Assembly (NCBI GenBank): GCA_003213165.1
Contig: QCNO01000002.1
Location: 7,237 to 71,236 of the forward strand
Direction: 5' to 3'
Length of the DNA stretch: 64,000 nt
Source: OCS155 cluster bacterium AG-426-D23
Lineage (GTDB): Bacteria > Actinomycetota > Acidimicrobiia > Actinomarinales > Actinomarinaceae
In this document: positions 1 to 64,000 of the stretch, piece after piece
How the letters are laid out: each line of letters opens with the position of its first letter
How positions within the stretch are numbered: position 1 is the stretch's first letter
The notes under the pieces: generated by a model
Told to the model about the DNA's origin: nothing
The model's database searches: none
What the model saw: the letters and a program-made list of their open reading frames with translations, nothing else
Translations under genes and position numbers: made by a program

Positions 1-552
1 ACAACAATTCCAACATCAAAAATTGTAAATACTTCAGTTAAGAATTGGAGGGCAATGTCTGAGTATGGTGGAAGAAGAATCAAAAGATCTTTACTTATAG
101 ATATTTCAAGTATCAAATTTTTAACGCCCAAAGAAATTTCAGAATTAGAGAAATTAGCACCGTTAAAAGAATATATATCTTTTAAAAATAATGAATTATC
201 TGAATTTAATGCTTCTATTGAAAATCCAGATAACAATATTGAAACTAGAAAATTGACAAATATAGGTACTTACAGAGCATATATTGAAAGCTATTTGAAA
301 CAAAATTCAAACTTAAATACTGAAACTATGACATTCCTTGTTCGACAACTTCCTTCATCTCCAGAGGGTGTGCCGTTAGAAATCTATACATTCACAAAAA
401 CTACTGAATGGGAGGCATATGAGAAAATTCAGTCTGATATCTTTGATCACTTATTTGCTATTCTTCCAAAATTTGGCCTAAGAGTTTTTCAGAATGGACT
501 GCTTGAAGCTGTAGCTGTTAAAAACTTGCCTTTTAATCAGTTAGACGAATAA
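1..552 (+). CDS. Mechanosensitive channel, MscS family (YbdG-like), 5'-truncated by the window edge
   Basis: Frame is open from base 1 (TTIPTSKIVNTSVKNWRAMSEYGGRRIKRS). Contains TNIGTYRAY, VRQL, GVPLEIYTF and YEKIQSDIFDH motifs typical of YbdG/MscM. Confidence 0.85.
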   Translation, partial: TTIPTSKIVNTSVKNWRAMSEYGGRRIKRSLLIDISSIKFLTPKEISELEKLAPLKEYISFKNNELSEFNASIENPDNNIETRKLTNIGTYRAYIESYLKQNSNLNTETMTFLVRQLPSSPEGVPLEIYTFTKTTEWEAYEKIQSDIFDHLFAILPKFGLRVFQNGLLEAVAVKNLPFNQLDE

Positions 553-2025
553 TTTTTTTCTAAAAACAATAAGCCCAAATATTATAAAAATATAATTTAA
601 ATAATTTCCATATCTGCTGTAAGGAGTTTCTTTCTGTTTTGCCTCAAGTCTTTCAGTAAGTACTCCTGTTTCAAATAATTTAGTTTTAGCAACCACTTTT
701 CCTTTATGATCTATAAATGCTGATTTACCAGTTATAGCCGCATGTACAATCGGTCTTCCGTTTGAAATTGCGTTTGCCCTAGACATTAATATAAATTGAT
801 CTGACATACCGCTTTCTCCATAACTTGCTTGGTTAGTAAGTATTACAACTAATTCTGCACCATCTTTGACACTGTTCCTGATATATCTTTGGAACGATCC
901 TTCAAATGAGATAACAGTTGAAATTTTCGTATTATTTACTATAAATATTTTTTGACCATCACCCCTAATCATGTCACGTGGAACTAGTGCTAACGAAGGA
1001 ATCCAGTCTAAATATTTTCTCAATGGAATATACTCTCCAAAAGGCACAGGGTGCTGTTTTAAATATTGATCTATAATCTCACCATTTTTATTTATAAAGA
1101 CTCCATAATTTTCAAAATATTGATTTTGTATAGGTCTGTCTCCTCCTATTAAAAAATATGAATCTAGTCTCAAAGCTTCTGTAGCAATATCGTTTTGAAC
1201 TCTAGTATGTATTCCGGGATCATTGTTAAATCCTGTTGAGCTCTCAGGCCAAACTACAAGATCAAAATTCCCATCAAGAGATTGTGTTTGAGTTAAATGG
1301 CTTTCATATATTTTTTGTCTTTCATTGCTACATCTATTTTTTGCACCAGGACACGGACTGTTTCCTTGAATGATTGCGATGTTTAGTTCTGATGCTCCTA
1401 ATTGAACATCATCGTAATCAATATTAATAATTACAAGACTGAAAACGTATATTGAAATAACTATTAAAGAAAATATCATATAATTTTTAAAATAATTTTT
1501 TTGATTGTTTTTTGAAAAGACACCAAGTGCAATTATTAAAGAAAAAGATTGTAGTAAAAGCGATGATCCCGTTGGTCCAAAGCTTTCAAAAGACAGACGA
1601 GCATCTAGCATGAACCAACTATCTATAGGGCCAGTTAATAAAACCGTTGAGGGAAAACCCCAAGGAAAACCGCCAAATGGAAAATATGCTCTAATCAAAT
1701 CAAAAATCGCTATAACTGACAACAATACATAGAAATTGTTATCAGATTTTGTATTTAGATAAGAAAACAGTTTTGCGAATATTCCATATATCAATCCCAT
1801 TAAAATTGTTAGGGGAATCCATGCCTCAAGTCCTATTGATTGAATTCCCAATAAAATCACACCATAGGTGATACTCCCAAATATAAACCCTGTTAAAAAA
1901 GGTTTTTCATCTGATAACAATGAATAGTAAAAAAAATACAATGCTGGAAAAATTAAGAACCAGAAGTCAAAAGGAGGAAAACTTAAAAAATATAGTATCC
2001 CTCCTAAGGATGCTCGTATTAACAT
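541..2025 (-). CDS. lnt: Apolipoprotein N-acyltransferase (catalytic Cys replaced by Ser)
   Basis: Multi-TM N-terminus with GGFPWG, nitrilase-fold motifs IQGN, VWPES, KQHPVPFGEY, RAxxNGR and AITGKSA. Confidence 0.9.
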   Translation of the reverse strand: MLIRASLGGILYFLSFPPFDFWFLIFPALYFFYYSLLSDEKPFLTGFIFGSITYGVILLGIQSIGLEAWIPLTILMGLIYGIFAKLFSYLNTKSDNNFYVLLSVIAIFDLIRAYFPFGGFPWGFPSTVLLTGPIDSWFMLDARLSFESFGPTGSSLLLQSFSLIIALGVFSKNNQKNYFKNYMIFSLIVISIYVFSLVIINIDYDDVQLGASELNIAIIQGNSPCPGAKNRCSNERQKIYESHLTQTQSLDGNFDLVVWPESSTGFNNDPGIHTRVQNDIATEALRLDSYFLIGGDRPIQNQYFENYGVFINKNGEIIDQYLKQHPVPFGEYIPLRKYLDWIPSLALVPRDMIRGDGQKIFIVNNTKISTVISFEGSFQRYIRNSVKDGAELVVILTNQASYGESGMSDQFILMSRANAISNGRPIVHAAITGKSAFIDHKGKVVAKTKLFETGVLTERLEAKQKETPYSRYGNYLNYIFIIFGLIVFRKKLFV

Positions 2026-2062
2026 ATCTTTTTATGTTAATAATTAGACCTCATGAAATAAA

Positions 2063-2797
2063 CTAATTTATATTTCTTAATATCACATATAAACCAGAAA
2101 AAATAGAAAAATAAGTCACGGATGCAGACAAAAAACTCTGAGAAACTTTAGAAAAAATTAAGCTTGATAATCTAATTCCTAAAAAAACAAATGGGATATT
2201 GATCAAAAATAAATAAATGTGATCAATATAAATCCTTCCAGTAAAAGCAAGCAAAGACAAAGTGATTATTATTCCAATTATAAAAACACTATTTAATGAT
2301 GGTCTAAATTCGTCTGGATCAGTATCTCGATACAGAAGAGCAACTGGAGGGCCTCCTATTGCGGCAATCATTCCAAAAATTCCAGAAAATGTACCACCTA
2401 TAAAAGAATTAGTTTTGTTTCTTTTTATAACCCATCCAAAAAAAGAAGCTAGTCCAGCTAAAAAAACTATTAGACCTACAGAAATAGAAAGGTATTTTTC
2501 ATTTAATATTGATAAAAACAATAAACCAATTGGTCCCCCAACAAACCTACCTGCAACTAATGGTTTAACTGAACTTAAATCAACCCTGTTTCTTTCTCTT
2601 ATAAATACTCGAATTGCTAACGGTAAACCCAGTAGAGATAAGAGTTGAGGAACTAATAGAGCTTCAATCTGTACAACTATAGGTGATGCTATAACAGCAA
2701 ATCCAAATCCTAGTATTCCTTGAACTGATGATCCTATAAAGATTAATAAAGCAATAAAGATTAATTCAAAAAGGGTAAGTTCAAAAGGTAGACTCAA
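2063..2797 (-). CDS. Sulfite exporter TauE/SafE family membrane protein
   Basis: About 8 TM segments with GxxGFGFA and IGGPP motifs. TTG start overlaps the stop of the upstream selenoprotein gene. Confidence 0.8.
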   Translation of the reverse strand: MSLPFELTLFELIFIALLIFIGSSVQGILGFGFAVIASPIVVQIEALLVPQLLSLLGLPLAIRVFIRERNRVDLSSVKPLVAGRFVGGPIGLLFLSILNEKYLSISVGLIVFLAGLASFFGWVIKRNKTNSFIGGTFSGIFGMIAAIGGPPVALLYRDTDPDEFRPSLNSVFIIGIIITLSLLAFTGRIYIDHIYLFLINIPFVFLGIRLSSLIFSKVSQSFLSASVTYFSIFSGLYVILRNIN

Positions 2798-3030
2798 TCA
2801 AGCGCTTCTTCTATGAGCTTAAGAATCTCACCATCCTCAGTATGTCTACCTAGTTCTTTTTTTGAAAATAATAAATTGTCATTTAGGTGGAACTCAAATA
2901 CTCCTCCACCACTTGGAATTAAATTAATCGAGGTTACTTTGTTTCCGTAAATTTCTAAGATATCTTCTATCGTACTAACTGCACGAGGGGTGTAGTTTCA
3001 GACTACACAAAACTCTAATTTTATTTCCAT
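2794..3030 (-). CDS. SelW/SelT/Rdx family selenoprotein, 78 aa, CxxU motif (in-frame UGA at 2998-3000)
   Basis: Hand translation: MEIKLEFCVV[UGA]NYTPRAVSTIEDILEIYGNKVTSINLIPSGGGVFEFHLNDNLLFSKKELGRHTEDGEILKLIEEALD. Rdx hallmarks CxxU, LIPxxGGxFE and FSKKxxGR continue past the UGA. Confidence 0.9.
2970..2986 (-). promoter_or_regulatory. Putative bacterial SECIS element
   Basis: 17-nt hairpin UCGUGC-AGUUA-GUACGA starting 11 nt after the in-frame UGA, with GU at loop positions 2-3. Confidence 0.7.
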
Positions 3031-3066
3031 AATTTAATAGTATCATAACTTAGATTAAGGAGGTTT

Positions 3067-4965
3067 ATGTTTAACTATTCTGAGGCAAACTTAGAGAGCT
3101 TGAATGATGATTTGGATAGAACTTTAGAAGAATGTAAAAGATTAGTTGAAAACATAAAGTTATCAACAAATGTCAATTTAAGTGATTTCAATGAATTAGA
3201 AAGTACAGTTTATGACGTTTCAGGAAGAATTGCTTTTCTTGGAGACGTACACCCTCATGAGAAGATTAGAGATTTTGGAAATGAAGCAGATTCTATCATA
3301 CAAAATTTTGCACTTGAAATATTTAATGATGATGATCTTTATAAAAAATATAATGAAATTGATATTTCAAATGCAGATAAAGAAAGTATTGAGTTTCACA
3401 AAGATTTAGGTACAGATTTTAAAAATGCGGGTCATGGTTTATCTAATGAAAGCAGGAATAGGTTAATAGAAATTGATAAGAAGCTTATAGAGCTTAGTAT
3501 TTCCTATTCAGAAAATATAGCAAAAGACAAAACTAGGCTTAAATTTTCAGAAGCTGAGTTAAACGGTTTAAGCAAAAATGATCTTAACAACTTAAAAAAG
3601 GACGAAGAAAAATTTATTATTACAATGGCATATCCAGATGTAAATGCTGTATCTGAAAATTGCAATGTTAGGAGCACTAGAGAAAAAGTTTGGAAAGCTT
3701 TTAATAATCGGGCCGTAAAAGATAATATTCCAATCCTTAAAGAGGCTGTTCTACTCAGAAATGAAAAATCTAAATTATTTGGATTTGAAACCTGGGCGGA
3801 ATATAGATTGCAAAACAGAATGGCAAAAAATCCAAAAAATGTTGATTCTATGTATAGGGATTTAATCCCTAAGTTGCAAAAATCTGCTGAGAGAGAAAAG
3901 ATAGAACTTGTAATAGATGATATTGAAATTAATGATATCTCACCTTGGGATATCAGATATTTTATTTCATCGAAAAGAAGCAAAACTAGCAATATAGAAA
4001 ATAGTGAACTAAAAAAATATTTTTTTATACATGACGTAAAAAACGAAATGTTCAAAGTTTGTGAAGAAGTTTTTGATTTAGAAATTAAAGCGGAATCAAA
4101 TCAAACTGCATGGCATGAAGATGTTGAACTTTGGTCTTTATGGGAAAAAAATGGTGAACAGTTAGCTTATTTCTACTTAGACCTTTATCCGAGAGAAGGA
4201 AAGTTTACTCATGCAGCAGTATTTGATATCTCTTCTGGTGGGTCTGAAAGACAAGAGTTACCAGTGTGTTCAATGGTCGCGAATTTTCCAAATCCAAATT
4301 CAGGAGATGGACTTATGACTTTTGATGAAGTTGAAACCTTGTTTCATGAATTTGGTCATGTATTGCATAATGGAATTGGTAAATCAAAATATACAAGATT
4401 TGTTGGTGCAAATTGTGAGTGGGATTTTGTGGAAGCTCCTAGTCAAATTATGGAACACTGGGTTTGGAAAGTAGAGTGCTTAAAAAGGATTTCAAAACAT
4501 ATTGAAACATCAGAACCATTAAATGAACAGTTGTGTGAAAAGTTAAACGAATCAAAAAACATTGGAATTAGCTTGTTGGCATTGAGGCAAGTATCTTTTG
4601 GACTTGCCGATCAACATATGCATGGTAAAAATTTCAATGATGATCTTTTACAAATAGAACAAACTTCTCAGCTAGTAACGAATATCACATACCCCAAAGA
4701 TACTAATCATTTGGGAGCATTTGGTCATTTACTTGGTGGGTATGATGCTGCTTACTATGGGTACTTATGGGCTGAAATTATTGGCGATGACTTGTTCAGC
4801 AGATTTGAAAAAGAAGGAGTGCTTTCAAATTCAGTAGGTATTGATTACAAAAACAAGATTCTGATGCCCGGAGGTACTATACCTGCCGAAAATATGGTTC
4901 AAAACTTCCTCGGTAGAAAATGGAATGATGAAGCTTATTTATTTCAAAAGAACTTGCTTAATTAA
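3067..4965 (+). CDS. M3 family metallopeptidase (thimet oligopeptidase-like)
   Basis: FYLDLYPREGK, TLFHEFGH, DFVEAPSQ and YYGYLWA motifs. Confidence 0.92.
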   Translation: MFNYSEANLESLNDDLDRTLEECKRLVENIKLSTNVNLSDFNELESTVYDVSGRIAFLGDVHPHEKIRDFGNEADSIIQNFALEIFNDDDLYKKYNEIDISNADKESIEFHKDLGTDFKNAGHGLSNESRNRLIEIDKKLIELSISYSENIAKDKTRLKFSEAELNGLSKNDLNNLKKDEEKFIITMAYPDVNAVSENCNVRSTREKVWKAFNNRAVKDNIPILKEAVLLRNEKSKLFGFETWAEYRLQNRMAKNPKNVDSMYRDLIPKLQKSAEREKIELVIDDIEINDISPWDIRYFISSKRSKTSNIENSELKKYFFIHDVKNEMFKVCEEVFDLEIKAESNQTAWHEDVELWSLWEKNGEQLAYFYLDLYPREGKFTHAAVFDISSGGSERQELPVCSMVANFPNPNSGDGLMTFDEVETLFHEFGHVLHNGIGKSKYTRFVGANCEWDFVEAPSQIMEHWVWKVECLKRISKHIETSEPLNEQLCEKLNESKNIGISLLALRQVSFGLADQHMHGKNFNDDLLQIEQTSQLVTNITYPKDTNHLGAFGHLLGGYDAAYYGYLWAEIIGDDLFSRFEKEGVLSNSVGIDYKNKILMPGGTIPAENMVQNFLGRKWNDEAYLFQKNLLN

Positions 4966-4967
4966 AG

Positions 4968-4996
4968 TTGTATTCTAAAATACTTTATGTTAAGCT
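4968..4996 (+). promoter_or_regulatory. Putative sigma70-type promoter
   Basis: TTGTAT (4968-4973), 17 bp, TAAGCT (4991-4996), with extended -10 TG at 4988-4989. Confidence 0.5.
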
Positions 4997-5014
4997 TGTG
5001 AATATATTCACAAA
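4995..5014. promoter_or_regulatory. Rex-type operator (also fits CRP/GlxR consensus)
   Basis: Perfect 20-bp palindrome CTTGTGAATATATTCACAAG = TTGTGAA-N4-TTCACAA, overlapping the -10/+1 region. Confidence 0.7.
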
Positions 5015-5031
5015 GTATATAAAGGAATAAA

Positions 5032-5226
5032 ATGACAGACGGATTAAAAGCAAGTCAAATAAAAGGTGGAATTAGGCCATCAAAAAGTTTTGATCAGGGC
5101 AGAGTATGTAAAGACGAATCTTGCAGTACTCAATTAAGTATTTATAACAAAAGAGATCACTGCTTCAATCATGCTCCAGTGAAATATCCTAGAGTAAGAG
5201 GCAGGATTCTTCAAGAAACTGCTTAA
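5032..5226 (+). CDS. Small hypothetical protein with C-x4-C-x12-C-x2-H (putative Zn finger)
   Basis: 64-aa ORF with SD AAGGA, own promoter and terminator, and a basic C-terminus. Confidence 0.7.
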   Translation: MTDGLKASQIKGGIRPSKSFDQGRVCKDESCSTQLSIYNKRDHCFNHAPVKYPRVRGRILQETA

Positions 5227-5272
5227 GTTTTTGATACCCCCCCTAACGGAATCTCCCCCAAGAGATTTCTTG

Positions 5273-5302
5273 TAAGCCCCTAAGAAATTAGGGGCTTATT
5301 TA
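5273..5302 (+). terminator. Intrinsic terminator
   Basis: TAAGCCCCTAA-GAAA-TTAGGGGCTTA, a perfect 11-bp stem followed by a short T run. Confidence 0.75.
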
Positions 5303-5331
5303 TAGCCCACCAAGTATTAAAATAAACCATT

Positions 5332-5541
5332 ATGAATGTTGTATTTACAGTTCCTGAAATCAGTTGTGGTCATTGCAAAGATACGATTGAATCTACATTA
5401 AGTAATGTTGAATCTATAGAAAGTGTTTCAGTTGATATTGAAAAGAAATCAGTTGAGGTTTTCTCGTCTTCTGATATTGACATGATAAACGTATCTCAAC
5501 TGTTAGATGAACAAGGCTACACAGTTGTCCAGTCAGAATAA
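5332..5541 (+). CDS. copZ: Copper chaperone, HMA domain
   Basis: ISCGHC motif, 69 aa, directly upstream of a Cu-ATPase. Confidence 0.85.
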   Translation: MNVVFTVPEISCGHCKDTIESTLSNVESIESVSVDIEKKSVEVFSSSDIDMINVSQLLDEQGYTVVQSE

Positions 5542-7600
5542 CACACTAAATTTAGACATTGAGGGTATGACATGTGCTGCATGTGCTGCCCGAATAGAGC
5601 GAGTAATCTCAAAACAAGAAGATGTACTAGACGTATCTGTAAGCTTTCCTCTAAAATCTGCAATTGTTGATATTAAAAACAATGAAAGGTTTGATGTTGA
5701 TAATTTAATTAAGAAAGTAAATACTATTGGTTACAAAGCAAAAGAAGCAGACAGTCTTAGATCAAACAAAAAAGTTAAGTTTAAATTTGTTATACCTTTC
5801 TTATCATTATTGCTAACTTATATTCTTAGATTTATATTTGAGGCTGGACTTGATGTCTTATCTTATGCAATAGGCTCATTTGTTATATTGATACTTGGTA
5901 GAAATTTTCATATTTCTGCTTTTAAAAAAATTAAATATCTTGATTTTAATATGGATACACTAATTTCAATTGGTAGCTTAAGCGCGCTTATTATTTCATT
6001 ATTACCAAACACTGTACTTGGTTCAGATTTATCAATCACAAATAATAAAATGTTTCTTGATACTGGTGCTTTCATAGTTTCGTTTATCTTAATTGGTAAA
6101 GCAATAGAAGATAAGGTCATAGAAGAATCTGTAAATGAATCTGAATCAATAAAAAGTAAGATGCCTAAAACTTTAATTGTTGAAAGAAGTGGGCAAGATC
6201 TTGAAGTGCCCATTAAAGAGGTTGTAGTTGGTGATTCATTTAAAGTAAGTCCTGGAGAAATTATTCCTGTTGATGGTCTTGTTTTTGAGGGCTCAACAAC
6301 TGTTGACGAAAGTTTATTAACTGGAGAATCAATTCCTCTAGTCAAAAAATCTGAAGATTTAGTTGTAGGTGGAAGTATAAATTTAGATGGTGCAATTAAA
6401 GTCTCTGTCCAAGAGTCTTACCAGAAATCTACCTACAACATAATTGAAGAATTAATTAGAACGGCTCAAGCAACTAAACCAGAAATTCAAAAATCATTGG
6501 ACAAAGTAACTCAATACTTTGTTCCAATTGTTCTAATAATTAGTGTTTTGACTTTTCTATTTAGATTCTTTATAAGTGATTTTGCGTTGTTAGATGCCTT
6601 AAAAAATTCAATAGCAGTTCTTGTAATTGCATGTCCTTGTGCATTAGGCTTAGCAACTCCAATAGTGTTGTTTAAAACTGCAACTCTGAGTAAAAAAGAT
6701 GGATACTTATTTAAAAATTTCGATATTTTACAAAAATTTGGTGATATAAATACTCTTATTTTTGATAAAACAGGCACTCTTTCTTCTGGTATTTTTAAAA
6801 TATCAAAGATCGAAAACAACAACACTTCTCTAAATGAAGATACCATTTTGCAAATTATTGCAAGTCTTGAAAGCTATTCTCAGCATCCGATTGCAAGAAG
6901 TATTGTTTATGAGGCAGAATTACGAGATTTGAAATTACTTAAAGCTAATGATGTTAAGGAGGTTCCTGGCTTAGGCATACAGGGAATAGTCGATGACAAA
7001 AAAATTGTCATTGAAAAAAATGAAGATTCCAATGAGTCTTCAATCATTGTTAAAATTGACGACGAAAAAATTTACATCTACTTGGAAGAAGAAGTATCCG
7101 TATCATCAAACTTCTTAGATGTACTAAGAGATGAAAAAGAAATAATTATTCTTTCTGGAGATAAAGAAGTTAATGTTGAAAAGTTTGCTAAAAGTATTGG
7201 GATAAAACAATATCATTCAAATAAAACCCCAGAAGCAAAATTAGACTTCATTAAAAATAAACAACTAGAAGAAAAAATTATATATGTTGGAGATGGAGTA
7301 AATGATTCCCCTTCAATAAAACAAGCAGATATTGGTATAACTACCTCTAGTAGTAGTCAAATAGCACAGGTAGCTGGAGATATTTTAATTCACAAGGGAG
7401 GTTTAGACACGATATCTGATATTTTTAAATTATCAAAAAAATCTAAAAGTAGAATCTATCAAAATCTATTCCTTGCTTTTGTTTACAACACCTCGATGAT
7501 TCCATTAGCTGTGTCTGGGGCAATTACACCAAACTTAGCAGCTTTGGCTATGGCACTATCAAGCATTTCAGTTGTGTTAAATTCATCAAGAAAACTATAA
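5507..7600 (+). CDS. copA: Copper-translocating P1B-type ATPase
   Basis: GMTCAAC, TGES, CPC, DKTGT, HP, GDGVND, YN and MALSS motifs. Confidence 0.9.
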   Translation: MNKATQLSSQNNTLNLDIEGMTCAACAARIERVISKQEDVLDVSVSFPLKSAIVDIKNNERFDVDNLIKKVNTIGYKAKEADSLRSNKKVKFKFVIPFLSLLLTYILRFIFEAGLDVLSYAIGSFVILILGRNFHISAFKKIKYLDFNMDTLISIGSLSALIISLLPNTVLGSDLSITNNKMFLDTGAFIVSFILIGKAIEDKVIEESVNESESIKSKMPKTLIVERSGQDLEVPIKEVVVGDSFKVSPGEIIPVDGLVFEGSTTVDESLLTGESIPLVKKSEDLVVGGSINLDGAIKVSVQESYQKSTYNIIEELIRTAQATKPEIQKSLDKVTQYFVPIVLIISVLTFLFRFFISDFALLDALKNSIAVLVIACPCALGLATPIVLFKTATLSKKDGYLFKNFDILQKFGDINTLIFDKTGTLSSGIFKISKIENNNTSLNEDTILQIIASLESYSQHPIARSIVYEAELRDLKLLKANDVKEVPGLGIQGIVDDKKIVIEKNEDSNESSIIVKIDDEKIYIYLEEEVSVSSNFLDVLRDEKEIIILSGDKEVNVEKFAKSIGIKQYHSNKTPEAKLDFIKNKQLEEKIIYVGDGVNDSPSIKQADIGITTSSSSQIAQVAGDILIHKGGLDTISDIFKLSKKSKSRIYQNLFLAFVYNTSMIPLAVSGAITPNLAALAMALSSISVVLNSSRKL

Positions 7601-7643
7601 AAATTTATATTAAATAAATTTATTAAAACATTAATCTTTCATT

Positions 7644-8492
7644 ATGGAAGATGTTGTTTGGTATAGAAAGCCACTTTTATCAGAACCTGTAGCAATACTT
7701 GCCTTTGAAGGATGGAGTGATGCAGGAAATACAGCAACTGGCTGCGTTGAGAATTTAAGTTGCACATATGAAGTGGATCCTTTTGCAGAGCTAAATTCTG
7801 ATTCTTATTACAACTATCAAATGAGAAGGCCGATTGTTGAGGTTAAAGACTTTGGTGAAAGGAACTTTCATTGGCCCCAAACTTCATTCTATTCCATCGA
7901 AGACTACAAACTCAAAAGCGATTTGATTTTGGTTTTTGGAGAAGAGCCATCAATGAGATGGAAGGAATATTCAAGAAATATTACAGAAACTCTTTTAGAT
8001 CTCGGAGTTAAAAAAGCTGTTACCTTAGGAGCTTTTTTTGGACAAGTAGCACATACACTTCCTGTTCCAATTTTCGGTGTAAGTGGAGATCCAACATTTC
8101 ACTCTCGCTTTAATGTACTCAACCCTAATTATTCAGGACCAACAGGCATAACAAGTGTTGTTGGTCAGTCATTAAGAGATAATGGAATTGAGACTTCTGG
8201 TCTTTGGGCTGCTGTTCCGCATTACTTAAGTAGTGGTGGATATCCTAAAGGGATGAGTGCACTTTTAAACAAAACTTCTGAGATATTAAAAATTGATATT
8301 GATGACTCTGGCATACAAAGTGAAGGCCAGCAGTTTGAACTGAAAATAAGTAAAGCTATGGAGAACTCCCAAGACCTAGCTGACTACGTTTCTAAACTTG
8401 AAGAAGCCGAAGTTAGTATTGAAGACAACTTCTCTGAAGACAATTTAGTCCAACAGATTGAAGATTTTTTGAATGAAGAGAGAGAACTCTAA
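7644..8492 (+). CDS. PAC2 family (proteasome assembly chaperone-like) protein
   Basis: AFEGWxDAG, RP, GEEPxxRW, YxGPTGI and WAAVPHY motifs of actinobacterial PAC2. Confidence 0.85.
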   Translation: MEDVVWYRKPLLSEPVAILAFEGWSDAGNTATGCVENLSCTYEVDPFAELNSDSYYNYQMRRPIVEVKDFGERNFHWPQTSFYSIEDYKLKSDLILVFGEEPSMRWKEYSRNITETLLDLGVKKAVTLGAFFGQVAHTLPVPIFGVSGDPTFHSRFNVLNPNYSGPTGITSVVGQSLRDNGIETSGLWAAVPHYLSSGGYPKGMSALLNKTSEILKIDIDDSGIQSEGQQFELKISKAMENSQDLADYVSKLEEAEVSIEDNFSEDNLVQQIEDFLNEEREL

Positions 8493-8588
8493 CTAGACGC
8501 TTTTCTTCTTATGTCTATTTGATTTACGACGTTTACGATATTTATGTTTTGACATTTTCTTACGTCTTTTTTTGATCAAAGATCCCAT
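8493..8588 (-). CDS. 30S ribosomal protein bS22 (AURKAIP1/COX24 domain), 31 aa
   Basis: Hand translation MGSLIKKRRKKMSKHKYRKRRKSNRHKKKSV matches the actinobacterial MGSVIKKRRKRMxKKKHRK family. Below the ORF-track cutoff. Confidence 0.9.
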   Translation of the reverse strand: MGSLIKKRRKKMSKHKYRKRRKSNRHKKKSV

Positions 8589-8659
8589 AAATTAAATTTT
8601 TTTCCTTTTTTCCTAACTGCGAAATTCTAACTGATTCTCATCATTAACTGAAAATCTTT

Positions 8660-9511
8660 TCAAAGTTTTTTAATTTTGCTTAATTTTATTGCATTATTTA
8701 TTGCCATTAAGCCATCATTATCATTTGGAGACCTTCTTAGGGCCCATAGTCCCCAAGTAATCATAGAGAGCATTTCAAAGTACTCAAATTTTTCAATATC
8801 TTCGTCAGACTTTATCCCTATTTCCATTAATGAACTTTTTTTAAATTCTTCGTTATCATCAAATTCATTTTGCCAAAATAAGTCTGCATAATCAAAGTAG
8901 CTATCTCCCATAGATGAGTATTCCCAATCAATAAGAATTGTTTTATTTTCATAGATTACGAAATTTGCATGGTAAAGATCTTGGTGACACGGTACATTTT
9001 TAATTCCAATTTCGTTTATCTTTTTTATAACATTTGAAGCAACTTCAATAGCATCTTTTTCTACTGGGCGAGAAGCTTCTGCAATATTATGAAAAACTTT
9101 TAGAGGTGAAAAATTTTCTTCAAGTACCAAATCTGAATTATGCAATTCATTTAATATATAAAATGCATTAATCCGCATTTCTTTATTTTTAAAATCTTGT
9201 TGCTTATATGTATATATGTCGAAATATTCTGAAATTTTAATTCCAGTAATTTCATCAAAAAGTATAAACGGAAGCGTTAATCCAGCCTCATAAGCTCTAA
9301 TAGAATTAAGCTTTTCAGATTTTCTATTTATAACATCTGGATTTTTTCCGGGAATTCTCAAAACAAACTTTTTATTATCAATGCTTACAACAACTGTATT
9401 ATTTGTTATTCCATCTAAAGGTGAAATGGTGTATTTATTTTCATCTTTAATATTAGAAATTTCATAATCTAAAAATATTTTTACTACTTCACTAGATTCG
9501 ATCATATTCAT
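8660..9511 (-). CDS. Choline/ethanolamine kinase-like phosphotransferase
   Basis: GITN, VLRIPG, INRxxE, PCHQDL, IDWEYS and DPxxD-like (DSYFDYAD) motifs. Start placed at an ATG among 9505/9511/9517 rather than 9706. Confidence 0.8.
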   Translation of the reverse strand: MNMIESSEVVKIFLDYEISNIKDENKYTISPLDGITNNTVVVSIDNKKFVLRIPGKNPDVINRKSEKLNSIRAYEAGLTLPFILFDEITGIKISEYFDIYTYKQQDFKNKEMRINAFYILNELHNSDLVLEENFSPLKVFHNIAEASRPVEKDAIEVASNVIKKINEIGIKNVPCHQDLYHANFVIYENKTILIDWEYSSMGDSYFDYADLFWQNEFDDNEEFKKSSLMEIGIKSDEDIEKFEYFEMLSMITWGLWALRRSPNDNDGLMAINNAIKLSKIKKL

Positions 9512-9527
9512 TATCATAATATAAGTT

Positions 9528-9728
9528 ATGAATGATCCATTTGCACTAGATTTAACAATAATTCTTCTTCTTCTTGGTGTTGGAGCAGCAATGGTAGCTG
9601 GAAATGTTGCGGCGTTACTCAAATCAAGCAAAGAGGGTACTGAAATTTTCGTTACACGAACAATTTTTTTAACAATTGTTGGTCTTGTAATTACTATCTG
9701 GTCCATTGCTTCGTTAATAAACAGATAA
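9528..9728 (+). CDS. Small two-TM membrane protein
   Basis: Two hydrophobic segments (GAAMVAGN; IVGLVITIWSIASL); fills the gap between divergent genes. Confidence 0.65.
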   Translation: MNDPFALDLTIILLLLGVGAAMVAGNVAALLKSSKEGTEIFVTRTIFLTIVGLVITIWSIASLINR

Positions 9729-9773
9729 AAATACTAAAAATAGGTTATGATATTCAAAGAACTAAAGGTTTAA

Positions 9774-10340
9774 ATGTTATCAGACAAAGACATAAAAATA
9801 TCACTAGAGAATAACGAGATAGTGATTTCTCCTTTAGACGAAGCTTACATTCAGCCTTCAAGTATAGATCTAAGAGTTGGAAATGAATTTAGAGTATTTG
9901 AAAACCATAAATATTCTCATATAGATCCAAAAGCAGAGCAAGAAGATTTAACTACTCTGGTTACTGCAACAATTGATGAACCGTTTGTTCTCCATCCAGG
10001 CGAATTTGTTCTTGGAACTACATATGAAAAAGTGACTTTATCAAATAAAGTAGTTGCAAGACTAGAAGGAAAAAGTTCTCTAGGTAGAATTGGGCTATTA
10101 ATTCACTCGACTGCAGGATTCGTAGACCCTGGTTTTTCAGGCTATCTAACACTTGAGCTTTCAAATGTGGCAAATTTACCAATCAAAATTTACCCTGAAA
10201 TGAAAATAGGTCAGATATCTTTCTATTACTTAAATTCTCCCTCTGAATCCGAATATGGTTCAGGAGTATACGGAAGCAAATATCAGGGACAAGAGGGACC
10301 TACTCCAAGCCGTAGCCATAACGATTTTAAAAATAAATGA
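9774..10340 (+). CDS. dcd: dCTP deaminase
   Basis: [34 protein letters not shown] and KYQGQ motifs. Confidence 0.95.
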
Positions 10341-11020
10341 TTCCAGGTATTGGTACCCTAATAAATTCTTTTGCAGTAATTGGTGTAGGCCTATTGAGTA
10401 GATTTTTTATTAAAAAGGAAATTAAAAACTTTGAAAATAATTTACTGCCTCTTGGTTTGTTGGTATTAACTTTGGGAATTAGAGAATCGCTAAAAAGTCC
10501 AGAATTTTTAGTTACACTTTTTGCTGTTTTAATTGGAGCAATTATTGGTACTTATTTAAAAATTGAAGAAAGAATTAAGAGCTTTGGAGAATATCTTCAT
10601 AAAAAATTTGAAAAAGGAGCAGGAGAAAAAAATAAATTTGTTGAAAGTTACTTAACTGCTTCATTAATAGTGGTTACTGGTCCACTGGCAATTGTGGGTC
10701 CATTCTTAGATGTAGTTGAGGGAAACATTGAGCTTTTGTTAATCAAAACCGCGCTTGATTGTTTCTTAGTTTTATTTTTAACTTCGAGTGGTGGTAAAGG
10801 AGCAGGTTATTCAGGGATTTCCATCTTGATATACCAAGGCTTCTTTACTTCATGCGCTTTAGCTATTGGTGGATCGATCGATCAGACTATGTCTGATTCT
10901 ATAGCTGGAATTGGTGGCGTATTGTTAGTAGGAGTTGGAATTAATTTACTTGGAATCAAACAAATTCCCGTTGGAAATTATATTTTGAGTTTATTTATTC
11001 CGTTTTTTCTAACATTTTAA
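10337..11020 (+). CDS. DUF554 family membrane protein
   Basis: GTLIN N-terminus, GPLAIVG, LLIKxxLD and YQG motifs. Confidence 0.8.
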
Positions 11021-11660
11021 ACACTCGAGTTGCTCCTTGGACTCCCTTAAATTGATCAACAAGCTTTTGGGACTCTTCCTCAAACGTACCTTTTACAAAA
11101 TAATATTGCCTAATTGAAAAACAGCGATTTTTGAAATCTATAGCTATGGGCACAAGCGGTATATTTAGGCCTTTTGCCAGATAGTAAAAACCACTTCTAA
11201 ACTCAGACACTGGCTCTGTGCCTGCCTCAGGTGCAATAACTAAAATATAGTTATCTATTTTTTTGAACTCTTCAACTGCTCCATAAATTAGGCCTTTTGA
11301 ATTAACTCTATATACAGGAATTCCACCAAGTTTTAATAAAAGATATTTTTGTAACCACCAAAATGGCCACGGAACACCTAGTCTGTCTAAATTTTTTGAG
11401 ATAGTAAACAAGCTAGGTAATCGAGTAAATATCCATGCAGCACCAAAAAAATTAATTTTTAGATCTAAAGACCAAACTGCTAAAAGAGCATACCAAGCAT
11501 CTCGCATTGCTGTGTGAGGTAAACCAATAAGAATCATTTTTCTTAAATCTGGAATTTCGCCTTTAATATCCCATCTAAATAGTTTCATTAAAAATCTTCC
11601 AAGGGGGCCAAGAATTCTTCTTTTCTTAATTGCTAGGTTGTTATAATTTGTCTCACTCAT
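10995..11660 (-). CDS. 1-acyl-glycerol-3-phosphate acyltransferase-like protein
   Basis: HxxxxD (HTAMRD), GGIPVxR, APE and SGFYYLA motifs. Confidence 0.8.
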   Translation of the reverse strand: MSETNYNNLAIKKRRILGPLGRFLMKLFRWDIKGEIPDLRKMILIGLPHTAMRDAWYALLAVWSLDLKINFFGAAWIFTRLPSLFTISKNLDRLGVPWPFWWLQKYLLLKLGGIPVYRVNSKGLIYGAVEEFKKIDNYILVIAPEAGTEPVSEFRSGFYYLAKGLNIPLVPIAIDFKNRCFSIRQYYFVKGTFEEESQKLVDQFKGVQGATRVFKMLEKTE

Positions 11661-12643
11661 AACTGTGACACATGTTTTGCTATTTGAACTGCATTAAGTG
11701 CTGCACCTTTGAGTAAGTTATCGGAAACAACCCAAAAGTTGAGTATTTTTTTTGATGAAAGACCCTCTCTCATTCTTGATACCAAAACATCATCTCTTCC
11801 CTCAGCATCAAGTGGAGTAGGTAGTGGATCATCCCAATATTCGATGCCATCAAAATTCTTGATTACGTCAATTGCAGACTCTCTTGTAACTTCATTTTCA
11901 AAAACTGCTGAACAGAATGTTCCGTGTCCTGTTTTTACTCCAACCCTAGCGTTTGAAGGCTCTACAATTAAGTCGTCTATAGAAAGTATCTTTCTTGATT
12001 CATTTACAAACTTCATTTCTTCGTCAGAATATCCGTTCTCTAATAAGTTTCCAGCAATTGGAATAACATTTTTCGCAATCGGTCTTGAATAAAAGCCATC
12101 TGAATAGTCATCTTTCAATTCTTCTCCCATTTCAATTTCTCTATTAAGAGAATCCACCGCTTGCGTTCCTGATCCTGATACTGCTTGATACGCGACTGGC
12201 GTAATAGATTTAAGGTCGAATTTATCATGGAGTGGCTTTAAAGCCATAACTAAACCCATAGTTGTACAGTTCGGATTAGCAATTAGTTTTGTATTGCTAT
12301 TTATAGTTTCTTCATTAATTCCATAAACTACTAATGGGACTTCATTGTCATGTCTGAAAGCTGATGAGTTATCAATGACATAAGCTCCATGTTCTACAAA
12401 CTTCTTGGCAAATTCTCTGGATCTATCACCACCAGCTGAAAAAAGGGCAATATCAAATTCTGATATATTTTCATCAATTAACTCTTTAACAATCAACTTA
12501 TCTTTATTTATTTCTAATTCAGTGCCTTTTGATTTATGTGATGCAAAGAAAGTGTATGAAGTGTCTTTCGAAAAATACTCTTCTGATAGATTTATGATTT
12601 TACGACCAACTAATCCAGTTGCCCCAATAATGGCTATTTTCAT
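11657..12643 (-). CDS. asd: Aspartate-semialdehyde dehydrogenase
   Basis: GATGLVG, IDNSSAFR, NPNCTT, YQAVSGSG and DNLLKGAA motifs. Confidence 0.95.
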   Translation of the reverse strand: MKIAIIGATGLVGRKIINLSEEYFSKDTSYTFFASHKSKGTELEINKDKLIVKELIDENISEFDIALFSAGGDRSREFAKKFVEHGAYVIDNSSAFRHDNEVPLVVYGINEETINSNTKLIANPNCTTMGLVMALKPLHDKFDLKSITPVAYQAVSGSGTQAVDSLNREIEMGEELKDDYSDGFYSRPIAKNVIPIAGNLLENGYSDEEMKFVNESRKILSIDDLIVEPSNARVGVKTGHGTFCSAVFENEVTRESAIDVIKNFDGIEYWDDPLPTPLDAEGRDDVLVSRMREGLSSKKILNFWVVSDNLLKGAALNAVQIAKHVSQL

Positions 12644-13860
12644 TAGTTTGTTATGAATTCTTCATGTAGGACATTAAGAGCCTTCTCAATATCATTACTG
12701 CTGATAACACAGGATACTCTAATAGGAGAAGTCGATATCATTGATATATTAATTTTATTATTTCCCAAAGTTTTAAACATTTTTGAGGCAACTCCCGATT
12801 CTGATTTCATACCTGCACCGATTATAGAAATTCGAGCGATATTTTCATCTACGTCATAACCTTTTGCATCGAGTTGTTTTGAAATATTTTTTAAAGCATC
12901 TTCTACATCTTTTTGTTGTTCGGAGGGAGCAGTAAATGAAATATCAGTAATTGATTCTTTAGATACGTTTTGAACAATCATATCAACATTTATTCCAATC
13001 TCTGAAAGAGACCCAAAAACTGTACCAGCAATGCCTGGCTGATCAGGAACACCAAAAAGTGTGAACTTAACTTCTTTATCATTATGGGTTACCCCACTTA
13101 CAATTGCCTCTTCCATTTTTTTTTCTTTCACTACGGTACCTTTATTGTTTGTAAAAGTTGATTTTACAATTATTGGCACATTATACCTTCTACCAAATTC
13201 TACAGACCTAGCCATTAATACACCTGCTCCAGAAGAAGACATTTCAAGCATCTCGTCATAAGTAATTTCATCAATTAGCTTTGCTGAATTAATAATTCTA
13301 GGATCCGCAGTAAATACCCCCTCCACATCAGTAAATATTTCACACTTTTCAGCACCAAGGGCAGCTGCTAAAGCAACCGCAGTGGCATCAGATCCTCCTC
13401 TGCCTAAGGTAGTTATTTCTTTCGTGTCACGATTAAAGCCTTGGAATCCTGCAACAATAACGATGTCTCCTCGTTCAATGCCCTCTCTAACTCTTTCACC
13501 TGAGATTTCTTCAATTTCTGCTTTGCCGTGCCTAGATGTAGTAATTATTCCAGCTTGAGAACCTGTAAGAGAAAATGAACTATGACCCAAACTATTTAAA
13601 TGCATTGAAAGTAGCGACATGGTTATTCTCTCGCCAGCAGATAACAACATATCCATCTCACGTGGAGTGGGTTGTTCGGAAAGCTCATTGGCTAAATCAA
13701 TTAATTCATCTGTGCTTGATCCCATTGCTGAAGGCACAACTACAACTTCATACCCTTCTTTCTTACGGTCAATTATTCTCTCCGCAACTATTTTTAGCGA
13801 GCTTGTGTCAGCTACGCTAGTTCCACCAAATTTTTGTACGATTAATTTCATTGGAAACAT
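12643..13860 (-). CDS. lysC: Aspartate kinase
   Basis: QKFGGTSV, TTLGRGGSD and DPR motifs, two ACT domains, adjacent to asd. Confidence 0.95.
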   Translation of the reverse strand: MFPMKLIVQKFGGTSVADTSSLKIVAERIIDRKKEGYEVVVVPSAMGSSTDELIDLANELSEQPTPREMDMLLSAGERITMSLLSMHLNSLGHSSFSLTGSQAGIITTSRHGKAEIEEISGERVREGIERGDIVIVAGFQGFNRDTKEITTLGRGGSDATAVALAAALGAEKCEIFTDVEGVFTADPRIINSAKLIDEITYDEMLEMSSSGAGVLMARSVEFGRRYNVPIIVKSTFTNNKGTVVKEKKMEEAIVSGVTHNDKEVKFTLFGVPDQPGIAGTVFGSLSEIGINVDMIVQNVSKESITDISFTAPSEQQKDVEDALKNISKQLDAKGYDVDENIARISIIGAGMKSESGVASKMFKTLGNNKINISMISTSPIRVSCVISSNDIEKALNVLHEEFITN

Positions 13861-13907
13861 TCTAATTAATTTATTAAAGAATTAAAGACCCTAGTACTCT
13901 AGTTTTT

Positions 13908-14786
13908 ATGAGTATAGATTTGCACATTCACTCAGTTAATTCTGATGGAACCTTCTCAGTAGAGGAAATCGTGAATCTTTCTAAGGAATTACAATTAGAA
14001 GCAATATCAATAACAGATCATGAATATTTAACTGAGGTGCCTTCCGATAATGACATAAAAATAGTTAAAGGAATTGAAGTTGGTGCAGATTGGAAGGAAT
14101 TAAAGTCAAAAAATCCATTTGCTGGTATTCATCTCTTAGTCTATTTTTTAGACAGAAACACAAGTTTAAACGTAAGACTTGAAGAGATTAGAAGTAAGAA
14201 GAAAGAGAGAAATTATATAATTCTTGAAAGCTTGAAGAAATCAGGCATAGATATTGAAAAATCTGAGCTAGATCTCGTAAAAACTAAGGTGCCTGGTAGA
14301 CCACACATTGCACAAATAATGGTTGAGAAGCAGTATGTAAGTAATGTAAGTGAAGCCTTTACAAAATTTTTAAGAAATGGGGTCATCCCCAATATAGATA
14401 CTCATCAACTTGATATTGAAGAAATAATTCAATTATCAAAAGAATCAAAGTCGCTAATTTTTTTAGCACACCCTCATACTCTCATGAGCAGTGAATCATA
14501 CAAAAAAAATCAAAATTGGGTTACTTCAGAATTTTTGACCTATCTAAAACAAATAAAAATGATGGGACTGAGTGGTCTAGAAGTTTACTACCCAGGTTAT
14601 AACAATTCTGTAAAGGCTCAACTTATTGAAATTTGTGAAAGTTTAGATCTATTAATTTCTGGTGGGAGTGATTTTCATGGTGAAAATAAGCCAAATAATT
14701 TGCTTGGAATAGGTTATGAAAATAATCCAATAAAAGTTCCCTTAAATTTATTATCTAGAATGGAAGAAGCTTATGCAAAACTATAA
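13908..14786 (+). CDS. PHP domain metal-dependent phosphoesterase
   Basis: DLHIHS, SDG, ITDH, GRPH, AHP and GGSDFHG motifs. Confidence 0.88.
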   Translation: MSIDLHIHSVNSDGTFSVEEIVNLSKELQLEAISITDHEYLTEVPSDNDIKIVKGIEVGADWKELKSKNPFAGIHLLVYFLDRNTSLNVRLEEIRSKKKERNYIILESLKKSGIDIEKSELDLVKTKVPGRPHIAQIMVEKQYVSNVSEAFTKFLRNGVIPNIDTHQLDIEEIIQLSKESKSLIFLAHPHTLMSSESYKKNQNWVTSEFLTYLKQIKMMGLSGLEVYYPGYNNSVKAQLIEICESLDLLISGGSDFHGENKPNNLLGIGYENNPIKVPLNLLSRMEEAYAKL

Positions 14787-16254
14787 AAAATTGATGGGTT
14801 CTATATCTATAGTTACAGCTTCGTATGCTGCTAGTAGACTTTTAGGATTTTTTAGAGAGATTCTTCTAGCTAAATGGACTGGAGTTTCAGGTGCGACAGA
14901 CACACTTGATTTAGCATTTATAATTCCAGATTTCTTGTTTTATCTTTCAGCTGGAGGTTACCTTGCCATAACTCTGATTCCCTTGATGAGTAGTAAGTCA
15001 GAAGAAAAATTAAATAACTATTTCTTGTCACTTTTATATGGGCTGTCTTTGGTTTTTATTTTATTTTCAGCCATAGTTTTCTTGTTTAGATACCAATTGT
15101 CAGAGGTTCTAAATGTTGAGTCACCTGCATTCTTTATTGAGATATTTACCCCAATTATATTTAGTCAAATATTCTTTTTTATAGGGGCAATCCTTATGTC
15201 TTATCAGTATTTAAAGGAAAACTTCTTATTTGCATCACTTGCCCCATTGGTTTACAACAGTACGATTATATTTTTTGGTTGGATCAACTCTAGTTCTCCA
15301 GAAAGTACAGTTAAAGGTTTCGCTATAGGTACTTTAGTCGGTTCAATAATTGGCCATTTAATAATTCAGGTTATTGGTGCATCGAGGTCGGGTCTAAAAT
15401 ACAGTTTTGTACCTCCTCGACTGAGATATTTGAAAGAGTATCTATTTATCTCTTTACCCCTTGTTGTTGGACAATCAATTGCTGTAATTGATGAACAGCT
15501 TTTCAGAATTTTTGGGTCAATGCTTACTGTTGGTAGTGTTGCAACTTTTCGATACGCACGCAGGATTGCCATACTTCCAGTTGGTATAATTGCTCAAGCA
15601 ATTGGTGTTGCAAGTTATCCATTGCTTGCAAGATTGTTCAAAACAGACGAAATAGGCGAATTAGTACTTCTAGTTAGAAAACAACTCTCTTATCTGTTTT
15701 TATTCAATGGTGCCGTTATGGTCTTCTGTCTTGGTAATGCTGAATCTATAATTTCTATAATTTACGAACGTGGAGCTTTCAATTCAACAAACACATTAAC
15801 TGTGGCCAGTATATTTTCAATTGTTGTTTTTGCTATATTGCCTTGGTCTATGAATCAAGTTCTTACAAGATCATATTATGTTCAAAAATTATTCTGGTTT
15901 CCTGTAATAAGCGGTACTGTTATTTCTATATTAACTACGATTCTTTTGCTTGTTATAGACAATAAAGATGCACAGACTTATGCTCTACTAATAACATTGT
16001 CTTTATTTGTTTATTCAATATATTTACTGATTAATTTAAAAGTTAAAAATATAAAAGTACTTAACCTATCTCTAGTTAAAGATTACATTAAATCATGTGC
16101 AATTTTGATACTATCATTCTTTCTTTCTGAATTGTTAGTTTTTGAAGGTACATTCATACAACTTTCAACAAGCTTTGTAAGTATTGTAGGTTTGACTTTT
16201 ACTTTTCTTGTATTGCTAAAATTTGAATATATTAATATTACGAAAAGAAACTAA
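14773..16254 (+). CDS. murJ: Lipid II flippase MurJ/MviN
   Basis: SRLLGFFRE, AFxIPD, LPVGI and YERGAF motifs; many TM segments. Confidence 0.88.
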   Translation: MQNYKKLMGSISIVTASYAASRLLGFFREILLAKWTGVSGATDTLDLAFIIPDFLFYLSAGGYLAITLIPLMSSKSEEKLNNYFLSLLYGLSLVFILFSAIVFLFRYQLSEVLNVESPAFFIEIFTPIIFSQIFFFIGAILMSYQYLKENFLFASLAPLVYNSTIIFFGWINSSSPESTVKGFAIGTLVGSIIGHLIIQVIGASRSGLKYSFVPPRLRYLKEYLFISLPLVVGQSIAVIDEQLFRIFGSMLTVGSVATFRYARRIAILPVGIIAQAIGVASYPLLARLFKTDEIGELVLLVRKQLSYLFLFNGAVMVFCLGNAESIISIIYERGAFNSTNTLTVASIFSIVVFAILPWSMNQVLTRSYYVQKLFWFPVISGTVISILTTILLLVIDNKDAQTYALLITLSLFVYSIYLLINLKVKNIKVLNLSLVKDYIKSCAILILSFFLSELLVFEGTFIQLSTSFVSIVGLTFTFLVLLKFEYINITKRN

Positions 16255-16595
16255 TGCAAAAATTTCCATTAAAAAAAGGTCTGTCCAGTGCACAAGAATT
16301 GCATGAGGAAATAAACGATTATATAGATGTGTTAATGGGGCACATTAACCCCCCGATTGCAGATGGGGTCGATACACTTTTTGAAGTTAGCAGTACATAT
16401 CTGGCAAGAGCTAAAGAAATAGAGATAAAATTACTTGAAAGAGAAAGAAACACAAAAGTTGAGTCTGGAGACGAACTAAAAAAATTCAGAACTGGAGAGT
16501 TAAGAAGTTTTATAGAGTTGTGTAAAAGTGCTCAAAATCAAGGATCTCGAAGAATAACAGTCGCTTTAAGTGAATTAAATCTTAAAGAGAATTAG
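16254..16595 (+). CDS. Hypothetical helical protein, 113 aa
   Basis: Clean ORF coupled to murJ (TAATG overlap); no confident family. Confidence 0.65.
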   Translation: MQKFPLKKGLSSAQELHEEINDYIDVLMGHINPPIADGVDTLFEVSSTYLARAKEIEIKLLERERNTKVESGDELKKFRTGELRSFIELCKSAQNQGSRRITVALSELNLKEN

Positions 16596-18121
16596 TCAAT
16601 ATTTTCGATATCAAAAACTTCACTAATGTTTTCTTGAACATTGTTTTCTGTACGAGAGTTTTCCGATAAGCCTTTTGCTGCCTTTACTTGTATAGAAACT
16701 TTTAGTCCCATTATTTTTGCTATTTCTGATTCAATAAATTCCAAAATATCTTGCGATTTTTTTAACTCAGTAATTAAATAATCATTCTCATCATCAACAT
16801 AAAGAGTCAGGTTTTCCTTGTCATCTATCTGAGGCCTTACCAAAGTAATATAGGAATATTTTCTAGGTGTAAGTGTGTTTTTTCCTTCTTGAAGTATTTT
16901 TGGCCAATATACATCAAAATTTTCTAGATCTTTTTTTGAGGCTTTATTTGTGCTTTTAGTTATTTTTTCAGTATTTTGTTTTGGTTTTGGCATTTGTTTT
17001 GAAGAAGGGATTTCTTTAACAACATCTTCTTGAATGTTCTGTTCACCCTCTAAAAGATCAACTCGCCTTGAAATTGATTTTATATCAGATGCGAGTTGGG
17101 GTTTAATTAATTTAATAAGGAATAATTCCAACTTTAATTCTTGAGAAGGTGCATTGACAATTGTTTGGTTAAGTTCATCCAATAAATCCAAGACTCTAGA
17201 TAGCTGCTTAGCAGTTATAAATTCATTTGAATGTTTTACTAATGTGTTTTCACTTTCGCTAATAGCTAAAAAAGTATCATCATCAGGCAAATATTTGAAG
17301 TAAAAAATATTTCTAAATAACTCGGTAATAGAATTTAGGATGTCCAAAGGTTGAAGCCCTTTGCTGTAGTTAACTTTAAGAATATTTAGAATCTCAGATG
17401 TATCTTGTGTATTCATAGACTCAATAATTTGCTGTAAATCAGCAATAGAGACCTTGCCAAGAATACTGTACAAGTCATCGATGGTTGCTTTATTACCAAA
17501 TGTATTATGGGTTTGTTCAAAAAGATTTATTGCATCACGTAATGAACCGTCGCTTTGATTAGCAATATAGCTTAAGACATCATCATTAATTTTTATTTTT
17601 TCATTTTTACCAATCTCATTAAGTGTGCTTATAATTTCATCATTCCCAATTCTTTTAAAAGCTATGTGAGTTGTTCTGCTTTTAATAGTTTCTAATACTC
17701 TTTCAGGTTCTGTGGTTGCAAGTATAAATATCACGTGCTCTGGTGGTTCCTCTAAAGTTTTTAAAAATGCATTTGATGCTGCATTAGATAACATATGTAC
17801 TTCATCTAAAATAAATACTCTCTTTTTACCAGGGCTACTAGCTATAAAGTTGATACTGTCGTTTAACTCTCTAATGTCATCGACCTTATTATGGGAAGCT
17901 GCATCTATTTCTGTAATATCAAAGACCGGATCACAACCCAAAGTAGTTGCAATTATTCTTGCAAGTGAGGTTTTGCCAACACCTCTTGGTCCAGAAAATA
18001 AGTATGCATGACTTAGATTATTATTCTTTATTTGCTTTTCAATTAACGTTACAGCATCAGATTGACCCACTAGCTTTTTTAAGCTATTAGGTCTGTATTT
18101 TCTATATAAGGCTTCTTGCAT
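16592..18121 (-). CDS. dnaX: DNA polymerase III subunit gamma/tau
   Basis: LYRKYRP, GPRGVGKTS, EIDAAS, DEVHML, LKTLEEPP and GSLRDA motifs. Confidence 0.95.
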   Translation of the reverse strand: MQEALYRKYRPNSLKKLVGQSDAVTLIEKQIKNNNLSHAYLFSGPRGVGKTSLARIIATTLGCDPVFDITEIDAASHNKVDDIRELNDSINFIASSPGKKRVFILDEVHMLSNAASNAFLKTLEEPPEHVIFILATTEPERVLETIKSRTTHIAFKRIGNDEIISTLNEIGKNEKIKINDDVLSYIANQSDGSLRDAINLFEQTHNTFGNKATIDDLYSILGKVSIADLQQIIESMNTQDTSEILNILKVNYSKGLQPLDILNSITELFRNIFYFKYLPDDDTFLAISESENTLVKHSNEFITAKQLSRVLDLLDELNQTIVNAPSQELKLELFLIKLIKPQLASDIKSISRRVDLLEGEQNIQEDVVKEIPSSKQMPKPKQNTEKITKSTNKASKKDLENFDVYWPKILQEGKNTLTPRKYSYITLVRPQIDDKENLTLYVDDENDYLITELKKSQDILEFIESEIAKIMGLKVSIQVKAAKGLSENSRTENNVQENISEVFDIENID

Positions 18122-18129
18122 ATCTATAA

Positions 18130-18732
18130 ATGGTAATATCTTTACTTTCTATAATGCACTATACAATTAAACTAAGTCAAATGAGAATAGGAGTTGACTT
18201 AGATGGTGTTGTTGCCAATTTTACTAAAGGCTGGACAGAGCATTACAAAATAGAATTTGGTAAAGAAATACTTGAATCAGATATTATTAATTGGGGATTA
18301 TCTAAACCTTTGACACATTTCGAAACAGAACTAGATTTCTGGGAATGGGCTAAAGAGATTAACGGAAGTTCAATATTTAGAAATTTAGAAACCTACGAAA
18401 ATTCAGTTGAAGTTTTAACTAAGCTTGCTTTGAGTGGACATGAAATTGTAATTTTATCTTCAAAGCCATGGTGGTCAATACACGATACTTTAATGTGGCT
18501 TGGTGAAAACAAAATTCCTTCAAGAGAAATACATTTTATTGAGGATAAGTGGAGAGTTGAGTGTGATGTTTACATTGATGATGCACCACATCAAATAGAA
18601 AACTTTGTGAAAAAAGTACCTGACAAATTAATTTTACGTTTTGTGAGAGAGTACAACAGACCCGTAAGAGGTGCTGTAGATATACACAACTGGGCAGAAT
18701 TAACTTCTTTACTTGAGGAACACAACTTGTAA
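18130..18732 (+). CDS. 5'(3')-deoxyribonucleotidase, HAD superfamily (likely start near 18181)
   Basis: GVDLDGV motif I and YIDD motif IV. Confidence 0.8.
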   Translation: MVISLLSIMHYTIKLSQMRIGVDLDGVVANFTKGWTEHYKIEFGKEILESDIINWGLSKPLTHFETELDFWEWAKEINGSSIFRNLETYENSVEVLTKLALSGHEIVILSSKPWWSIHDTLMWLGENKIPSREIHFIEDKWRVECDVYIDDAPHQIENFVKKVPDKLILRFVREYNRPVRGAVDIHNWAELTSLLEEHNL

Positions 18733-18741
18733 AGTAATTAT

Positions 18742-19719
18742 ATGAACGATTCATTTATCTTGAGAGACAGAAAGTGGAGAGAACAAAATGAACGCGTAAC
18801 ATTATCAAGTTATGCGACTTTTTCTGGAGATTCGAAAGGAAGAAGTAAAGAAGAACCTGAAGATACTTTTAGAACATGTTTTGAAAGAGATCGAGATAGA
18901 ATAATTCACTCAAAAACTTTTCGGCGACTAAAACATAAAACACAAGTATTTATAAACCCTGATGGAGATCATTTTATTACAAGAATGACTCACACGCTAA
19001 ACGTTACACAAATTGGAAGGTCAATCGCAAAAACGTTAGGGTTTAATACAGATCTTACTGAAGCAATATGTTTGGGTCATGATGTAGGACATTCCCCTTT
19101 TGGACATACCGGTGAAGAAGTATTAAATGAAATACTAGATGGTGGATGGAGTCACTCCGAAAACTCAGTAAGAATGTTATCAGTAATTGAACCACTCAAT
19201 CTTACAAAGGAAACTATTAATGGAATAGAAAAGCATCCATGGAAATTTAAGGAGCCTCCTTTTACAAACGAAGGTCTAATTTGCAGGTATGCTGATAGAA
19301 TCGCATATCTGTCTCACGATGTTGAAGATGCAATTCGAGCTAGAGTATTAAATAAAAATGACATACCAAAACATATTATTTCTCAACTTGGTAAACCAGG
19401 GAGTACTTGGATAAATTCCCTAGTTTCTGGAGTATTTAAAGCTTCCTCGGACGGTAGTGTCAAAATGGATGAAGAAGTTTTAAATATTATGAATGATCTT
19501 AGAAAATTTATGTTTGAAAAAGTATATCTTAGAGATGAAACAAAAAAAGAAAGAGAAGAAGCAAAAAAAATTGTTGAAAAGCTTGTTTTGAATTTTGCTA
19601 ATAATCCTGATTTGTTACCTAAGCAATATAGAACTAGTCAATTAGAAATAGAAAACGCTGTAGACTACGTGGCAGGTATGACTGACAGGTTTGCCTTGAA
19701 AGAGTTTGAGAAATTATAA
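18742..19719 (+). CDS. dgt: dGTP triphosphohydrolase, HD domain
   Basis: RDRDRIIHS, FRRLKHKTQV, HDVGHSPFGH and DYVAGMTD motifs. Confidence 0.9.
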   Translation: MNDSFILRDRKWREQNERVTLSSYATFSGDSKGRSKEEPEDTFRTCFERDRDRIIHSKTFRRLKHKTQVFINPDGDHFITRMTHTLNVTQIGRSIAKTLGFNTDLTEAICLGHDVGHSPFGHTGEEVLNEILDGGWSHSENSVRMLSVIEPLNLTKETINGIEKHPWKFKEPPFTNEGLICRYADRIAYLSHDVEDAIRARVLNKNDIPKHIISQLGKPGSTWINSLVSGVFKASSDGSVKMDEEVLNIMNDLRKFMFEKVYLRDETKKEREEAKKIVEKLVLNFANNPDLLPKQYRTSQLEIENAVDYVAGMTDRFALKEFEKL

Positions 19720-20535
19720 TTATTCCCCTTTAAATTTAGGTTCTCTTTTTTCCATTCGAGCATAGATACCCTCTTTCAAATCTTCAGAACTTAAAAATGA
19801 AGTACTCCACATTCTTACTAGATCTAATGATTGATCAGAAGTAAGTTCTTCACCTTTGTCAAGAATCATCTTTACTCCCCTCATTACTAGAGGTGAATTA
19901 GACGCAATTTCTTTGGCTAAATCCATGGCTCCATTTATAAGTTCTTCATGGGTATCAAACGTATGATTAACAAACCCTATTTCCATTGCATATTCACCGT
20001 CAAAAGTTTTTCCAGTATACGCAAGTTCCCTTAATAATCCTTTAGAGATAATCTTTGGCATTCTTTGTAAGGCTCCCACGTCTGCAACTAACCCTAACTT
20101 GGATTCTCCAATTGAAAATTTTGCATCTTTTGTTGAAAGTCTAATGTCACAAGATGCTACTAAGTTTGTTGCCCCACCAATGCTATGTCCCTGAATAGCA
20201 GCAATTGTTGGTTTTTGAGTCTTGGCAACTGCAGTAAAAGCATCTTGAAATTTTTTTGTAATTTCCATGATTTCAATTCTTTCTTTTGCATTAGTTTTTA
20301 AATCTTCATTCAAGTCAAAAGCACTTACAAGTAAATTTATGTCTATACCCGCAGAAAAGGTATCCCCTTTCGCTGCAATAATAATTACCCTTACTTCATT
20401 GTTGTCATCTAATTCTTTGATTAATTCTGGTAGGCCAAACCATAATTCATCATTTAATGCATTTTTCTTCTCTGGACGGTTGAACCAAATTAACCCTACG
20501 TTGTCTATTACTTCTGAAAATATTTTTTTATCCAT
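19720..20535 (-). CDS. Enoyl-CoA hydratase/isomerase (crotonase) family
   Basis: NRPEKKNAL, FSAGID, CDIR and ADVGALQR motifs. Confidence 0.88.
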   Translation of the reverse strand: MDKKIFSEVIDNVGLIWFNRPEKKNALNDELWFGLPELIKELDDNNEVRVIIIAAKGDTFSAGIDINLLVSAFDLNEDLKTNAKERIEIMEITKKFQDAFTAVAKTQKPTIAAIQGHSIGGATNLVASCDIRLSTKDAKFSIGESKLGLVADVGALQRMPKIISKGLLRELAYTGKTFDGEYAMEIGFVNHTFDTHEELINGAMDLAKEIASNSPLVMRGVKMILDKGEELTSDQSLDLVRMWSTSFLSSEDLKEGIYARMEKREPKFKGE

Positions 20536-20569
20536 ACTTACCTAGATTCTATATTACTAAAATAACAAG

Positions 20570-21235
20570 ATGGATGTATTCGAAGCACTTTATACAACAA
20601 GGGCTATGCGGCGAGTAAAAGAAGATCCTATTCCAGACAACATCATAAAGTCAATGATTGATTCTGCAATACGTGCGCCTAGTGGATCAAACAGACAAAA
20701 TTGGAAATTTTTAGTCGTAACAGACAAAAATATACGAGAAAAATTAAGTAATATTTATAGGGAGACTTGGGATTACTACATAAATTCTTTTTTAAACAGT
20801 GCTAAGGATCCTGGTGCGTCAAGTTTAAAAAAACAGAATGATAAAGATATTGAGACTATTAGAAGAATAAGTAACTCTGCTTCCTGGCTGGCAGAAAATT
20901 ATCACAAAGTACCTTTACTTGTCTTAGCATTATCAAGAAATGATCCAACAGGGTCATCAATTTACCCAGCGATATGGAACTTAATGTTAGCAGCGAGAGG
21001 CCATGGTATTGGTACATGCTTAACAACAGTTATGAGTTTTGAAACTGAGAAGGTCTTTGAAGTATTAAACATACCAAATGACAAGGGTTGGACCTTAAAT
21101 GCAACTATTACTGCAGGGTATCCACTTGGTAAATGGGGAGTAGCCGAGCGAAAGCCGGTTGATGATGTAACTTATTTAAACACCTGGGGTAACAAGACAA
21201 ACTGGAATCTAGAACAACCTCTATGGAATTACTAA
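20570..21235 (+). CDS. Nitroreductase family protein
   Basis: TTRAMRR, APSGSNRQNW and NLMLAARxxGIG motifs. Confidence 0.88.
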   Translation: MDVFEALYTTRAMRRVKEDPIPDNIIKSMIDSAIRAPSGSNRQNWKFLVVTDKNIREKLSNIYRETWDYYINSFLNSAKDPGASSLKKQNDKDIETIRRISNSASWLAENYHKVPLLVLALSRNDPTGSSIYPAIWNLMLAARGHGIGTCLTTVMSFETEKVFEVLNIPNDKGWTLNATITAGYPLGKWGVAERKPVDDVTYLNTWGNKTNWNLEQPLWNY

Positions 21236-21283
21236 TTTTGTAATCGATTAGAAAAGATACTTTCCAACCATTAAGCTCAAATT

Positions 21284-21871
21284 ATGAGGTTTTTAAATCG
21301 ATTACTATTAATTGTTTTATTAATATTTTCTGTCAGTTGTAGTAACTCTGGTCAAGAAAATAATGTAACTCAAGACATTCAAATAACTGACGCTACAGAG
21401 GCTGGGGTTGAAGTCAAAGAGCCTGCTAACAGCATCTGGGTTTCTGCAAAAAAAGGTGACATTGAATCTATAAGACAACATATTGCATTCGGAACAGATT
21501 TAAATTCTGTTGGTTCCAGCAGAGATGAAACAGCATTAATCATTGCTGCGTGCCAGGGACACGTTGAAGTTGTTGATTTATTGGTAAAAGAAGGTGTTGA
21601 TCTTAACATTCAAAATAACGAAGGTGTTACTGCACAGTTCTGTGCGGTATTTTTTGGACGTACAGAAATAGTACAAATTCTTAGTGATGCTGGAGCAGAT
21701 CCAAATATAGTTATGAGTCAAGATCTGACTGCAATGGACCTTGTTTCTGTAGAGTGGGGAGATACACGGGAATCCGCAGTAAGACTTTACAAACTTAAGT
21801 ATCAGGTTAGTTTTGGTGTTGATGAAATAAGAGCCGAACATCCTTTAATAATGGAAATTTTAAACAAATAA
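21284..21871 (+). CDS. Ankyrin-repeat lipoprotein
   Basis: Signal peptide ending SVSC; about 3 ankyrin repeats (TALIIAACQGHVEVVDLLVKEGVDLN). Confidence 0.8.
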   Translation: MRFLNRLLLIVLLIFSVSCSNSGQENNVTQDIQITDATEAGVEVKEPANSIWVSAKKGDIESIRQHIAFGTDLNSVGSSRDETALIIAACQGHVEVVDLLVKEGVDLNIQNNEGVTAQFCAVFFGRTEIVQILSDAGADPNIVMSQDLTAMDLVSVEWGDTRESAVRLYKLKYQVSFGVDEIRAEHPLIMEILNK

Positions 21872-21888
21872 AATTTTTTAAAATTTTG

Positions 21889-21962
21889 CACGCCCGGAGG
21901 GAGTCGAACCCCCAACCTTCTGATCCGTAGTCAGATGCTCTATCCAGTTAAGCTACGGGCGC
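21889..21962 (-). tRNA. tRNA-Arg(ACG)
   Basis: Cloverleaf, anticodon arm TCTGA-CTACGGA-TCAGA, GTTCGA T-loop. Confidence 0.95.
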
Positions 21963-21966
21963 TTTG

Positions 21967-22053
21967 CGGAGAGGGAGGGATTCGAACCCTCGAGGGAATT
22001 GCTTCCCCACTCGCTTAGCAGGCGAGCACTTTAGGCCACTCAGTCACCTCTCC
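21967..22053 (-). tRNA. tRNA-Ser(GCT)
   Basis: Anticodon arm CTCGC-CTGCTAA-GCGAG, long variable arm. Confidence 0.95.
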
Positions 22054-22060
22054 AAGTACG

Positions 22061-22146
22061 CGGAGGGAGTGGGATTCGAACCCACGGTATGGAATACATA
22101 CAATAGTTTTCAAGACTATCGCCTTCGTCCGCTCGGCCATCCCTCC
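22061..22146 (-). tRNA. tRNA-Ser(TGA)
   Basis: Anticodon arm ATAGT-CTTGAAA-ACTAT, long variable arm. Confidence 0.95.
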
Positions 22147-22160
22147 AGATGGTTTTTACG

Positions 22161-22249
22161 CGGAGGGAGAGGGATTCGAACCCTCGAAGGGGATAAACCC
22201 TTACACGCTTTCCAAGCGTGCGCACTAGGCCAGACTATGCGATCCCTCC
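22161..22249 (-). tRNA. tRNA-Ser(GGA)
   Basis: Anticodon arm CACGC-TTGGAAA-GCGTG, long variable arm. Confidence 0.95.
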
Positions 22250-22274
22250 GAATAAACCTGAGATTCTATTTTAG

Positions 22275-22733
22275 TTATCTCTTAGTTTCAAAGAAAGAGG
22301 ATAATATATCTTTAGATTCATGCGATAGTATATTATCTTTTATCTCAACAAAATGATTTAATCTTGGATCCTGAGGTATATTGTACAACGAAAATGCTGC
22401 ACCAGCTTTTTCATTTTGAGCTCCATATATCAATTTTTTAACTCTTGATGAAGAAATAGCACCAGCACACATAGCATCTGGCTCTAAGGTTACTGCTATT
22501 GTTGTCTCTTCAAGTCTCCAAGTACCTAAAATTTGTGAAGCTTCTTCTAAAACTAATATTTCCGCATGGGACATTGGGTTTTGGTCTAATTCTCTTCTAT
22601 TGTGATTTGCACATATTAAGTTATCGTCTTTATCAAATATTGCTGCACCCACAGGAACTTCATCAATATCCAGAGCTTTTCTTGCTTCATCAAGAGCTAC
22701 TCTCATCTTGTCTTCATCTGATATAAATTTCAT
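22275..22733 (-). CDS. tadA: tRNA adenosine(34) deaminase
   Basis: EVPVGA, HAE, WRL, TLEP-D-AMCAGA, KAGA and LNH motifs. Confidence 0.9.
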   Translation of the reverse strand: MKFISDEDKMRVALDEARKALDIDEVPVGAAIFDKDDNLICANHNRRELDQNPMSHAEILVLEEASQILGTWRLEETTIAVTLEPDAMCAGAISSSRVKKLIYGAQNEKAGAAFSLYNIPQDPRLNHFVEIKDNILSHESKDILSSFFETKR

Positions 22734-22773
22734 CTTATTTAATTATCTCAACTGTTGATGTTAATATAACCAA

Positions 22774-23328
22774 ATGTTTGAGTTTTTCATATTTGCATTT
22801 GTAACTGCAATCACTCCTGGTCCAAACAATTCTTTGCTAATGGCCTCTGGAATAAAATTTGGTAGAAAAGCATCGATACCTCATTTTCTTGGGATTTGGC
22901 TAGGGTTCACTTTTTTATTTTTTGTAGGTGGTTTTTTACTTACCTATGTACCAGTTGAAATTTTTAATTATCTTCAATATGTTGGTTACGCGGTTATTAC
23001 ATATATTGCATACAGGGTTGCCACTACGTAGCTAGACACAGATGTAAAAGGTTCTGCTGTAGAGAAGCCTTTTACCTTTATACAAGCTTGTCTTTTCCAA
23101 TGGATAAATCCTAAAGGTGTTGTTATGGCTGTGTCCGGTCTTACGGCATTCAATATTACAAATAACCAGGGTGCACTGATATATTTTTTAGTTTTACCTT
23201 TTTGTGTAGGAATATGGTTAATACTAGGAGAACAGCTTCAAAATAGTTTGAAAAAAAATAAGACAGTGGCTCGTGCAACTTATGTAGTGCTTGGCATAAG
23301 CATGATTGCTAGCTTGTTATTAGCCTAA
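22774..23328 (+). pseudogene. LysE/RhtB family translocator interrupted by one in-frame TAG (23029-23031)
   Basis: ITPGPNN N-terminus; reading through the TAG gives KPFTFIQACLFQWINPKG in frame with the 23125 ORF. Confidence 0.8.
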
Positions 23329-24570
23329 AGTTTTAACACCAACAATTTCAGCAACTGTATCAGAGAACTCGACTTTACCGTCTTCAGTTTGGTTATTTTC
23401 AATTAAGGCAATTAAGATTCTTCCTACTGCAATTGCGGTTCCATTTAGAGTATGTAAAATATTTGTTTCTCCATCTGATTTTGCTCTTATGTTAAGCCTT
23501 CTTGCTTGAAAGCTTGTTGTGTTGGAACAAGAAGTAACCTCTCTGTATGTGTTTTGACTTGGTATCCATGCTTCAATGTCATATTTTTTAGCAGCAGAAG
23601 CGCCTAAGTCTCCTGCGCAAACATCTACAACCCTATATGGAATCTCTAAAGCCTGTAAGAGCTCTTCTTCAACTGAGAGAATAAATTCATGTTCCTCTTC
23701 AGATTTTTCAGGATTGCAGAAGGAAAACATCTCAACTTTGTCGAATTGATGTACTCTAAATATTCCTGTTGTATCTTTTCCATATGTTCCAGCTTCGCGT
23801 CTAAAGCATGTAGAAAATCCTGCATATCTAATTGGTAAATTCTCTATGTCTAAAATCTCATCGCTATGTAAAGCTGCCAATGGTACTTCTGAAGTTCCAA
23901 CTAAATATAAATCATCATTTGGAATTTCATACACTTGCTCAGCATCGTCGGGAAAAAATCCGGTTCCATATAATGCATTCTCTCTAACTAGCACTGGTGG
24001 CACAGTAGGGGTGAAGCCTTTGTTTGAGAGAATATCTAAAGCCCAAGAAACAAGATTGAATTCAATTTTTACTAAATCACCAAACAAGTAAGAAAAACGA
24101 GAACCAGATACTTCAGATGCTTTTTGAACATCAATTAAGCCTAATTTTTCTGCAATCTCTAGGTGGTCTTTTGGGTTATCTATATTTTTTATATCACCGA
24201 CTTGTTTTATTTCTGCATTGTCTTCATCGGTTTTACCATCAGGAGATGTTGATGAAATTAAATTTGGAATTTTTACCCATAAATCATAAAAAACTTTGTC
24301 TTTTTCTTCTACCTCATCAAATAGTTTTTTTACATTTTGACTAATTTGAGAGGCTTTTTCCAGTAGTACATCTTTTTCTTTTGGTTCTGCATTCGCTATA
24401 TCTTTGCCTAGTGATTTTTGATCTGCTCTTAATTTTTCAGCTTCAAACCGTAGTTTTCTTCTAGATTCATCAAGTTCGATTAATTGTTCTAAGTCAATAT
24501 CAAGATTCCTTCTTTTAAGATTGTCTTTCAGAGAATCTAAATCATTTTTAAGCAATAAAGGATCTAGCAT
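23320..24570 (-). CDS. serS: Serine--tRNA ligase
   Basis: N-terminal coiled coil; GTSE, CFRREAG, RVHQFDKVE and HTLNGT motifs. Confidence 0.97.
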   Translation of the reverse strand: MLDPLLLKNDLDSLKDNLKRRNLDIDLEQLIELDESRRKLRFEAEKLRADQKSLGKDIANAEPKEKDVLLEKASQISQNVKKLFDEVEEKDKVFYDLWVKIPNLISSTSPDGKTDEDNAEIKQVGDIKNIDNPKDHLEIAEKLGLIDVQKASEVSGSRFSYLFGDLVKIEFNLVSWALDILSNKGFTPTVPPVLVRENALYGTGFFPDDAEQVYEIPNDDLYLVGTSEVPLAALHSDEILDIENLPIRYAGFSTCFRREAGTYGKDTTGIFRVHQFDKVEMFSFCNPEKSEEEHEFILSVEEELLQALEIPYRVVDVCAGDLGASAAKKYDIEAWIPSQNTYREVTSCSNTTSFQARRLNIRAKSDGETNILHTLNGTAIAVGRILIALIENNQTEDGKVEFSDTVAEIVGVKTLG

Positions 24571-24573
24571 GAA

Positions 24574-25557
24574 TTAACTCTCTGGTGGTATAAAAGCATA
24601 TATTGAAAGTAAATTATCTGAAAGCTCTTCCTCATCATCAATTTCTTCAATTTTAATAAACCATTCGTGTTGGATACCTTTTTCTATATTAATGGGGTCT
24701 GTAAGAAAAATTTTGCTTTCTTTTGGTCCTATTGAGCTAATTTTATTTTTTGATTCATATACTGTTTCTTCAAACTCATCTGTTACCAAAATTAAAACTA
24801 CTACATCGTAAGAATCAACATTTCCCTCATTAGATATCACTACTTGAAGAGAGACTGGTTCATCTAAGAGAACTGCGACGTCATCCTCCGTAAAAGCAAT
24901 TGGCATTGGTACAAATTCAGTTCCAGAAACAGCAAGATTTTTTTGCAGAAATAAGCCACCTGTACTTTTTTTTGCTTTATCAACTAATAAATCAGCAAAT
25001 TGATATGAATTATCTTCAATTCCTATATATTCAATTTGATAAAAATTGGGTAAAAAGGTTCCCTCAATCAGAGCATTCTGCCGGAGAAGAAAAAGAAATT
25101 CAGAGTAAGCTTTGTCACCAATAGAAAGATCAATAATGCTTTGAGCTATCGATTCTTCTATATTTACAGAATTTGGGTTATCAATAAGTGTAGTTATTGA
25201 AACTTCGAATAACTCTACTCCATCTAGCCAACTGTTAACAGCAATTTCTAATAGTTGCTTTTCCTTTGAGGTGTATTCATTATTGCTGCTGTTTAAAAGT
25301 TGATAAGCCTCTTGAGAGTTTGTACGAATTTTATTAACCTTACTTTCGAATTTCTCTCTACTAACTTCTGAAAAATCCAAAAGCTCCCTAAAATTTTCTG
25401 AGTTTAAGTTATGTATTTCAGAAATAGTGGCTGCATCTGATAGAAATTGATTAAATTCTTCAGCTTGATTTAATTCATTAAAATAAGTTATCAATACATA
25501 AGTCAATAAAGCAATAAATATTGTTAGTCCCGTTAATTTAAATATGTTACTTTTCAT
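24574..25557 (-). CDS. Membrane-anchored hypothetical protein (helical region plus CARDB/Ig-like C-terminus)
   Basis: N-terminal TM; VVISNEGN...I.P.ES...EEELSDN pattern resembles CARDB. Confidence 0.6.
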   Translation of the reverse strand: MKSNIFKLTGLTIFIALLTYVLITYFNELNQAEEFNQFLSDAATISEIHNLNSENFRELLDFSEVSREKFESKVNKIRTNSQEAYQLLNSSNNEYTSKEKQLLEIAVNSWLDGVELFEVSITTLIDNPNSVNIEESIAQSIIDLSIGDKAYSEFLFLLRQNALIEGTFLPNFYQIEYIGIEDNSYQFADLLVDKAKKSTGGLFLQKNLAVSGTEFVPMPIAFTEDDVAVLLDEPVSLQVVISNEGNVDSYDVVVLILVTDEFEETVYESKNKISSIGPKESKIFLTDPINIEKGIQHEWFIKIEEIDDEEELSDNLLSIYAFIPPES

Positions 25558-25649
25558 TTGCGTTGATCTGTTTGTCTTTACGAACAGTATTGTACTTCTT
25601 TATTAAGTCTAAGAAAACTAATACATTTCACAACTATCATTGTTACTAA

Positions 25650-26303
25650 ATGACAAATAGCAAAGCAATATGGACAGTAAAAACTGAATGCGGTCCTATT
25701 AGAGAAAAAAACGAGGACGCTATATATCCTGATAAATCAGGTTCCTCAAGCCTGCCTATCAAAGCAGGAGTATTTGATGGGATGGGCGGTCATAAAAAAG
25801 GTGAGGTTGCTAGTCTTTTAGCTTCGGAGGTAATGGATGCTAATTTTATAAATATTTCTGACTACGTAAATCTAGCTAATAAAAACATCTTAGATTATCA
25901 AAATAAACATACAGAAGCTATGGGAATGGGTACAACAATGACTATTGTTGAAATCGATAAGGAGAAAGTTCTGCACTTGGCACACGTTGGAGATAGCCGA
26001 TGTTATGTATTAAATAATAGAAATTTGATGCAGTTGACTAAAGATGAAAATGTCCCAGGCTATCAGAATGTACTTACACAAGCACTGGGTAGTAAAGAAA
26101 AGCTAAAGATTCAAACTAAAGATTTTCAGCTTACAAGTGGTGATGTTGTGTTTTTATGTACTGATGGCGTTTATAACGAAATAGGTGATGAATATCTAAA
26201 GAATAAATTAATGGATGGAGTTACTGCTGAGACACTTATAAGTGAAGTACTTTTACAAAACCCAAAAGATAATATATCCGCAATAATAATAAATGTGATT
26301 TGA
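25650..26303 (+). CDS. PP2C-family Ser/Thr phosphatase
   Basis: RxxNED, DGMGGH, MGTT, HVGDSR, LCTDG and DN motifs. Confidence 0.92.
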   Translation: MTNSKAIWTVKTECGPIREKNEDAIYPDKSGSSSLPIKAGVFDGMGGHKKGEVASLLASEVMDANFINISDYVNLANKNILDYQNKHTEAMGMGTTMTIVEIDKEKVLHLAHVGDSRCYVLNNRNLMQLTKDENVPGYQNVLTQALGSKEKLKIQTKDFQLTSGDVVFLCTDGVYNEIGDEYLKNKLMDGVTAETLISEVLLQNPKDNISAIIINVI

Positions 26304-28075
26304 TTATGAAAATTGGACAAATTATAAAAGAGCGATATGAGATAGTAGAAATCCTGGGCGAAGGTGGTATGGCTTTCGTTTACAAAGCAAAAGATAAACA
26401 ACTTCAGAGAAATGTAGCAATTAAAACACTCAAGCCAAATTATGTTAACCAGGAAAAATTTGTAGATCGTTTTAGGCGTGAAGCACAAACTGCTGCAAAT
26501 TTAAATCACCCAAATATTGTACAAATATTTGATTGGGGAATTGAAGATGAACCGTATTTTGTAATGGAGTATATAGAAGGCAATACTTTAACTTCTATAA
26601 TTACTGGAAACAAGACGGTTGGATTAAATGATATTTTATATATTGGCTCACAGGTAGCGAATGGTCTTAAAGAGGCACACAAACATGGTTTAGTCCACAG
26701 AGATATTAAGCCAGGAAATATAATGATTACTCCAGACGGTAAAGTAAAGGTTACTGACTTTGGAATAGTTTCATTACAAAACGAAGAAAGTGATATTACT
26801 AAGACTGGTGCTGTTCTTGGAACCGCAAGCTACATTTCGCCCGAACAAGCACAGGGTAAGCCCGTTTCATTTGAGTCAGATTTATATTCTTTAGGGACAG
26901 TGCTGTATGAACTAATAGCAGGAAACCCACCTTTCACTGGTGATTCGCCAATAGCAACAGCTACAAAACATTTAACTGATAAGCCAGAAAAATTATCAAA
27001 TTATAGAAAAGACATACCGAAAGCACTAGAAAATGCAATACTAAAACTTCTTGAAAAAAGACCTTCTGATAGATTTAAATCTGCCGAAGATTTAAGAGCT
27101 TTGCTTTTACAACAAAGAAAGCAAATTCAAATCAACCAAACTCAAGAAAACTTAGTTGACTTAACAAATCCAAAAATAAAATTTAGATTTACTTTACCTG
27201 CCCTAATAATTTCTGTAGCACTTGTGTTTGGAACTATTTGGGCGTTATCAAATGTGTTTGACGGTCTTCCTGCTGACGGTGGTGCTCCAATGTTAGTAGA
27301 AATACCCGATTTAACTGGAAGTGAGCAAGCACAAGCTCTTAACGATTTACAATCACTAGGTTTTATTGTTGGAATTGAAAATGCTGCTGACTCTTCTGTT
27401 CCTGCAGGGTTTGTTATTACAACACAACCGCCTGCAGATACTATAACTAATCCCGATACCTTGGTAACGATTATTGTTTCGGTAGGTCCAGAAGCTTTCC
27501 CTATTCCATATGTAGTTGATCTTGAAATAGCAAGAGGTATTTATGTAATTAATGAAAGTGGCTTCCAAGTAGGACAACAATTAGAAGTAAATGACGACAA
27601 TATTCCTCGAGGATTTATTATTTCTCAAAATCCAATTGCAGGAACAAAAATGAGTCCTGATTCAACAGTAGATTTAGTTATTTCAGGTGGGCCAAGCTTG
27701 ATTGAAATAAGTGACCTCTCAAGGAAATCTATAGTTGATGCTATTCAAATTCTTGATACACTCGGATTTGAATATGAGTTTATAGAGGAATATTCTGAAG
27801 ATGTTTCTGTAGGGCTGGTATCACACACAATTCCACGAGCAGGCGAGTTGGTTACTATTGATCAAGTAATTCAGGTAATAGTTTCAATCGGGCTTAAAGT
27901 TGAGGTACCGAACTTAATTGGATTTACTTATCAAGAGGCATCTAATATATTGCAAGAAATAGGCCTATTGCCTTCAGCAAGTGGGGATACTGGAGGAAGA
28001 GTAAGTGAGCAAAATCCAAGAGAAGGTGAGTTTATTGATCCTGAAGGATTTGTTGAATTAAGTTTTGGAAGTTAA
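26300..28075 (+). CDS. pknB: PASTA-domain Ser/Thr protein kinase
   Basis: GEGGMAxVY, HRDIKPGN, DFG and SPE motifs, one TM, four PASTA repeats. Confidence 0.92.
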   Translation: MIMKIGQIIKERYEIVEILGEGGMAFVYKAKDKQLQRNVAIKTLKPNYVNQEKFVDRFRREAQTAANLNHPNIVQIFDWGIEDEPYFVMEYIEGNTLTSIITGNKTVGLNDILYIGSQVANGLKEAHKHGLVHRDIKPGNIMITPDGKVKVTDFGIVSLQNEESDITKTGAVLGTASYISPEQAQGKPVSFESDLYSLGTVLYELIAGNPPFTGDSPIATATKHLTDKPEKLSNYRKDIPKALENAILKLLEKRPSDRFKSAEDLRALLLQQRKQIQINQTQENLVDLTNPKIKFRFTLPALIISVALVFGTIWALSNVFDGLPADGGAPMLVEIPDLTGSEQAQALNDLQSLGFIVGIENAADSSVPAGFVITTQPPADTITNPDTLVTIIVSVGPEAFPIPYVVDLEIARGIYVINESGFQVGQQLEVNDDNIPRGFIISQNPIAGTKMSPDSTVDLVISGGPSLIEISDLSRKSIVDAIQILDTLGFEYEFIEEYSEDVSVGLVSHTIPRAGELVTIDQVIQVIVSIGLKVEVPNLIGFTYQEASNILQEIGLLPSASGDTGGRVSEQNPREGEFIDPEGFVELSFGS

Positions 28076-28898
28076 AACTAAAAATTTCAAGAATGTACTT
28101 TTACATTGGTACAAAGATAATAAAAGAGAGTATTCCTGGAGAAACAATTCTGACCCTTGGAGTATTTACTTACTTGAAGTAATCTCTCAACAAACCCAGC
28201 TAGACAGAGCAGATAAGTATTTTAAGGAATTTATAAAAGAATTTCCTACTCCAAATGATATGGCCACTACTTCATTCAAAAAGGTATTGAAGATGTGGTC
28301 AGGTTTAGGTTATAACAGCAGGGCCAAAAGAATGTTTGAGTCATCAAAAATAATAGCCAAGAAATCTTTTGATGATTTATATCCTGACTTTCAACAATTA
28401 CCAGGCGTTGGACCTTACACAGAAAATGCAATACTATCTTTTGCATACAATGAACAAGTAATAACTGAGGACATAAATGTAAAGCGAATTATTTCTAGAT
28501 ACTTTGGTATTGAAAATCCAAAAAAATATATTGATCGTTTTTCATCTTTGCTTTTAAAAAATACTAATTCGAGAAATTTAAATCAAGCTTTCATGGATTT
28601 TGGCAGCAGTATTTGTAAGCCTCGAAGTCCATTGTGTTCAGATTGTCCACTTGAAAATACCTGTGAAAAATATTTTAATTATGAAACAAAGCCTATAGAA
28701 AAGTTTTCTGGATCTAATAGAGAACTTAGAGGAAATTTGATTAAATTACTTCTAAAAAAAGGAAATCTGAAGGTCAAAACTATACAACAGGAACTGGACA
28801 CCGATCAAGATAGGCTGAACGAAATATTAAAAAAGATGCAAAAAGATGGTTTAGTAAAGTTGAATACAAATAATCTTGTTGAAATAAATCTTGGTTGA
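28065..28898 (+). CDS. mutY: A/G-specific adenine glycosylase
   Basis: WR, EVISQQT, WSGLGY, LPGVGPYT HhH and C-x6-C-x2-C-x5-C motifs. Confidence 0.88.
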   Translation: MEVKTKNFKNVLLHWYKDNKREYSWRNNSDPWSIYLLEVISQQTQLDRADKYFKEFIKEFPTPNDMATTSFKKVLKMWSGLGYNSRAKRMFESSKIIAKKSFDDLYPDFQQLPGVGPYTENAILSFAYNEQVITEDINVKRIISRYFGIENPKKYIDRFSSLLLKNTNSRNLNQAFMDFGSSICKPRSPLCSDCPLENTCEKYFNYETKPIEKFSGSNRELRGNLIKLLLKKGNLKVKTIQQELDTDQDRLNEILKKMQKDGLVKLNTNNLVEINLG

Positions 28899-28914
28899 TA
28901 TTAAGTTGTAAATT

Positions 28915-29169
28915 ATGCCAGTATCCAAAAAAAGAACGAAAAATAACAGGCCTACTCAATCAAAAAATATATCGAGTCAAATGTCCTCGGGGAAAGGGCC
29001 TTCTCCGAGATGGTATGTTATAACAATGTCTTCTTTGATGATTATTGGAGTTTTGTTGATAGTTTTTAATTACTTAACACTTTTGCCTGGTTCAGTATCG
29101 AAATGGTATTTATGGAGTGGTCTAGCGCTAATTGGCGGAGGGTTTTTAATGACGACTAACTATAACTAA
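28915..29169 (+). CDS. crgA: Cell division protein CrgA
   Basis: MPxSKKR, PSPRWY, two TM segments, LMTT end. Confidence 0.88.
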   Translation: MPVSKKRTKNNRPTQSKNISSQMSSGKGPSPRWYVITMSSLMIIGVLLIVFNYLTLLPGSVSKWYLWSGLALIGGGFLMTTNYN

Positions 29170-29173
29170 TAAT

Positions 29174-30628
29174 TTACCTTAATAAGCCTTCATCTTTTAA
29201 TTCTTGAAATACATCATTAAAAGAGTTGTCATCTTGAAAGTGGTTTTTTAAATTTGATATAGTCTCAAAACTGCCATTTGAATTAAACCAACTTATTCGA
29301 GTTCTTCTTAATAAATAGTCTGTAGGCTTTACTGCTGAATAATGATTGATGCAAAGATCAACATCTTCATCGTTAATCGTATTTTTTAATTGAAGAATTT
29401 GATCGACAAATTTTAATTTATTCAATTTAAATTCCAGATTATATAAATTTTCCAAGCTTTCTTTTGCAATTATCCTAAACCCCGTAAGCTTGCCGCCCGA
29501 TATTTGAATAAAGTTATGATCAATTTCTTTAAAAAAATGTCCCCTTGAAATATTTTTTGAATTAGTTTCTGAACTATCAATTAGAGCTCTTACTCCAGAC
29601 CATGAAGATATATATTTAACTTTCTCTACATCAAAATATTTTTTTACATGTCTAATTAAATATTGTTTGTCATCTTCATTTGCGTATGGTCTATCAAGGG
29701 TGCCGGAAAAATATTCCGTATCCGTGGTTCCGACTATAGTATTACCAAACCATGGAAGTATAAACATAACTCTGTCATCTTCTGTTCTTGGTAAAAGTAC
29801 TCCATTTTCTTTTATACACAGTGGATCACCTTTAAGGATAAGGTGTGCTCCTCCGCTATATTTTATAGAGGATGATTGCTCTTGATAACCGCCTGGAAGC
29901 TTGTGTGTTCCAGTTGCTGCAATGATTTTATTTACATGTATTTTATGGGGCTTTTGCTTTTCTGAATCGGAAAAGCTGATATCATATCCTGTATTGCTTC
30001 TGGATATATCAGTTATATCAATATAGTTCAATGCGATTGCATTATTGATTTCTGTTGCATTTCTCAACAGAGTCAAGACTAATTTTGAATCATCAGTTTG
30101 TGCATCTTGAAATATAAAGCTTTTAGAAAGGTTTGATTGTTTTAGTTTTGGAAAGAGTTTTAAAGTAGTATCTTTTGTGATGTTCTTATGTTTTTGGCCT
30201 TTTTTTCTCAAACCCAAAAAATCATAAAAAGTAAGTCCAATTTTAAAAGCTATTGGTGCTATCAAATTAGTTTGAAATAATTTAGGTAAGTCTGAGAAGC
30301 CGTCGTTTTTATATATAGGTGCCAGAAGTTTTAGAGGTTTATATAAACCACCTAATGAATCCTTAAGGATTGTTTGCTCTTTCAAGCTTTCCCGCACTAA
30401 ACCAAATTGAAGTTGTGGTAAGTATCTAATACCTCCGTGGAGTAGTTTTGTGCTTCTACTTGATGCTCCTGATGCAAAATCGTTTTTCTCCAGAAGAATT
30501 GCATTAATGCCTTCGGAGGCGGCTAGTTCAAGTATTGCAGAACCAACAACTCCCCCTCCTATAATTAGTAAATCGTATTCATTATTTTGTTCCAGATGGT
30601 TAATCTGTGATTTTCTAGAAAAATTCAT
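29174..30628 (-). CDS. glpD: FAD-dependent glycerol-3-phosphate dehydrogenase/oxidase
   Basis: IIGGGxxG, SSRSTKLLHGGIRYL, VGTTD and GGKLT motifs. Confidence 0.88.
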   Translation of the reverse strand: MNFSRKSQINHLEQNNEYDLLIIGGGVVGSAILELAASEGINAILLEKNDFASGASSRSTKLLHGGIRYLPQLQFGLVRESLKEQTILKDSLGGLYKPLKLLAPIYKNDGFSDLPKLFQTNLIAPIAFKIGLTFYDFLGLRKKGQKHKNITKDTTLKLFPKLKQSNLSKSFIFQDAQTDDSKLVLTLLRNATEINNAIALNYIDITDISRSNTGYDISFSDSEKQKPHKIHVNKIIAATGTHKLPGGYQEQSSSIKYSGGAHLILKGDPLCIKENGVLLPRTEDDRVMFILPWFGNTIVGTTDTEYFSGTLDRPYANEDDKQYLIRHVKKYFDVEKVKYISSWSGVRALIDSSETNSKNISRGHFFKEIDHNFIQISGGKLTGFRIIAKESLENLYNLEFKLNKLKFVDQILQLKNTINDEDVDLCINHYSAVKPTDYLLRRTRISWFNSNGSFETISNLKNHFQDDNSFNDVFQELKDEGLLR

Positions 30629-30858
30629 TAATCAAGAGGTTGCATTTCTTCCTTACAGTGTTTTGGAGGTTCGTTAGCAACAACTGATTGCCTATTGATA
30701 GTAAGTTGTGTACCACACTTATTACAGTTAAATGATTGTGAAATTTCAACAACATCATCTGTATCAAGCTCTGGAGGAATGCTTGCTAATGAAGATATTG
30801 AATTTCTTAAAAACCTAAAAACTACAAAACCGATTAAAAGCGCTATTAAATAATCCAT
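30628..30858 (-). CDS. Small membrane-anchored protein with CxxC...HC motif
   Basis: N-terminal TM, CNKCGTQL and PPKHCKEEM. Confidence 0.7.
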   Translation of the reverse strand: MDYLIALLIGFVVFRFLRNSISSLASIPPELDTDDVVEISQSFNCNKCGTQLTINRQSVVANEPPKHCKEEMQPLD

Positions 30859-30878
30859 ATATTTAGATTACCTTCCTG

Positions 30879-30951
30879 TGGAGATGATGGGACTTGAACC
30901 CACGACCCCCTGCTTGCAAAGCAGGTGCTCTTCCAGCTGAGCTACATCCCC
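30879..30951 (-). tRNA. tRNA-Ala(TGC)
   Basis: GGGGATGTAGCTCAG..., anticodon arm CCTGC-TTTGCAA-GCAGG, G3:U70. Confidence 0.95.
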
Positions 30952-31039
30952 TCGCCTTAATATTATGCCCTTGATATGAGAGTAAATGAAAAAAAAATTT
31001 AAATATTTCTTTTAATAGACTATTGTTAATTAGACATAT

Positions 31040-31114
31040 GGGCCTATAGCTCAGCCTGGTTAGAGCGCATCCCTGATAAGGATGAGGTCGTTAGTTCAAA
31101 TCTAACTAGGCCCA
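31040..31114 (+). tRNA. tRNA-Ile(GAT)
   Basis: GGGCCTATAGCTCAG..., anticodon arm CATCC-CTGATAA-GGATG. Confidence 0.95.
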
Positions 31115-31134
31115 CTACTTTTTTAAAAAAGAGT

Positions 31135-32379
31135 TCACACTTCTTCTCTGTAAATTAGTCTTGTTCCCTTTTTGTTAAACAAGTATGAAAATATCCATTC
31201 AATAACTACTAGCAATTTAGATCGATAGCCAATTAAATAAACGATATGAATTACACTCCAAACAATCCAAGCTATAAAGCCTGACACTTCAATGTTTCCT
31301 ATCTTTCCAACAGCTTTATATTTGCCAACAGTTGCCATCATGCCTTTGTCCGAAAATTTAAATGGCTTTCTATCAATTTTTAAAATTTTGTTTTTTACAA
31401 TTTTAGCGACATACTTTCCTTGCTGAATAGCTACGGGCGCAATGCCTGGTAAAGAATTATTTTTTAAATCTTTATGATTTGCTGCATCACCTAATACAAA
31501 AACATCAGGGTCTTCTTTTAATGAACAATCTGGATCAACAATTGCTCTTCCATAATCATCAGTAATTGTGTTTAACTTACTAATCAATGGAGACGCTTCA
31601 TTTCCTGCAGCCCATATAATATTTCTGGATTTTATAATTTGTTTATTAGTTTGAACTATATGATCATTGACATTTTCTACTTTCTCGTCTTTTAGTACTT
31701 GGACACCAAAGTCGAATAAATATTTTTCTGTTTTATCTGATAATTTATTGCTAAACATTGGAAGTAACTTACTGTTTGCTTCAATTAAATAGACATTAGG
31801 ATCATCGGAGTTAAAATTTTCGAATTCTTTATTTAAATTTTTATACGCTATCTCAGCAATTGAACCAGCCATTTCAACTCCTGTTGGACCACCTCCAATA
31901 ACAACAAAATTTAAATACTCTTGTTTGATTTCATTATTTAATTCATTTTCTGCTTTTTCAAAAGCCTTTAAAAGATTTTCTCGAATTACTAACGCGTCAT
32001 TTATACCTTTGAGCCCTTGAGAATAATTAGACCAACTATCATTCCCGAAGTATGAATGAAGTGAACCAGTTGCAATAACCAACTGATCATAACTTAAATT
32101 AATACCTGAATCTAATTCCACATTCTTTTTATCTCTATCAACAGAGGTAACCTCACCTAAGACTACTTTTACATTTTTGGATTTTTTAAACATTCTCCTA
32201 ATTGGAAAAGCAATATTTGCAGGTGATAAAACAGCTGTTGCAACTTGATACAAGAGAGGTTGAAATAGATGATGATTTTGCTTATCTATTAAAGTAAATT
32301 CAATCTCTTTATTTGAACTTGCATTTCTAATGAAATTTAAGCCACCAAATCCCGCTCCAACAACTATAACTTTTTTCAT
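31135..32379 (-). CDS. ndh: Type II NADH dehydrogenase
   Basis: GAGFGG, FQPLLYQVAT, GGGPTGVE, WAAG and AxxAxQQG motifs. Confidence 0.92.
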   Translation of the reverse strand: MKKVIVVGAGFGGLNFIRNASSNKEIEFTLIDKQNHHLFQPLLYQVATAVLSPANIAFPIRRMFKKSKNVKVVLGEVTSVDRDKKNVELDSGINLSYDQLVIATGSLHSYFGNDSWSNYSQGLKGINDALVIRENLLKAFEKAENELNNEIKQEYLNFVVIGGGPTGVEMAGSIAEIAYKNLNKEFENFNSDDPNVYLIEANSKLLPMFSNKLSDKTEKYLFDFGVQVLKDEKVENVNDHIVQTNKQIIKSRNIIWAAGNEASPLISKLNTITDDYGRAIVDPDCSLKEDPDVFVLGDAANHKDLKNNSLPGIAPVAIQQGKYVAKIVKNKILKIDRKPFKFSDKGMMATVGKYKAVGKIGNIEVSGFIAWIVWSVIHIVYLIGYRSKLLVVIEWIFSYLFNKKGTRLIYREEV

Positions 32380-32443
32380 AGTAATAAAATTATATCTTGA
32401 AGACAGAAAAAGATTTATTAGATTTAAAAACAGAATTTAAGTA

Positions 32444-32641
32444 TTAAGTTTTATTCTTTCTTATCCATGAATAAGTTATAAATAGTGCCAATATAAAAAG
32501 TATTGAATTTGAATAAGGCCAATTAGACAGATTGAATTCAGAGTTTCTAAACAAAACATAGTCGATCAATCTAAAAATTAAACTGACAATTGTTCCTGAG
32601 AAAAAGAAAACTATAAAAATATTTATATACCTATTTTTCAT
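32444..32641 (-). CDS. Small two-TM hypothetical protein
   Basis: 65 aa, two hydrophobic segments, overlaps the upstream gene's end. Confidence 0.55.
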   Translation of the reverse strand: MKNRYINIFIVFFFSGTIVSLIFRLIDYVLFRNSEFNLSNWPYSNSILFILALFITYSWIRKNKT

Positions 32642-33038
32642 CTAAATGTCTCTCTAAATCACTTAGGTTGTTTAGTATTTTGTTACCATTATCCATTAGT
32701 CCCCAAATAAAAATGTTTAAAAATTTTACATTATTTGCATCAATACCAATTAATTTTTTGTTGTTCGCGAATGCGTAACCAATTTCAGCTGCAGTCCCAG
32801 AGTCTACATCTCTTCCAGTTAATAATGCGACCACTATATCTGCTTGCTTCAACGCATTTAAATCTGTTGTAAAAATTTTTATCTTTTCTTCTTGTGTATA
32901 TTCACCTGAAACTACACCTGCATCTCGATGAGGCAAAAAAGTTTTGTAGCCCCTAGTTTCAAATATTTCCGCGATACTTTCTAGATAATTTCTCTCATGA
33001 TCATCAAATAATGGTCCTGCAATATATACATAATTCAT
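32631..33038 (-). CDS. Nucleoside 2-deoxyribosyltransferase family
   Basis: YIAGPLF, LPH, DSGTAAEIGYA and N motifs. Confidence 0.88.
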   Translation of the reverse strand: MNYVYIAGPLFDDHERNYLESIAEIFETRGYKTFLPHRDAGVVSGEYTQEEKIKIFTTDLNALKQADIVVALLTGRDVDSGTAAEIGYAFANNKKLIGIDANNVKFLNIFIWGLMDNGNKILNNLSDLERHLDEK

Positions 33039-33043
33039 CTGTA

Positions 33044-33769
33044 TTAGAATTTTAAACTATTTAAATACTTTTTTATATCTGTTAGTTTTTTATAACTCAG
33101 AATACTTTCACTCATAGAGTTAATGCTATCTAAAATAGTAGGTTCCCAAACTTCACTCAGTGGATATACTTCAACCAAAACCAGGAACAAGCTTGTGTTG
33201 GTGTCTAGTGGTGTAGATATTTGTGTTTCAAGTCGAAAGAATAAATTTTCAAAACTTATAACTTCAGGTCTCGTTACTTCTGGATGGTTACTTAATGCTT
33301 TAATTGTTGTTACATTCCATACCCACCTTTGGATTGTATTTTTGCACATATATTTAGTTAATTTATCACTTGATTTCATAAGTAGCTCATTATCTGCAAC
33401 AGGCTTATGTAAAAACGAAAAATCTCTACCTAAGGCTTTTGAAGGTATCCAGCCACTTGGAAATACAAAACTTATTCCTTCTAGTTTTCCTTTATGCATT
33501 ACAGCAATATCTTCTTCTATTTGAAAAGAAAGTTCTTTTAAAGAGTCGTTTTTATTAATTTTTAGTTTTTCTTCAACTTTTTCTAGTAAGTTTAATCGTT
33601 GAAATAGTTCTGTTTCACCATATAAATCGCTTCCGTATAAAGCAACTTGGTTTATTTTTTGTTCAAGATAGCTTCTCCTGGGTGTTTGACTAATCAGACT
33701 ACCTGAATATTTTTGCATTGAAGGATTGTTGTTAAATGGTGTTTTGATGAAGTCCAAATACATTATCAA
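33044..33769 (-). CDS. Heme-dependent oxidative N-demethylase alpha-subunit family (DUF3445)
   Basis: EEDIAVM, FPSGW, LHxPV, RxxW and RxExQ motifs. Confidence 0.7.
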   Translation of the reverse strand: MIMYLDFIKTPFNNNPSMQKYSGSLISQTPRRSYLEQKINQVALYGSDLYGETELFQRLNLLEKVEEKLKINKNDSLKELSFQIEEDIAVMHKGKLEGISFVFPSGWIPSKALGRDFSFLHKPVADNELLMKSSDKLTKYMCKNTIQRWVWNVTTIKALSNHPEVTRPEVISFENLFFRLETQISTPLDTNTSLFLVLVEVYPLSEVWEPTILDSINSMSESILSYKKLTDIKKYLNSLKF

Positions 33770-33794
33770 TAATTCTATATAATTAATAATTAGA

Positions 33795-34535
33795 ATGAGT
33801 AAAACTGGACTGATATTATTTCACGGTTTTTTTGAACACAAAGAAAGACATAGACTCAACAAAGAATGGTTCGAAAAACTTGGTATCGAGTCTCACCTTG
33901 TTGATTTACCAGGTCATGGAGAAAATGCTTTAATCAAAGGAGATATTAGTTCTTGGGAAGAGGTTGATAGTGTATTACAAACCTCTTTTAAGAAAATTGA
34001 GCATTGTGAAACAAAAATTTTGTTTGGTCACTCTTTTGGTGGACAAGTTGCATTATATTCTATACTAAGTGGGCTACTCGACCCCGATTACTTAATTCTT
34101 TCAGCACCTACATTAGATGACAATTATCCAAACGTAGTAAAAAAACTATCAATCGTAATTTCAAAAATAGCTCCAAAATTTAGGTTTCCATCATCTGTCA
34201 GTAAAAAAAATCTCTCAACAGATAAAGAAGTTGTTGAAGATTATTTTCAGGATCCTCTTGTTTTTCGCTCAGTTACTGCAAGATATGGTAAAGAATTGAT
34301 TGATAACCAGACATTTGTAAATAATAATATTGAAAACTTGAGTACACCGACAATTTTATTTCACGGAGAAAATGATACTATCGTTCCAATTAAGGCGTCG
34401 AATGGTATTAAACAATTGGAGAATGTGGAGTTTATAACTGTAGAAAATTCAAAACATGAAATTCTAAATCAAGATACTAGGCCATTTGTGTTGAGTGAGC
34501 TACACAGATGGTTGAGGGAAAAACAGATAATCTAA
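33795..34535 (+). CDS. Alpha/beta hydrolase (lysophospholipase-like)
   Basis: HGxxEH, DLPGHG, GHSFGG, DPLV, HGxxD and HE motifs. Confidence 0.88.
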   Translation: MSKTGLILFHGFFEHKERHRLNKEWFEKLGIESHLVDLPGHGENALIKGDISSWEEVDSVLQTSFKKIEHCETKILFGHSFGGQVALYSILSGLLDPDYLILSAPTLDDNYPNVVKKLSIVISKIAPKFRFPSSVSKKNLSTDKEVVEDYFQDPLVFRSVTARYGKELIDNQTFVNNNIENLSTPTILFHGENDTIVPIKASNGIKQLENVEFITVENSKHEILNQDTRPFVLSELHRWLREKQII

Positions 34536-34537
34536 TC

Positions 34538-34560
34538 TTATTGCAAATTATTTGCAATAA
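34538..34560. promoter_or_regulatory. Palindromic operator (Fur-family-like) upstream of the Ni/Co ECF S component
   Basis: TTATTGCAAA-TTA-TTTGCAATAA, a perfect 10-3-10 inverted repeat 25 bp before the ATG. Confidence 0.6.
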
Positions 34561-34585
34561 TTTATTCCTTTTCTAAACTTGTCTT

Positions 34586-35521
34586 ATGCATGTACCTGAC
34601 GGATTTATTAATGCTTCTGTGTCAGCAGCAACGGGAGTTATTAGCTTTGGAACTTTGTGGGCATACATAAGATCTGCAAGTTCCTTGATAGCTGATAAAT
34701 TTATTGCTTTAACTGGGATGATGACTGCTTTAATTTTTGTTTTACAAATGATAAATTTTCCAGTTGCAGCAGGAACTAGTGGCCATTTGTTAGGAGGGGC
34801 TTTAGCTGTCATAGTTCTTGGACCTAGACTTGGTTTAATCTGTCTTTCAGTGGTTGTAATAATTCAGTCTCTTCTATTCGCAGATGGTGGACTAAGTGCG
34901 TTGGGAATAAATGTCATGAATATGGCAATTGTAACCTCTGTTACCGCCTGGGTCGTCGTGAAGTATTGGATAAAGTTTATTGGCAAAACCTTTTCATCAT
35001 TAATAGTTGTCAGCGTTTTGTCTGGAATTGTTAGTGTTGTTTTCTCATCAATTGCATTTATGGTTCAGTACATATTAGGTGGAACTATATCTATACCGGT
35101 GGGGACAGTCTTAATAGCAATGATATCGGTTCACTTTTTAATTGGACTTGGCGAGGGAGTAATTACAGCTCTAATTGTTGGATTGCTAATAAGGGTTAGA
35201 CCAGATCTTATATACGCTTACGATAGAGAAGATAAAAATACGAGAGCTGTTTCTTTTTATGGATTGTTCATCATGTTAATTTTACTACTGAGTCTAATTA
35301 CACCATTTGCCTCCTCTTCCCCAGATGGCCTAGAATCTGTTGCTGAAGAATTCGGTTTTCAGGAAACGGATGGATTAGTGCTTTTACTTGAAGATTACGG
35401 AATAAGTACTATAAATAATAACTTTGTATCAACATTTCTGAGTGCATTGCTTGGGATTGCATCGATAGCAATTATTACAGCTATGTTTATGAAGAGACGT
35501 GAGAGTGGGAAAAATTCCTAA
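34586..35521 (+). CDS. Ni/Co ECF transporter substrate component, CbiM/NikM fused to a PDGLE (NikN) domain
   Basis: MHVPDG N-terminus, GTSGH, DGGL, H..IG..EG and C-terminal ASSSPDGLE motifs. Confidence 0.88.
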   Translation: MHVPDGFINASVSAATGVISFGTLWAYIRSASSLIADKFIALTGMMTALIFVLQMINFPVAAGTSGHLLGGALAVIVLGPRLGLICLSVVVIIQSLLFADGGLSALGINVMNMAIVTSVTAWVVVKYWIKFIGKTFSSLIVVSVLSGIVSVVFSSIAFMVQYILGGTISIPVGTVLIAMISVHFLIGLGEGVITALIVGLLIRVRPDLIYAYDREDKNTRAVSFYGLFIMLILLLSLITPFASSSPDGLESVAEEFGFQETDGLVLLLEDYGISTINNNFVSTFLSALLGIASIAIITAMFMKRRESGKNS

Positions 35522-35613
35522 TAAATTTTTTGATTTCTATTATTTGTAGATATATATTTAGAGTACTTTTTGTGAAGAAAATCTTTATAGATAATCATTA
35601 CAAGAAGTATTAA

Positions 35614-35673
35614 GAGATAACCCTTGAGGCAGGAAATCTGGAAACAGATTGCGGAGTTTTCAAGGGTTTTCTC
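35614..35673 (+). other. Long stem-loop in a 337-bp intergenic region (candidate ncRNA or terminator)
   Basis: GAGATAACCCTTGAGGC pairs with GTTTTCAAGGGTTTTCTC; purine-rich internal loop; apical AATCTG-GAAA-CAGATT. Confidence 0.5.
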
Positions 35674-35858
35674 GTTTTATATCTGTTCGAGAAGTTTCCT
35701 ATTGTTTAAAATCTGTTTACTAAAAATTTAACACTCTAGTAGAAAATAAATTAAGTTATTAAAACAAACGCTCCCAAATTTGTTGGTATACATAAATCCC
35801 TAGGAACCTAATATCCTAGGGTGTTCAATTGATGAAAAATGGCTAGTATTTTTATAAA

Positions 35859-36437
35859 ATGGTTAACCAAATAAAATTTCAAACTTTAAATAACAAATGC
35901 ATAAAATGCAGGAAATGTTCTCTATCTTCAACACGAAAAAATGTAGTAGTTGGTCGAGGAAACCCAAACTCAAAGCTGTTTGTAATTGGTGAAGGACCAG
36001 GCCAACAAGAAGATGAACAAGGCGTTGCTTTTGTTGGAAGGGCTGGGAAAATGTTGGACTCAGCATTTTTATCGGTTGGCATTGATACAAATAAAGATTG
36101 TTACATTTCAAATATTGTTAAATGCAGACCCCCAGGAAATAGAAAGCCATACAAAAATGAAGTATCTGAGTGTATTCCTTGGTTAGAAAAACAAATAGGA
36201 CTTATTAAACCAAAAGTTATTGTACTGGCAGGTTCAACTGCGGTAGAATCTTATCTTCAAGTGGCTGAACCAATATCAAAAATTAGAGGGAAATGGATAA
36301 TAAAAGATGATATTAAATACATGCCTATTTTTCATCCATCTTACTTACTTCGAAACCCGTCAAAAGAAAAAGGTAAACCTAAATGGCTAACATGGCAAGA
36401 TCTAAAAAAAGTAAAGGAAGAACTTAATTTAACTTGA
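35859..36437 (+). CDS. Uracil-DNA glycosylase, family 4
   Basis: CxxC, GEGPG, FVGRAG, VKCRPPGNR and HPSYLLR motifs. Confidence 0.92.
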   Translation: MVNQIKFQTLNNKCIKCRKCSLSSTRKNVVVGRGNPNSKLFVIGEGPGQQEDEQGVAFVGRAGKMLDSAFLSVGIDTNKDCYISNIVKCRPPGNRKPYKNEVSECIPWLEKQIGLIKPKVIVLAGSTAVESYLQVAEPISKIRGKWIIKDDIKYMPIFHPSYLLRNPSKEKGKPKWLTWQDLKKVKEELNLT

Positions 36438-37343
36438 AAATTCTTCCTTAGTATTTAGCAACAGTGAAATAAAAATAAAAACTCCCGCAATAAAAATATT
36501 TGTATTAAAAGATTCTCCTAAAAATACTACACCGGCAGTCACTCCAACAATAGGTACTAGATAGTCAACAGAAGCAACTTGCAGTGCACTAACTCTCCTT
36601 ATTAACCAGGTAAAAGCTGTAAATGCACTTAAGTTTGCAATAACTAAAGCAGCTATCCTCAAAGTTTGAGATAGGTTTAATGTTTCTGTCTCAATATCAA
36701 AAAATATATATGCAATTAATGAAGCAACAATCATCAATGGATATTGGTAGCTCAACCAGGTAGCAACTTTGTATTTGGGTGCGTACTTTCTATTTAACAC
36801 TGTTGCCAATGAAATACACTGAACTCCAAAAAACGCCAACGTTCCTCCAAGGAGTATGCTTCCTTCATCTAAAAGCCCAGTTTCCTGTCTTAAAAATAAA
36901 TATGCAATACCTGCAAAACCTACAAGTATTGCTAAGTATCTAGTTTTTGAAATCTCTTCATCCTTTAAAAGTAGCTTTATCCAAATTACAGTAAATACTG
37001 GTGCGGAACTTATGAGAAGGGTCACAAGACCCGAAGAAATATATTGAAGTGCAAATATAAAAAACCAACTAATTGAAAACACAGAAAAGAACCCCGTTAT
37101 GGTTGCTTCTTTAAAAATTGTTGATTGAAATCCTTCTCTAATAAAAATGGCATAGTATAAAAATAACAAAGACCCTATCAAACAAACCCTTACCGTAACA
37201 AGATAGATTTCGTTAATACCTTCTATGAGAAGACTTCTAGATAACACATTGCCCATTCCCCACATAAATGCAGCTATAAAAATAGCAACAATGGTTTGGA
37301 ATAATGTTGGCTGCTGTAATGGTGTATTCGTAGTTGATTTCAC
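36429..37343 (-). CDS. DMT/EamA family transporter
   Basis: About 10 TM segments; WG, AxQY, PxF and LGE motifs in two EamA halves. Confidence 0.85.
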   Translation of the reverse strand: MKSTTNTPLQQPTLFQTIVAIFIAAFMWGMGNVLSRSLLIEGINEIYLVTVRVCLIGSLLFLYYAIFIREGFQSTIFKEATITGFFSVFSISWFFIFALQYISSGLVTLLISSAPVFTVIWIKLLLKDEEISKTRYLAILVGFAGIAYLFLRQETGLLDEGSILLGGTLAFFGVQCISLATVLNRKYAPKYKVATWLSYQYPLMIVASLIAYIFFDIETETLNLSQTLRIAALVIANLSAFTAFTWLIRRVSALQVASVDYLVPIVGVTAGVVFLGESFNTNIFIAGVFIFISLLLNTKEEFSS

Positions 37344-37401
37344 TCTTGAAATACTAATGCTCTCAAAAAGATAACTCTTATTGACAATTTTCGCTATTAT
37401 T

Positions 37402-37482
37402 AAATTAGCGGGAGCAAAAGCTGAGAGGGTTGTAAAAACCGACCGTATGAACCTGTTGGGTAATTCCAGCGAAGGGAAATCA
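37402..37482 (+). ncRNA. TPP riboswitch
   Basis: GGGAGC...GCTGAGAG...GACCGTATGAACCTG...TAATTCCAGCGAAGGGAA fits the TPP consensus. Confidence 0.9.
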
Positions 37483-37523
37483 TAACTTTTATCCCAATTA
37501 CAAACTATTGAAGGTGGTTATTT

Positions 37524-38888
37524 ATGAATACAAATATAGCTTATGTTGTAATTGCATCCTTGCTTGTGATGGTATTTCTTATTACTAGAAATATTAAAAC
37601 AGTTAATAGCGAATACTTTGTACTTGATAAGACAGAAAAAACTTTTGGGTTGACTATGAGTTTCTATGCAAGTGGCATGGGTTTATGGATATTGACTTCA
37701 CCAGCTGAAGTTGCATGGTATGGACTTGGATATGATATTTATGGATACGCAATCTCAGCTGCAACTCCTTTTATTTTGATATACATATTTGGCCCAAAAA
37801 TTTCTAAACTACTTCCTAATGGTGTTACTTTGGCTCAGTTTGTTGAAAAAAAATATGGATCTGTAGCACAAAAAATTGTTTCTTTAGTAGCTGTTATTTA
37901 CATGAGTGCATTCTTGATAGCAGAGTTCGCATCAATAAGTTATTTATTTGAGGCAATCTCTGGTGTTTCAGGTATTGTGGTTGCAGCGTTAGTTGCAGCT
38001 ACTACTTTTTTGTACCTTAATAAGTCGGGATTTAAAGCTTCTTATCTGACAGATAAAATTCAAGGAATTGGAATAATACTTCTTTTAACCTTTTTGTTTG
38101 GTATTTGGTTTAGTCAAAATAAAATCAGCGAAATTACAGATTTTGCAATACTTGGTGGGTTAAATACTTTTGAAACATACAGCTTGAAATCAGCACTTGC
38201 AGTAATAATTGCAGTTACAGCAGCTGAAATATTTTCTACTGGCTATTGGCAAAGAACCTTCTCAGCTATGAATGAAACGACAATCAAAAAAGCTAGTATC
38301 TACTCAGGATTTGGGGTTTTTATAACAATTCTTCTATTAGGCATTGCGGGTGCCGTTGGTGCTGGGAAAGGTTTGGAGATTCCCACTTTAAGCTTTATAA
38401 ATCAATTGAGTTTAAATTCCATGACTGTATTGGTTTTAATCTCCCTAGCAACTCTCTTGGTAACATCGAGCGTGGATACATTGGAAAATGCTATCTCATC
38501 TACCATATCAATAGACTTAATTAAAAAAGGAAGTAAAGAAGCTAATAATATAACTTTATTAGTTATTATCTTGGCACTTTTTGCTTCAACAAGAGTAACT
38601 AATATTTTTACTGTATTTTTAGTTGCTGATCTTCTAGCAACAAGCCTTGTTTTTCCTGCTTTTTATAGAATTAAAAAAACGAGCAAAGACATTTTGCTTG
38701 TTCTGCCTTTTGTTGGTTCTCTTATTTCAGTGTTTGTTTACAGATATCTGTTTATTAATTTAGAAGAAAATCCTGGAGGTTTATTTGTTCCAACAGATCT
38801 CTACGGATTAGCTGATCTTAATACTTTTGCTATTGCTTTAGTATCATCAGTCATAATTACGTTTGTTGCAGACAGATTTACCAAATAG
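37524..38888 (+). CDS. Sodium:solute symporter, probable thiamine/precursor transporter (ThiV-like)
   Basis: About 13 TM segments; ASxxTD, WQR and SSVDT SSS motifs; directly behind a TPP riboswitch. Confidence 0.8.
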   Translation: MNTNIAYVVIASLLVMVFLITRNIKTVNSEYFVLDKTEKTFGLTMSFYASGMGLWILTSPAEVAWYGLGYDIYGYAISAATPFILIYIFGPKISKLLPNGVTLAQFVEKKYGSVAQKIVSLVAVIYMSAFLIAEFASISYLFEAISGVSGIVVAALVAATTFLYLNKSGFKASYLTDKIQGIGIILLLTFLFGIWFSQNKISEITDFAILGGLNTFETYSLKSALAVIIAVTAAEIFSTGYWQRTFSAMNETTIKKASIYSGFGVFITILLLGIAGAVGAGKGLEIPTLSFINQLSLNSMTVLVLISLATLLVTSSVDTLENAISSTISIDLIKKGSKEANNITLLVIILALFASTRVTNIFTVFLVADLLATSLVFPAFYRIKKTSKDILLVLPFVGSLISVFVYRYLFINLEENPGGLFVPTDLYGLADLNTFAIALVSSVIITFVADRFTK

Positions 38889-38897
38889 AATTAATAG

Positions 38898-40766
38898 ATG
38901 AAACCAGAAAATTTAAATTCATTCAGCACTCTATCAAATCTTGTAGCTAAAGATTCAAACTTAATTGTGCAAAGTACCCGTATGGAATTTGAATCTAATA
39001 CATATGTAAGTGAACTTTGGAGAATGAGCAAAGGGAACTGGAGAAAATTTAAGTCAGGTAATAATAACTTTAGTAATCCAAAATTCGCAAAGAAAACCAA
39101 TGACATTTTTTATATAAAAACCAATAGGTCTGTTGAGGACAAGAGTAAGGCTAAAAAGGCATCTTCAACTATAGAAATACAGTCTGGAAGGTCTGTTATC
39201 TCAATTTTTGAAATTGAAGGAAGTATTAATAACTATCTACTTAGTAATGATGAAAAGTTTCTATATGTTATTACTAGTGAGTGGAATGAGGAATTTAAGA
39301 ATATTGAATCAAAAGATTCAGAGCCTATGTACTACGAGAATCTTCCTTTTAGATTTGATACAAGAGGAATCATTTACAACAAAAGAGGTAATGTCTACAA
39401 AGTTAATCTTCGAACCGGTAAATCTAATAAGGTTGTAGACGGTGATAAACATAATATCATTTCAATTGATTCTTTAGTAGAAAATAATGGTGTACTTACT
39501 TTCTCTTATGACAAGCACAATTCAAAAGGGACAATGCTTGAAGAAAGAATTGGATTTTTAAAAAACAAAAAAATTGTAGATATATTTACAAAAGGTATGA
39601 TGGGAAATTTGTTTTACTATGAGGACGAACTTCATGCTGTTGGCTTAAGGAATAGGTTTGAATGGCCTACCAATACTACAATTTTAAAATTCTCTCAATC
39701 AGGAAAAGTTTCCTTTAAATACAGATTGTTTGATAGAAATATAGTTAAAGCGGAAGTGCACGAATCTATTCTTTATTTTCTATATGAAGACTCTGGAAAA
39801 ACACTACTAAGAAATGGAAATGAAAAAATTGACTTAATTGACCAAAATATCACTATCAAAGACTTTGCATTTAGCAGTGGGAATACTTATGTCATAGCAA
39901 ACTCGTTTTCAAGTCCTGACGAGGTATATGAACTGATAGATGGAGAGCTAAATAAAATATCGAAAGCCAATGATTCTTTTGTTCAAAACGTTAGAACAAG
40001 AGATTGCATATATGAAAGAATTGATACGGGTAAGTCAGAGATTGACACATGGGGAATATTTGTAGGAAAAGACAAGCCTACAATCTTAAACATTCATGGT
40101 GGGCCTGCAAGCCAATATGGATTTACATTTTTTGATGAGTTTCAAACTTACGCCTCTGCAGGATTTAATGTAATCGCTTGTAATCCAAGAGGTTCTGCTG
40201 GAAGAGGTCATGAATTCTTAAGAGATGTTTGTGGAAATAAGTGGGGTGTAAATGATATGCACGATGTTCTTACTTCGTTTAAAAAAATGAAAAAAGTAAT
40301 GGGAATAACCAATAAAAAAGATGGAATAATGGGTGGATCTTACGGTGGATTTATGACATCTTGGATAATTAGTCATAATCCAAATGCTTTTCAATCTGCA
40401 ATTGTTGAACGTGCTCTTCTTAATTGGGAAACTATGGTTGGAACATCTGATATTGGAATAGGTTTCCCAGAAATGTACCTGCTAGATGACATGTCGAAAA
40501 ATATAGACCTATACAGAAAAAAAAGTCCTATGACATATGCGTCAAATATTAAAACGCCGACTTTAATAATCCACTCTCAAGAAGACTATAGGTGTCCAGT
40601 AGAGCAAGCCGAACAACTCTTCTCAAACTTGAAAAAAAGAGGTATCAAAACAGCTATGTTACGTTTTCCAGGTGAAAGCCATGAGCTTTCAAGATCAGGT
40701 ACACCTGTTCATAGAAAACAAAGGTTTGACCACATCATAACTTGGCATAAAAAACATTTAGTTTAA
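38898..40766 (+). CDS. S9 family peptidase (acylaminoacyl-peptidase-like)
   Basis: IHGGP, NPRGS, GGSYGG, D.RCP and FPGESH motifs. Confidence 0.92.
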   Translation: MKPENLNSFSTLSNLVAKDSNLIVQSTRMEFESNTYVSELWRMSKGNWRKFKSGNNNFSNPKFAKKTNDIFYIKTNRSVEDKSKAKKASSTIEIQSGRSVISIFEIEGSINNYLLSNDEKFLYVITSEWNEEFKNIESKDSEPMYYENLPFRFDTRGIIYNKRGNVYKVNLRTGKSNKVVDGDKHNIISIDSLVENNGVLTFSYDKHNSKGTMLEERIGFLKNKKIVDIFTKGMMGNLFYYEDELHAVGLRNRFEWPTNTTILKFSQSGKVSFKYRLFDRNIVKAEVHESILYFLYEDSGKTLLRNGNEKIDLIDQNITIKDFAFSSGNTYVIANSFSSPDEVYELIDGELNKISKANDSFVQNVRTRDCIYERIDTGKSEIDTWGIFVGKDKPTILNIHGGPASQYGFTFFDEFQTYASAGFNVIACNPRGSAGRGHEFLRDVCGNKWGVNDMHDVLTSFKKMKKVMGITNKKDGIMGGSYGGFMTSWIISHNPNAFQSAIVERALLNWETMVGTSDIGIGFPEMYLLDDMSKNIDLYRKKSPMTYASNIKTPTLIIHSQEDYRCPVEQAEQLFSNLKKRGIKTAMLRFPGESHELSRSGTPVHRKQRFDHIITWHKKHLV

Positions 40767-40798
40767 ATAGTTCGTTTAGTTAAATAAACTAGTTCATA

Positions 40799-42376
40799 AT
40801 GAATAAATCATCAGTTGTTGTAGATGGGCACACAGTCAGTTACTGGAAATACCAGTTAATCAATAAATTGTATACAGAAAACAATCTAGAAAAAATATAC
40901 ATAACAAATCATGATGACTTTTCTTTAGTTCTTTCATTAAACCGTATAGTGTGTAAAAACTTATTCAAAATAACTATTTCTGAACTGTTTGAAGATGTAG
41001 AGAGAATTTCGGTAATAGAAAGTTCTCAGTACTCAGGTAACTTGATTTGGTTATCTGAAAAACCTATAGATTTTACATACGGTGAAAATATTATTTACTT
41101 TAGTAATGAAAATAGTGTTCAAAAGTTTGAAAAGTCTTATTACGGACAAAATTTAGATAAATTTAAATTTATAACATACCTGACACTAAGAAATAAAAGT
41201 AAAAACAAAATAATAAATGTTTCATGGACTGAAGAAGCAAAATTCAGTGAAAGTAAATCTATATCAAAACACCTAGATTCCTTAAAGTTTCTAATCACAA
41301 ATAGAAATACTGAAATAAGTACAAATTATAAAAAATTAATGCAGGAATCGACTTCAGTTATAAACTCAAGACTCACTTCTTTAACTAGAAAAATTTATTC
41401 TTTAATTTTCAATTATCCTTCGTGGAGTATTTATACGTATCCAAGAATTTTAGACATTTTTGGGCAAAACTATCTGGATGAGTCAATGCTAAAAAAAGTC
41501 TTCAATGATCGTGCTTGGAACTTCAAAGCAGATCCTTTTTATTCTGAAAATGAAAATTCTATTTATTTTGAAAAATTCAATTATTTCCTTGGAACCGGAA
41601 AATTAGCAAAATATAACTTTGAAAACAAAAGTATAAAGGATATAAAAACTTCTGACAATATTCATTATTCATATCCTTGCACTTTTGAACACGAAGGGGA
41701 AACATATTTAATACCAGAAGGTGCGCAGAGTAATAAAATTGAAATTTATAGGGTAGACCAAGATTCACTTAAGAAAGTAAATACTGTAATAGATGGTTTT
41801 GCAGGTGTTGATCCCACTATCGTAGAACACAATAATACTTGGTATATTTTTGCGACCGATGGACGTATGGGAGGACATTCGTACCTAAATATATTTTATG
41901 CCAAAAATCCACTTACCGAGTGGACTCCACACAGTCTTAATCCTGTAAAAATTAACTTGAGCAACTCTCGGGGTGGTGGATCGATGTTTAAAGAAGGAGA
42001 TTCTCTAATTAGACCTGCTCAAAACTGTTTTCCTGAATACGGAACATCTTTAGTGTTTAACAAAATTGAAAAGCTTAGTCCTTATGAGTTTAAAGAAGCT
42101 GTAGTTGGAGAATTAAAGCCTACCGAGAATTCAATGTTCAAGGGAATTCATACATTTTCTAAAAATAAAGAGTCACTTGTTGTAGACCTCAAAACCAACG
42201 AATTTTTTCCTTTTGCAAGATTTGTAACATTGCTAAGAGCAAGAGTTAAGTCCGATGATGCGGGTCTGATTGCAGAAAATTCCTTATTTAAAAGAATCAC
42301 AGTAATATTGCTCTTTCTAGTTTTTGTAATTCTAATTTACCTATTTGGTTGGAGAGCTTTATCTTTATTTGTCTAG
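40799..42376 (+). CDS. Five-bladed beta-propeller glycoside hydrolase-like protein (GINT1 N-terminal-like) with C-terminal TM
   Basis: ADPF, HYSYP, YLIPE, VDPT, WxPHxxNPV, RPAQxC..YG and HT motifs. Confidence 0.65.
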   Translation: MNKSSVVVDGHTVSYWKYQLINKLYTENNLEKIYITNHDDFSLVLSLNRIVCKNLFKITISELFEDVERISVIESSQYSGNLIWLSEKPIDFTYGENIIYFSNENSVQKFEKSYYGQNLDKFKFITYLTLRNKSKNKIINVSWTEEAKFSESKSISKHLDSLKFLITNRNTEISTNYKKLMQESTSVINSRLTSLTRKIYSLIFNYPSWSIYTYPRILDIFGQNYLDESMLKKVFNDRAWNFKADPFYSENENSIYFEKFNYFLGTGKLAKYNFENKSIKDIKTSDNIHYSYPCTFEHEGETYLIPEGAQSNKIEIYRVDQDSLKKVNTVIDGFAGVDPTIVEHNNTWYIFATDGRMGGHSYLNIFYAKNPLTEWTPHSLNPVKINLSNSRGGGSMFKEGDSLIRPAQNCFPEYGTSLVFNKIEKLSPYEFKEAVVGELKPTENSMFKGIHTFSKNKESLVVDLKTNEFFPFARFVTLLRARVKSDDAGLIAENSLFKRITVILLFLVFVILIYLFGWRALSLFV

Positions 42377-42873
42377 TGTTCTCTTGATCTACTAGATTTA
42401 GTCATAACCTTATCTAATCCACCATTTGTAAAGACAAAAGATTCCACATTATCAACTAAATGTTTTCCATTTTGAGATTTTTGTGAAATTACTTGCACAG
42501 ACATTCCTTCAAATGGAGATATCAAAGTTATTGATTGTTGTTTAAAACGCTTGGAAGATTGGTCTCTTCTGATAATGTCATTTACCATATGGCCCGACTC
42601 CCAAGACCAATCTTCTTCAATAACCACAAATTTACATATATGCTTGGTTTGGGTTTTGTCTATTCTCGCTCCAGGGCAAATAAGCACCGAGCCTTCAACC
42701 CAAGGATTCAGTCCTAAACTATCGTTTTTTGGAAATGCTATATCAAAAGAGTTGTCAACAATTGCTTCAATGTCACCTTTTTTTAAATTTCTTTCTTTTA
42801 TGATTTCTGAAATAGTGTTTTGAATCCTGAACAAGGACTCTTCATCTAAGTCTTCTAGATATTCTCGATCCAC
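42373..42873 (-). CDS. Hypothetical protein, 166 aa
   Basis: Clean ORF with GTG start and normal composition; no family recognised. Confidence 0.65.
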   Translation of the reverse strand: MDREYLEDLDEESLFRIQNTISEIIKERNLKKGDIEAIVDNSFDIAFPKNDSLGLNPWVEGSVLICPGARIDKTQTKHICKFVVIEEDWSWESGHMVNDIIRRDQSSKRFKQQSITLISPFEGMSVQVISQKSQNGKHLVDNVESFVFTNGGLDKVMTKSSRSREH

Positions 42874-42904
42874 AATTTTTATTTAAACAACTAAATAAGA
42901 CAAA

Positions 42905-43060
42905 TTACTCTTCTTCTATCGCCAGTTTTTGACCAGCAGTTTCTTGGCCTCTTAAATCCCTTATGTCTATTCGGATAAGTCCGACCACAAATATTGTTAG
43001 TGTTGCAACAGGAAATAACAATATTACAGTGAAAGGGCTCGACGTTAGAGTTTCTAGCAT
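42905..43060 (-). CDS. Small single-TM protein, 51 aa
   Basis: Hand translation MLETLTSSPFTVILLFPVATLTIFVVGLIRIDIRDLRGQETAGQKLAIEEE. Confidence 0.6.
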   Translation of the reverse strand: MLETLTSSPFTVILLFPVATLTIFVVGLIRIDIRDLRGQETAGQKLAIEEE

Positions 43061-43113
43061 AATTAATCATAACAAATATTAGTAGTATAATTAAATCTTG
43101 TGAAAGGGATAGT

Positions 43114-43269
43114 GTGACAAAATTAGGATTGTACGCAAGTATGGTATCGGTTATAGCTTCTGTACTTATTTATATTGTTTTAGATGACTCACAATTAGCA
43201 ATATATGTAGGTCTATGGGCTCCAACTTTAATTTTATATAGCCAAGCTTACGAACAAGCAAACAAGTAA
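43114..43269 (+). CDS. Small two-TM protein, 51 aa (VGLWAPT motif)
   Basis: GTG start after AAGGGA; MTKLGLYASMVSVIASVLIYIVLDDSQLAIYVGLWAPTLILYSQAYEQANK. Confidence 0.7.
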   Translation: MTKLGLYASMVSVIASVLIYIVLDDSQLAIYVGLWAPTLILYSQAYEQANK

Positions 43270-43394
43270 GCTTTAATTTATCTAAAAAACACTTGGTTGC
43301 TAATATTTAACTGTGAATAAAGTAGAAAAGAAATCATTCTTTGGGTTCTTACTTATTGCATTTGTTTTGCACGTGTACCTTGTAATAACCACTT

Positions 43395-43889
43395 TTGTCG
43401 GTGGCTAAAAAACTTCTCTTTTTCCTTTTAGTAATTTCATGTGGACCAACAGGTAGTGTGGTATCAGAAAATTTCTCTGATGAAAAGGTTGTTGTAAATG
43501 AAGTCTTAGAAACAAAATCTTTAACATCTGAAGAAATATTAACTGAAATCTTTGATGCGTATAAAAATTTTTCAGAAAATCCAGCTTTAACAATTGATAC
43601 TATATGGAATTATGCACATGAAGACAACCGTGAAGCAACAGGCCCCAAAGAAAGGTTTTCAATGATGTTGACTTCTGAACCATACAATTCCATTGTTGAT
43701 CTAAAAGATTATTCTTACGAGGTCATTTTTGAAAGTGATGAAAATATTCATTATGAAGTAAAAGTATTGGCTAAAAACAATAATTATTTTGTGGTTACAT
43801 GGGTGTTTGAAAAAACTTTATGTGAAGAAAAGCCATGTTGGAGAACTATTGGAGTTACTCAACCAAGATTTTTTGATTCTGGTATTTAG
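43395..43889 (+). CDS. Lipoprotein, DUF4864/NTF2-like
   Basis: Lipobox VISC; A...NR..TGP..RF..ML...Y motif; CWRT end. Confidence 0.55.
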   Translation: MSVAKKLLFFLLVISCGPTGSVVSENFSDEKVVVNEVLETKSLTSEEILTEIFDAYKNFSENPALTIDTIWNYAHEDNREATGPKERFSMMLTSEPYNSIVDLKDYSYEVIFESDENIHYEVKVLAKNNNYFVVTWVFEKTLCEEKPCWRTIGVTQPRFFDSGI

Positions 43890-44407
43890 TCGTCTAAATC
43901 TTCTAGTGGGTTTTCAGGTTGGCAAATTTCAAAAGCATTTTGCACAGCTTCGGAAGTAAAATCAATATCTGCATCTCTAAAGGCAAAGAAACCAAACTCG
44001 CCAGGTTTTGGATCGGGAAAGTCTATACCTTGATCTCTCATACATTGAGAAAATTCTAAAGATGCATCAACCAAAGCGGCTTCAACCTCTGGGTCTAAGT
44101 CAAATTGTTCTGGAAGTGCATTTCTTAATATATCTTCACAATTTTCAAATGCACTTTCAAACTCTTCTTCATTTTCAATTTCTAAATTATCAAACTGAGG
44201 GTTCCCATCAATATCAAATGTTGGATCTGGAAAATTAATACCCTCTTCTCTCATACATTGCGCGAAATCTAGTACTCCTTCCTCAAAAGTTATTTCTTCA
44301 TCTACAATTGTTGTTTCTGTTGTAGATTCTATAGTTACAACACCTTGTGACTCTTCACCACCAATGGTGCATGCAGAAAAAATTAATAACAAAAGAAGTA
44401 TTCTTAC
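43886..44407 (-). CDS. Two-repeat Cys-pair lipoprotein (paralog 4); start codon uncertain
   Basis: FSAC lipobox; FAQCMREEGINFPDP...FENC and FSQCMRDQGIDFPDP...FEIC. Confidence 0.75.
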   Translation of the reverse strand, partial: VRILLLLLIFSACTIGGEESQGVVTIESTTETTIVDEEITFEEGVLDFAQCMREEGINFPDPTFDIDGNPQFDNLEIENEEEFESAFENCEDILRNALPEQFDLDPEVEAALVDASLEFSQCMRDQGIDFPDPKPGEFGFFAFRDADIDFTSEAVQNAFEICQPENPLEDLDD

Positions 44408-45588
44408 TTTCTTACTGCCTCTGCTGGTTGAATTTTGGAAGCTTTTATTGCTGGATACACCCCAGATATTGCTCCAATTAATAATGCTAGAAGCACTGCG
44501 CCGAATATTTGCCATACTGGTATTGAGAATACAATATTTGTGTAATTAGTGTAACCCAGTGTAATGCCTGTACCCAAAAGAACCCCTACAAGACCTCCAA
44601 TACCAGACAAAACTACGCTCTCTAATAAAAATTGATATCTAATCTCTCTTCTTGTTGCACCAATTGAACGTCTAACTCCAATTTCCATTCTTCTTTCTAG
44701 AACAGACATGACCATAACATTGGCTATAGCAACCCCTCCAACAAGTAAAGCTACAGACCCTAACCCTAACAATAAATTAGTAAACGCTTCTTCAGCTGCT
44801 TGTTGTGCTTCTAGTGCATCTGACGGACGCGTAACTTCAACTTGGTCAGGATTTTCAGGATTCATCGATGGAGCAAGTACCTCAACCACATCCTCAATGA
44901 AAGTTGGGTTAGCTCTAAGGTATATAGTTGTGGGTTCTTCGTTAATGTCGAAAAGGGTTTTTGCAACACCATATCCAATAAACACAGACCTGTCTAGGTC
45001 AGGATGAATTTTTAACTCTTCTAATATACCAACTACACCAAACCACTCGTTTTCAATTAGTATTTTTGTTGGCTTAGTTAAGTTATTAATTCCTAATCTT
45101 TGAGCTGTTACACTTCCTAAAACTGTTACTGGGATATCAGATAATCCATCTTGAATAAATCTTCCATCAGCTAAATCACCACCAATAACATCTAGTAGTT
45201 CGGCACTAGTAATTATTGTCGAGATGCCGCCACCTTCAAATTCAGAAATAAAATTGCTTCTCCTGACTAATAAGTCTGTCTGTGTAGTTGAAGTAACTTC
45301 TTGGACGGGGCCGATTCTTTCAACCATTCCTAAAACACCTTTAGGGAGTTCTTCTTGGGTCCCAAAAAATCCAGCTTGTGGTGATGCTTTGACTAGATTC
45401 GTACCTAGAGATTCTAAAGTTGAAAGAAGATCTGCTCTTCCAGATGCTGAAATTCCAGACACAGCAACTATTGCCGCAATACCGATACCTATTCCTATAG
45501 AGGTGAGTGTTGCTCTTCCTTTTCTTGCTCGAACACCATACAAAGCTACAAAAAACAAATCTTTAGTTTTTAATCGTTTTTTCTTCAT
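44404..45588 (-). CDS. MacB/FtsX-type ABC transporter permease
   Basis: TM1, large extracellular domain, ANVMxxSVLERRxEIGVRRSIGA, three further TMs, YPAxKA. Confidence 0.92.
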   Translation of the reverse strand: MKKKRLKTKDLFFVALYGVRARKGRATLTSIGIGIGIAAIVAVSGISASGRADLLSTLESLGTNLVKASPQAGFFGTQEELPKGVLGMVERIGPVQEVTSTTQTDLLVRRSNFISEFEGGGISTIITSAELLDVIGGDLADGRFIQDGLSDIPVTVLGSVTAQRLGINNLTKPTKILIENEWFGVVGILEELKIHPDLDRSVFIGYGVAKTLFDINEEPTTIYLRANPTFIEDVVEVLAPSMNPENPDQVEVTRPSDALEAQQAAEEAFTNLLLGLGSVALLVGGVAIANVMVMSVLERRMEIGVRRSIGATRREIRYQFLLESVVLSGIGGLVGVLLGTGITLGYTNYTNIVFSIPVWQIFGAVLLALLIGAISGVYPAIKASKIQPAEAVRK

Positions 45589-46268
45589 TTGCTTACAATT
45601 TTTCCATCTACTAGTTCGATAACTTTTTTGAACATGTTGGCGTGTTCTTGATTGTGGGTAATCATTATGACAGTTTTTCCTTGGTTATTAAGGTCTTTTA
45701 AAATGTTTAAAATATTTATTCCAGATTCTTTATCCAGATTCCCAGTTGGTTCATCCGCTAATACAAATGCTGGATCTTGGACAAGTGCTCTTGCAATTGC
45801 AACTCTTTGTTGCTGTCCACCAGATAATTCTTTTGGAAGGTGAGTTAATCTATCACCTAAACCAACTTGATCTAAAACTTCTGTTGCTTTTTTTAGCCTT
45901 TCTGTTCTTGAAATGCCTTGATAAAGCAGTCCTTCAGCTACGTTTTCTTGAGCAGTTAGCCCAGGTAAAAGAAAGAAACTTTGAAAGATAAATCCTATCT
46001 TTTCACCCCGAAATTTGGAAAGTTCATTATCAGAAAGTTGCGAAACATCACTTTCTTCAATTTCAATTGACCCTTCTGTTATACTATCCAATAATCCAAT
46101 CATGTTAAGTAAAGTAGATTTTCCACTTCCAGATTGACCTACTATCGCTACAAAGTCACCTTCTTCTACCTCAAGAGATACACCATCTAAAGCTCTCACT
46201 GGTGGTGGGCCTTCGTATACTTTGGAAATATTGTTTATAGATATTACAGTTTTAGTACTGGTTTTCAT
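45585..46268 (-). CDS. ABC ATP-binding protein (MacB/LolD type)
   Basis: GQSGSGKST, IGFIFQ, LSGGQQQR and ADEPTGNLD motifs. Confidence 0.95.
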   Translation of the reverse strand: MKTSTKTVISINNISKVYEGPPPVRALDGVSLEVEEGDFVAIVGQSGSGKSTLLNMIGLLDSITEGSIEIEESDVSQLSDNELSKFRGEKIGFIFQSFFLLPGLTAQENVAEGLLYQGISRTERLKKATEVLDQVGLGDRLTHLPKELSGGQQQRVAIARALVQDPAFVLADEPTGNLDKESGINILNILKDLNNQGKTVIMITHNQEHANMFKKVIELVDGKIVSK

Positions 46269-47830
46269 CTTGGAACAACTACGATTTGACCTTCTGAGAT
46301 GTTACCCTTAACTTCAACGAAACCATCAGTAAAGACTCCTATTTCAACAGCAATATAACTGGTATCAACCCCAGACTCACCCTCAAAGGTGCCTCCCTCA
46401 ATTTCTCCATCATAAACTTCTAAGGCATAGCCACCTTCTGCCAAAGCAAGTAATGCATTTACGGGAACATATAATACATTCTGAGAAACTTCGGTCGTTA
46501 CAAATACTTTCACAGGTGCCTGATCATATGCTTCGATTTCTTCAGGATTTAGAACTTCTAATGTTACTTCTATAAATTCTCCTGCTTGCGTTTGTGTTAC
46601 AACTTGATCAATGAATTTAATTACCGTTGGAACTCGTTCATCTGTTGGAAGTTCTATCTGAACACTGTCTCCAAGAGATACTGTTTCCTGGTCTGAGGCA
46701 TCTACTTGAAAAACTACTTCTATTCCGGTTGAAGAAATATTATAAAGAGGTGAATTTAGTGCTACAGCCGATCCGACATCATTTATATATGAACCCACAA
46801 TAACTGAAGTTTTTGAAGCAAAAGCATTAGTGGGGCTAAATGTTTCTGATATAGCGCTTAATTTCAATTCTACCAGTTCTTCTCTGGCTTTATCTAATTC
46901 AGCCTCTCTGTTAACGCCTTCATTGTAAGATTCGAGAGCTTCGTCATATGCTTTCTGAGCATTTTCAATTGCTAGAGCTTCTGTGGCATCAACTCCAGAT
47001 TCTTTTCCTGCTTCTCTGCTCTGAATACGCTCTTGAGCTTTAATATCCTCTTCGTATTGTGCTTTTTTCCCGGCACGAGTCGATTCAGACATAGATTCAT
47101 ACTGAAGTTCATCAATTAAGTTTCGGATTCTTTCAATTTCTGTTTCTGCAGCCTGCCAAGCAGCATTTTCTTTCGTTGCATTTTCTTTTGCATCATCTAA
47201 CAATTTTTTCTTATTATCAACTTCTTTAAGGGTTGTTCCTCCATCAGCAACTACCTCTTCAAGATTTTCAATTTCGTTTTCTTTCGAATTTATTAAAACT
47301 TGTTCGGAGGGTGTAATCTCTGACTTAGTTTCAATTCCATAATCAATATATAAACTATTAAGCATTTGAGATGTTTCTGTATCAAAAATTTCATCTGGTA
47401 CAAAAGAGCTTTCTGCATAACCTAAATAAACTAAAGCTTCTTCAACTTGTTTAACGTCAACACCAGGATCCGAATTTAAATCAAGAGTTCTATAAAAGGG
47501 AGTACTTCCTTCAAGCAGTATTACTGGTTTATTGTCAATAATAAAAAGTACCTCTCCAAAGTTAATTATTGTGCCTTCTTTAGGTAGAAAAGTAACAACT
47601 CCATTGGTTGGTGAGTTAAGAACTTTTTTGTCTGTCTGCCTTAATGTTCCGTTGTACTCTTCTTTTTTTGCTAAGTCACCTTTTTGTATGGCAACTGTAG
47701 TTAGTTCTAAAGTTTTATTATTAGAGGATGTGTCGATATTTTGTGTGCCAAAATAGTATCCGCCATAAGCCAAACCAGCTAATGCAATTAGTATGGAGAG
47801 GTTTTTTAATTTAAATATATTTTTTATCAT
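46265..47830 (-). CDS. Membrane-fusion (adaptor) protein with peptidoglycan-binding insert
   Basis: N-terminal TM, lipoyl-like GVVT..P..G, PG-binding-like GxDVxQxExALxxLGY, long coiled coil, C-terminal VPVNAL...V.IG...DGFVEV. Confidence 0.8.
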   Translation of the reverse strand: MIKNIFKLKNLSILIALAGLAYGGYYFGTQNIDTSSNNKTLELTTVAIQKGDLAKKEEYNGTLRQTDKKVLNSPTNGVVTFLPKEGTIINFGEVLFIIDNKPVILLEGSTPFYRTLDLNSDPGVDVKQVEEALVYLGYAESSFVPDEIFDTETSQMLNSLYIDYGIETKSEITPSEQVLINSKENEIENLEEVVADGGTTLKEVDNKKKLLDDAKENATKENAAWQAAETEIERIRNLIDELQYESMSESTRAGKKAQYEEDIKAQERIQSREAGKESGVDATEALAIENAQKAYDEALESYNEGVNREAELDKAREELVELKLSAISETFSPTNAFASKTSVIVGSYINDVGSAVALNSPLYNISSTGIEVVFQVDASDQETVSLGDSVQIELPTDERVPTVIKFIDQVVTQTQAGEFIEVTLEVLNPEEIEAYDQAPVKVFVTTEVSQNVLYVPVNALLALAEGGYALEVYDGEIEGGTFEGESGVDTSYIAVEIGVFTDGFVEVKGNISEGQIVVVPR

Positions 47831-47893
47831 TGTTCTAATTCAATTAGTTTATTAAATCTACACGCTTTCTGTGAAATTATTTTATTAAGTTTT

Positions 47894-48493
47894 TTATTCA
47901 TCCCATTCATCATCCTTTAATTCATCTGGAAGATTTTCTTCGCATGCTTGCCATGTTTGTACAATTGGATCGTCTTCTCTAAGTTCCCAATCATCATCAA
48001 TATAAGCATCTAACCTAACTTCTCTGTTGAAATAGTTTGGATCAGGTACTTTTGGATAGCCATTTTCTCGAAAACATTTTGCCATGAATAGAGATCTATC
48101 AATCTCTTTTGAAACCTGGACAGGATCTTCAAACTGATTTTCTTCAGCCACACCCCACAAGTTATACTTCAAAGCACATTCCTCAATAATACTCCAAAGT
48201 TCTTGTGCCTCTTGTTCAGTTATTGTTTCAAAATATGAAGCTATAGTCGTATATAGGTCCAGAAAGTTTTTTGGCTCTTTAAATTTATAACCAGACTCAT
48301 TTACACATTGGACAAGAACTAAAGGAGCATCTTCATCTGAAATTTCTTCTCGTTCGTCTGCTAAGTCAACACCCAAAGCAATTGCCTCTTTACCTTTGTC
48401 GGTATCTGCAACAGAGACAACAGCTTGCTCGTCTTGTTGAAAAAAAGAGCATGCTGTTAAAAAGATAAATACAACTGATGCTTTTTTATACAT
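47894..48493 (-). CDS. Two-repeat Cys-pair lipoprotein (paralog 3)
   Basis: Start moved to MYKKASVVFIFLTAC; LVQCVNESG...EEC and MAKCFRENGYPKVPDP...WQAC. Confidence 0.75.
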   Translation of the reverse strand: MYKKASVVFIFLTACSFFQQDEQAVVSVADTDKGKEAIALGVDLADEREEISDEDAPLVLVQCVNESGYKFKEPKNFLDLYTTIASYFETITEQEAQELWSIIEECALKYNLWGVAEENQFEDPVQVSKEIDRSLFMAKCFRENGYPKVPDPNYFNREVRLDAYIDDDWELREDDPIVQTWQACEENLPDELKDDEWDE

Positions 48494-48518
48494 AGGAAAA
48501 TTATAAAGAAACCTAGTC

Positions 48519-49103
48519 TTATCCCCCACCTTGTTCTGGCGGTTCAAGTCCGAGGTCATCAAAGCACTCTGCAGCAGCTTCTCTAATTTGATCTTCAAGA
48601 TATTGTCCAGACTGTACTAATCCAACAAGAATTGGCCTTAGGGGTCTGTCTGCACTTGGGTCTTCAACCTCTATACCTTTTTCCCTCAAACATTGAGCAA
48701 ACTCAAGTTCTGTATCGAGCCTATCTGCAACATCTTCTGGATTTTCAAAATCTGCGTTATCTCCTAGTGGTATATTGTTTTCTTCTGCACATGCTTGAAT
48801 AGTCTCAAAAAGTTGTGTTCTTCCTTTTTCATTAGTTGCAAGAAAAATTGGCGTTAAAACACTTCTAAGACCTTCATCATTTTTTGGATCTTTGACGTCA
48901 TAGCCATTGTCCCTTAAGCATCTTGCCATTAAAAGCTGGGCATCTTCAGGTGATAAATTGTCTTCAATAATATTTTCTACAATTGTTGTAACTGTATTGA
49001 CTGTAGATAGATCTTCTGTGGAAACTACACCTTGTGAACTATCTGGAGCTGAACACGCAGCAATCAAAATAGACATAAAGATTATTAAGCAATTATTTTT
49101 CAT
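48519..49103 (-). CDS. Two-repeat Cys-pair lipoprotein (paralog 2)
   Basis: IAAC lipobox; MARCLRDNGYDVKDP...IQAC and FAQCLREKGIEVEDP...AAEC. Confidence 0.8.
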   Translation of the reverse strand: MKNNCLIIFMSILIAACSAPDSSQGVVSTEDLSTVNTVTTIVENIIEDNLSPEDAQLLMARCLRDNGYDVKDPKNDEGLRSVLTPIFLATNEKGRTQLFETIQACAEENNIPLGDNADFENPEDVADRLDTELEFAQCLREKGIEVEDPSADRPLRPILVGLVQSGQYLEDQIREAAAECFDDLGLEPPEQGGG

Positions 49104-49599
49104 ATCCTAATTCACCATATCCACACTCTTTTAATAATGGAGAAATTTCCTCTTTTGATTTATCTAATTCACTTAAATCTATTTTAGGTTCTTGTTGAGT
49201 TGGGTCTGAGACGTTGATGCCTTTTTCTCTTAAACATTTCGCTAGTTGAAGATTTTCATCATATAGTTTTGCAAGATCATCTGGGTTTGATGAAGATGAA
49301 TCTGACCACAGATTATATTTATTTATACAATAATTAATGTCTTCTCCTAACTGTGATTCCTCATCTTTAGTATTACTTAATTGACTAATAGTTGTTTTCA
49401 AGTCTTGTATATCAAAAGGGGTTGCAATGTTGTAACCCTTTTCTTCATTTAAACATTGAGTTAAAACGATCGGATAGTCTTCTTCTGCAATTACTAAAGA
49501 AGTGGTCGTGGTATCTGTTAGAGAAGCTACTCCTTCATTACTGGTTGTTGAGCATAAGTTTATAAAAAGAATAAAAATTAAAAGATTTACTTTTTTCAA
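49093..49599 (-). CDS. Two-repeat Cys-pair lipoprotein (paralog 1)
   Basis: Signal peptide with Cys16; LTQCLNEEKG...NYC and LAKCLREKGINVSDP...KEC. Confidence 0.75.
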   Translation of the reverse strand: MKKVNLLIFILFINLCSTTSNEGVASLTDTTTTSLVIAEEDYPIVLTQCLNEEKGYNIATPFDIQDLKTTISQLSNTKDEESQLGEDINYCINKYNLWSDSSSSNPDDLAKLYDENLQLAKCLREKGINVSDPTQQEPKIDLSELDKSKEEISPLLKECGYGELGYEK

Positions 49600-49601
49600 A
49601 T

Positions 49602-50693
49602 TTATTTATTCCTTAAACCAAACAAGGGTCTTAATAGTTTGATATTTTTTACAGCATGGTAAATAGTAAGAGATAAGAAACAAATTAAAAATAAAGCAAT
49701 TGGAAATTTTATTATTGGATGAATGTTTGATCCAGCAAAAAAATACATGACTGCCATTTGTGCCGGCAGGTGAACAATATATACAGGATAAACAGCTGTT
49801 TTGTAATATGTTAATTGTGGTGAATCTTTGTTTAGGTAAACTGCAGCAATGCCGAGAAGTGCAAAAATAAAATTAAAAGACTCAAAAGCTATCAGCCTGT
49901 TGTCTAAGGCGTAATCTTCAAGGAAATTGTTAAAAAATCTGTAAAAATATGATGTTGCACCTAATCCTAGATGTAACCGCCAATTTTTTTTATTCGATTC
50001 CCAAAATGCATCCCCCTGAGAAGTGAGAATTATTCCTATAAAAAACCATAGAAAGCCAAGTAGAAAACCATGGTCTGTAAGCGCATATGAGTTGTAATAA
50101 TCTCCATATGTTTCAGTTTTAAACCTTGATAGATTCAATAGGTGCCCCTCAGCTATTATGGGAATTGCGAATAAAAATATGCCTCCAGGTTTGTTGAGTA
50201 ATGAAGCAATAAAGTTTTCTTTTGAGATAAAATTCAAAATCGGAATAAGAACTATGCAGTAAACAAAAATATTAATCAAAAACCATAGATGTAGCCCGTC
50301 ATACTCTAAAACAAAGAAAACAGCTTCGCTAATTTCGTCTAGCCACCAATAGTTATAATATCTTCCGACAATCAAAGCAGAAGAGGTTGAAAATACAAGA
50401 GTTCCAAATAACCAGGGTAAGATAAGGATTTTTGTTCTCTCTTTGAATATCTGCATCTTAGTTCTTTTGCTAAATGAAAGCCTTAGAGCGACTCCTGCAA
50501 TTAAGAAAACAAGAGGTATTCTCCAGTTGTTCATGATGTTTAATAACGTCCATATACCCCCTGACATTCTTTTGTTCTGAACAAAGAGTATTTGTGGAGC
50601 AATCAAAGTGAATGAAATTCCGAGATGATAAAAAATAAGAAGAAACATTGCTATGGATCGCAATGCATCAATATCATATCTTCTTTGATTCAT
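49602..50693 (-). CDS. Acyltransferase-3 family membrane protein (OpgC-like)
   Basis: RRYDIDALR, WRIPLxFxxAG, ER, HLWFL and YPVYIVH motifs. Confidence 0.85.
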   Translation of the reverse strand: MNQRRYDIDALRSIAMFLLIFYHLGISFTLIAPQILFVQNKRMSGGIWTLLNIMNNWRIPLVFLIAGVALRLSFSKRTKMQIFKERTKILILPWLFGTLVFSTSSALIVGRYYNYWWLDEISEAVFFVLEYDGLHLWFLINIFVYCIVLIPILNFISKENFIASLLNKPGGIFLFAIPIIAEGHLLNLSRFKTETYGDYYNSYALTDHGFLLGFLWFFIGIILTSQGDAFWESNKKNWRLHLGLGATSYFYRFFNNFLEDYALDNRLIAFESFNFIFALLGIAAVYLNKDSPQLTYYKTAVYPVYIVHLPAQMAVMYFFAGSNIHPIIKFPIALFLICFLSLTIYHAVKNIKLLRPLFGLRNK

Positions 50694-50721
50694 ATGAACA
50701 ATATTACAGCTTAAGAGGTGA

Positions 50722-51156
50722 TTAATTAAACTTCAGTTTTGCTTTAAGTTCTTCAGTAATGGGTGTTGGCTTCATTGTTGTTTGATCAGTATAGACATGA
50801 ACAGCCTCGCAAGAGCTAACTAAATCCCCTGCTTCTTTTAGAAACATTCCCATAATCCAAGTCATGCTCGAATTCCCTATTTCTTTTACTTTGACGCCAA
50901 TTTCTATATCTTGATCAAAGTAAAGAGGTTTGTTGTACTGAACTAACACCTGTACGGTGTGAAAATCTTTTTTTGTCTCTTCGATATCGCTCAAGTAGTC
51001 GTAATTAACATGCTTAAAGTAGGCAGTAATTGCTTGATCAAAAAATGCGACGTGATTAGCGTTGTGCATTACTCCCTGAGGATCTAGTTCGTAGTATCGA
51101 ACTGTTGCCTCCCAAAAAACTTCGAATTGGTCTTTTGATAGTTTTATTTTTGACAT
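50722..51156 (-). CDS. Acyl-CoA thioesterase (4HBT/YbgC family)
   Basis: VRYxExDxQGVxHNA motif, hotdog-fold size. Confidence 0.88.
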   Translation of the reverse strand: MSKIKLSKDQFEVFWEATVRYYELDPQGVMHNANHVAFFDQAITAYFKHVNYDYLSDIEETKKDFHTVQVLVQYNKPLYFDQDIEIGVKVKEIGNSSMTWIMGMFLKEAGDLVSSCEAVHVYTDQTTMKPTPITEELKAKLKFN

Positions 51157-52359
51157 TTATACAAATATTTGGGTTTTTGGTTCTATTCCGCCGGTAAGCG
51201 GCATGGCATATTCAAAAAAGTCATTTGTAACATATGGTTTGGATTCGTCTAAAAATTCCTTAGGCATGTCTTTTGTGTGTTTAGCGACTTTGCTCAAATC
51301 TACAACATCAACATCGCAGTGATATGTTTCTGACAGTTGTCTTTTAAGAATTACTGATCCACTCTGTAATTCTTTTGAAAAAACCACAGCATGATGTCCT
51401 ACTCTCTCGGCTTCTTCAGCATCTATATCGGATACATCCGCTAAAAATGATCTCTGTAAATAACCAAAGGTGTCCGCCCTAACTCTTGCACCATCAATAT
51501 GTTGTGAAACTATATTTGTTAATGTATCACCTAGTGCACCTGAGCCTGAAAGTTGGATGTTCCCATGGCTATCTTTTTTTCCTGCCAGTCCAGAACCTGT
51601 TTCGCTAGCATATGTTTGAAGAAAATATTCACCATCTTCGTTGTGAATTCCTTCAGAAACAGCAACTACACACCTTCCAAGCGAATCATATACTTCTTTA
51701 ACTTCTTTCAAAAAGGTTTCAATGTTGAATACTTTTTCAGGGACATATACTAAATGCGGACCATCTTCTTCGGTAGATTTCCCCAAGGTACTTGCAGCAG
51801 TAAGCCACCCTGCATGTCGGCCCATTAAAACGTTTATTTTAATACCTCTAAGACTCCTGTTGTCTGCATCATCACCCTGAAAAGCATGAGCTACAAATCG
51901 AGCTGCTGAACCGTATCCGGGACAATGGTCTGTTTCGCGTAAGTCATTGTCGATTGTTTTAGGAATATGAAATGCTTTCATTTCATATCCTATAGATTTT
52001 GCCCCTCCAGAAACTAAATTAGCTGTTTCAGCCGAATCATTACCTCCTATGTAGAAAAAGTTTCTGATATTCTGTTGTTCAAATATTGAAACAAGTTTTT
52101 CTATATCTGAGTCAGTAGGCTTTTTTCTTACTGAACCTAAAGCTGCGGCAGGTGTTTTTCCAATGCCATAAAGTTGTGCTTCAGACAGATTTGAAAGATC
52201 TACAAAATCTTCATTGAGCATTCCTTCTAATCCGTGCTTTGCTCCTAGGATTTCATCAAAATCTGATTTAATTGCTTCTTTAATAAAGCCCACTAGTGAT
52301 CTGTTTATGACAGCTGTTGGACCACCTGATTGTCCAATAACTGCTTTGCCTAGTGGCAT
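51157..52359 (-). CDS. pfp: Phosphofructokinase, predicted PPi-dependent
   Basis: QSGGP, GGNDS (Asp at the 104 position), PKTIDND (Lys at 124) and MGRHAGW motifs. Confidence 0.85.
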   Translation of the reverse strand: MPLGKAVIGQSGGPTAVINRSLVGFIKEAIKSDFDEILGAKHGLEGMLNEDFVDLSNLSEAQLYGIGKTPAAALGSVRKKPTDSDIEKLVSIFEQQNIRNFFYIGGNDSAETANLVSGGAKSIGYEMKAFHIPKTIDNDLRETDHCPGYGSAARFVAHAFQGDDADNRSLRGIKINVLMGRHAGWLTAASTLGKSTEEDGPHLVYVPEKVFNIETFLKEVKEVYDSLGRCVVAVSEGIHNEDGEYFLQTYASETGSGLAGKKDSHGNIQLSGSGALGDTLTNIVSQHIDGARVRADTFGYLQRSFLADVSDIDAEEAERVGHHAVVFSKELQSGSVILKRQLSETYHCDVDVVDLSKVAKHTKDMPKEFLDESKPYVTNDFFEYAMPLTGGIEPKTQIFV

Positions 52360-52362
52360 TTT

Positions 52363-53271
52363 CTAACTCCCGTTTTGATATACCGAAATAAAACTTAAAT
52401 AAGAATCAGCAATTTCTGAAACTGCTTCTTCTCTGGATTTATCACCACTGTGCCACCCTTTAAGTGAGTTCCAAAATATTGATCTTCCAATTGCAAATCC
52501 TTTGTAGCCATCTACAGATGAGCCTGCTCTGAGCCATTCATTAACCTTTTCATCATTCGCTCCTCTTCCCAGAACAACTGCAATCACATCTTCTCTTCCA
52601 CCGTCTTTAATAGCTTTTGAAACATTTTCGTTATCTTCAACCGTGTCTAAGCCCTCAATCTTCCATATATCTGGATCAGCACCCTTTTCTCTCATTTCTT
52701 CAACAACTTGTACTGCAAGCTTAGGTCTTATTTCAGAATCATATTTAGCTTGGTCTCCATCTACACTTGCCAATTGTTCTTCAGTTGCAGGTATTAAAAA
52801 CTCTAAAAGAAACTTTCTATCGTTTTCATCTAACCAATCTGAAAGTGTTTTTATTCTTTCGCCTTGAACCTGCCTAGTTTCAGAATCATCACTTGGATTC
52901 CAACGAACAAGTATCTTTACAAAGTCTGCATTTACTTCTTTTATTTTTTCACCAAAGTCACTGCCGTATTCAAAGTCAAAAATCTTTTGTCCTGATTTTT
53001 CAACAGGAGCGGCAAACTTTATTCCTATTTCTTTAGCTTTTTCTTGAACTTGAAGTCCAAAGGATTCGTCAACAAGAATTGCTGGATCTCCACCATTTAT
53101 ACCTTTATTTTGTGCTTCTAAAAAACCATCAAAAATAATGTCTTTCATGGAGGATACCCTGGCAATTTCATCCTGCGTTGGTGGTCTTTCTTCCACTCCT
53201 AAAAGTCCTTTGGTTAAAGTGCCTCTGTGGTCGAAAGCAAGAATATATAAGTCGTTTGGGTATCCTTTCAT
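52363..53271 (-). CDS. Stand-alone DUF2090 class I aldolase-like protein
   Basis: LAFDHR, KxLV, LLE, PDIWKIEG, VLGRG and GFAIGRSIF motifs. Confidence 0.8.
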   Translation of the reverse strand: MKGYPNDLYILAFDHRGTLTKGLLGVEERPPTQDEIARVSSMKDIIFDGFLEAQNKGINGGDPAILVDESFGLQVQEKAKEIGIKFAAPVEKSGQKIFDFEYGSDFGEKIKEVNADFVKILVRWNPSDDSETRQVQGERIKTLSDWLDENDRKFLLEFLIPATEEQLASVDGDQAKYDSEIRPKLAVQVVEEMREKGADPDIWKIEGLDTVEDNENVSKAIKDGGREDVIAVVLGRGANDEKVNEWLRAGSSVDGYKGFAIGRSIFWNSLKGWHSGDKSREEAVSEIADSYLSFISVYQNGS

Positions 53272-53282
53272 AAAATCTCCTT

Positions 53283-54203
53283 TTATGTTTTTACTTTTGA
53301 ACTATTTCGTGTAAAAACAAATAGCATAATTACTAAAAACAATAATGATACTAATAGTAAATAATCAGAATATTGGTTTGTTTCAACACTTTCTTCAAAT
53401 GTTGCCGCCAAAACTTCTACAAGCTGCAGCGTTGTTGTTCCCCAATTGCTGGCGAGTGTGTCATCTAAAAAGACTACCCTAGAATTTTGAACTGCAGATA
53501 TATCACCCCACCCATCTCTAATCGAAAGATCTTTGTTTAAGTAATCTGAATGCCCTACAACAATAAAATCGGGATCAGATTCTATTACCATTTCTTCAGT
53601 TAAAGCTGGGTATCCGCTTCCATAAGGATCTTCCTCGGAATTAGCAATGTTTGTTACTCCTAGTAAGTTATAGATTTCGCCGATTAGAGATTCTGAATTA
53701 ACGCTGTAAATTCCATATGAATATCCAATTTCATGGTAAACATTTACATCTTGGTAATTAGAATTATTTATAATTCGATTGATCTCTAGCTTCATATCTC
53801 TAATTGTTGAAGAAGCCTCGTTTTTCTTATTCACTATATCTCCTATAGTGGAAATTTGTGCGTATACGTCGTCTAAGTTTTTTGCTGGAGGTAATAAAAC
53901 ATAGTTTATTTCTTGTGCTTTAAGCCCTTCAACTATCCCGTTAAAGTCGAATGCAATAATTACAATATCTGGATTAAGTGGCACTAGTTCTTCGGCTGTG
54001 ACTGTATAAGCATCTATTATCTCAACAGGGAAATCAACCTCAGAAAAAGCATCTACTCCAACAAGTGTATTCTCTGCTTCTAATGACTGGATTATTTCAG
54101 TGTGAGTTGTAGATAACGAAATGATTTTCATCTCGTTGTTTTCTTGCGTTTGGTTCGAACACATCGAAACCAACAAGGCAAGAAGAATAAGTTTAGTTTT
54201 CAT
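53283..54203 (-). CDS. Cobalamin-binding ABC substrate-binding protein (BtuF-like)
   Basis: IISLSxxxTE, VGVD, LNPD and DPDxI helical-backbone motifs; B12 riboswitch upstream; start moved to MKTKLIL behind SD AAGGA. Confidence 0.8.
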   Translation of the reverse strand: MKTKLILLALLVSMCSNQTQENNEMKIISLSTTHTEIIQSLEAENTLVGVDAFSEVDFPVEIIDAYTVTAEELVPLNPDIVIIAFDFNGIVEGLKAQEINYVLLPPAKNLDDVYAQISTIGDIVNKKNEASSTIRDMKLEINRIINNSNYQDVNVYHEIGYSYGIYSVNSESLIGEIYNLLGVTNIANSEEDPYGSGYPALTEEMVIESDPDFIVVGHSDYLNKDLSIRDGWGDISAVQNSRVVFLDDTLASNWGTTTLQLVEVLAATFEESVETNQYSDYLLLVSLLFLVIMLFVFTRNSSKVKT

Positions 54204-54289
54204 TATTTCCTTTCTTACCTTGAGAAAATAGAGAAACTTCAAGAATTTCTAGAAACTTCATTCCTTCTCTCGAGGACTGTTGTTTAAAC

Positions 54290-54370
54290 AATAACGAAGG
54301 CGACCTGACTTATCTTTCGATTCACAGTTGCGGGACAGTGCTAGAATTCCACTAGCTTCGCTCCATTATT
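54290..54370 (-). ncRNA. Cobalamin riboswitch (compact)
   Basis: Minus strand GAAGCTAGTGGAATTCTAGCACTGTCCCGCAACTGT...AAGTCAGGTCGCC; closing helix AATAATGGAGCGA / TCGCCTTCGTTATT. Confidence 0.88.
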
Positions 54371-54387
54371 CTTGAAATAGTAGCAGG

Positions 54388-54993
54388 TTAAATTTCTTCG
54401 TCTTCTTGGTTTTCTTTATTTTTCAACGCATCCATTAGAGTAGGTTCTTCTATGTCTCTCGGGACATCTGGTCTTGGTAGGTCCTCATTAATTGAACTTT
54501 TTTCCTCTAATGATTCTTGTCTAACTTTTTTTATCGAATTTACAATAGACATCAACACTGTTTCTTTTTGTTCATTTTTGTTGTAGTCTTTAGTTTCTTC
54601 GGTTACTGTTTTTGAAGGAGTTTCTAAATGCGACTCTTCTAAGACAACTACCTCAATACCTCCAACAAGATCAGAAACTAGATTGTAGAAAAAGGCACCA
54701 ATAGTAGCAAGGGCTGTTTGCGTCAACATATAAACTGCTGCAAGAGAAACTACACTTGTAAAGAGTGTTTCAATATTTCCTACTAGTGAGGCATCTTGAT
54801 CAAGAAGAGCTAGTCTTCTTGCAATGTCTTCAAGACCTTGTGGAACTCCAGCATTAACCAGTAAAACCCACATTATTGATAACCCGAGTACAACTGACAA
54901 TGCAACTACAAAATTGAGCACTAACGTTACTTTTAATACAGTCCAGGGGTCTATTTTTCTTATTATTCTTCTAACTCTGTTTACTCTGACCAT
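54388..54993 (-). CDS. DUF3566 membrane protein
   Basis: RKIDPWTVLK and YNLVSDLVGGIEV motifs; canonical position after gyrA. Confidence 0.88.
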   Translation of the reverse strand: MVRVNRVRRIIRKIDPWTVLKVTLVLNFVVALSVVLGLSIMWVLLVNAGVPQGLEDIARRLALLDQDASLVGNIETLFTSVVSLAAVYMLTQTALATIGAFFYNLVSDLVGGIEVVVLEESHLETPSKTVTEETKDYNKNEQKETVLMSIVNSIKKVRQESLEEKSSINEDLPRPDVPRDIEEPTLMDALKNKENQEDEEI

Positions 54994-54995
54994 TT

Positions 54996-57512
54996 TTAGT
55001 TTTTTATAGGAATGAAAGCTGAAACCTCTTCCTCAGAGGATAGTTTCATAATCCTTACTCCTTGTGCCGATCTACTCATTTGTTTTATTTGCTTTACTGC
55101 ACATCTTATTGCAGTCCCGCCTGTACTCATAAGCATAACCTCAGTATCCTCGTCTACAGACCTTGCTCCGACTAAATTTCCTTTATTTTCAGTAATCTTA
55201 AGAGCTTTCACTCCCATGCCGCCTCTTCCTGCTCTTCTAAATTCATCAAGTTTCGTACGCTTGCCATATCCCTTAGCTGTAATAAATAGAAGAGTTTCAT
55301 CTCTAGAGGTAGCCGCACCTACAACTTTATCTCCCTCTCTTAGCTTTATTCCCCTTACACCCATTGCTGTTCTTCCTTGGGGTTTAAGATTGGTCTCATC
55401 AAATCTTATTGCTTGCCCATTTTGAGATACAAGTATGACGTCTTCTTTACCAGAGGTCGTTTTTACAGAAACAACCCTATCTTCGTCTTTTAGTTTTATT
55501 GCTTGTAATGATTTATAGTTCGAATCAAAGTCTTTAAAACTTGATTTTTTAACTGTTCCTTTTTCTGTCATTATTAATAAAAACTTCTCAGTTTCATAGT
55601 CTCTTGTGTCTATGATTGCCTGCACTTTTTCATCCTGTCCCATTGAGAGAACATTTTGAATTAAAGAACCCTTTGCAGTTCTATTAGTTTTTGGAATTTC
55701 ATGAGCTTTGGCTCTATATACTTTTCCGCGGTCTGTAAAAAATAAAAGGTACGAATGCACAGATGTAGAAAGAAGGTGTTCTATTACATCTTCGTTTGAT
55801 GAAGCTGCTTTAACTCCTTTACCTCCTCTTCCTTGTTTTTTATATGAGGTCGATGGTACAGATTTTACATATCCGTTTGCAGAAACAGATACAATAATTT
55901 CCTCGTCTTCAATAAGGTCTTCTATGGAAACCTCGCCAACATCTGGGACAATTCGTGATCTTCTTTCGTCACCAAATTTATTTGTAATTGCCTCTAGCTC
56001 TTCAATTAAAATCTTGTCTTGTTTTGCACGACTTTTTAAAATTGCAGTTAGTTCTTTAATTGTTTCTTTAAGGTCTTTCTTTTCTTCTTCTAGTTTTTCC
56101 ATTTCAAGCGCAGTTAGTCTCCTCAGGGGCATATCCAATATGTGAGATGCCTGTGTCTCACTAAGTTTAAATTTTGTCATTAAAGATTTTCTTGCTGTGT
56201 CTACATCTTTTGAAGCTTTTATGACTTTAATAATTTGGTCGATCTTTTTTAAAGCCAGAAGCAATCCTTCTACTATATGGAGTCTGTTTTCAGCTTTTTG
56301 TAATCTGTGTTTTGTTCTTCTCTGTATGACATCAATTTGATGATCGATATAATATTTAATTAACTCAGGAACTGAAAGTACTTTTGGGACCCCTTCAACA
56401 AGCGCTACTGAGTTTACGGAAAAAGTATCTTGTAACTGTGTTTGTTTAAAAAGTTGATTAAGTACAACTTGTGGAACCGCATCTCTTTTTAGCTCAACAA
56501 CTAACCTAGTTCCGTTCCTGTCACTGCTTTCATTCCTAAGATCAGAAATCCCTAGGAGTTTTTTGTCTTGAACAAGTGTTGCAATTTTTTCCATAATTCG
56601 GTCTGTAGATGCTTGATAGGGTAATTCTTTAACAACTATTGCAGACCTGCCTCTGCCTAGTTCTTCTACGTCAGCAACAGCCCTTATTTTGATCGATCCT
56701 CTTCCTTTTAATATTGCTTCTTTAATTGTTGGTGTATCAACAACAAGACCGCCTGTTGGAAAATCTGGTCCTTTAATAATTTTTAGATAGTCTTTTGGTT
56801 TTACATCCTTGTTTTCAACAGTATATTTAACAGCTTCTGTTATTTCTCTAAGGTTGTATGGAGGCATGTTTGTTGCCATTGCTACAGCAATTCCTTCTGC
56901 GCCGTTAACAAGGAGGTTTGGAAATCTTGCAGGCAAAACTTTAGGCTCTGATGTTTCGCCTGAATAGTTTGGTTCAAAGTTTACAGTATCCTCGTCAATT
57001 CCATCCAATAATTGTGATGATAGAGATGACATTCGTGACTCTGTATATCTCATAGCTGCAGGTGGATCGTCGGGTGTTCCAAAGTTACCCTGGGGCTCGA
57101 TAAGTGGATATCTTGTACTAAAGTTTTGTCCAAGCCTTACTAGTGTTCCGTAAATTGCATCATTTCCATGAGGGTGATAGTTACCCATTACATCACCAAC
57201 GACTTTTGAACATTTTCTAAATGGACCTGTTGGTCTTATGCCTGTTTCATACATAGAATACAAAATTCTTCTCTGAACTGGCTTTAAGCCGTCCTTAACA
57301 TCGGGTAAAGCTCTCGACACGATTACAGACATTGCATAGTCTAAAAAAGACTTCGATATTTCGTCTTCTACAGCAATAGTTCCGTTTGATGTATTGTTAA
57401 TGTTTTTTTCTTCTTTTGCAGATTTTTTAGCTGCTGGTTTTTTAGCTGCTGGTTTTTTTGATGGTGGTTTTTTAGCTGCTGGTTTTTTTGATGGTGGTTT
57501 TTTAGCTGGCAT
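54996..57512 (-). CDS. gyrA: DNA gyrase subunit A
   Basis: DGLKPVQRR, YHPHG, AAMRYTE, GyrA-box QGRGGKG and beta-pinwheel repeats. Confidence 0.95.
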   Translation of the reverse strand: MPAKKPPSKKPAAKKPPSKKPAAKKPAAKKSAKEEKNINNTSNGTIAVEDEISKSFLDYAMSVIVSRALPDVKDGLKPVQRRILYSMYETGIRPTGPFRKCSKVVGDVMGNYHPHGNDAIYGTLVRLGQNFSTRYPLIEPQGNFGTPDDPPAAMRYTESRMSSLSSQLLDGIDEDTVNFEPNYSGETSEPKVLPARFPNLLVNGAEGIAVAMATNMPPYNLREITEAVKYTVENKDVKPKDYLKIIKGPDFPTGGLVVDTPTIKEAILKGRGSIKIRAVADVEELGRGRSAIVVKELPYQASTDRIMEKIATLVQDKKLLGISDLRNESSDRNGTRLVVELKRDAVPQVVLNQLFKQTQLQDTFSVNSVALVEGVPKVLSVPELIKYYIDHQIDVIQRRTKHRLQKAENRLHIVEGLLLALKKIDQIIKVIKASKDVDTARKSLMTKFKLSETQASHILDMPLRRLTALEMEKLEEEKKDLKETIKELTAILKSRAKQDKILIEELEAITNKFGDERRSRIVPDVGEVSIEDLIEDEEIIVSVSANGYVKSVPSTSYKKQGRGGKGVKAASSNEDVIEHLLSTSVHSYLLFFTDRGKVYRAKAHEIPKTNRTAKGSLIQNVLSMGQDEKVQAIIDTRDYETEKFLLIMTEKGTVKKSSFKDFDSNYKSLQAIKLKDEDRVVSVKTTSGKEDVILVSQNGQAIRFDETNLKPQGRTAMGVRGIKLREGDKVVGAATSRDETLLFITAKGYGKRTKLDEFRRAGRGGMGVKALKITENKGNLVGARSVDEDTEVMLMSTGGTAIRCAVKQIKQMSRSAQGVRIMKLSSEEEVSAFIPIKN
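57423..57509 (-). repeat. 15-bp tandem repeat encoding KKPPS/KKPAA at the GyrA N-terminus
   Basis: Plus-strand units TTTTTAGCTGCTGGT / TTTTTTGATGGTGGT, about 5.5 copies. Confidence 0.9.
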
Positions 57513-59437
57513 TATACGTCAAGAAACCTAACGTCTTTAGCGTTCTTTTCGATAAAAAGTTTTCTTTTTGAAACGTCATTCCCCATTAAAATTTCAAACA
57601 TATCAGAAGCTTTCGCCATCGCGCCTTTAGCGTCTGCAAGCGTGACTTTAATTAGGGTTCTGGTCTCGGGGTTCATTGCGGTATCCCACAACTCTCCAGC
57701 GTTCATTTCTCCCAAACCTTTAAATCTGCTTATATCAAACTTCTTATTTTTGTTTTCTTTTTTAAATTTATTGAGTGCTTCGTCGTCTTTTAAGTATGTT
57801 ATTCCTGATGATGCTTTTACTCTATATAACGGCGGTTCTGATATCCAGACTTTTCCACTTGTTATCAAACCGGGCATAAATTTAAAAAAGAATGTAAGAA
57901 GCAGTGTTCTAATATGTGCACCGTCAACATCAGCGTCTGTTAAAAAAATTATTTTGTCATATCTTGATTCTTCTTCGTTGAACTGAAGCTTTATACCTGT
58001 ACCAATAGCCTTAATAAGTGCGCTTATTTCTTCATTTTGAAGAGCTCTGTTTTCTGTAACTTTTTGAACATTTATAATCTTTCCCCTGATCGGCAAAATT
58101 GCTTGTACTCTTGAGTCTCGTGCTTGTTTAGCAGGACCAGCTGCTGAGTCTCCTTCTACAATAAACAACTCACTTTCTGTTGGATCTGTTGAAGAGCAGT
58201 CTGCAAGTTTTCCTGGAAGACCTGAGGTCTCTAAAATACTTTTACGTTTAGTAAGCTCTCTAGCTTTTTTTGCACTCATTCTTGCTTTTGCAGCAACTGC
58301 GCATCTTTCTACTATTGCTCGACCATCTTTGGTGTTTTTAGTTAACCATTTTGGAAATTCTTCATTAATTAGGACTTGAACCCTTGATTTCATTTCAGTA
58401 TTTCCTAATTTTGTTTTTGTCTGTCCTTCGAATTGAGGTTCTTTAACTCTTACAGATACCACACCTGTAAGCCCTTCTCTTATGTCATCTCCTGTTAAAG
58501 ATATGTCCGAATGAAGGTTTCTTTTTTTTGCAAAGTCATTAATTGCTTTGGTAACGGCTGTTCTTAGCCCCTCTTCATGAGTACCGCCTTCTAGGGTGTG
58601 TATGTTATTAGCAAAGCTTTTTATTGTTACGTCGTCTTCGTTTTTCCACTGGAGTGCAACCTCAATTTCTGAGTCTTTGGTTTGATCTGAAAAAGAGATT
58701 ATTTTTTGATGTAATGGATCAAATCCGTCATTTAAATATTCAACAAAGTCTGTGAGGCCACCTTTATAGTGATACTCCTCCTTTGTAGCTGGCTTAACTC
58801 TGTTGTCAATAAGTGTTATTCTCAAACCTTTATTAAGAAATGCAGTTTGTCTAAGTCTTTCGTCAACTATGTTGTAATCATATGTTTGAGTCTCGTCGAA
58901 TATTTCTGGATCTGCTAAAAAGTTTATTTTTGTACCTGTTTTTTTTGAGGCCTTTCCTTTTTTAATTTTTGATTTTGGTTTTCCTAAATCAAAGTCTTGA
59001 TTCCAAAAATGACCGTCTCTTTGAACTTCAACTTTAACATAAGTCGATAAAGCATTAACAACTGATACCCCAACTCCATGCAACCCTCCACTAACGGTAT
59101 AGGCACCTGATTCAAATTTTCCACCAGCATGAAGTGTTGTTAAGACTGTTGTTAGTGCCGATATTTTTGTTTTGGGGTGAGGTTTTACCGGTATTCCGCT
59201 TCCGTCATCTTCAACGGTAACTGAGCCGTTTTTTTCTAAACTAACTTTTATTTTTGAACATCTTCCAGCCATGGCTTCGTCTACAGAGTTGTCTAAAACT
59301 TCCCAAATTAAGTGGTGTAGTCCGTTTGGGCCTGTTGATCCAATGTACATTGCAGGACGCTTTCTTACTGCTTCTAGACCCTCAAGAATTTTTATATCTT
59401 TTGAATCATAGCTACTATTTGAATCTTTTTTAGACAC
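57512..59437 (-). CDS. gyrB: DNA gyrase subunit B
   Basis: LEAVRKRP, EVLDNSVDE, GGLHGVG, EGDSA, DADVDG and RFKGLGEM motifs. Confidence 0.96.
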   Translation of the reverse strand: MSKKDSNSSYDSKDIKILEGLEAVRKRPAMYIGSTGPNGLHHLIWEVLDNSVDEAMAGRCSKIKVSLEKNGSVTVEDDGSGIPVKPHPKTKISALTTVLTTLHAGGKFESGAYTVSGGLHGVGVSVVNALSTYVKVEVQRDGHFWNQDFDLGKPKSKIKKGKASKKTGTKINFLADPEIFDETQTYDYNIVDERLRQTAFLNKGLRITLIDNRVKPATKEEYHYKGGLTDFVEYLNDGFDPLHQKIISFSDQTKDSEIEVALQWKNEDDVTIKSFANNIHTLEGGTHEEGLRTAVTKAINDFAKKRNLHSDISLTGDDIREGLTGVVSVRVKEPQFEGQTKTKLGNTEMKSRVQVLINEEFPKWLTKNTKDGRAIVERCAVAAKARMSAKKARELTKRKSILETSGLPGKLADCSSTDPTESELFIVEGDSAAGPAKQARDSRVQAILPIRGKIINVQKVTENRALQNEEISALIKAIGTGIKLQFNEEESRYDKIIFLTDADVDGAHIRTLLLTFFFKFMPGLITSGKVWISEPPLYRVKASSGITYLKDDEALNKFKKENKNKKFDISRFKGLGEMNAGELWDTAMNPETRTLIKVTLADAKGAMAKASDMFEILMGNDVSKRKLFIEKNAKDVRFLDV

Positions 59438-59514
59438 GAATTATCTCCAAGATACGCTTCTTTTTGCTTATGTTACAGCCCCTTGCTGAACTCTTATTTT
59501 ACTAGATTTGGCGA

Positions 59515-59796
59515 TTATTGTTGGTTATTATGTATTTGAATATTCAAATTCTTTAGCTTAATTTTCGTATTTTTTTCTATTTCAATTAAGAGTTTTTCTT
59601 GTTGAAGTTCGATTAGGTTTTTTAACCTTTTTGTATCAACAAATAAAATCAACTCTTCTCCAACAACAGGACCTGGTGTGATTTCGCTGTAGAGCTGTGT
59701 GTTATAGTTTTTAAAGTATTCACTAATCTTCTCGGATTTTGAAAAATCAATACCTGAATCATTTGAATTAATTTTCTTGGGATCCTTATTAAACAT
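59515..59796 (-). CDS. Probable divergent DciA/DUF721 protein
   Basis: Position between dnaN and gyrB, 93 aa, L.+.V......ELQQEKLL.EI pattern. Confidence 0.5.
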   Translation of the reverse strand: MFNKDPKKINSNDSGIDFSKSEKISEYFKNYNTQLYSEITPGPVVGEELILFVDTKRLKNLIELQQEKLLIEIEKNTKIKLKNLNIQIHNNQQ

Positions 59797-60918
59797 TTAC
59801 TGGTTTGTTCTAACGGGCATTAGTAAATATTTATAGTGCTCTTCTTCGCCTTGGATCACTGCTGGCTTGTCATTTCCAGAAAATCTTAAGTAAGCTTTGT
59901 TTCCTTCTAAAACTTCAATCCCTTGAATCAAATAGTTTGGATTAAACGATATTTCAAAGCCAGATATGTCTCCTGTTTCAAGCCCCAATACCTTTATGTC
60001 TACAACTTCGTTACCTCCACCAATATCTTTATTAGTAGAAGAGATATTAAGGGTGTTGTTGTCTACTACTTTGAGTGTTACGGGTATAAAGCCTTCCGCA
60101 ACAACTGTTGATCGGTCTAATGACTCTAATATAGACTTTTTATCAACTTCTATTGAAAAAAGGTTTTCTTTAGGAAATAACATCTTATATTCAGGAAATG
60201 TTCCTTCTAGTTTTCTTACTGACGTATAGTATCTTTTGTTGTAAAAGTGTACTTCTCTCTCTGTTGAGTTGATGTTTGTTTCCTCTTCACTGTCTTCAAA
60301 TATCTTTATGGTTTCACTTAAGGATCTATATGAAACAATTCCTGCATCGGATATGGGGATGTCAAAAACAACGTTGGTAGCAAGTCTGTAGCTATCTGTT
60401 GAAACAAGGTTTGTTTGGTTGTTCTCGTTATCAAAAAATACACCAGTAAGTATTGGTTTTCCACCCTCTGGAGAAGCTGCTACGCCTACTTTTTTAAGCG
60501 CGTCAAAAAGGTCTGTTGTTTTAAGCTGTTTGCTTTTAGTGGTGTCGTGTTGTTGTTCTAGTAGTGTTTTGGGATAGGTTAGGTGGTCCAGTTTTCTTAG
60601 TCTGTATTCTGTTTTTTTTGTTTCCACCTTGATCTCGTTCCCTATGTCTGAAAAAACAACCTCTCCTGAAGGCAGCTTTCTCACAACTTCTGAAAAAATT
60701 CTTGAGTTAACAAGGCACTCTCCATCAACTATTGACTCAACCTCGAAACGGGCTTTTATGACCAGGTCTAGGTCAGACCCTATTAGTTCACAGTTGTTTT
60801 TATTAATTTTTATATAAAGACCTTGTAGTGCCGGAGTAGAGGGCTTAATATCAACGGCTTTAGACACCGTTAAGACGTGGTCTTTGATAATTTTGGTTGT
60901 TGTTTTAAACTTCAACAA
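59797..60918 (-). CDS. dnaN: DNA polymerase III beta clamp
   Basis: P.LQG, STDSYRLA, LEGTFPEY, FNPNYL and YLLMPVR motifs. Confidence 0.95.
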   Translation of the reverse strand: MLKFKTTTKIIKDHVLTVSKAVDIKPSTPALQGLYIKINKNNCELIGSDLDLVIKARFEVESIVDGECLVNSRIFSEVVRKLPSGEVVFSDIGNEIKVETKKTEYRLRKLDHLTYPKTLLEQQHDTTKSKQLKTTDLFDALKKVGVAASPEGGKPILTGVFFDNENNQTNLVSTDSYRLATNVVFDIPISDAGIVSYRSLSETIKIFEDSEEETNINSTEREVHFYNKRYYTSVRKLEGTFPEYKMLFPKENLFSIEVDKKSILESLDRSTVVAEGFIPVTLKVVDNNTLNISSTNKDIGGGNEVVDIKVLGLETGDISGFEISFNPNYLIQGIEVLEGNKAYLRFSGNDKPAVIQGEEEHYKYLLMPVRTNQ

Positions 60919-61027
60919 GAACTCCTTGTTCTTTTATATATATAACAATAATAAAGCTGTTCGATATGTTTAAAAACATAAAAACACCCTACAAAGCTTT
61001 AAGAACACACTAGTAGTTTTCAACACT
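60919..61027. other. Putative oriC core (DUE/DnaA-trios plus non-canonical boxes)
   Basis: dnaA-dnaN spacer; minus strand reads TTTTAAACA TATCGAACA GC TTTATTATTGTTATATATAT. Confidence 0.6.
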
Positions 61028-62374
61028 TTAAACACCAACAAACTTCAACGAGCTGTCTTCTAGTTTATTGTTGAAAATGTTGACTTCTTTCTTAAACAAA
61101 CTAGAGCTTTCCACTTTCTTTATAGAAGATAAAACAGTTGAGTGAGATCTGTTTCCCGCATATAAGCCTATCTGGTTCAAAGAATACTCTGTATGTTTTC
61201 TCATTAAATAAACAAACAAATGTCTAGCGTTGCTTACAAGTTCACTTCTGTTTTTTGAAAGAACGAGCCTTTCGTCAACCTGGTAAACCTCAGAACAATA
61301 TCTTAGAATAAACTCAGGACTCAGCTCCACAACCTTGTTGTTATTATACAAAGAAATAAGATCAGATAAATATTTCTTGTTGCTCACACCCGTTTGTTTG
61401 TTGATAATTAAATTGTTTATAACACCGTTTATCTCCCTGAAGCTTTGGAAGTCCAACGAAAGCAACATTTCAAACTCATTTTTAGAAAACAACAAACCGT
61501 CAAACTCAAAATTGCTCTTATTTAATAACTCAGAAAAAATTTCTTTATCAGGCTTTGTTATGTCTGTAACTAAGCCGTTTAGAATTCTTGAAATCAAACG
61601 ATCTGGAAAACCACTTAGATTTTGTGGTTTCTGGTCTGATGCCAAAACTACTGATTTTGCATTGTTCAAAAAAAAGTTAATTGTATGAAAAAGTTCTTCA
61701 GAAACACCCTTTTTTCCAACAAAAAACTGTATGTCGTCGATTAATAATATGTCTACAGATCTAATTTTCTTCTTAAAACTATCAATATCTTTATTTTTTA
61801 TACCAGAGATATACGATTCGAGAAAAGACTCCGAATCGATATAAAACGAAGATTCACTCGAATCATCAATTGTTTTTAAAAGATGTGTCTTTCCAACACC
61901 TGGTTTACCATAAACAAAAAGCGGGTTGAATCGTTTACCAGGGGAAACAACAATATTTTTAGCCGCTGTTATTGCAAGGTTGTTACAACTCCCAATAAAA
62001 AGCTCATCAAAATATGACAAATCATATGATTTTTTAATAACAACTTCTTGTGGTGACTCAACAACCGTCGCTTCTGTGCTTAGCTTTTCATATAAATTTG
62101 AATTGTGAAAGTTTCTATCAACAACAAACACACAGTCAGCTTTCTTGTTGTAATTGAGTTGATAGACAGACTTAATTTTTGAATAAACCTTTTTTTCAAT
62201 GGAGGACTTTATAAAATCAGACGAAACAACAATACAAAGATTATCTTCATCGTTTATTTCAAACCCAACCTGTTCTAACCAATATTTATCAGTTTTGTTA
62301 GTAACAGATTTTTCAAGTAAAGCTTTAAACTCTTCAAGCATTACAGTATTACTTTCCTTACTCCCTATGCCCAC
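61028..62374 (-). CDS. dnaA: Chromosomal replication initiator DnaA (divergent)
   Basis: NPLFVYGKPGVGKTHLL, LLIDDIQF, EELFHT, RLISR and domain IV RSHSTVL motifs. Confidence 0.93.
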   Translation of the reverse strand: MGIGSKESNTVMLEEFKALLEKSVTNKTDKYWLEQVGFEINDEDNLCIVVSSDFIKSSIEKKVYSKIKSVYQLNYNKKADCVFVVDRNFHNSNLYEKLSTEATVVESPQEVVIKKSYDLSYFDELFIGSCNNLAITAAKNIVVSPGKRFNPLFVYGKPGVGKTHLLKTIDDSSESSFYIDSESFLESYISGIKNKDIDSFKKKIRSVDILLIDDIQFFVGKKGVSEELFHTINFFLNNAKSVVLASDQKPQNLSGFPDRLISRILNGLVTDITKPDKEIFSELLNKSNFEFDGLLFSKNEFEMLLSLDFQSFREINGVINNLIINKQTGVSNKKYLSDLISLYNNNKVVELSPEFILRYCSEVYQVDERLVLSKNRSELVSNARHLFVYLMRKHTEYSLNQIGLYAGNRSHSTVLSSIKKVESSSLFKKEVNIFNNKLEDSSLKFVGV

Positions 62375-62542
62375 TTACAAACTTAACTGCAGAAATAACG
62401 TTTTCATAGAGTGCTAAAAACAAACTAAAGTTTAATAAATTGTTTAAAACTTTAAAAAACTTCAATAAACACTGACTAAAACGCTATAGAAACACAGTAG
62501 GTGCATCTCAAATAAAGCTTTTTTTTAAAGCTAGTTAACTTG

Positions 62543-62574
62543 TTTTTCGCGAACATAAGATCTTTTTCGCGAAC
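62543..62574. repeat. 12-bp direct repeat TTTTTCGCGAAC x2, 20-bp period
   Basis: Copies at 62543-62554 and 62563-62574 in the dnaA-rpmH divergent spacer. Confidence 0.8.
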
Positions 62575-62645
62575 CAATCTAAAAATAAAATTTATTTTGT
62601 TTTGTTTAATTAATTTCTTCATATATTCTTACAAACAGGTATTAA

Positions 62646-62780
62646 ATGAAAAGAACATATCAACCTAGTAACAGAAAAAGAAGCAGAAAACACGGTTTTA
62701 GATCAAGGATGCGCACAAGAGCTGGGCGCGAAATTCTTAAGAGAAGAAGGAAAAAAGGTCGTAAAATTTTATCTGCCTAG
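62646..62780 (+). CDS. rpmH: 50S ribosomal protein L34
   Basis: Hand translation [44 protein letters not shown]. Confidence 0.97.
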
Positions 62781-62783
62781 GTA

Positions 62784-63101
62784 GTGAGGGTGAAACTAAG
62801 TTCGCTTAATAAAAAAAATCATTTTGATAACCTAAGAAATGAAGAATTTTGTATAACCGCAGACGGTTTGAAGGTTTTTATTAAAGAAAACAATACATTT
62901 TCTTCACGACTTGGAATAAGTATTTCAAGTAAGCATGTAAATGCAGTTAATAGAAATAAGTTTAAAAGAAGGACAAGGGAAGCAGTAAGGAGCCTACCAG
63001 ACAATAAACATTTTGATATTTTAGTTGTTGGGAATAAAGATTCATCAAACCTAAAACCAGCTGAAATATTAAAAGTTTTGAAGTCTCACCCCTTACTCTA
63101 A
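62784..63101 (+). CDS. rnpA: Ribonuclease P protein component
   Basis: RLGISISSK and AVNRNKFKRRxRE motifs; follows rpmH. Confidence 0.9.
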   Translation: MRVKLSSLNKKNHFDNLRNEEFCITADGLKVFIKENNTFSSRLGISISSKHVNAVNRNKFKRRTREAVRSLPDNKHFDILVVGNKDSSNLKPAEILKVLKSHPLL

Positions 63102-63106
63102 AAAAA

Positions 63107-63322
63107 ATGAAATTATTAGGATTTTTTCTTCAAGGAGTACGATCTTTGCTTGCATTATTCGGCCTTGGGGGCGGCAACTGCCTTTACTATCCAACCTGTA
63201 CAAATGTTATTGCTGAAAGTTTTGAAAAAAATGGATTACTAAAGACCATACCTGTCATTTTTGAAAGAATTATTATTTGTAACCCTATATATAAGAAATT
63301 TGGTAAAAATTGGCAATTTTAG
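63107..63322 (+). CDS. yidD: Membrane protein insertion efficiency factor
   Basis: C.YYPTC...RI..CNP motif; lies between rnpA and yidC. Confidence 0.85.
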   Translation: MKLLGFFLQGVRSLLALFGLGGGNCLYYPTCTNVIAESFEKNGLLKTIPVIFERIIICNPIYKKFGKNWQF

Positions 63323-64000
63323 AACCATTTGCACTTGGAATTGGGCTTCTGCTCTCATATGTTTATGATTACACAACTTCATATGGTTATTCCATAGTTA
63401 TATTGACAATCATAATTAATGTAATTATCTTTCCACTGACGCTACGTCAGACAAGATCTACTAAGAGAATGCAAGACGCTCAGTCAGATATTAAAAAACT
63501 TCAAAAACAACATAAAGACAACAAAGAAGAGCTCAACAAGGCAATGGCTGCAATGTACAAAGAAAAAGGAATTAACCCCCTTGGCTGTATTCTTCCACTT
63601 TTAGTACAAATGCCAATTTGGTTTGCATTGTTTAGAGTATTGCAAAACCCACAAAGGTTTATACCAGATTCTTCAAACCTTTCTAACAGCCTTTCGGTAA
63701 GTACTAACCTTAAGTTTTTCAATATGGATCTTCAAATTTCTCCTTCAGAGGTTTTAGAGTGGGTGGAGAGAATCCCCTATTTAGTATTAATTTTATTGGT
63801 TGTTGTTACTGCGCTGTATCAAACCACACAAATACAAAAGAAATCCAACAAAAACGACAATCCTCAGGCGCAACAAATGCAAATGATAGGAAAAGTCATG
63901 CCTATATTTTTTGGATTTATATCTTGGACTTTACCAACAGGCCTTGTTGTTTATTTTCTAACAGGAAATATATTTCGAATTGGTCAACAAGCCTTAATTG
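63310..64000 (+). CDS. yidC: Membrane protein insertase YidC, 3'-truncated by the window edge
   Basis: TTG start; YGxSIVILT, FPLT, NPLGCILPLLVQMPI and PTGLVVY motifs; frame open to the window end. Confidence 0.92.
   Translation, partial: MAILEPFALGIGLLLSYVYDYTTSYGYSIVILTIIINVIIFPLTLRQTRSTKRMQDAQSDIKKLQKQHKDNKEELNKAMAAMYKEKGINPLGCILPLLVQMPIWFALFRVLQNPQRFIPDSSNLSNSLSVSTNLKFFNMDLQISPSEVLEWVERIPYLVLILLVVVTALYQTTQIQKKSNKNDNPQAQQMQMIGKVMPIFFGFISWTLPTGLVVYFLTGNIFRIGQQALI

Follow-up and report, generated by a model that had tools for sequence, protein, structure and literature searches.

Detection of a reading frame interrupted by UGA

The locus raises the question of whether a minus-strand reading frame with a TGA near its start is a working gene, in which UGA is read as selenocysteine (Sec), or one that has been broken by a stop codon. 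The window analyzed here, meaning the whole stretch of 64,000 nucleotides, comes from the genome of a marine actinobacterium. We favor, at a probability of roughly 0.93, the reading that the frame is a functional Actinomarina gene encoding a 78-residue SelW-like (Rdx) protein with a thioredoxin-like fold and a Cys8-x-x-Sec11 motif, the UGA of which would be decoded as Sec by the canonical bacterial route. The gene, its conserved UGA, a covarying hairpin, the Sec machinery and the fold were all obtained by computation.

On the minus strand, the frame begins with ATG (3030-3028), passes through nine sense codons, reaches a TGA (3000-2998), continues for 67 further sense codons and ends with a TGA stop (2796-2794), so that the redox motif reads C8-V-V-U11 (Table 1). 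The original prediction had described this frame from its ATG at 3030, through a UGA at codon 11 within CVVU, to 67 more codons, and each of these elements was found where it had been placed. It had also claimed that the gene was missed by ORF calling. The standard table-11 ORF list (at least 40 aa) contains no minus-strand ORF over 2798-3030, and the only ORF that it holds over the SelW region lies on the plus strand (45 aa, 2813-2950); the SelW gene would therefore indeed be missed by ordinary ORF calling.

Table 1. Features of the SelW locus, with positions in the window, and further selenoprotein genes of the same genome
Feature	Position	Strand	Details
TauE/SafE-family membrane protein gene	2063..2797	(-)	244 aa; PF01925, 72.7 bits; TTG start
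SelW-like (Rdx family) selenoprotein gene	2794..3030	(-)	78 codons + TGA stop; based on translation, profile matches, model and conservation
Sec codon TGA (codon 11)	2998..3000	(-)	second redox position of C-V-V-U
Bacterial SECIS hairpin, 17 nt	2970..2986	(-)	6-bp stem 2986-2981/2975-2970; pentaloop AGUUA 2980-2976
Possible second helix	2990..3008	(-)	3008-3002 with 2996-2990; UGA in a 5-nt loop
CMD/AhpD-like protein			186 aa; motif C-E-Y-U
Secreted Redoxin/AhpC-TSA-like protein			155 aa; motif U-G-L-C
Membrane-anchored thioredoxin-like protein			157 aa; motif U-L-G-C

The short segment ahead of the TGA was examined in 19 distinct sequences from the genus. Its 10 codons vary at the first, second and third positions in 4, 1 and 8 cases, respectively, and nearly all of the changes are synonymous. 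This third-position bias indicates that the SelW region 5' of the UGA is translated. No Shine-Dalgarno sequence was seen upstream of the SelW ATG, and a conserved -10-like box lies 7-17 nt upstream of it. A generic scan for promoters and terminators carried no information either way: it found 0 terminators, and 6 promoter-like sites where 6.7 would be expected. The gene, together with its junction with TauE, is covered by contigs from marine RNA libraries (four libraries, three studies); these contigs carry no strand, level or transcript ends, gaps in them are uninformative and DNA carry-over is possible, and they give a weak indication that the gene is expressed.

Family assignment and predicted fold

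Profile searches of the SelW product were run with U read as C. Residues 3-74 matched the Pfam Rdx family (PF10262; E 6.1e-16, 58.8 bits against a cut-off of 22.6), and the product also matched NCBIfam TIGR02174 CXXU_selWTH (48.9 bits against 34.2). Both scores exceed the curated cut-offs and are far above chance, in agreement with the Rdx-family membership that had been proposed from the letters. The equivalog cut-off of NF041051 SelTWH_Campy was missed (78 bits against 88), and the product is thus not filed under that equivalog.

An AlphaFold2 model computed from a 14-sequence alignment reached a pLDDT of 95.6. The modelled elements are a strand (2-8), a helix (14-31), three strands (34-40, 45-49 and 52-56) and a helix (68-77), that is, E-H-E-E-E-H, with C8-x-x-U11 between the first strand and the first helix. 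The order strand-helix-strand-strand-strand-helix is that of the SelW thioredoxin-like fold. The top Foldseek match in the PDB was 2fa8 (TM 0.89, rmsd 1.4 Å), and the best PDB matches were all bacterial SelW-related proteins (2fa8, 2obk, 3dex, 2ojl, 2oka and 2p0g; TM 0.83-0.89), followed at lower rank by MIEN1, mouse SelW (2npb, TM 0.68) and thioredoxins. A search by sequence likewise matched the solved SelW-related proteins 2fa8, 3dex, 2ojl and 2p0g.

Atu0228 of Agrobacterium (PDB 2fa8) has in common with Actinomarina SelW its domain, length class, fold and the place of the redox motif at the end of the first strand, and U11 aligns with the second Cys of its CTQC. The solved bacterial Rdx structures are CxxC proteins, whereas Actinomarina SelW carries Sec at the second position; it has 78 residues and no extension, and its identity to the solved bacterial SelW-related structures is only 19-27%. 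By analogy with its family, the SelW product may act as a small thiol/selenol oxidoreductase.

A covarying hairpin downstream of the UGA

To compare the locus among relatives, two collections were used. A six-frame search of 40 relatives, 24 of which are other genomes of the genus, recovered the SelW gene in 22 of these 24. A further 30 named loci (68-97% protein identity) are labelled Candidatus Actinomarina, Actinomarinales, Acidimicrobiia or Acidimicrobiaceae, apart from a few whose names are broader or plainly wrong; they probably overlap the first genus set in genomes.

A 17-nt hairpin starts 11 nt after the SelW UGA. In the available text of PMC1088965, the bacterial SECIS is characterized as a stem-loop just 3' of the UGA with a G in its small apical loop, and the SelW hairpin has this form. 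Covariation was scored in an ungapped alignment of the 23 genus sequences (19 distinct). Among the distinct sequences, pairing at all six stem positions is complete (100% of cells). The outer pair, which joins the wobble base of a Pro codon with position 1 of an Ile, Val or Leu codon, is U-A in 10, C-G in 8 and G-C in 1, counts that come from related sequences and in which the CG-type pairs may trace back to one or two events. Two further pairs vary on one side, from G-U to G-C and from G-C to G-U. The observed covariation score was matched by 0 of 500 column shuffles, and registers slid by 1-3 columns allowed pairing in only 14-47% of cells. All 30 named loci likewise form 6/6 pairs, with an outer pair of U-A in 21, C-G in 8 and G-C in 1, and with the loop AGTTA in 21 and AGTTG in 9 (AGUUR).

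Codons 16-18, which lie within stem and loop, are invariant even at their third positions; 17 of the 24 downstream codons vary there. The stem encodes a conserved R-A-V, so its conservation lies partly at the protein level, and two-sided changes occur at the outer pair only. Relatives of high G+C content from the class (35-41% protein identity) also form a hairpin in this register; it is rich in G+C, and its loop is CGUGC or CGUGA. Taken with AGUUR in the genus, these loops define a common feature, N-G-U-N-N.

The folding energy of the single sequence was unremarkable (z of -0.37 for the first 101 nt against shuffles). No SECIS family was matched in Rfam at gathering thresholds, at which the window gave six tRNAs and an AdoCbl riboswitch; bacterial SECIS elements are poorly covered by Rfam. 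The minimal SECIS of Escherichia coli fdhF is a 17-nt upper stem-loop located 11 nt after the UGA. The Actinomarina SelW hairpin shares with it the length of 17 nt, the spacing of 11 nt and G-U at loop positions 2-3, and differs in its AGUUR pentaloop and in having no evident bulged U and no extended lower stem that holds the UGA.

A second helix around the UGA is a possibility at which the alignment hints weakly: 93.2% of cells pair, one compensatory pair is seen (GC 14, AU 4), and the helix is broken in one sequence (L030).

Selenocysteine machinery in the source genome

The source assembly (G000) comprises 964 kb in 18 contigs, is 86% complete and has a G+C content of 32.9%. The original prediction had supposed a streamlined organism that keeps its Sec machinery elsewhere in the genome, and had named the absence of such machinery as evidence against a selenoprotein. 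The size of the assembly at this completeness, and its origin from a marine actinobacterium, agree with the first point, and the machinery was not absent: selA, selB, a Sec-containing selD and tRNA-Sec are all present in the same assembly, outside the window.

SelA gave a profile match of 316.6 bits. The selB gene overlaps selA by 4 nt and encodes a product of 557 aa, which aligned with positions 2-569 of TIGR00475. The score of 199.9 bits falls short of the cut-off (242), but the product contains both an EF-Tu GTPase domain and the winged-helix domain of SelB, PF09107 (42.1 bits against 23.2). SelD scored 363.2 bits and has an in-frame TGA of its own at residue 12, in the active-site loop. 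The tRNA-Sec scored 75.4 bits against a gathering threshold of 47, and ARAGORN assigned it the type tRNA-SeC with anticodon TCA.

By the canonical route, SelD, itself a selenoprotein in Actinomarina, would make selenophosphate, and SelA would turn Ser-tRNA-Sec into Sec-tRNA-Sec. SelB would then deliver Sec-tRNA-Sec to the ribosome, its C-terminal winged-helix domain presumably binding the 17-nt hairpin 11 nt after the UGA by way of the 6-bp stem and the AGUUR loop.

Other selenoprotein genes in the genome

The genome was scanned for coding segments that are linked across a TGA in DNA otherwise uncovered by genes, with thresholds tuned so that SelW and SelD pass. The tuned scan, which skips proteins shorter than 55 aa and is not exhaustive in a genome that is 86% complete, yielded 22 candidates, of which five have a redox motif and were picked by that motif for further analysis. 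Four selenoprotein genes were found besides SelW, namely SelD, one AhpD-like gene and two genes for thioredoxin-fold proteins (Table 1), in line with the earlier expectation that more hidden selenoproteins would exist. The remaining 17 candidates resemble neighbouring genes in the same frame or low-complexity antisense frames.

Orthologues with one TGA were found for each of the three proteins in Table 1 among the 31 genomes of the genus. For the AhpD-like protein they account for 28 of 29 match rows, the exception being a fragment that stops short of the Sec position; for the Redoxin-like and thioredoxin-like proteins they occur in 27 and 26 genomes, respectively. In the Redoxin-like gene a stem with the loop AGUUA lies 16 nt after the UGA, and in the thioredoxin-like gene one with the loop AGUUG lies 26 nt after it. 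The AhpD-like gene has a hairpin with the loop GGUC, and after the UGA of SelD no clear hairpin with a G-U loop could be seen. Across the whole genome, hairpins with AGUUR loops are no more frequent than in shuffles (48 against 55.6). With only 48 of them in the genome, the occurrence of three just after Sec codons is not due to chance; the evidence is positional only, as the motif was first noticed on SelW and then looked for at the other genes.

The efficiency of Sec insertion is not readable from sequence, the UGA comes early in the gene, at codon 11, and SelB is divergent and falls below its profile cut-off. The UGA could accordingly be read mostly by a near-cognate tRNA (Cys/Trp) or lead mostly to termination, with the Sec form as a minor product. 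We regard this as improbable: the complete machinery is kept in a genome of about 1 Mb, the covariation of the SECIS indicates selection on SelB binding, and five genes depend on the Sec system. Decoding of the SelW UGA as Sec remains our preferred reading.

Conservation of the in-frame UGA

Each of the genus SelW matches (n=23, 67-99% identity) contains exactly one in-frame TGA, which stands at the CxxU position in 23/23 loci with the motifs CVVU, CIVU and CITU. In the named loci, codon 11 is TGA in 30/30, and the terminal TGA stop is also present in 30/30. The six-frame search further gave six class-level matches from other families, and five of the six carry an in-frame TGA; in these homologues (35-41% identity) it is at CxxU in 5/5, as CAQU, CAVU or CVPU. 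The sixth match (L044) is a Cys form, CTQC. An alignment of the UGA with Cys in homologues had been suggested as a check at the outset, and it places Cys at this position in 2fa8 and L044. TGY codons in close homologues, which had been put forward as a sign of a nonsense mutation or sequencing error, were not encountered, the codon being TGA throughout both genus-level collections.

Searching 151 class genomes by profile gave 67 Rdx matches, with one TGA in 65 and none in 2; Rdx was present in 27 of the 81 class genera sampled. Judged by these sequences, the Sec form is the rule among Acidimicrobiia that carry the SelW gene. No SelW match was found in 2 of the 24 congeners by the six-frame search or in 3 of 35 congeners by the profile search.

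An in-frame TGA could also arise in a CxxC Rdx gene undergoing decay, by nonsense mutation or through an error in sequencing. Such a pseudogene would fit with the failure of standard ORF calling to find a gene at the SelW locus and with the existence of Cys forms, given that the stop is absent from 2 of the 67 class-level Rdx matches, among them L044 with CTQC. However, the TGA occupies the same codon in 23/23 and 30/30 genus loci over a protein divergence of up to 33%, coding constraint is seen on both flanks of it, and the covarying hairpin lies downstream. Because the TGA is conserved, the pseudogene reading is refuted in practice, and we give it a negligible chance.

TGA terminates 121 of the 551 ORFs of at least 250 aa in G000 and is otherwise an ordinary stop there, with no global recoding. 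Reassignment of TGA has occurred in small genomes of low G+C content. Although this genome is small and low in G+C (32.9%), a genome-wide reading of TGA as a standard amino acid (Trp or Gly, cf. genetic codes 4 and 25) is virtually excluded, since TGA ends those 121 ORFs and SelW itself in 30/30 loci, two programs identify the TCA-anticodon tRNA as tRNA-Sec, in-frame TGA was found in only a handful of redox genes, and the genome scan did not find in-frame TGA replacing Trp or Gly in many conserved genes.

Gene neighborhood of SelW

The TTG start of the TauE gene overlaps the TGA stop of SelW by 4 nt (TTGA, 2797-2794), and this overlap is present in 30/30 named loci. Downstream of TauE lies a gene for apolipoprotein N-acyltransferase (Lnt), with CN_hydrolase and LNT_N domains. 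The order SelW-TauE-Lnt was found in 53/53 genus-level loci (23 + 30, from overlapping collections). Around the SelW genes of five class-level loci, a search with the TauE of the window as query revealed no TauE within 1.5 kb. In four genomes without SelW (G010, G104, G128 and G023), the TauE and Lnt proteins of the window were also unmatched, so that loss of SelW alone and a missing or unassembled region are indistinguishable there. None of about 100 PF01925 matches across 31 genus genomes contains an in-frame TGA.

The gene order and the start/stop overlap suggest that SelW would be made together with the TauE/SafE-type protein. A further reading, which we consider doubtful as a whole, is that SelW and TauE/SafE form a translationally coupled module in which SelW might reduce the transport substrate or pass it on, this substrate being a sulfonate or an oxyanion of sulfur or selenium, and that the divergent SelB reads an unusually minimal 17-nt AGUUR SECIS, with the second helix tuning competition with release factor 2. 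If the module were real, it would provide the first functional context for a bacterial SelW. In a literature search judged by title and abstract, no relevant work linking TauE with selenoproteins was found.

Relation to earlier surveys and to a recent preprint

SelW-like proteins have been prominent in marine data. In the available text of the Sargasso Sea study, the SelW-like (CxxU) family was the most numerous selenoprotein family, with 48 genes (PMC1088965), and in that of the GOS study it was again the most numerous, with 427 genes, followed by SelD, Trx-like 1 and AhpD-like 1 (PMC2398784). Sec has been proposed as the original form of the SelW-like family in the part of PMC1794560 available. 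As far as these texts go, the marine metagenome proteins and Actinomarina SelW have in common the CxxU motif, an origin in surface water and a SECIS with a small, G-containing apical loop, and the leading GOS families (SelW-like, SelD, Trx-like and AhpD-like) are those of the five selenoproteins in G000. The Sargasso and GOS sequences were unassigned metagenome reads, whereas the host here is Candidatus Actinomarina. It is plausible that Actinomarina contributed to the marine SelW-like counts; it would then be a named candidate host behind some of the SelW-like signal, which surveys of marine selenoproteomes have found dominant since 2005. The terms SelW, Actinobacteria, Actinomycetota and Acidimicrobiia have 0 occurrences in the review PMC13188914, and SelW is not mentioned in the available part of Peng 2016 (PMC5029168).

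In a full-text literature search combining Actinomarina or Actinomarinales with selenocysteine or selenoprotein, the only work found was the preprint 'Actinomarina, resolved' (bioRxiv 10.64898/2026.04.03.716425, April 2026). According to its main text, Sec is used throughout Actinomarina: selC, selA and selD are present in 84/84 complete genomes, selB is divergent, SelD has the Sec form, and about five deep-Sep selenoproteins are predicted per genome, with no significant Rfam hits for SECIS elements. The commonest family there has 78 aa, is called "uncharacterized", has no UniRef90 or KofamScan hit, and occurs in 59 genomes, with a related variant in 35 more, of 113. The words 'SelW' and 'Rdx' have 0 occurrences in the text of the preprint.

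That family and the SelW gene agree in genus, length and the single Sec, and the family is the commonest there while the gene is near-universal here; the main text of the preprint gives neither sequence nor family name, and the identity of the two is our inference. Since it has 78 aa and is near-universal in the genus, the SelW gene is very probably this "uncharacterized" family, and the name SelW-like/Rdx would then apply to the commonest selenoprotein of the preprint.

To a specialist, the SelW gene is an ordinary and unsurprising member of a long-known selenoprotein family, and it leaves knowledge of the mechanism of selenocysteine decoding unchanged. New here are the family assignment, a minimal SECIS that is backed by covariation and has an AGUUR loop typical of the lineage, the inventory by family of the five selenoproteins of G000, and the conserved SelW-TauE/SafE overlap. 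The annotation of one of the most abundant surface-ocean photoheterotrophs is corrected by a gene that ordinary gene calling passes over and that is conserved nearly genus-wide, and the SECIS could be used to find further selenoproteins in Acidimicrobiia.

We take K07090 to be the KEGG entry for TauE-type proteins. In the main text of the preprint, a third selenoprotein group 'matches K07090', and predictions were assigned to gene calls by same-strand overlap (bioRxiv 10.64898/2026.04.03.716425). Because the PF01925 matches of the genus are free of in-frame TGA and assignment was by same-strand overlap, we suspect that this third group represents the SelW ORF, placed on the TauE gene that overlaps it.

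Overlap of the SelW and TauE/SafE genes

The stop codon of the SelW gene overlapped the start codon of the neighboring TauE/SafE membrane protein gene in the tetranucleotide TTGA (window 2794-2797, minus strand), and this arrangement was found at all 30 named loci. No in-frame TGA was present in any TauE-family match from the 31 genus genomes. Given the overlap and these TGA-free matches, the 'K07090' selenoprotein group of a 2026 preprint ('Actinomarina, resolved', bioRxiv 10.64898/2026.04.03.716425) may consist of SelW ORFs that were attributed to the gene next door.

SelW matches were missing in four genus members (G010, G104, G128, and G023), and the window's TauE paralogue and Lnt (apolipoprotein N-acyltransferase) likewise had no match in these genomes, in which the entire SelW-TauE-Lnt block is either lost or unassembled. 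G010 retained the other three Sec genes (AhpD-like, Redoxin-like, and thioredoxin-like).

Sequences around the SelW start codon and UGA

No Shine-Dalgarno sequence was found 5' of the SelW ATG; this and the position of a conserved -10-like box (Table) suggest that the SelW leader is very short or absent. One RNA-library contig ended at 3057, a contig end being no proof of anything.

We further examined a candidate helix enclosing the Sec UGA. For the 19 distinct sequences from the genus, pairing was intact in 93% of cells, and one pair was compensatory (G-C in 14, A-U in 4); the helix was broken in one species (SelW locus L030). In the AhpD-like gene, a similar 5-bp stem flanked the UGA. The SelW helix may have arisen as a side effect of codon choice.

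Table. Features located in the window and in its own assembly (G000; C1, C4, and C8 are contigs)
Feature	Position	Strand	Remarks
Conserved -10-like box	window 3037-3047	-	7-17 nt 5' of SelW ATG
7-bp helix	window 2990-3008	-	candidate; Sec UGA in 5-nt loop
69-aa ORF	within window 5332-7600	+	C-G-H-C motif
697-aa ORF	within window 5332-7600	+	C-A-A-C and C-P-C motifs
Four-tRNA gene cluster	window 21889-22249	-
Two further tRNA genes	window 30879-31114
AdoCbl (B12) riboswitch	window 54250-54386	-	62.2 bits vs gathering score 50
SelD, itself a selenoprotein	C8:14295-15335 (SelD locus L010 1498-2538)	+	TGA = residue 12
AhpD/CMD-like selenoprotein gene	C1:38917-39474	-	CEYU; TGA kept across genus
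Secreted Redoxin-like selenoprotein gene	C1:249447-249911	-	UGLC; TGA kept across genus
Membrane-anchored thioredoxin-like selenoprotein gene	C4:1041-1511	+	ULGC; TGA kept across genus

Other features of the genome and window

The hairpin with a G-U loop observed in the other four Sec genes was not found downstream of the SelD TGA. Elsewhere in the window, the 69-aa ORF overlapped the start of the 697-aa ORF, and we take the two to be a candidate pair of copper chaperone and P-type ATPase.

Follow-up and report, generated by a model that had tools for sequence, protein, structure and literature searches.

The minus-strand gene run described here encodes a MacAB-like (type VII ABC) pump of a presumed monoderm bacterium, in which the ATPase and the MacB-type permease are separate proteins and the adaptor is anchored in the membrane and has a peptidoglycan-binding-like domain. 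The pump is accompanied by the four paralogous proteins L1-L4, which alignments and profiles assign to a single unnamed family of small, acidic predicted lipoproteins, and this family is probably an unrecognised extra part of the MacB-type pump. The run lies within the window analysed, a 64,000-nucleotide stretch from OCS155 cluster bacterium AG-426-D23, whose genus we take to be Ca. Actinomarina. The order L1-L2-L3-adaptor-ATPase-permease-L4, as given in the original prediction, was confirmed, with all seven open reading frames on the minus strand:

49093-49599, minus strand: L1, 168 aa, starting at TTG, one of the Cys-repeat lipoproteins (from the open reading frame and alignments)
48519-49103, minus strand: L2, 194 aa, Cys-repeat lipoprotein with lipobox IAAC and tether GVVS
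47894-48493, minus strand: L3, 199 aa counted from the ATG at 48493, with lipobox LTAC
46265-47830, minus strand: adaptor (periplasmic-adaptor / membrane fusion protein), 521 aa
47315-47470, minus strand: adaptor residues 121-172, peptidoglycan-binding-like helical domain
46841-47314, minus strand: adaptor residues 173-330, coiled-coil insertion
45585-46268, minus strand: ABC ATPase of the MacB/LolD/FtsE type, 227 aa
44404-45588, minus strand: MacB-type permease, 394 aa
43886-44515, minus strand: L4, 209 aa from the ATG at 44515

The start of L3 was read from the sequence, the TTG at 48598 of the open reading frame list being an upstream extension into L2. The first 112 nt of L4 lie within the permease gene, read in the -1 frame, and the hydrophobic signal region of L4 begins exactly at the permease stop. 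In regard to the pump itself, the permease carries MacB_PCD (PF12704, E 1.7e-15) over residues 27-229, an extracytoplasmic domain between TM1 and TM2, followed by a C-terminal FtsX domain (PF02687; E 1.5e-21; 77.1 bits, cut-off 25.5), and permeases from 69 loci beyond the genus share 40-50% identity with it. The ATPase matches Pfam ABC_tran (E 9.3e-36), and its best NCBIfam models are DarD (233.6 bits), MacB and LolD; as it falls below every equivalog cut-off, no named equivalog applies. Two named systems were considered and rejected. Against the E. coli MacB equivalog (NCBIfam NF007826), a fused ATPase-permease with a cut-off of 966 bits, the ATPase reached 231.8 and the permease 85 bits, the two genes being separate here. 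For the LolCDE lipoprotein-release system, NCBIfam scores amounted to 38.7 bits for lolCE (cut-off 362), 25.8 for LolC (473) and 24.8 for LolE (439).

The AlphaFold2 model of the adaptor (pLDDT 82.7) has beta domains, an anchor at the N terminus, a long hairpin of coiled coil and a domain resembling PG_binding_1. Its fold is that of a periplasmic adaptor, which combines beta-barrel, lipoyl and membrane-proximal domains with a helical hairpin, and Foldseek recovered 72 PDB matches to it at E <= 1e-3, including AcrA (2.8e-17) and MacA (5nik_D, 8.6e-16); no Pfam HlyD family was matched, even at E <= 10. The adaptor homologue of locus L020, related to the present adaptor with BLASTP E values of 4e-17 and 2e-14, contains two PG_binding_1 domains and HlyD_3 (E 3.3e-7). 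Of the two adaptor features proposed earlier, the long coiled coil is seen in the model, with helices at residues 174-195, 201-244, 249-273 and 282-327, and it is restricted to the genus (158-211 residues in 19 genus adaptors against 6-7 in 71 others). The peptidoglycan-binding insert at residues 121-172 remains sub-threshold in Pfam (PG_binding_1, PF01471; 12.8 bits, E 0.14, against a cut-off of 23 bits); it aligns column for column with the PG_binding_1 domain of homologues and with the consensus DVxQLExNLxALGY, and the domain passes Pfam in the adaptors of five related loci (E 1.2e-6 to 7.1e-23).

Homology of the four small proteins is borne out by their alignment, in which L2-L4 are 24-34% identical to L1 and 15 columns are invariant, including all four Cys, the R, the G and the D-P. 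A profile search of the own genome, matching L1 at E 8.2e-51, found four family copies, all within the present locus. The two-repeat structure also holds, since repeat 1 and repeat 2 are homologous (hhalign probability 99.7%, E 4.6e-26). Mature L1-L4 have a pI of 4.05-4.17 and exactly four Cys apiece. Bacterial lipoproteins, as substrates of Lgt and LspA, follow the lipobox pattern [LVI][ASTVI][GAS]C. The lipobox-like Cys ascribed to all four proteins is canonical in L2 (IAAC) and L3 (LTAC) and near-canonical in L4 (FSAC), but non-canonical in L1 (INLC); the putative lipobox Cys, as read from sequence, is kept in every orthologue listed. The [GA]V[VA][ST] linker proved to be real and family-wide, in the form of a tether motif, x-V-[AV]-[ST]-[LIV], about 10 residues past the predicted lipidated Cys. 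A script applied to 147 proteins detected a lipobox in 114 of them, and in 85 of these the motif starts at Cys+10 (quartiles 10/10/11); it is retained in L1-L4 despite heads only about 30% identical. The heads had been expected to be helical and Cys-stapled, and the AlphaFold2 model of L2 (pLDDT 85.3) indeed shows six helices with four conserved Cys, arranged as two three-helix repeats with a Cys pair in each, on helix 1 and helix 3. This paired spacing fits structural disulfides, and we infer that L1-L4 are both lipidated and disulfide-bonded.

Neither L1-L4 nor distant members could be assigned to a known family: no Pfam or NCBIfam family exceeded its cut-off for the four proteins, and none was found for the distant members (13 tested in Pfam, 8 in NCBIfam). 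A profile search of the PDB with the family gave a best E of 0.019, with matches on signal peptides only, and Foldseek of the L2 model against solved folds gave no match at E <= 1e-3. The best VIA-align Z for the lipoprotein head was 5.5, and the fold comparisons of the L2 model yielded neither a recognisable ligand site nor an informative structural match for the head. Nothing direct emerged for the earlier suggestion of carriers, substrates or decoys acting on, for example, cationic peptides or lipids. The nearest Atlas clusters were without a Pfam family in 30 of 30 cases, in both searches, and the family extends to 2886 representative clusters at E <= 1e-3. In line with the earlier view of an uncharacterised system, no description of the family or the module was found in the literature.

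The association of the family with the pump was followed in 80 loci of other Actinobacteria and Chloroflexota, representing the best matches to one sequence pattern, the family profile. The proposed link of the repeat to peptidoglycan-binding adaptors and MacB held in all 80 sampled loci, and at the genome level in a class sample. A single lipoprotein copy was located directly upstream of an orthologous adaptor, on the same strand and with E < 1e-25, in 79 loci, the adaptor of the remaining one (L088) being fragmented; ATPase and permease came next in 78 loci each, the misses falling at contig ends (L041, L066) and at L088. Among the 16 genomes of the class sample outside the genus, the orthologous permease (at least 528 bits) was present in exactly five, those with a Cys-repeat match beside a peptidoglycan-binding adaptor, ten genomes had neither permease nor lipoprotein, and one had a weak unlinked match only. 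Three of the eight class-level matches were weaker (E 1.3e-5 to 6.8e-8) and did not adjoin a pump.

In 74-75 of the 80 loci the neighbour is an OmpR-type two-component system (56 divergent, 18 co-directional), with the lipoprotein gene sitting between it and the pump. No seventh gene is conserved in the neighbourhood, the largest neighbour cluster occurring in 5 of the 80 loci. Lipoproteins acting as kinase accessories are exemplified by LpqB for MtrB and CseA for CseC, and the intermediate gene position, together with an extracytoplasmic stretch ahead of the HAMP domain of the cassette kinase, could suggest that the present lipoprotein likewise reports the envelope or pump state to the neighbouring two-component system. 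We regard this as the least probable of the alternatives considered. In divergent layouts the lipoprotein gene is always the first gene on the pump strand, and the present genome holds four copies without an orthologous two-component system (the best relative found is 35-37% identical), which links the lipoproteins with the pump and not with the regulator. In a distance-matrix comparison of 59 of the 80 loci the six cassette genes all co-diverge; the partial r of the lipoprotein was 0.31 with the adaptor, 0.31 with the permease and 0.25-0.28 with the regulator genes, singling out no partner, and after controlling for the other genes its partial correlation was lowest with the regulator genes (0.01 and 0.05, where the pump genes gave 0.11-0.16), a small margin.

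Alternatively, the lipoprotein could be an envelope protein with an activity of its own, for instance buffering cations or metals or acting in redox reactions through its Cys, and be made alongside the pump without binding to it. Its strong acidity (pI about 4) and four conserved Cys would suit such a role, the repeat motif of high-GC members often reads CMREHG, combining Cys, Met and His, and the best scores of the cassette two-component system are against heavy-metal subfamily models, below their cut-offs (191.9 bits against 279; 204.4 against 293). However, the motif varies at its Met and His, as the present genus has CLRDNG, CVNESG and CFRENG, the genes keep one strict order across phyla, and the Cys spacing on helices 1 and 3 fits structural disulfides, so that we find mere co-regulation improbable.

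The marine genus differs from the rest of the family in several respects. Copy number is raised in its genomes of about 1 Mb, as had been anticipated, with 2-4 copies, and four at the present locus, against one elsewhere. The placement of L4 downstream of the permease is specific to the genus; this paralogue, the closest to canonical family members, is present in all genus loci examined and broken in one of them. Orthologues of the fast-evolving L1 occur in 15 of 18 genus loci (43-100% identity, median dN 0.23), and L3 is the most conserved paralogue (12 loci, 72-99% identity, median dN 0.065), absent from four genus loci (L115-L118). All four copies are under purifying selection, with omega of about 0.03-0.19 at saturated dS, and therefore give no sign of an arms race, which weakens the suggestion that they serve as decoys. 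The absence of an adjacent regulator and of an outer-membrane channel is correct for the window, but the lack of a regulator is peculiar to this genome, since some genomes of the genus keep the two-component system inside or beside the locus. Altogether, the original prediction is partly supported: homology, MacB linkage, helical heads and raised copy number stand, whereas the decoy idea has lost ground and the missing regulator is genome-specific.

A possible site of contact was approached by predicting a three-chain complex of the permease ectodomain, the adaptor and L2. The score for L2 was weak and points to the adaptor, a contact not put forward in the earlier proposal. With three chains and custom alignments, a set-up different from that of the tool calibration, the median score was 0.47 (runs 0.47, 0.53 and 0.34), the best of three controls reached 0.01, and replacing the adaptor reduced the score to 0.00. 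At least 49% of contacts are shared between the runs, and the partner pLDDT is at least 64. In the calibration 116 of 157 solved complexes passed the mark, as did 2 of 215 mismatched pairs, with scores of 0.60 or lower contributing only 18 of the 157 solved complexes and both passing mismatches. The prediction thus lends weak support to docking of the lipoprotein on the adaptor.

It could also be that the lipoprotein is the cargo, extracted from the membrane by the MacB-type transporter and passed by the adaptor into or through the wall. Lipoprotein-handling MacB-type machines exist, as reported for LolCDE (PMC5985334) and Aat (PMC7943197). The lipoprotein is the sole conserved cassette gene that is neither pump nor regulator, and the motif near the lipid anchor could serve as a recognition element. 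On the other hand, the host organisms are presumed monoderm and lack a second membrane in which a lipid anchor could be placed, the lolCE score reported above stays far below its cut-off, the neighbour clusters of the 80 loci include no conserved acyltransferase or carrier protein, and the weak complex prediction hinges on the adaptor and not on the ectodomain, the part of the permease that was modelled. Cargo is therefore unlikely, if less so than the two alternatives discussed above.

What Gram-positive MacAB-like pumps expel, and why they have an adaptor without an outer membrane, is described as an open question (PMC5985334). A system with like components is Spr0693-Spr0694-Spr0695 of the monoderm Streptococcus pneumoniae, reported as MacAB-like. 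There, too, the ATPase is a protein of its own, the MacB-type permease has its extracellular domain between TM1 and TM2, and the adaptor is anchored in the membrane; unlike the present locus, that operon has no lipoprotein gene in the published description (PMC5768738). The present adaptors differ in possessing a peptidoglycan-binding domain, and the family as a rule has a neighbouring two-component system as its regulator. In Bacillus, the YknWXYZ system combines a Gram-positive MacAB-like pump with a fourth co-transcribed accessory protein; its purified adaptor YknX is reported to bind peptidoglycan, and YknW is an extra membrane protein affecting YknXYZ, polytopic in contrast to the Cys-repeat-head lipoproteins (PMC5985334). 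Pfam searches and fold comparisons found no relation between YknW and L1-L4. A small lipoprotein lately recognised as a tripartite-pump partner is YbjP, bound to E. coli MacAB-TolC and AcrAB-TolC (PDB 9qgy, 9tg4, 9v53) and described as contacting the outer-membrane duct TolC, which is absent here (PMC13082787, PMC13095208). No YbjP entry was among the listed structural matches to the L2 model. To our knowledge, YbjP is not encoded in the pump operon. LolCDE and Aat/Cex share with the present locus the pairing of a MacB-type ABC transporter with a lipid-anchored protein, but they are described as delivering to the outer membrane, Aat/Cex handling acylated proteins and Lol working without an adaptor (PMC5985334, PMC7943197).

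With YknW and YbjP as precedents for such a subunit, we give an even chance to the lipoprotein being a dedicated extracytoplasmic accessory subunit of the pump. Its lipid would keep it in the outer leaflet beside the pump, where it may dock on the adaptor through the fixed-height tether motif, the head, or both, and gate substrate entry or deliver the substrate to the chamber that the adaptor and the MacB ectodomain enclose. ATP-driven mechanotransmission by MacB would then push the substrate from the membrane through, or into, the wall tied to the adaptor. One canonical-like copy, L4, would be coupled to the permease by gene overlap, and the diverged upstream copies L1-L3, with the tether motif kept and differing head surfaces, may represent exchangeable heads on one pump. 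We judge it unlikely, as we do for cargo alone, that the lipoproteins are more than such passive parts, being either pump cargo or exchangeable substrate-capture heads. If true, the cassette would be a wall-anchored MacB machine of monoderm Actinobacteria for a private lipoprotein, extending a Lol/Aat-like principle outside diderms, and the marine genus would have multiplied heads, widening the range of a single pump in a 1-Mb genome.

A cassette of six genes, which encode a sensor pair, a private lipoprotein, a wall-binding adaptor and the MacB pump, recurs in Actinobacteria and Chloroflexota, at a time when YbjP has just been reported as a lipoprotein partner of E. coli pumps. The cassette lipoprotein is a concrete fourth pump component to test, with culturable carriers available in Dactylosporangium, Amycolatopsis, Actinopolymorpha and Catelliglobosispora. 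That a genome of about 1 Mb spends 5.7 kb and four lipoprotein copies on this module argues that it matters in the open ocean.

The locus consists of seven ORFs arranged head to tail, all on the minus strand, in a window with a G+C content of 30-37% that belongs to a genome of 964 kb, 86% complete. Four of the ORFs encode the small acidic Cys-repeat lipoproteins L1 to L4, and the others encode the adaptor, the ATPase and the permease of a MacB-type pump.

Features of the locus; coordinates are those of the ORF list, apart from the start of L3
49093-49599, minus strand: lipoprotein L1
48519-49103, minus strand: lipoprotein L2
ATG at 48493, minus strand: start of lipoprotein L3, directly past the L2 stop
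46265-47830, minus strand: adaptor
45585-46268, minus strand: ATPase (Pfam ABC_tran)
44404-45588, minus strand: permease (Pfam FtsX and MacB_PCD)
43886-44515, minus strand: lipoprotein L4

For L3, the ORF list gave a start at TTG 48598, which was rejected in favour of the ATG. The NCBIfam models nearest to the ATPase were DarD, MacB, LolD and FtsE, every one of them below its cut-off. According to Pfam, the locus is flanked by an Acyl_transf_3 protein, unknowns and a GINT1_N/GH43-like protein, and neither a regulator nor an outer-membrane duct was found among these flanking genes. A 164-aa ORF on the plus strand (window 43395-43889) converges on L4, with stop codons overlapping by a few bases; its N-terminus resembles that of a lipoprotein (LLVISCG), and neither Pfam nor NCBIfam matched it. 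A scan for promoters and terminators returned a site count no higher than in shuffles.

The original prediction described four diverged lipoproteins, each carrying two Cys-pair repeats, and this description was confirmed by alignment, hhalign, pI and Cys counts and a structural model, with the caveat that the L1 lipobox, INLC, is non-canonical. L2-L4 are 24-34% identical to L1, and four Cys, R, G and D-P are among the alignment columns that never vary. Homology between the two domain halves is shown by hhalign (probability 99.7%, E 4.6e-26), and the mature proteins have a pI of 4.05-4.17 and exactly four Cys each. The AlphaFold2 model of mature L2, built from a 123-row alignment (mean pLDDT 85.3), presents six helices in two three-helix units, preceded by a low-confidence tether of ~33 residues.

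Known families and folds gave no counterpart to these proteins. Pfam and NCBIfam searches with L1-L4 returned sub-threshold noise only, including a HEPN_RES_NTD1 match on L1 (E 0.01) that was rejected as such, and distant relatives were likewise without a Pfam (13 searched) or NCBIfam (8 searched) family. A sequence profile search of the PDB found lipoprotein signal-peptide matches only (E ≥ 0.019). With the L2 model, Foldseek produced no match at E ≤ 1e-3, its weak rows including insect D7/odorant-binding proteins, and the wide VIA-align search reached a best Z of 5.5 with generic helical bundles, which provides no lead and does not in itself demonstrate a new fold. The Protein Atlas search with the lipoproteins led to unnamed clusters only. 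CMREHG was considered as a metal-binding motif and rejected because its Met and His are not conserved. The lipoprotein family is unnamed, and no description of it or of the cassette was found in the full-text literature, subscription journals and supplements being outside the scope of that search.

The start of L4 required separate consideration. In the window, as well as in 13 of 18 loci from the genus, the stretch from the permease stop to the hydrophobic signal region offers no ATG, GTG or TTG at a usable distance, and these loci share a conserved ATG that lies 109 nt within the permease gene. The apparent start of L4 is 44515, and L4 is taken to overlap the permease gene by 112 nt (44404-44515, minus strand), because in the loci without a proximal start the L4 frame (-1 relative to the permease) stays open for 56-58 codons ahead of the Cys, because the upstream frame is closed (1-4 open codons) in genomes G003 and G009, where an ATGA overlap provides the start, and because the synonymous diversity of the permease reaches its minimum there. 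At third positions this diversity is 0.303 across the final 37 codons of the permease, and its 31 other stretches of 37 codons all lie above this value (mean 0.407, sd 0.040, minimum 0.323). Alternatively, L4 could be produced as a fusion to the permease by a -1 frameshift. The permease gene ends in AGA AAG TAA in the window and CGA AAG TAA in relatives, overall (C/A)GA AA(G/A) TAA, which resembles the known -1 shift site of B. subtilis cdd; on the three grounds given above, the fusion is judged less likely than the overlapping start.

In RNA libraries of four marine studies, contigs with 90-99% identity cover L2, L3, the adaptor, the ATPase, the permease and L4, and positions 49208-49411, inside L1, lacked contig coverage in all four RNA runs. 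The contigs span the L4/permease, permease/ATPase, ATPase/adaptor and L3/L2 junctions, with DNA carry-over being possible and neither transcription nor a single transcript provable from contigs.

The window adaptor is not recognised by Pfam alone, PG_binding_1 reaching only E 0.14. Its AlphaFold2 model (pLDDT 82.7) matches periplasmic adaptor proteins, with 72 PDB chains at E ≤ 1e-3 that include AcrA at 2.8e-17 and, from the MacAB-TolC structure, MacA at 8.6e-16. In BLASTP both the N-terminal and the C-terminal part of the window adaptor align with an adaptor from another genome of the class, in which two PG_binding_1 domains and HlyD_3 are present. Residues 173-330 are modelled as long helices. 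This segment measures 158-211 residues in 19 genus adaptors versus 6-7 in 71 others, and is a genus-specific insertion. The pump itself is one more of the known MacAB-like kind. In PMC5985334 and PMC5768738, MacB-type transporters are described as acting on substrates outside the membrane through ATP-driven movements of their extracytoplasmic domains, and the Gram-positive adaptor as a channel above the transporter, thought to take compounds away from the membrane. PMC5985334 also reports that the adaptor YknX binds peptidoglycan and that YknXYZ is influenced by an extra membrane protein, YknW. Lipid-anchored proteins encoded beside such a pump could themselves be its cargo; against this stands the absence of a second membrane in these presumed monoderms.

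In its own genome, a profile of the four heads, i.e. the two-repeat helical domains, finds these four copies only. It gives 2-6 matches in 23 of 24 genus genomes, the exception being 77% complete; elsewhere in the class, 6 of 16 genomes yield weaker matches. When run on 1.84 billion representative proteins, it retrieves 2886 with E ≤ 1e-3, of which 434 reach E ≤ 1e-10. High-GC members follow the same plan, with a lipobox or membrane anchor, then G-V-A-S-L and, twice, FAxCMRxxGxDxPDP...AxxAC. A pattern scan of one genome per species yielded at least 602 matches, of which 578 were confirmed; the best 80 of these, closest to one pattern and so not a random sample, were analysed with 10-kb flanks and scored with HMMs built from the window genes and three related loci. 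Their actinobacterial sources comprise Acidimicrobiia, Nitriliruptorales, Micromonosporaceae, Solirubrobacteraceae, Thermoleophilaceae, Amycolatopsis, Microbacterium, Nocardioides and Actinomadura, and further ones are Chloroflexota, Dormiibacterota and one MAG labelled Burkholderiales. In the latter, uncultured, an 18.6-kb contig (locus L061) holds a complete cassette, which may be due to a binning error or a transfer. Carriers of the single-copy cassette that can be cultured include Actinopolymorpha pittospori DSM 45354, Catelliglobosispora koreensis DSM 44566, Dactylosporangium and Amycolatopsis (loci L080, L090, L094 and L078).

The surroundings of the lipoprotein gene are highly regular. 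The adaptor lies directly 3' of it on the same strand in 79 of the 80 loci, L088 holding fragments, while ATPase and permease are each present in 78, with misses at contig ends (L041, L066) and in L088. A response regulator and a histidine kinase stand directly upstream in 74 loci (56 divergent, 18 co-directional); in the remaining ones the two-component system is slightly farther off (L027), cut by a contig end (four loci) or, in L080 only, lacking. Two lipoprotein copies occur in L041 alone, and in none of the 80 loci does a copy follow the permease. When the remaining flanking ORFs were all clustered, no recurrent extra neighbour emerged, the largest cluster covering 5 of 80 loci. In locus L024 (7905-9897), the best NCBIfam models for regulator and kinase were the heavy-metal CopR/CusR and CopS/CusS, below cut-offs. 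The lipoprotein could be merely co-regulated with the pump, an explanation opposed by the fixed gene order. In the 59 of 80 loci with six usable genes, all distance matrices correlate (r 0.59-0.95), and the cassette is therefore inherited as a unit. The lipoprotein has no preferred co-divergence partner in these loci, its partial r with the ATPase controlled being 0.31 for the adaptor, 0.31 for the permease, 0.25 for the regulator and 0.28 for the kinase.

In the class sample, an orthologous permease (≥ 528 bits; next best 293) is present in exactly five genomes, and these are exactly the ones in which a Cys-repeat match adjoins a peptidoglycan-binding adaptor. Ten genomes have neither permease nor Cys-repeat match, and one has a weak unlinked match only. 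Of eight class-level matches, three (E 1.3e-5 to 6.8e-8) lie away from any pump. One such distant relative (L022, G039:C21, 7885-8739; E 6.8e-8) adjoins lgt, the gene for prolipoprotein diacylglyceryl transferase, at 6552-7841.

Within the genus, eighteen loci were compared. L1-L4 form stable orthologous groups, ~30% identical to one another, and all four are present in 11 loci; L3 is absent from four, and contig ends truncate two loci. L4 occurs in all 18, but in G010 (L119, 8223-8722) it is in two adjacent frames, owing either to a frameshift or to a sequencing error. Median dN relative to the window copy is highest for L1 and L2 (0.23 each), followed by the adaptor (0.185), L4 (0.14), L3 (0.065), the ATPase (0.057) and the permease (0.052). 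Omega ranges from 0.03 to 0.19, values that are rough because dS is saturated, and the dN/dS comparison of the genus loci gave no sign of positive selection. A quick tree, with SH-aLRT support only and composition bias flagged, places L1-L3 in one clade (support 100) and L4 among canonical high-GC sequences.

The regulator is positioned variably in the genus. In G009 and G010 it is upstream of the locus, while in G022 (L109, 6842-11951) and G003 (L114, 6804-9438) L1 and L2 are separated by a regulator, a kinase and up to ~3 kb of further DNA, on the opposite strand. The window lacks this block, since L1 and L2 overlap there by 11 nt, and the window locus is without the regulator-kinase pair. 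The assembled 86% of its own genome has one OmpR-type pair (C1:93041-94421), 35-37% identical to the genus pairs, and three FtsX-type permeases in all. A lipoprotein so often neighbouring a kinase could act as its helper, yet in this genome the regulator was lost and four lipoproteins were kept.

A script found a lipobox in 114 of 147 family proteins, and in 85 of these 114 the stretch V-[AV]-[ST]-[LIVM], here called the tether motif, starts at Cys+10 (quartiles 10, 10, 11). It is absent from a short-linker lineage (Solirubrobacteraceae), and L1-L4 retain it at Cys+8 to +10 despite their differing heads. Such a fixed height over the membrane suggests docking on something itself fixed there. 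A complex prediction combined mature L2 with the full-length adaptor and the permease ectodomain (residues 45-272), an alignment being supplied for every chain. The median score was 0.47 (runs 0.47, 0.53 and 0.34), with 0.01 for the best of three controls and a verdict of weak support; replacing the adaptor by an unrelated protein gave 0.00. The runs share at least 49% of contacts, with partner pLDDT of at least 64. Among 157 solved complexes 116 pass the score mark, as do 2 of 215 mismatched pairs; passing scores of ≤ 0.60 come from only 18 of the 157 and from both mismatches. The present job, with three chains and their own alignments, differs from the set-up of that calibration. The prediction gives a modest indication that the lipoprotein contacts the adaptor.

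The nearest precedent in idea is YbjP, a lipoprotein recently found on the TolC pumps of E. coli, which differs in that it is reported to bind the outer-membrane duct; YbjP entries were not among the matches listed for the L2 model. Most likely, the Cys-repeat lipoprotein would be a private fourth subunit of the pump, docked on the adaptor, and in the genus a single pump would serve four heads.
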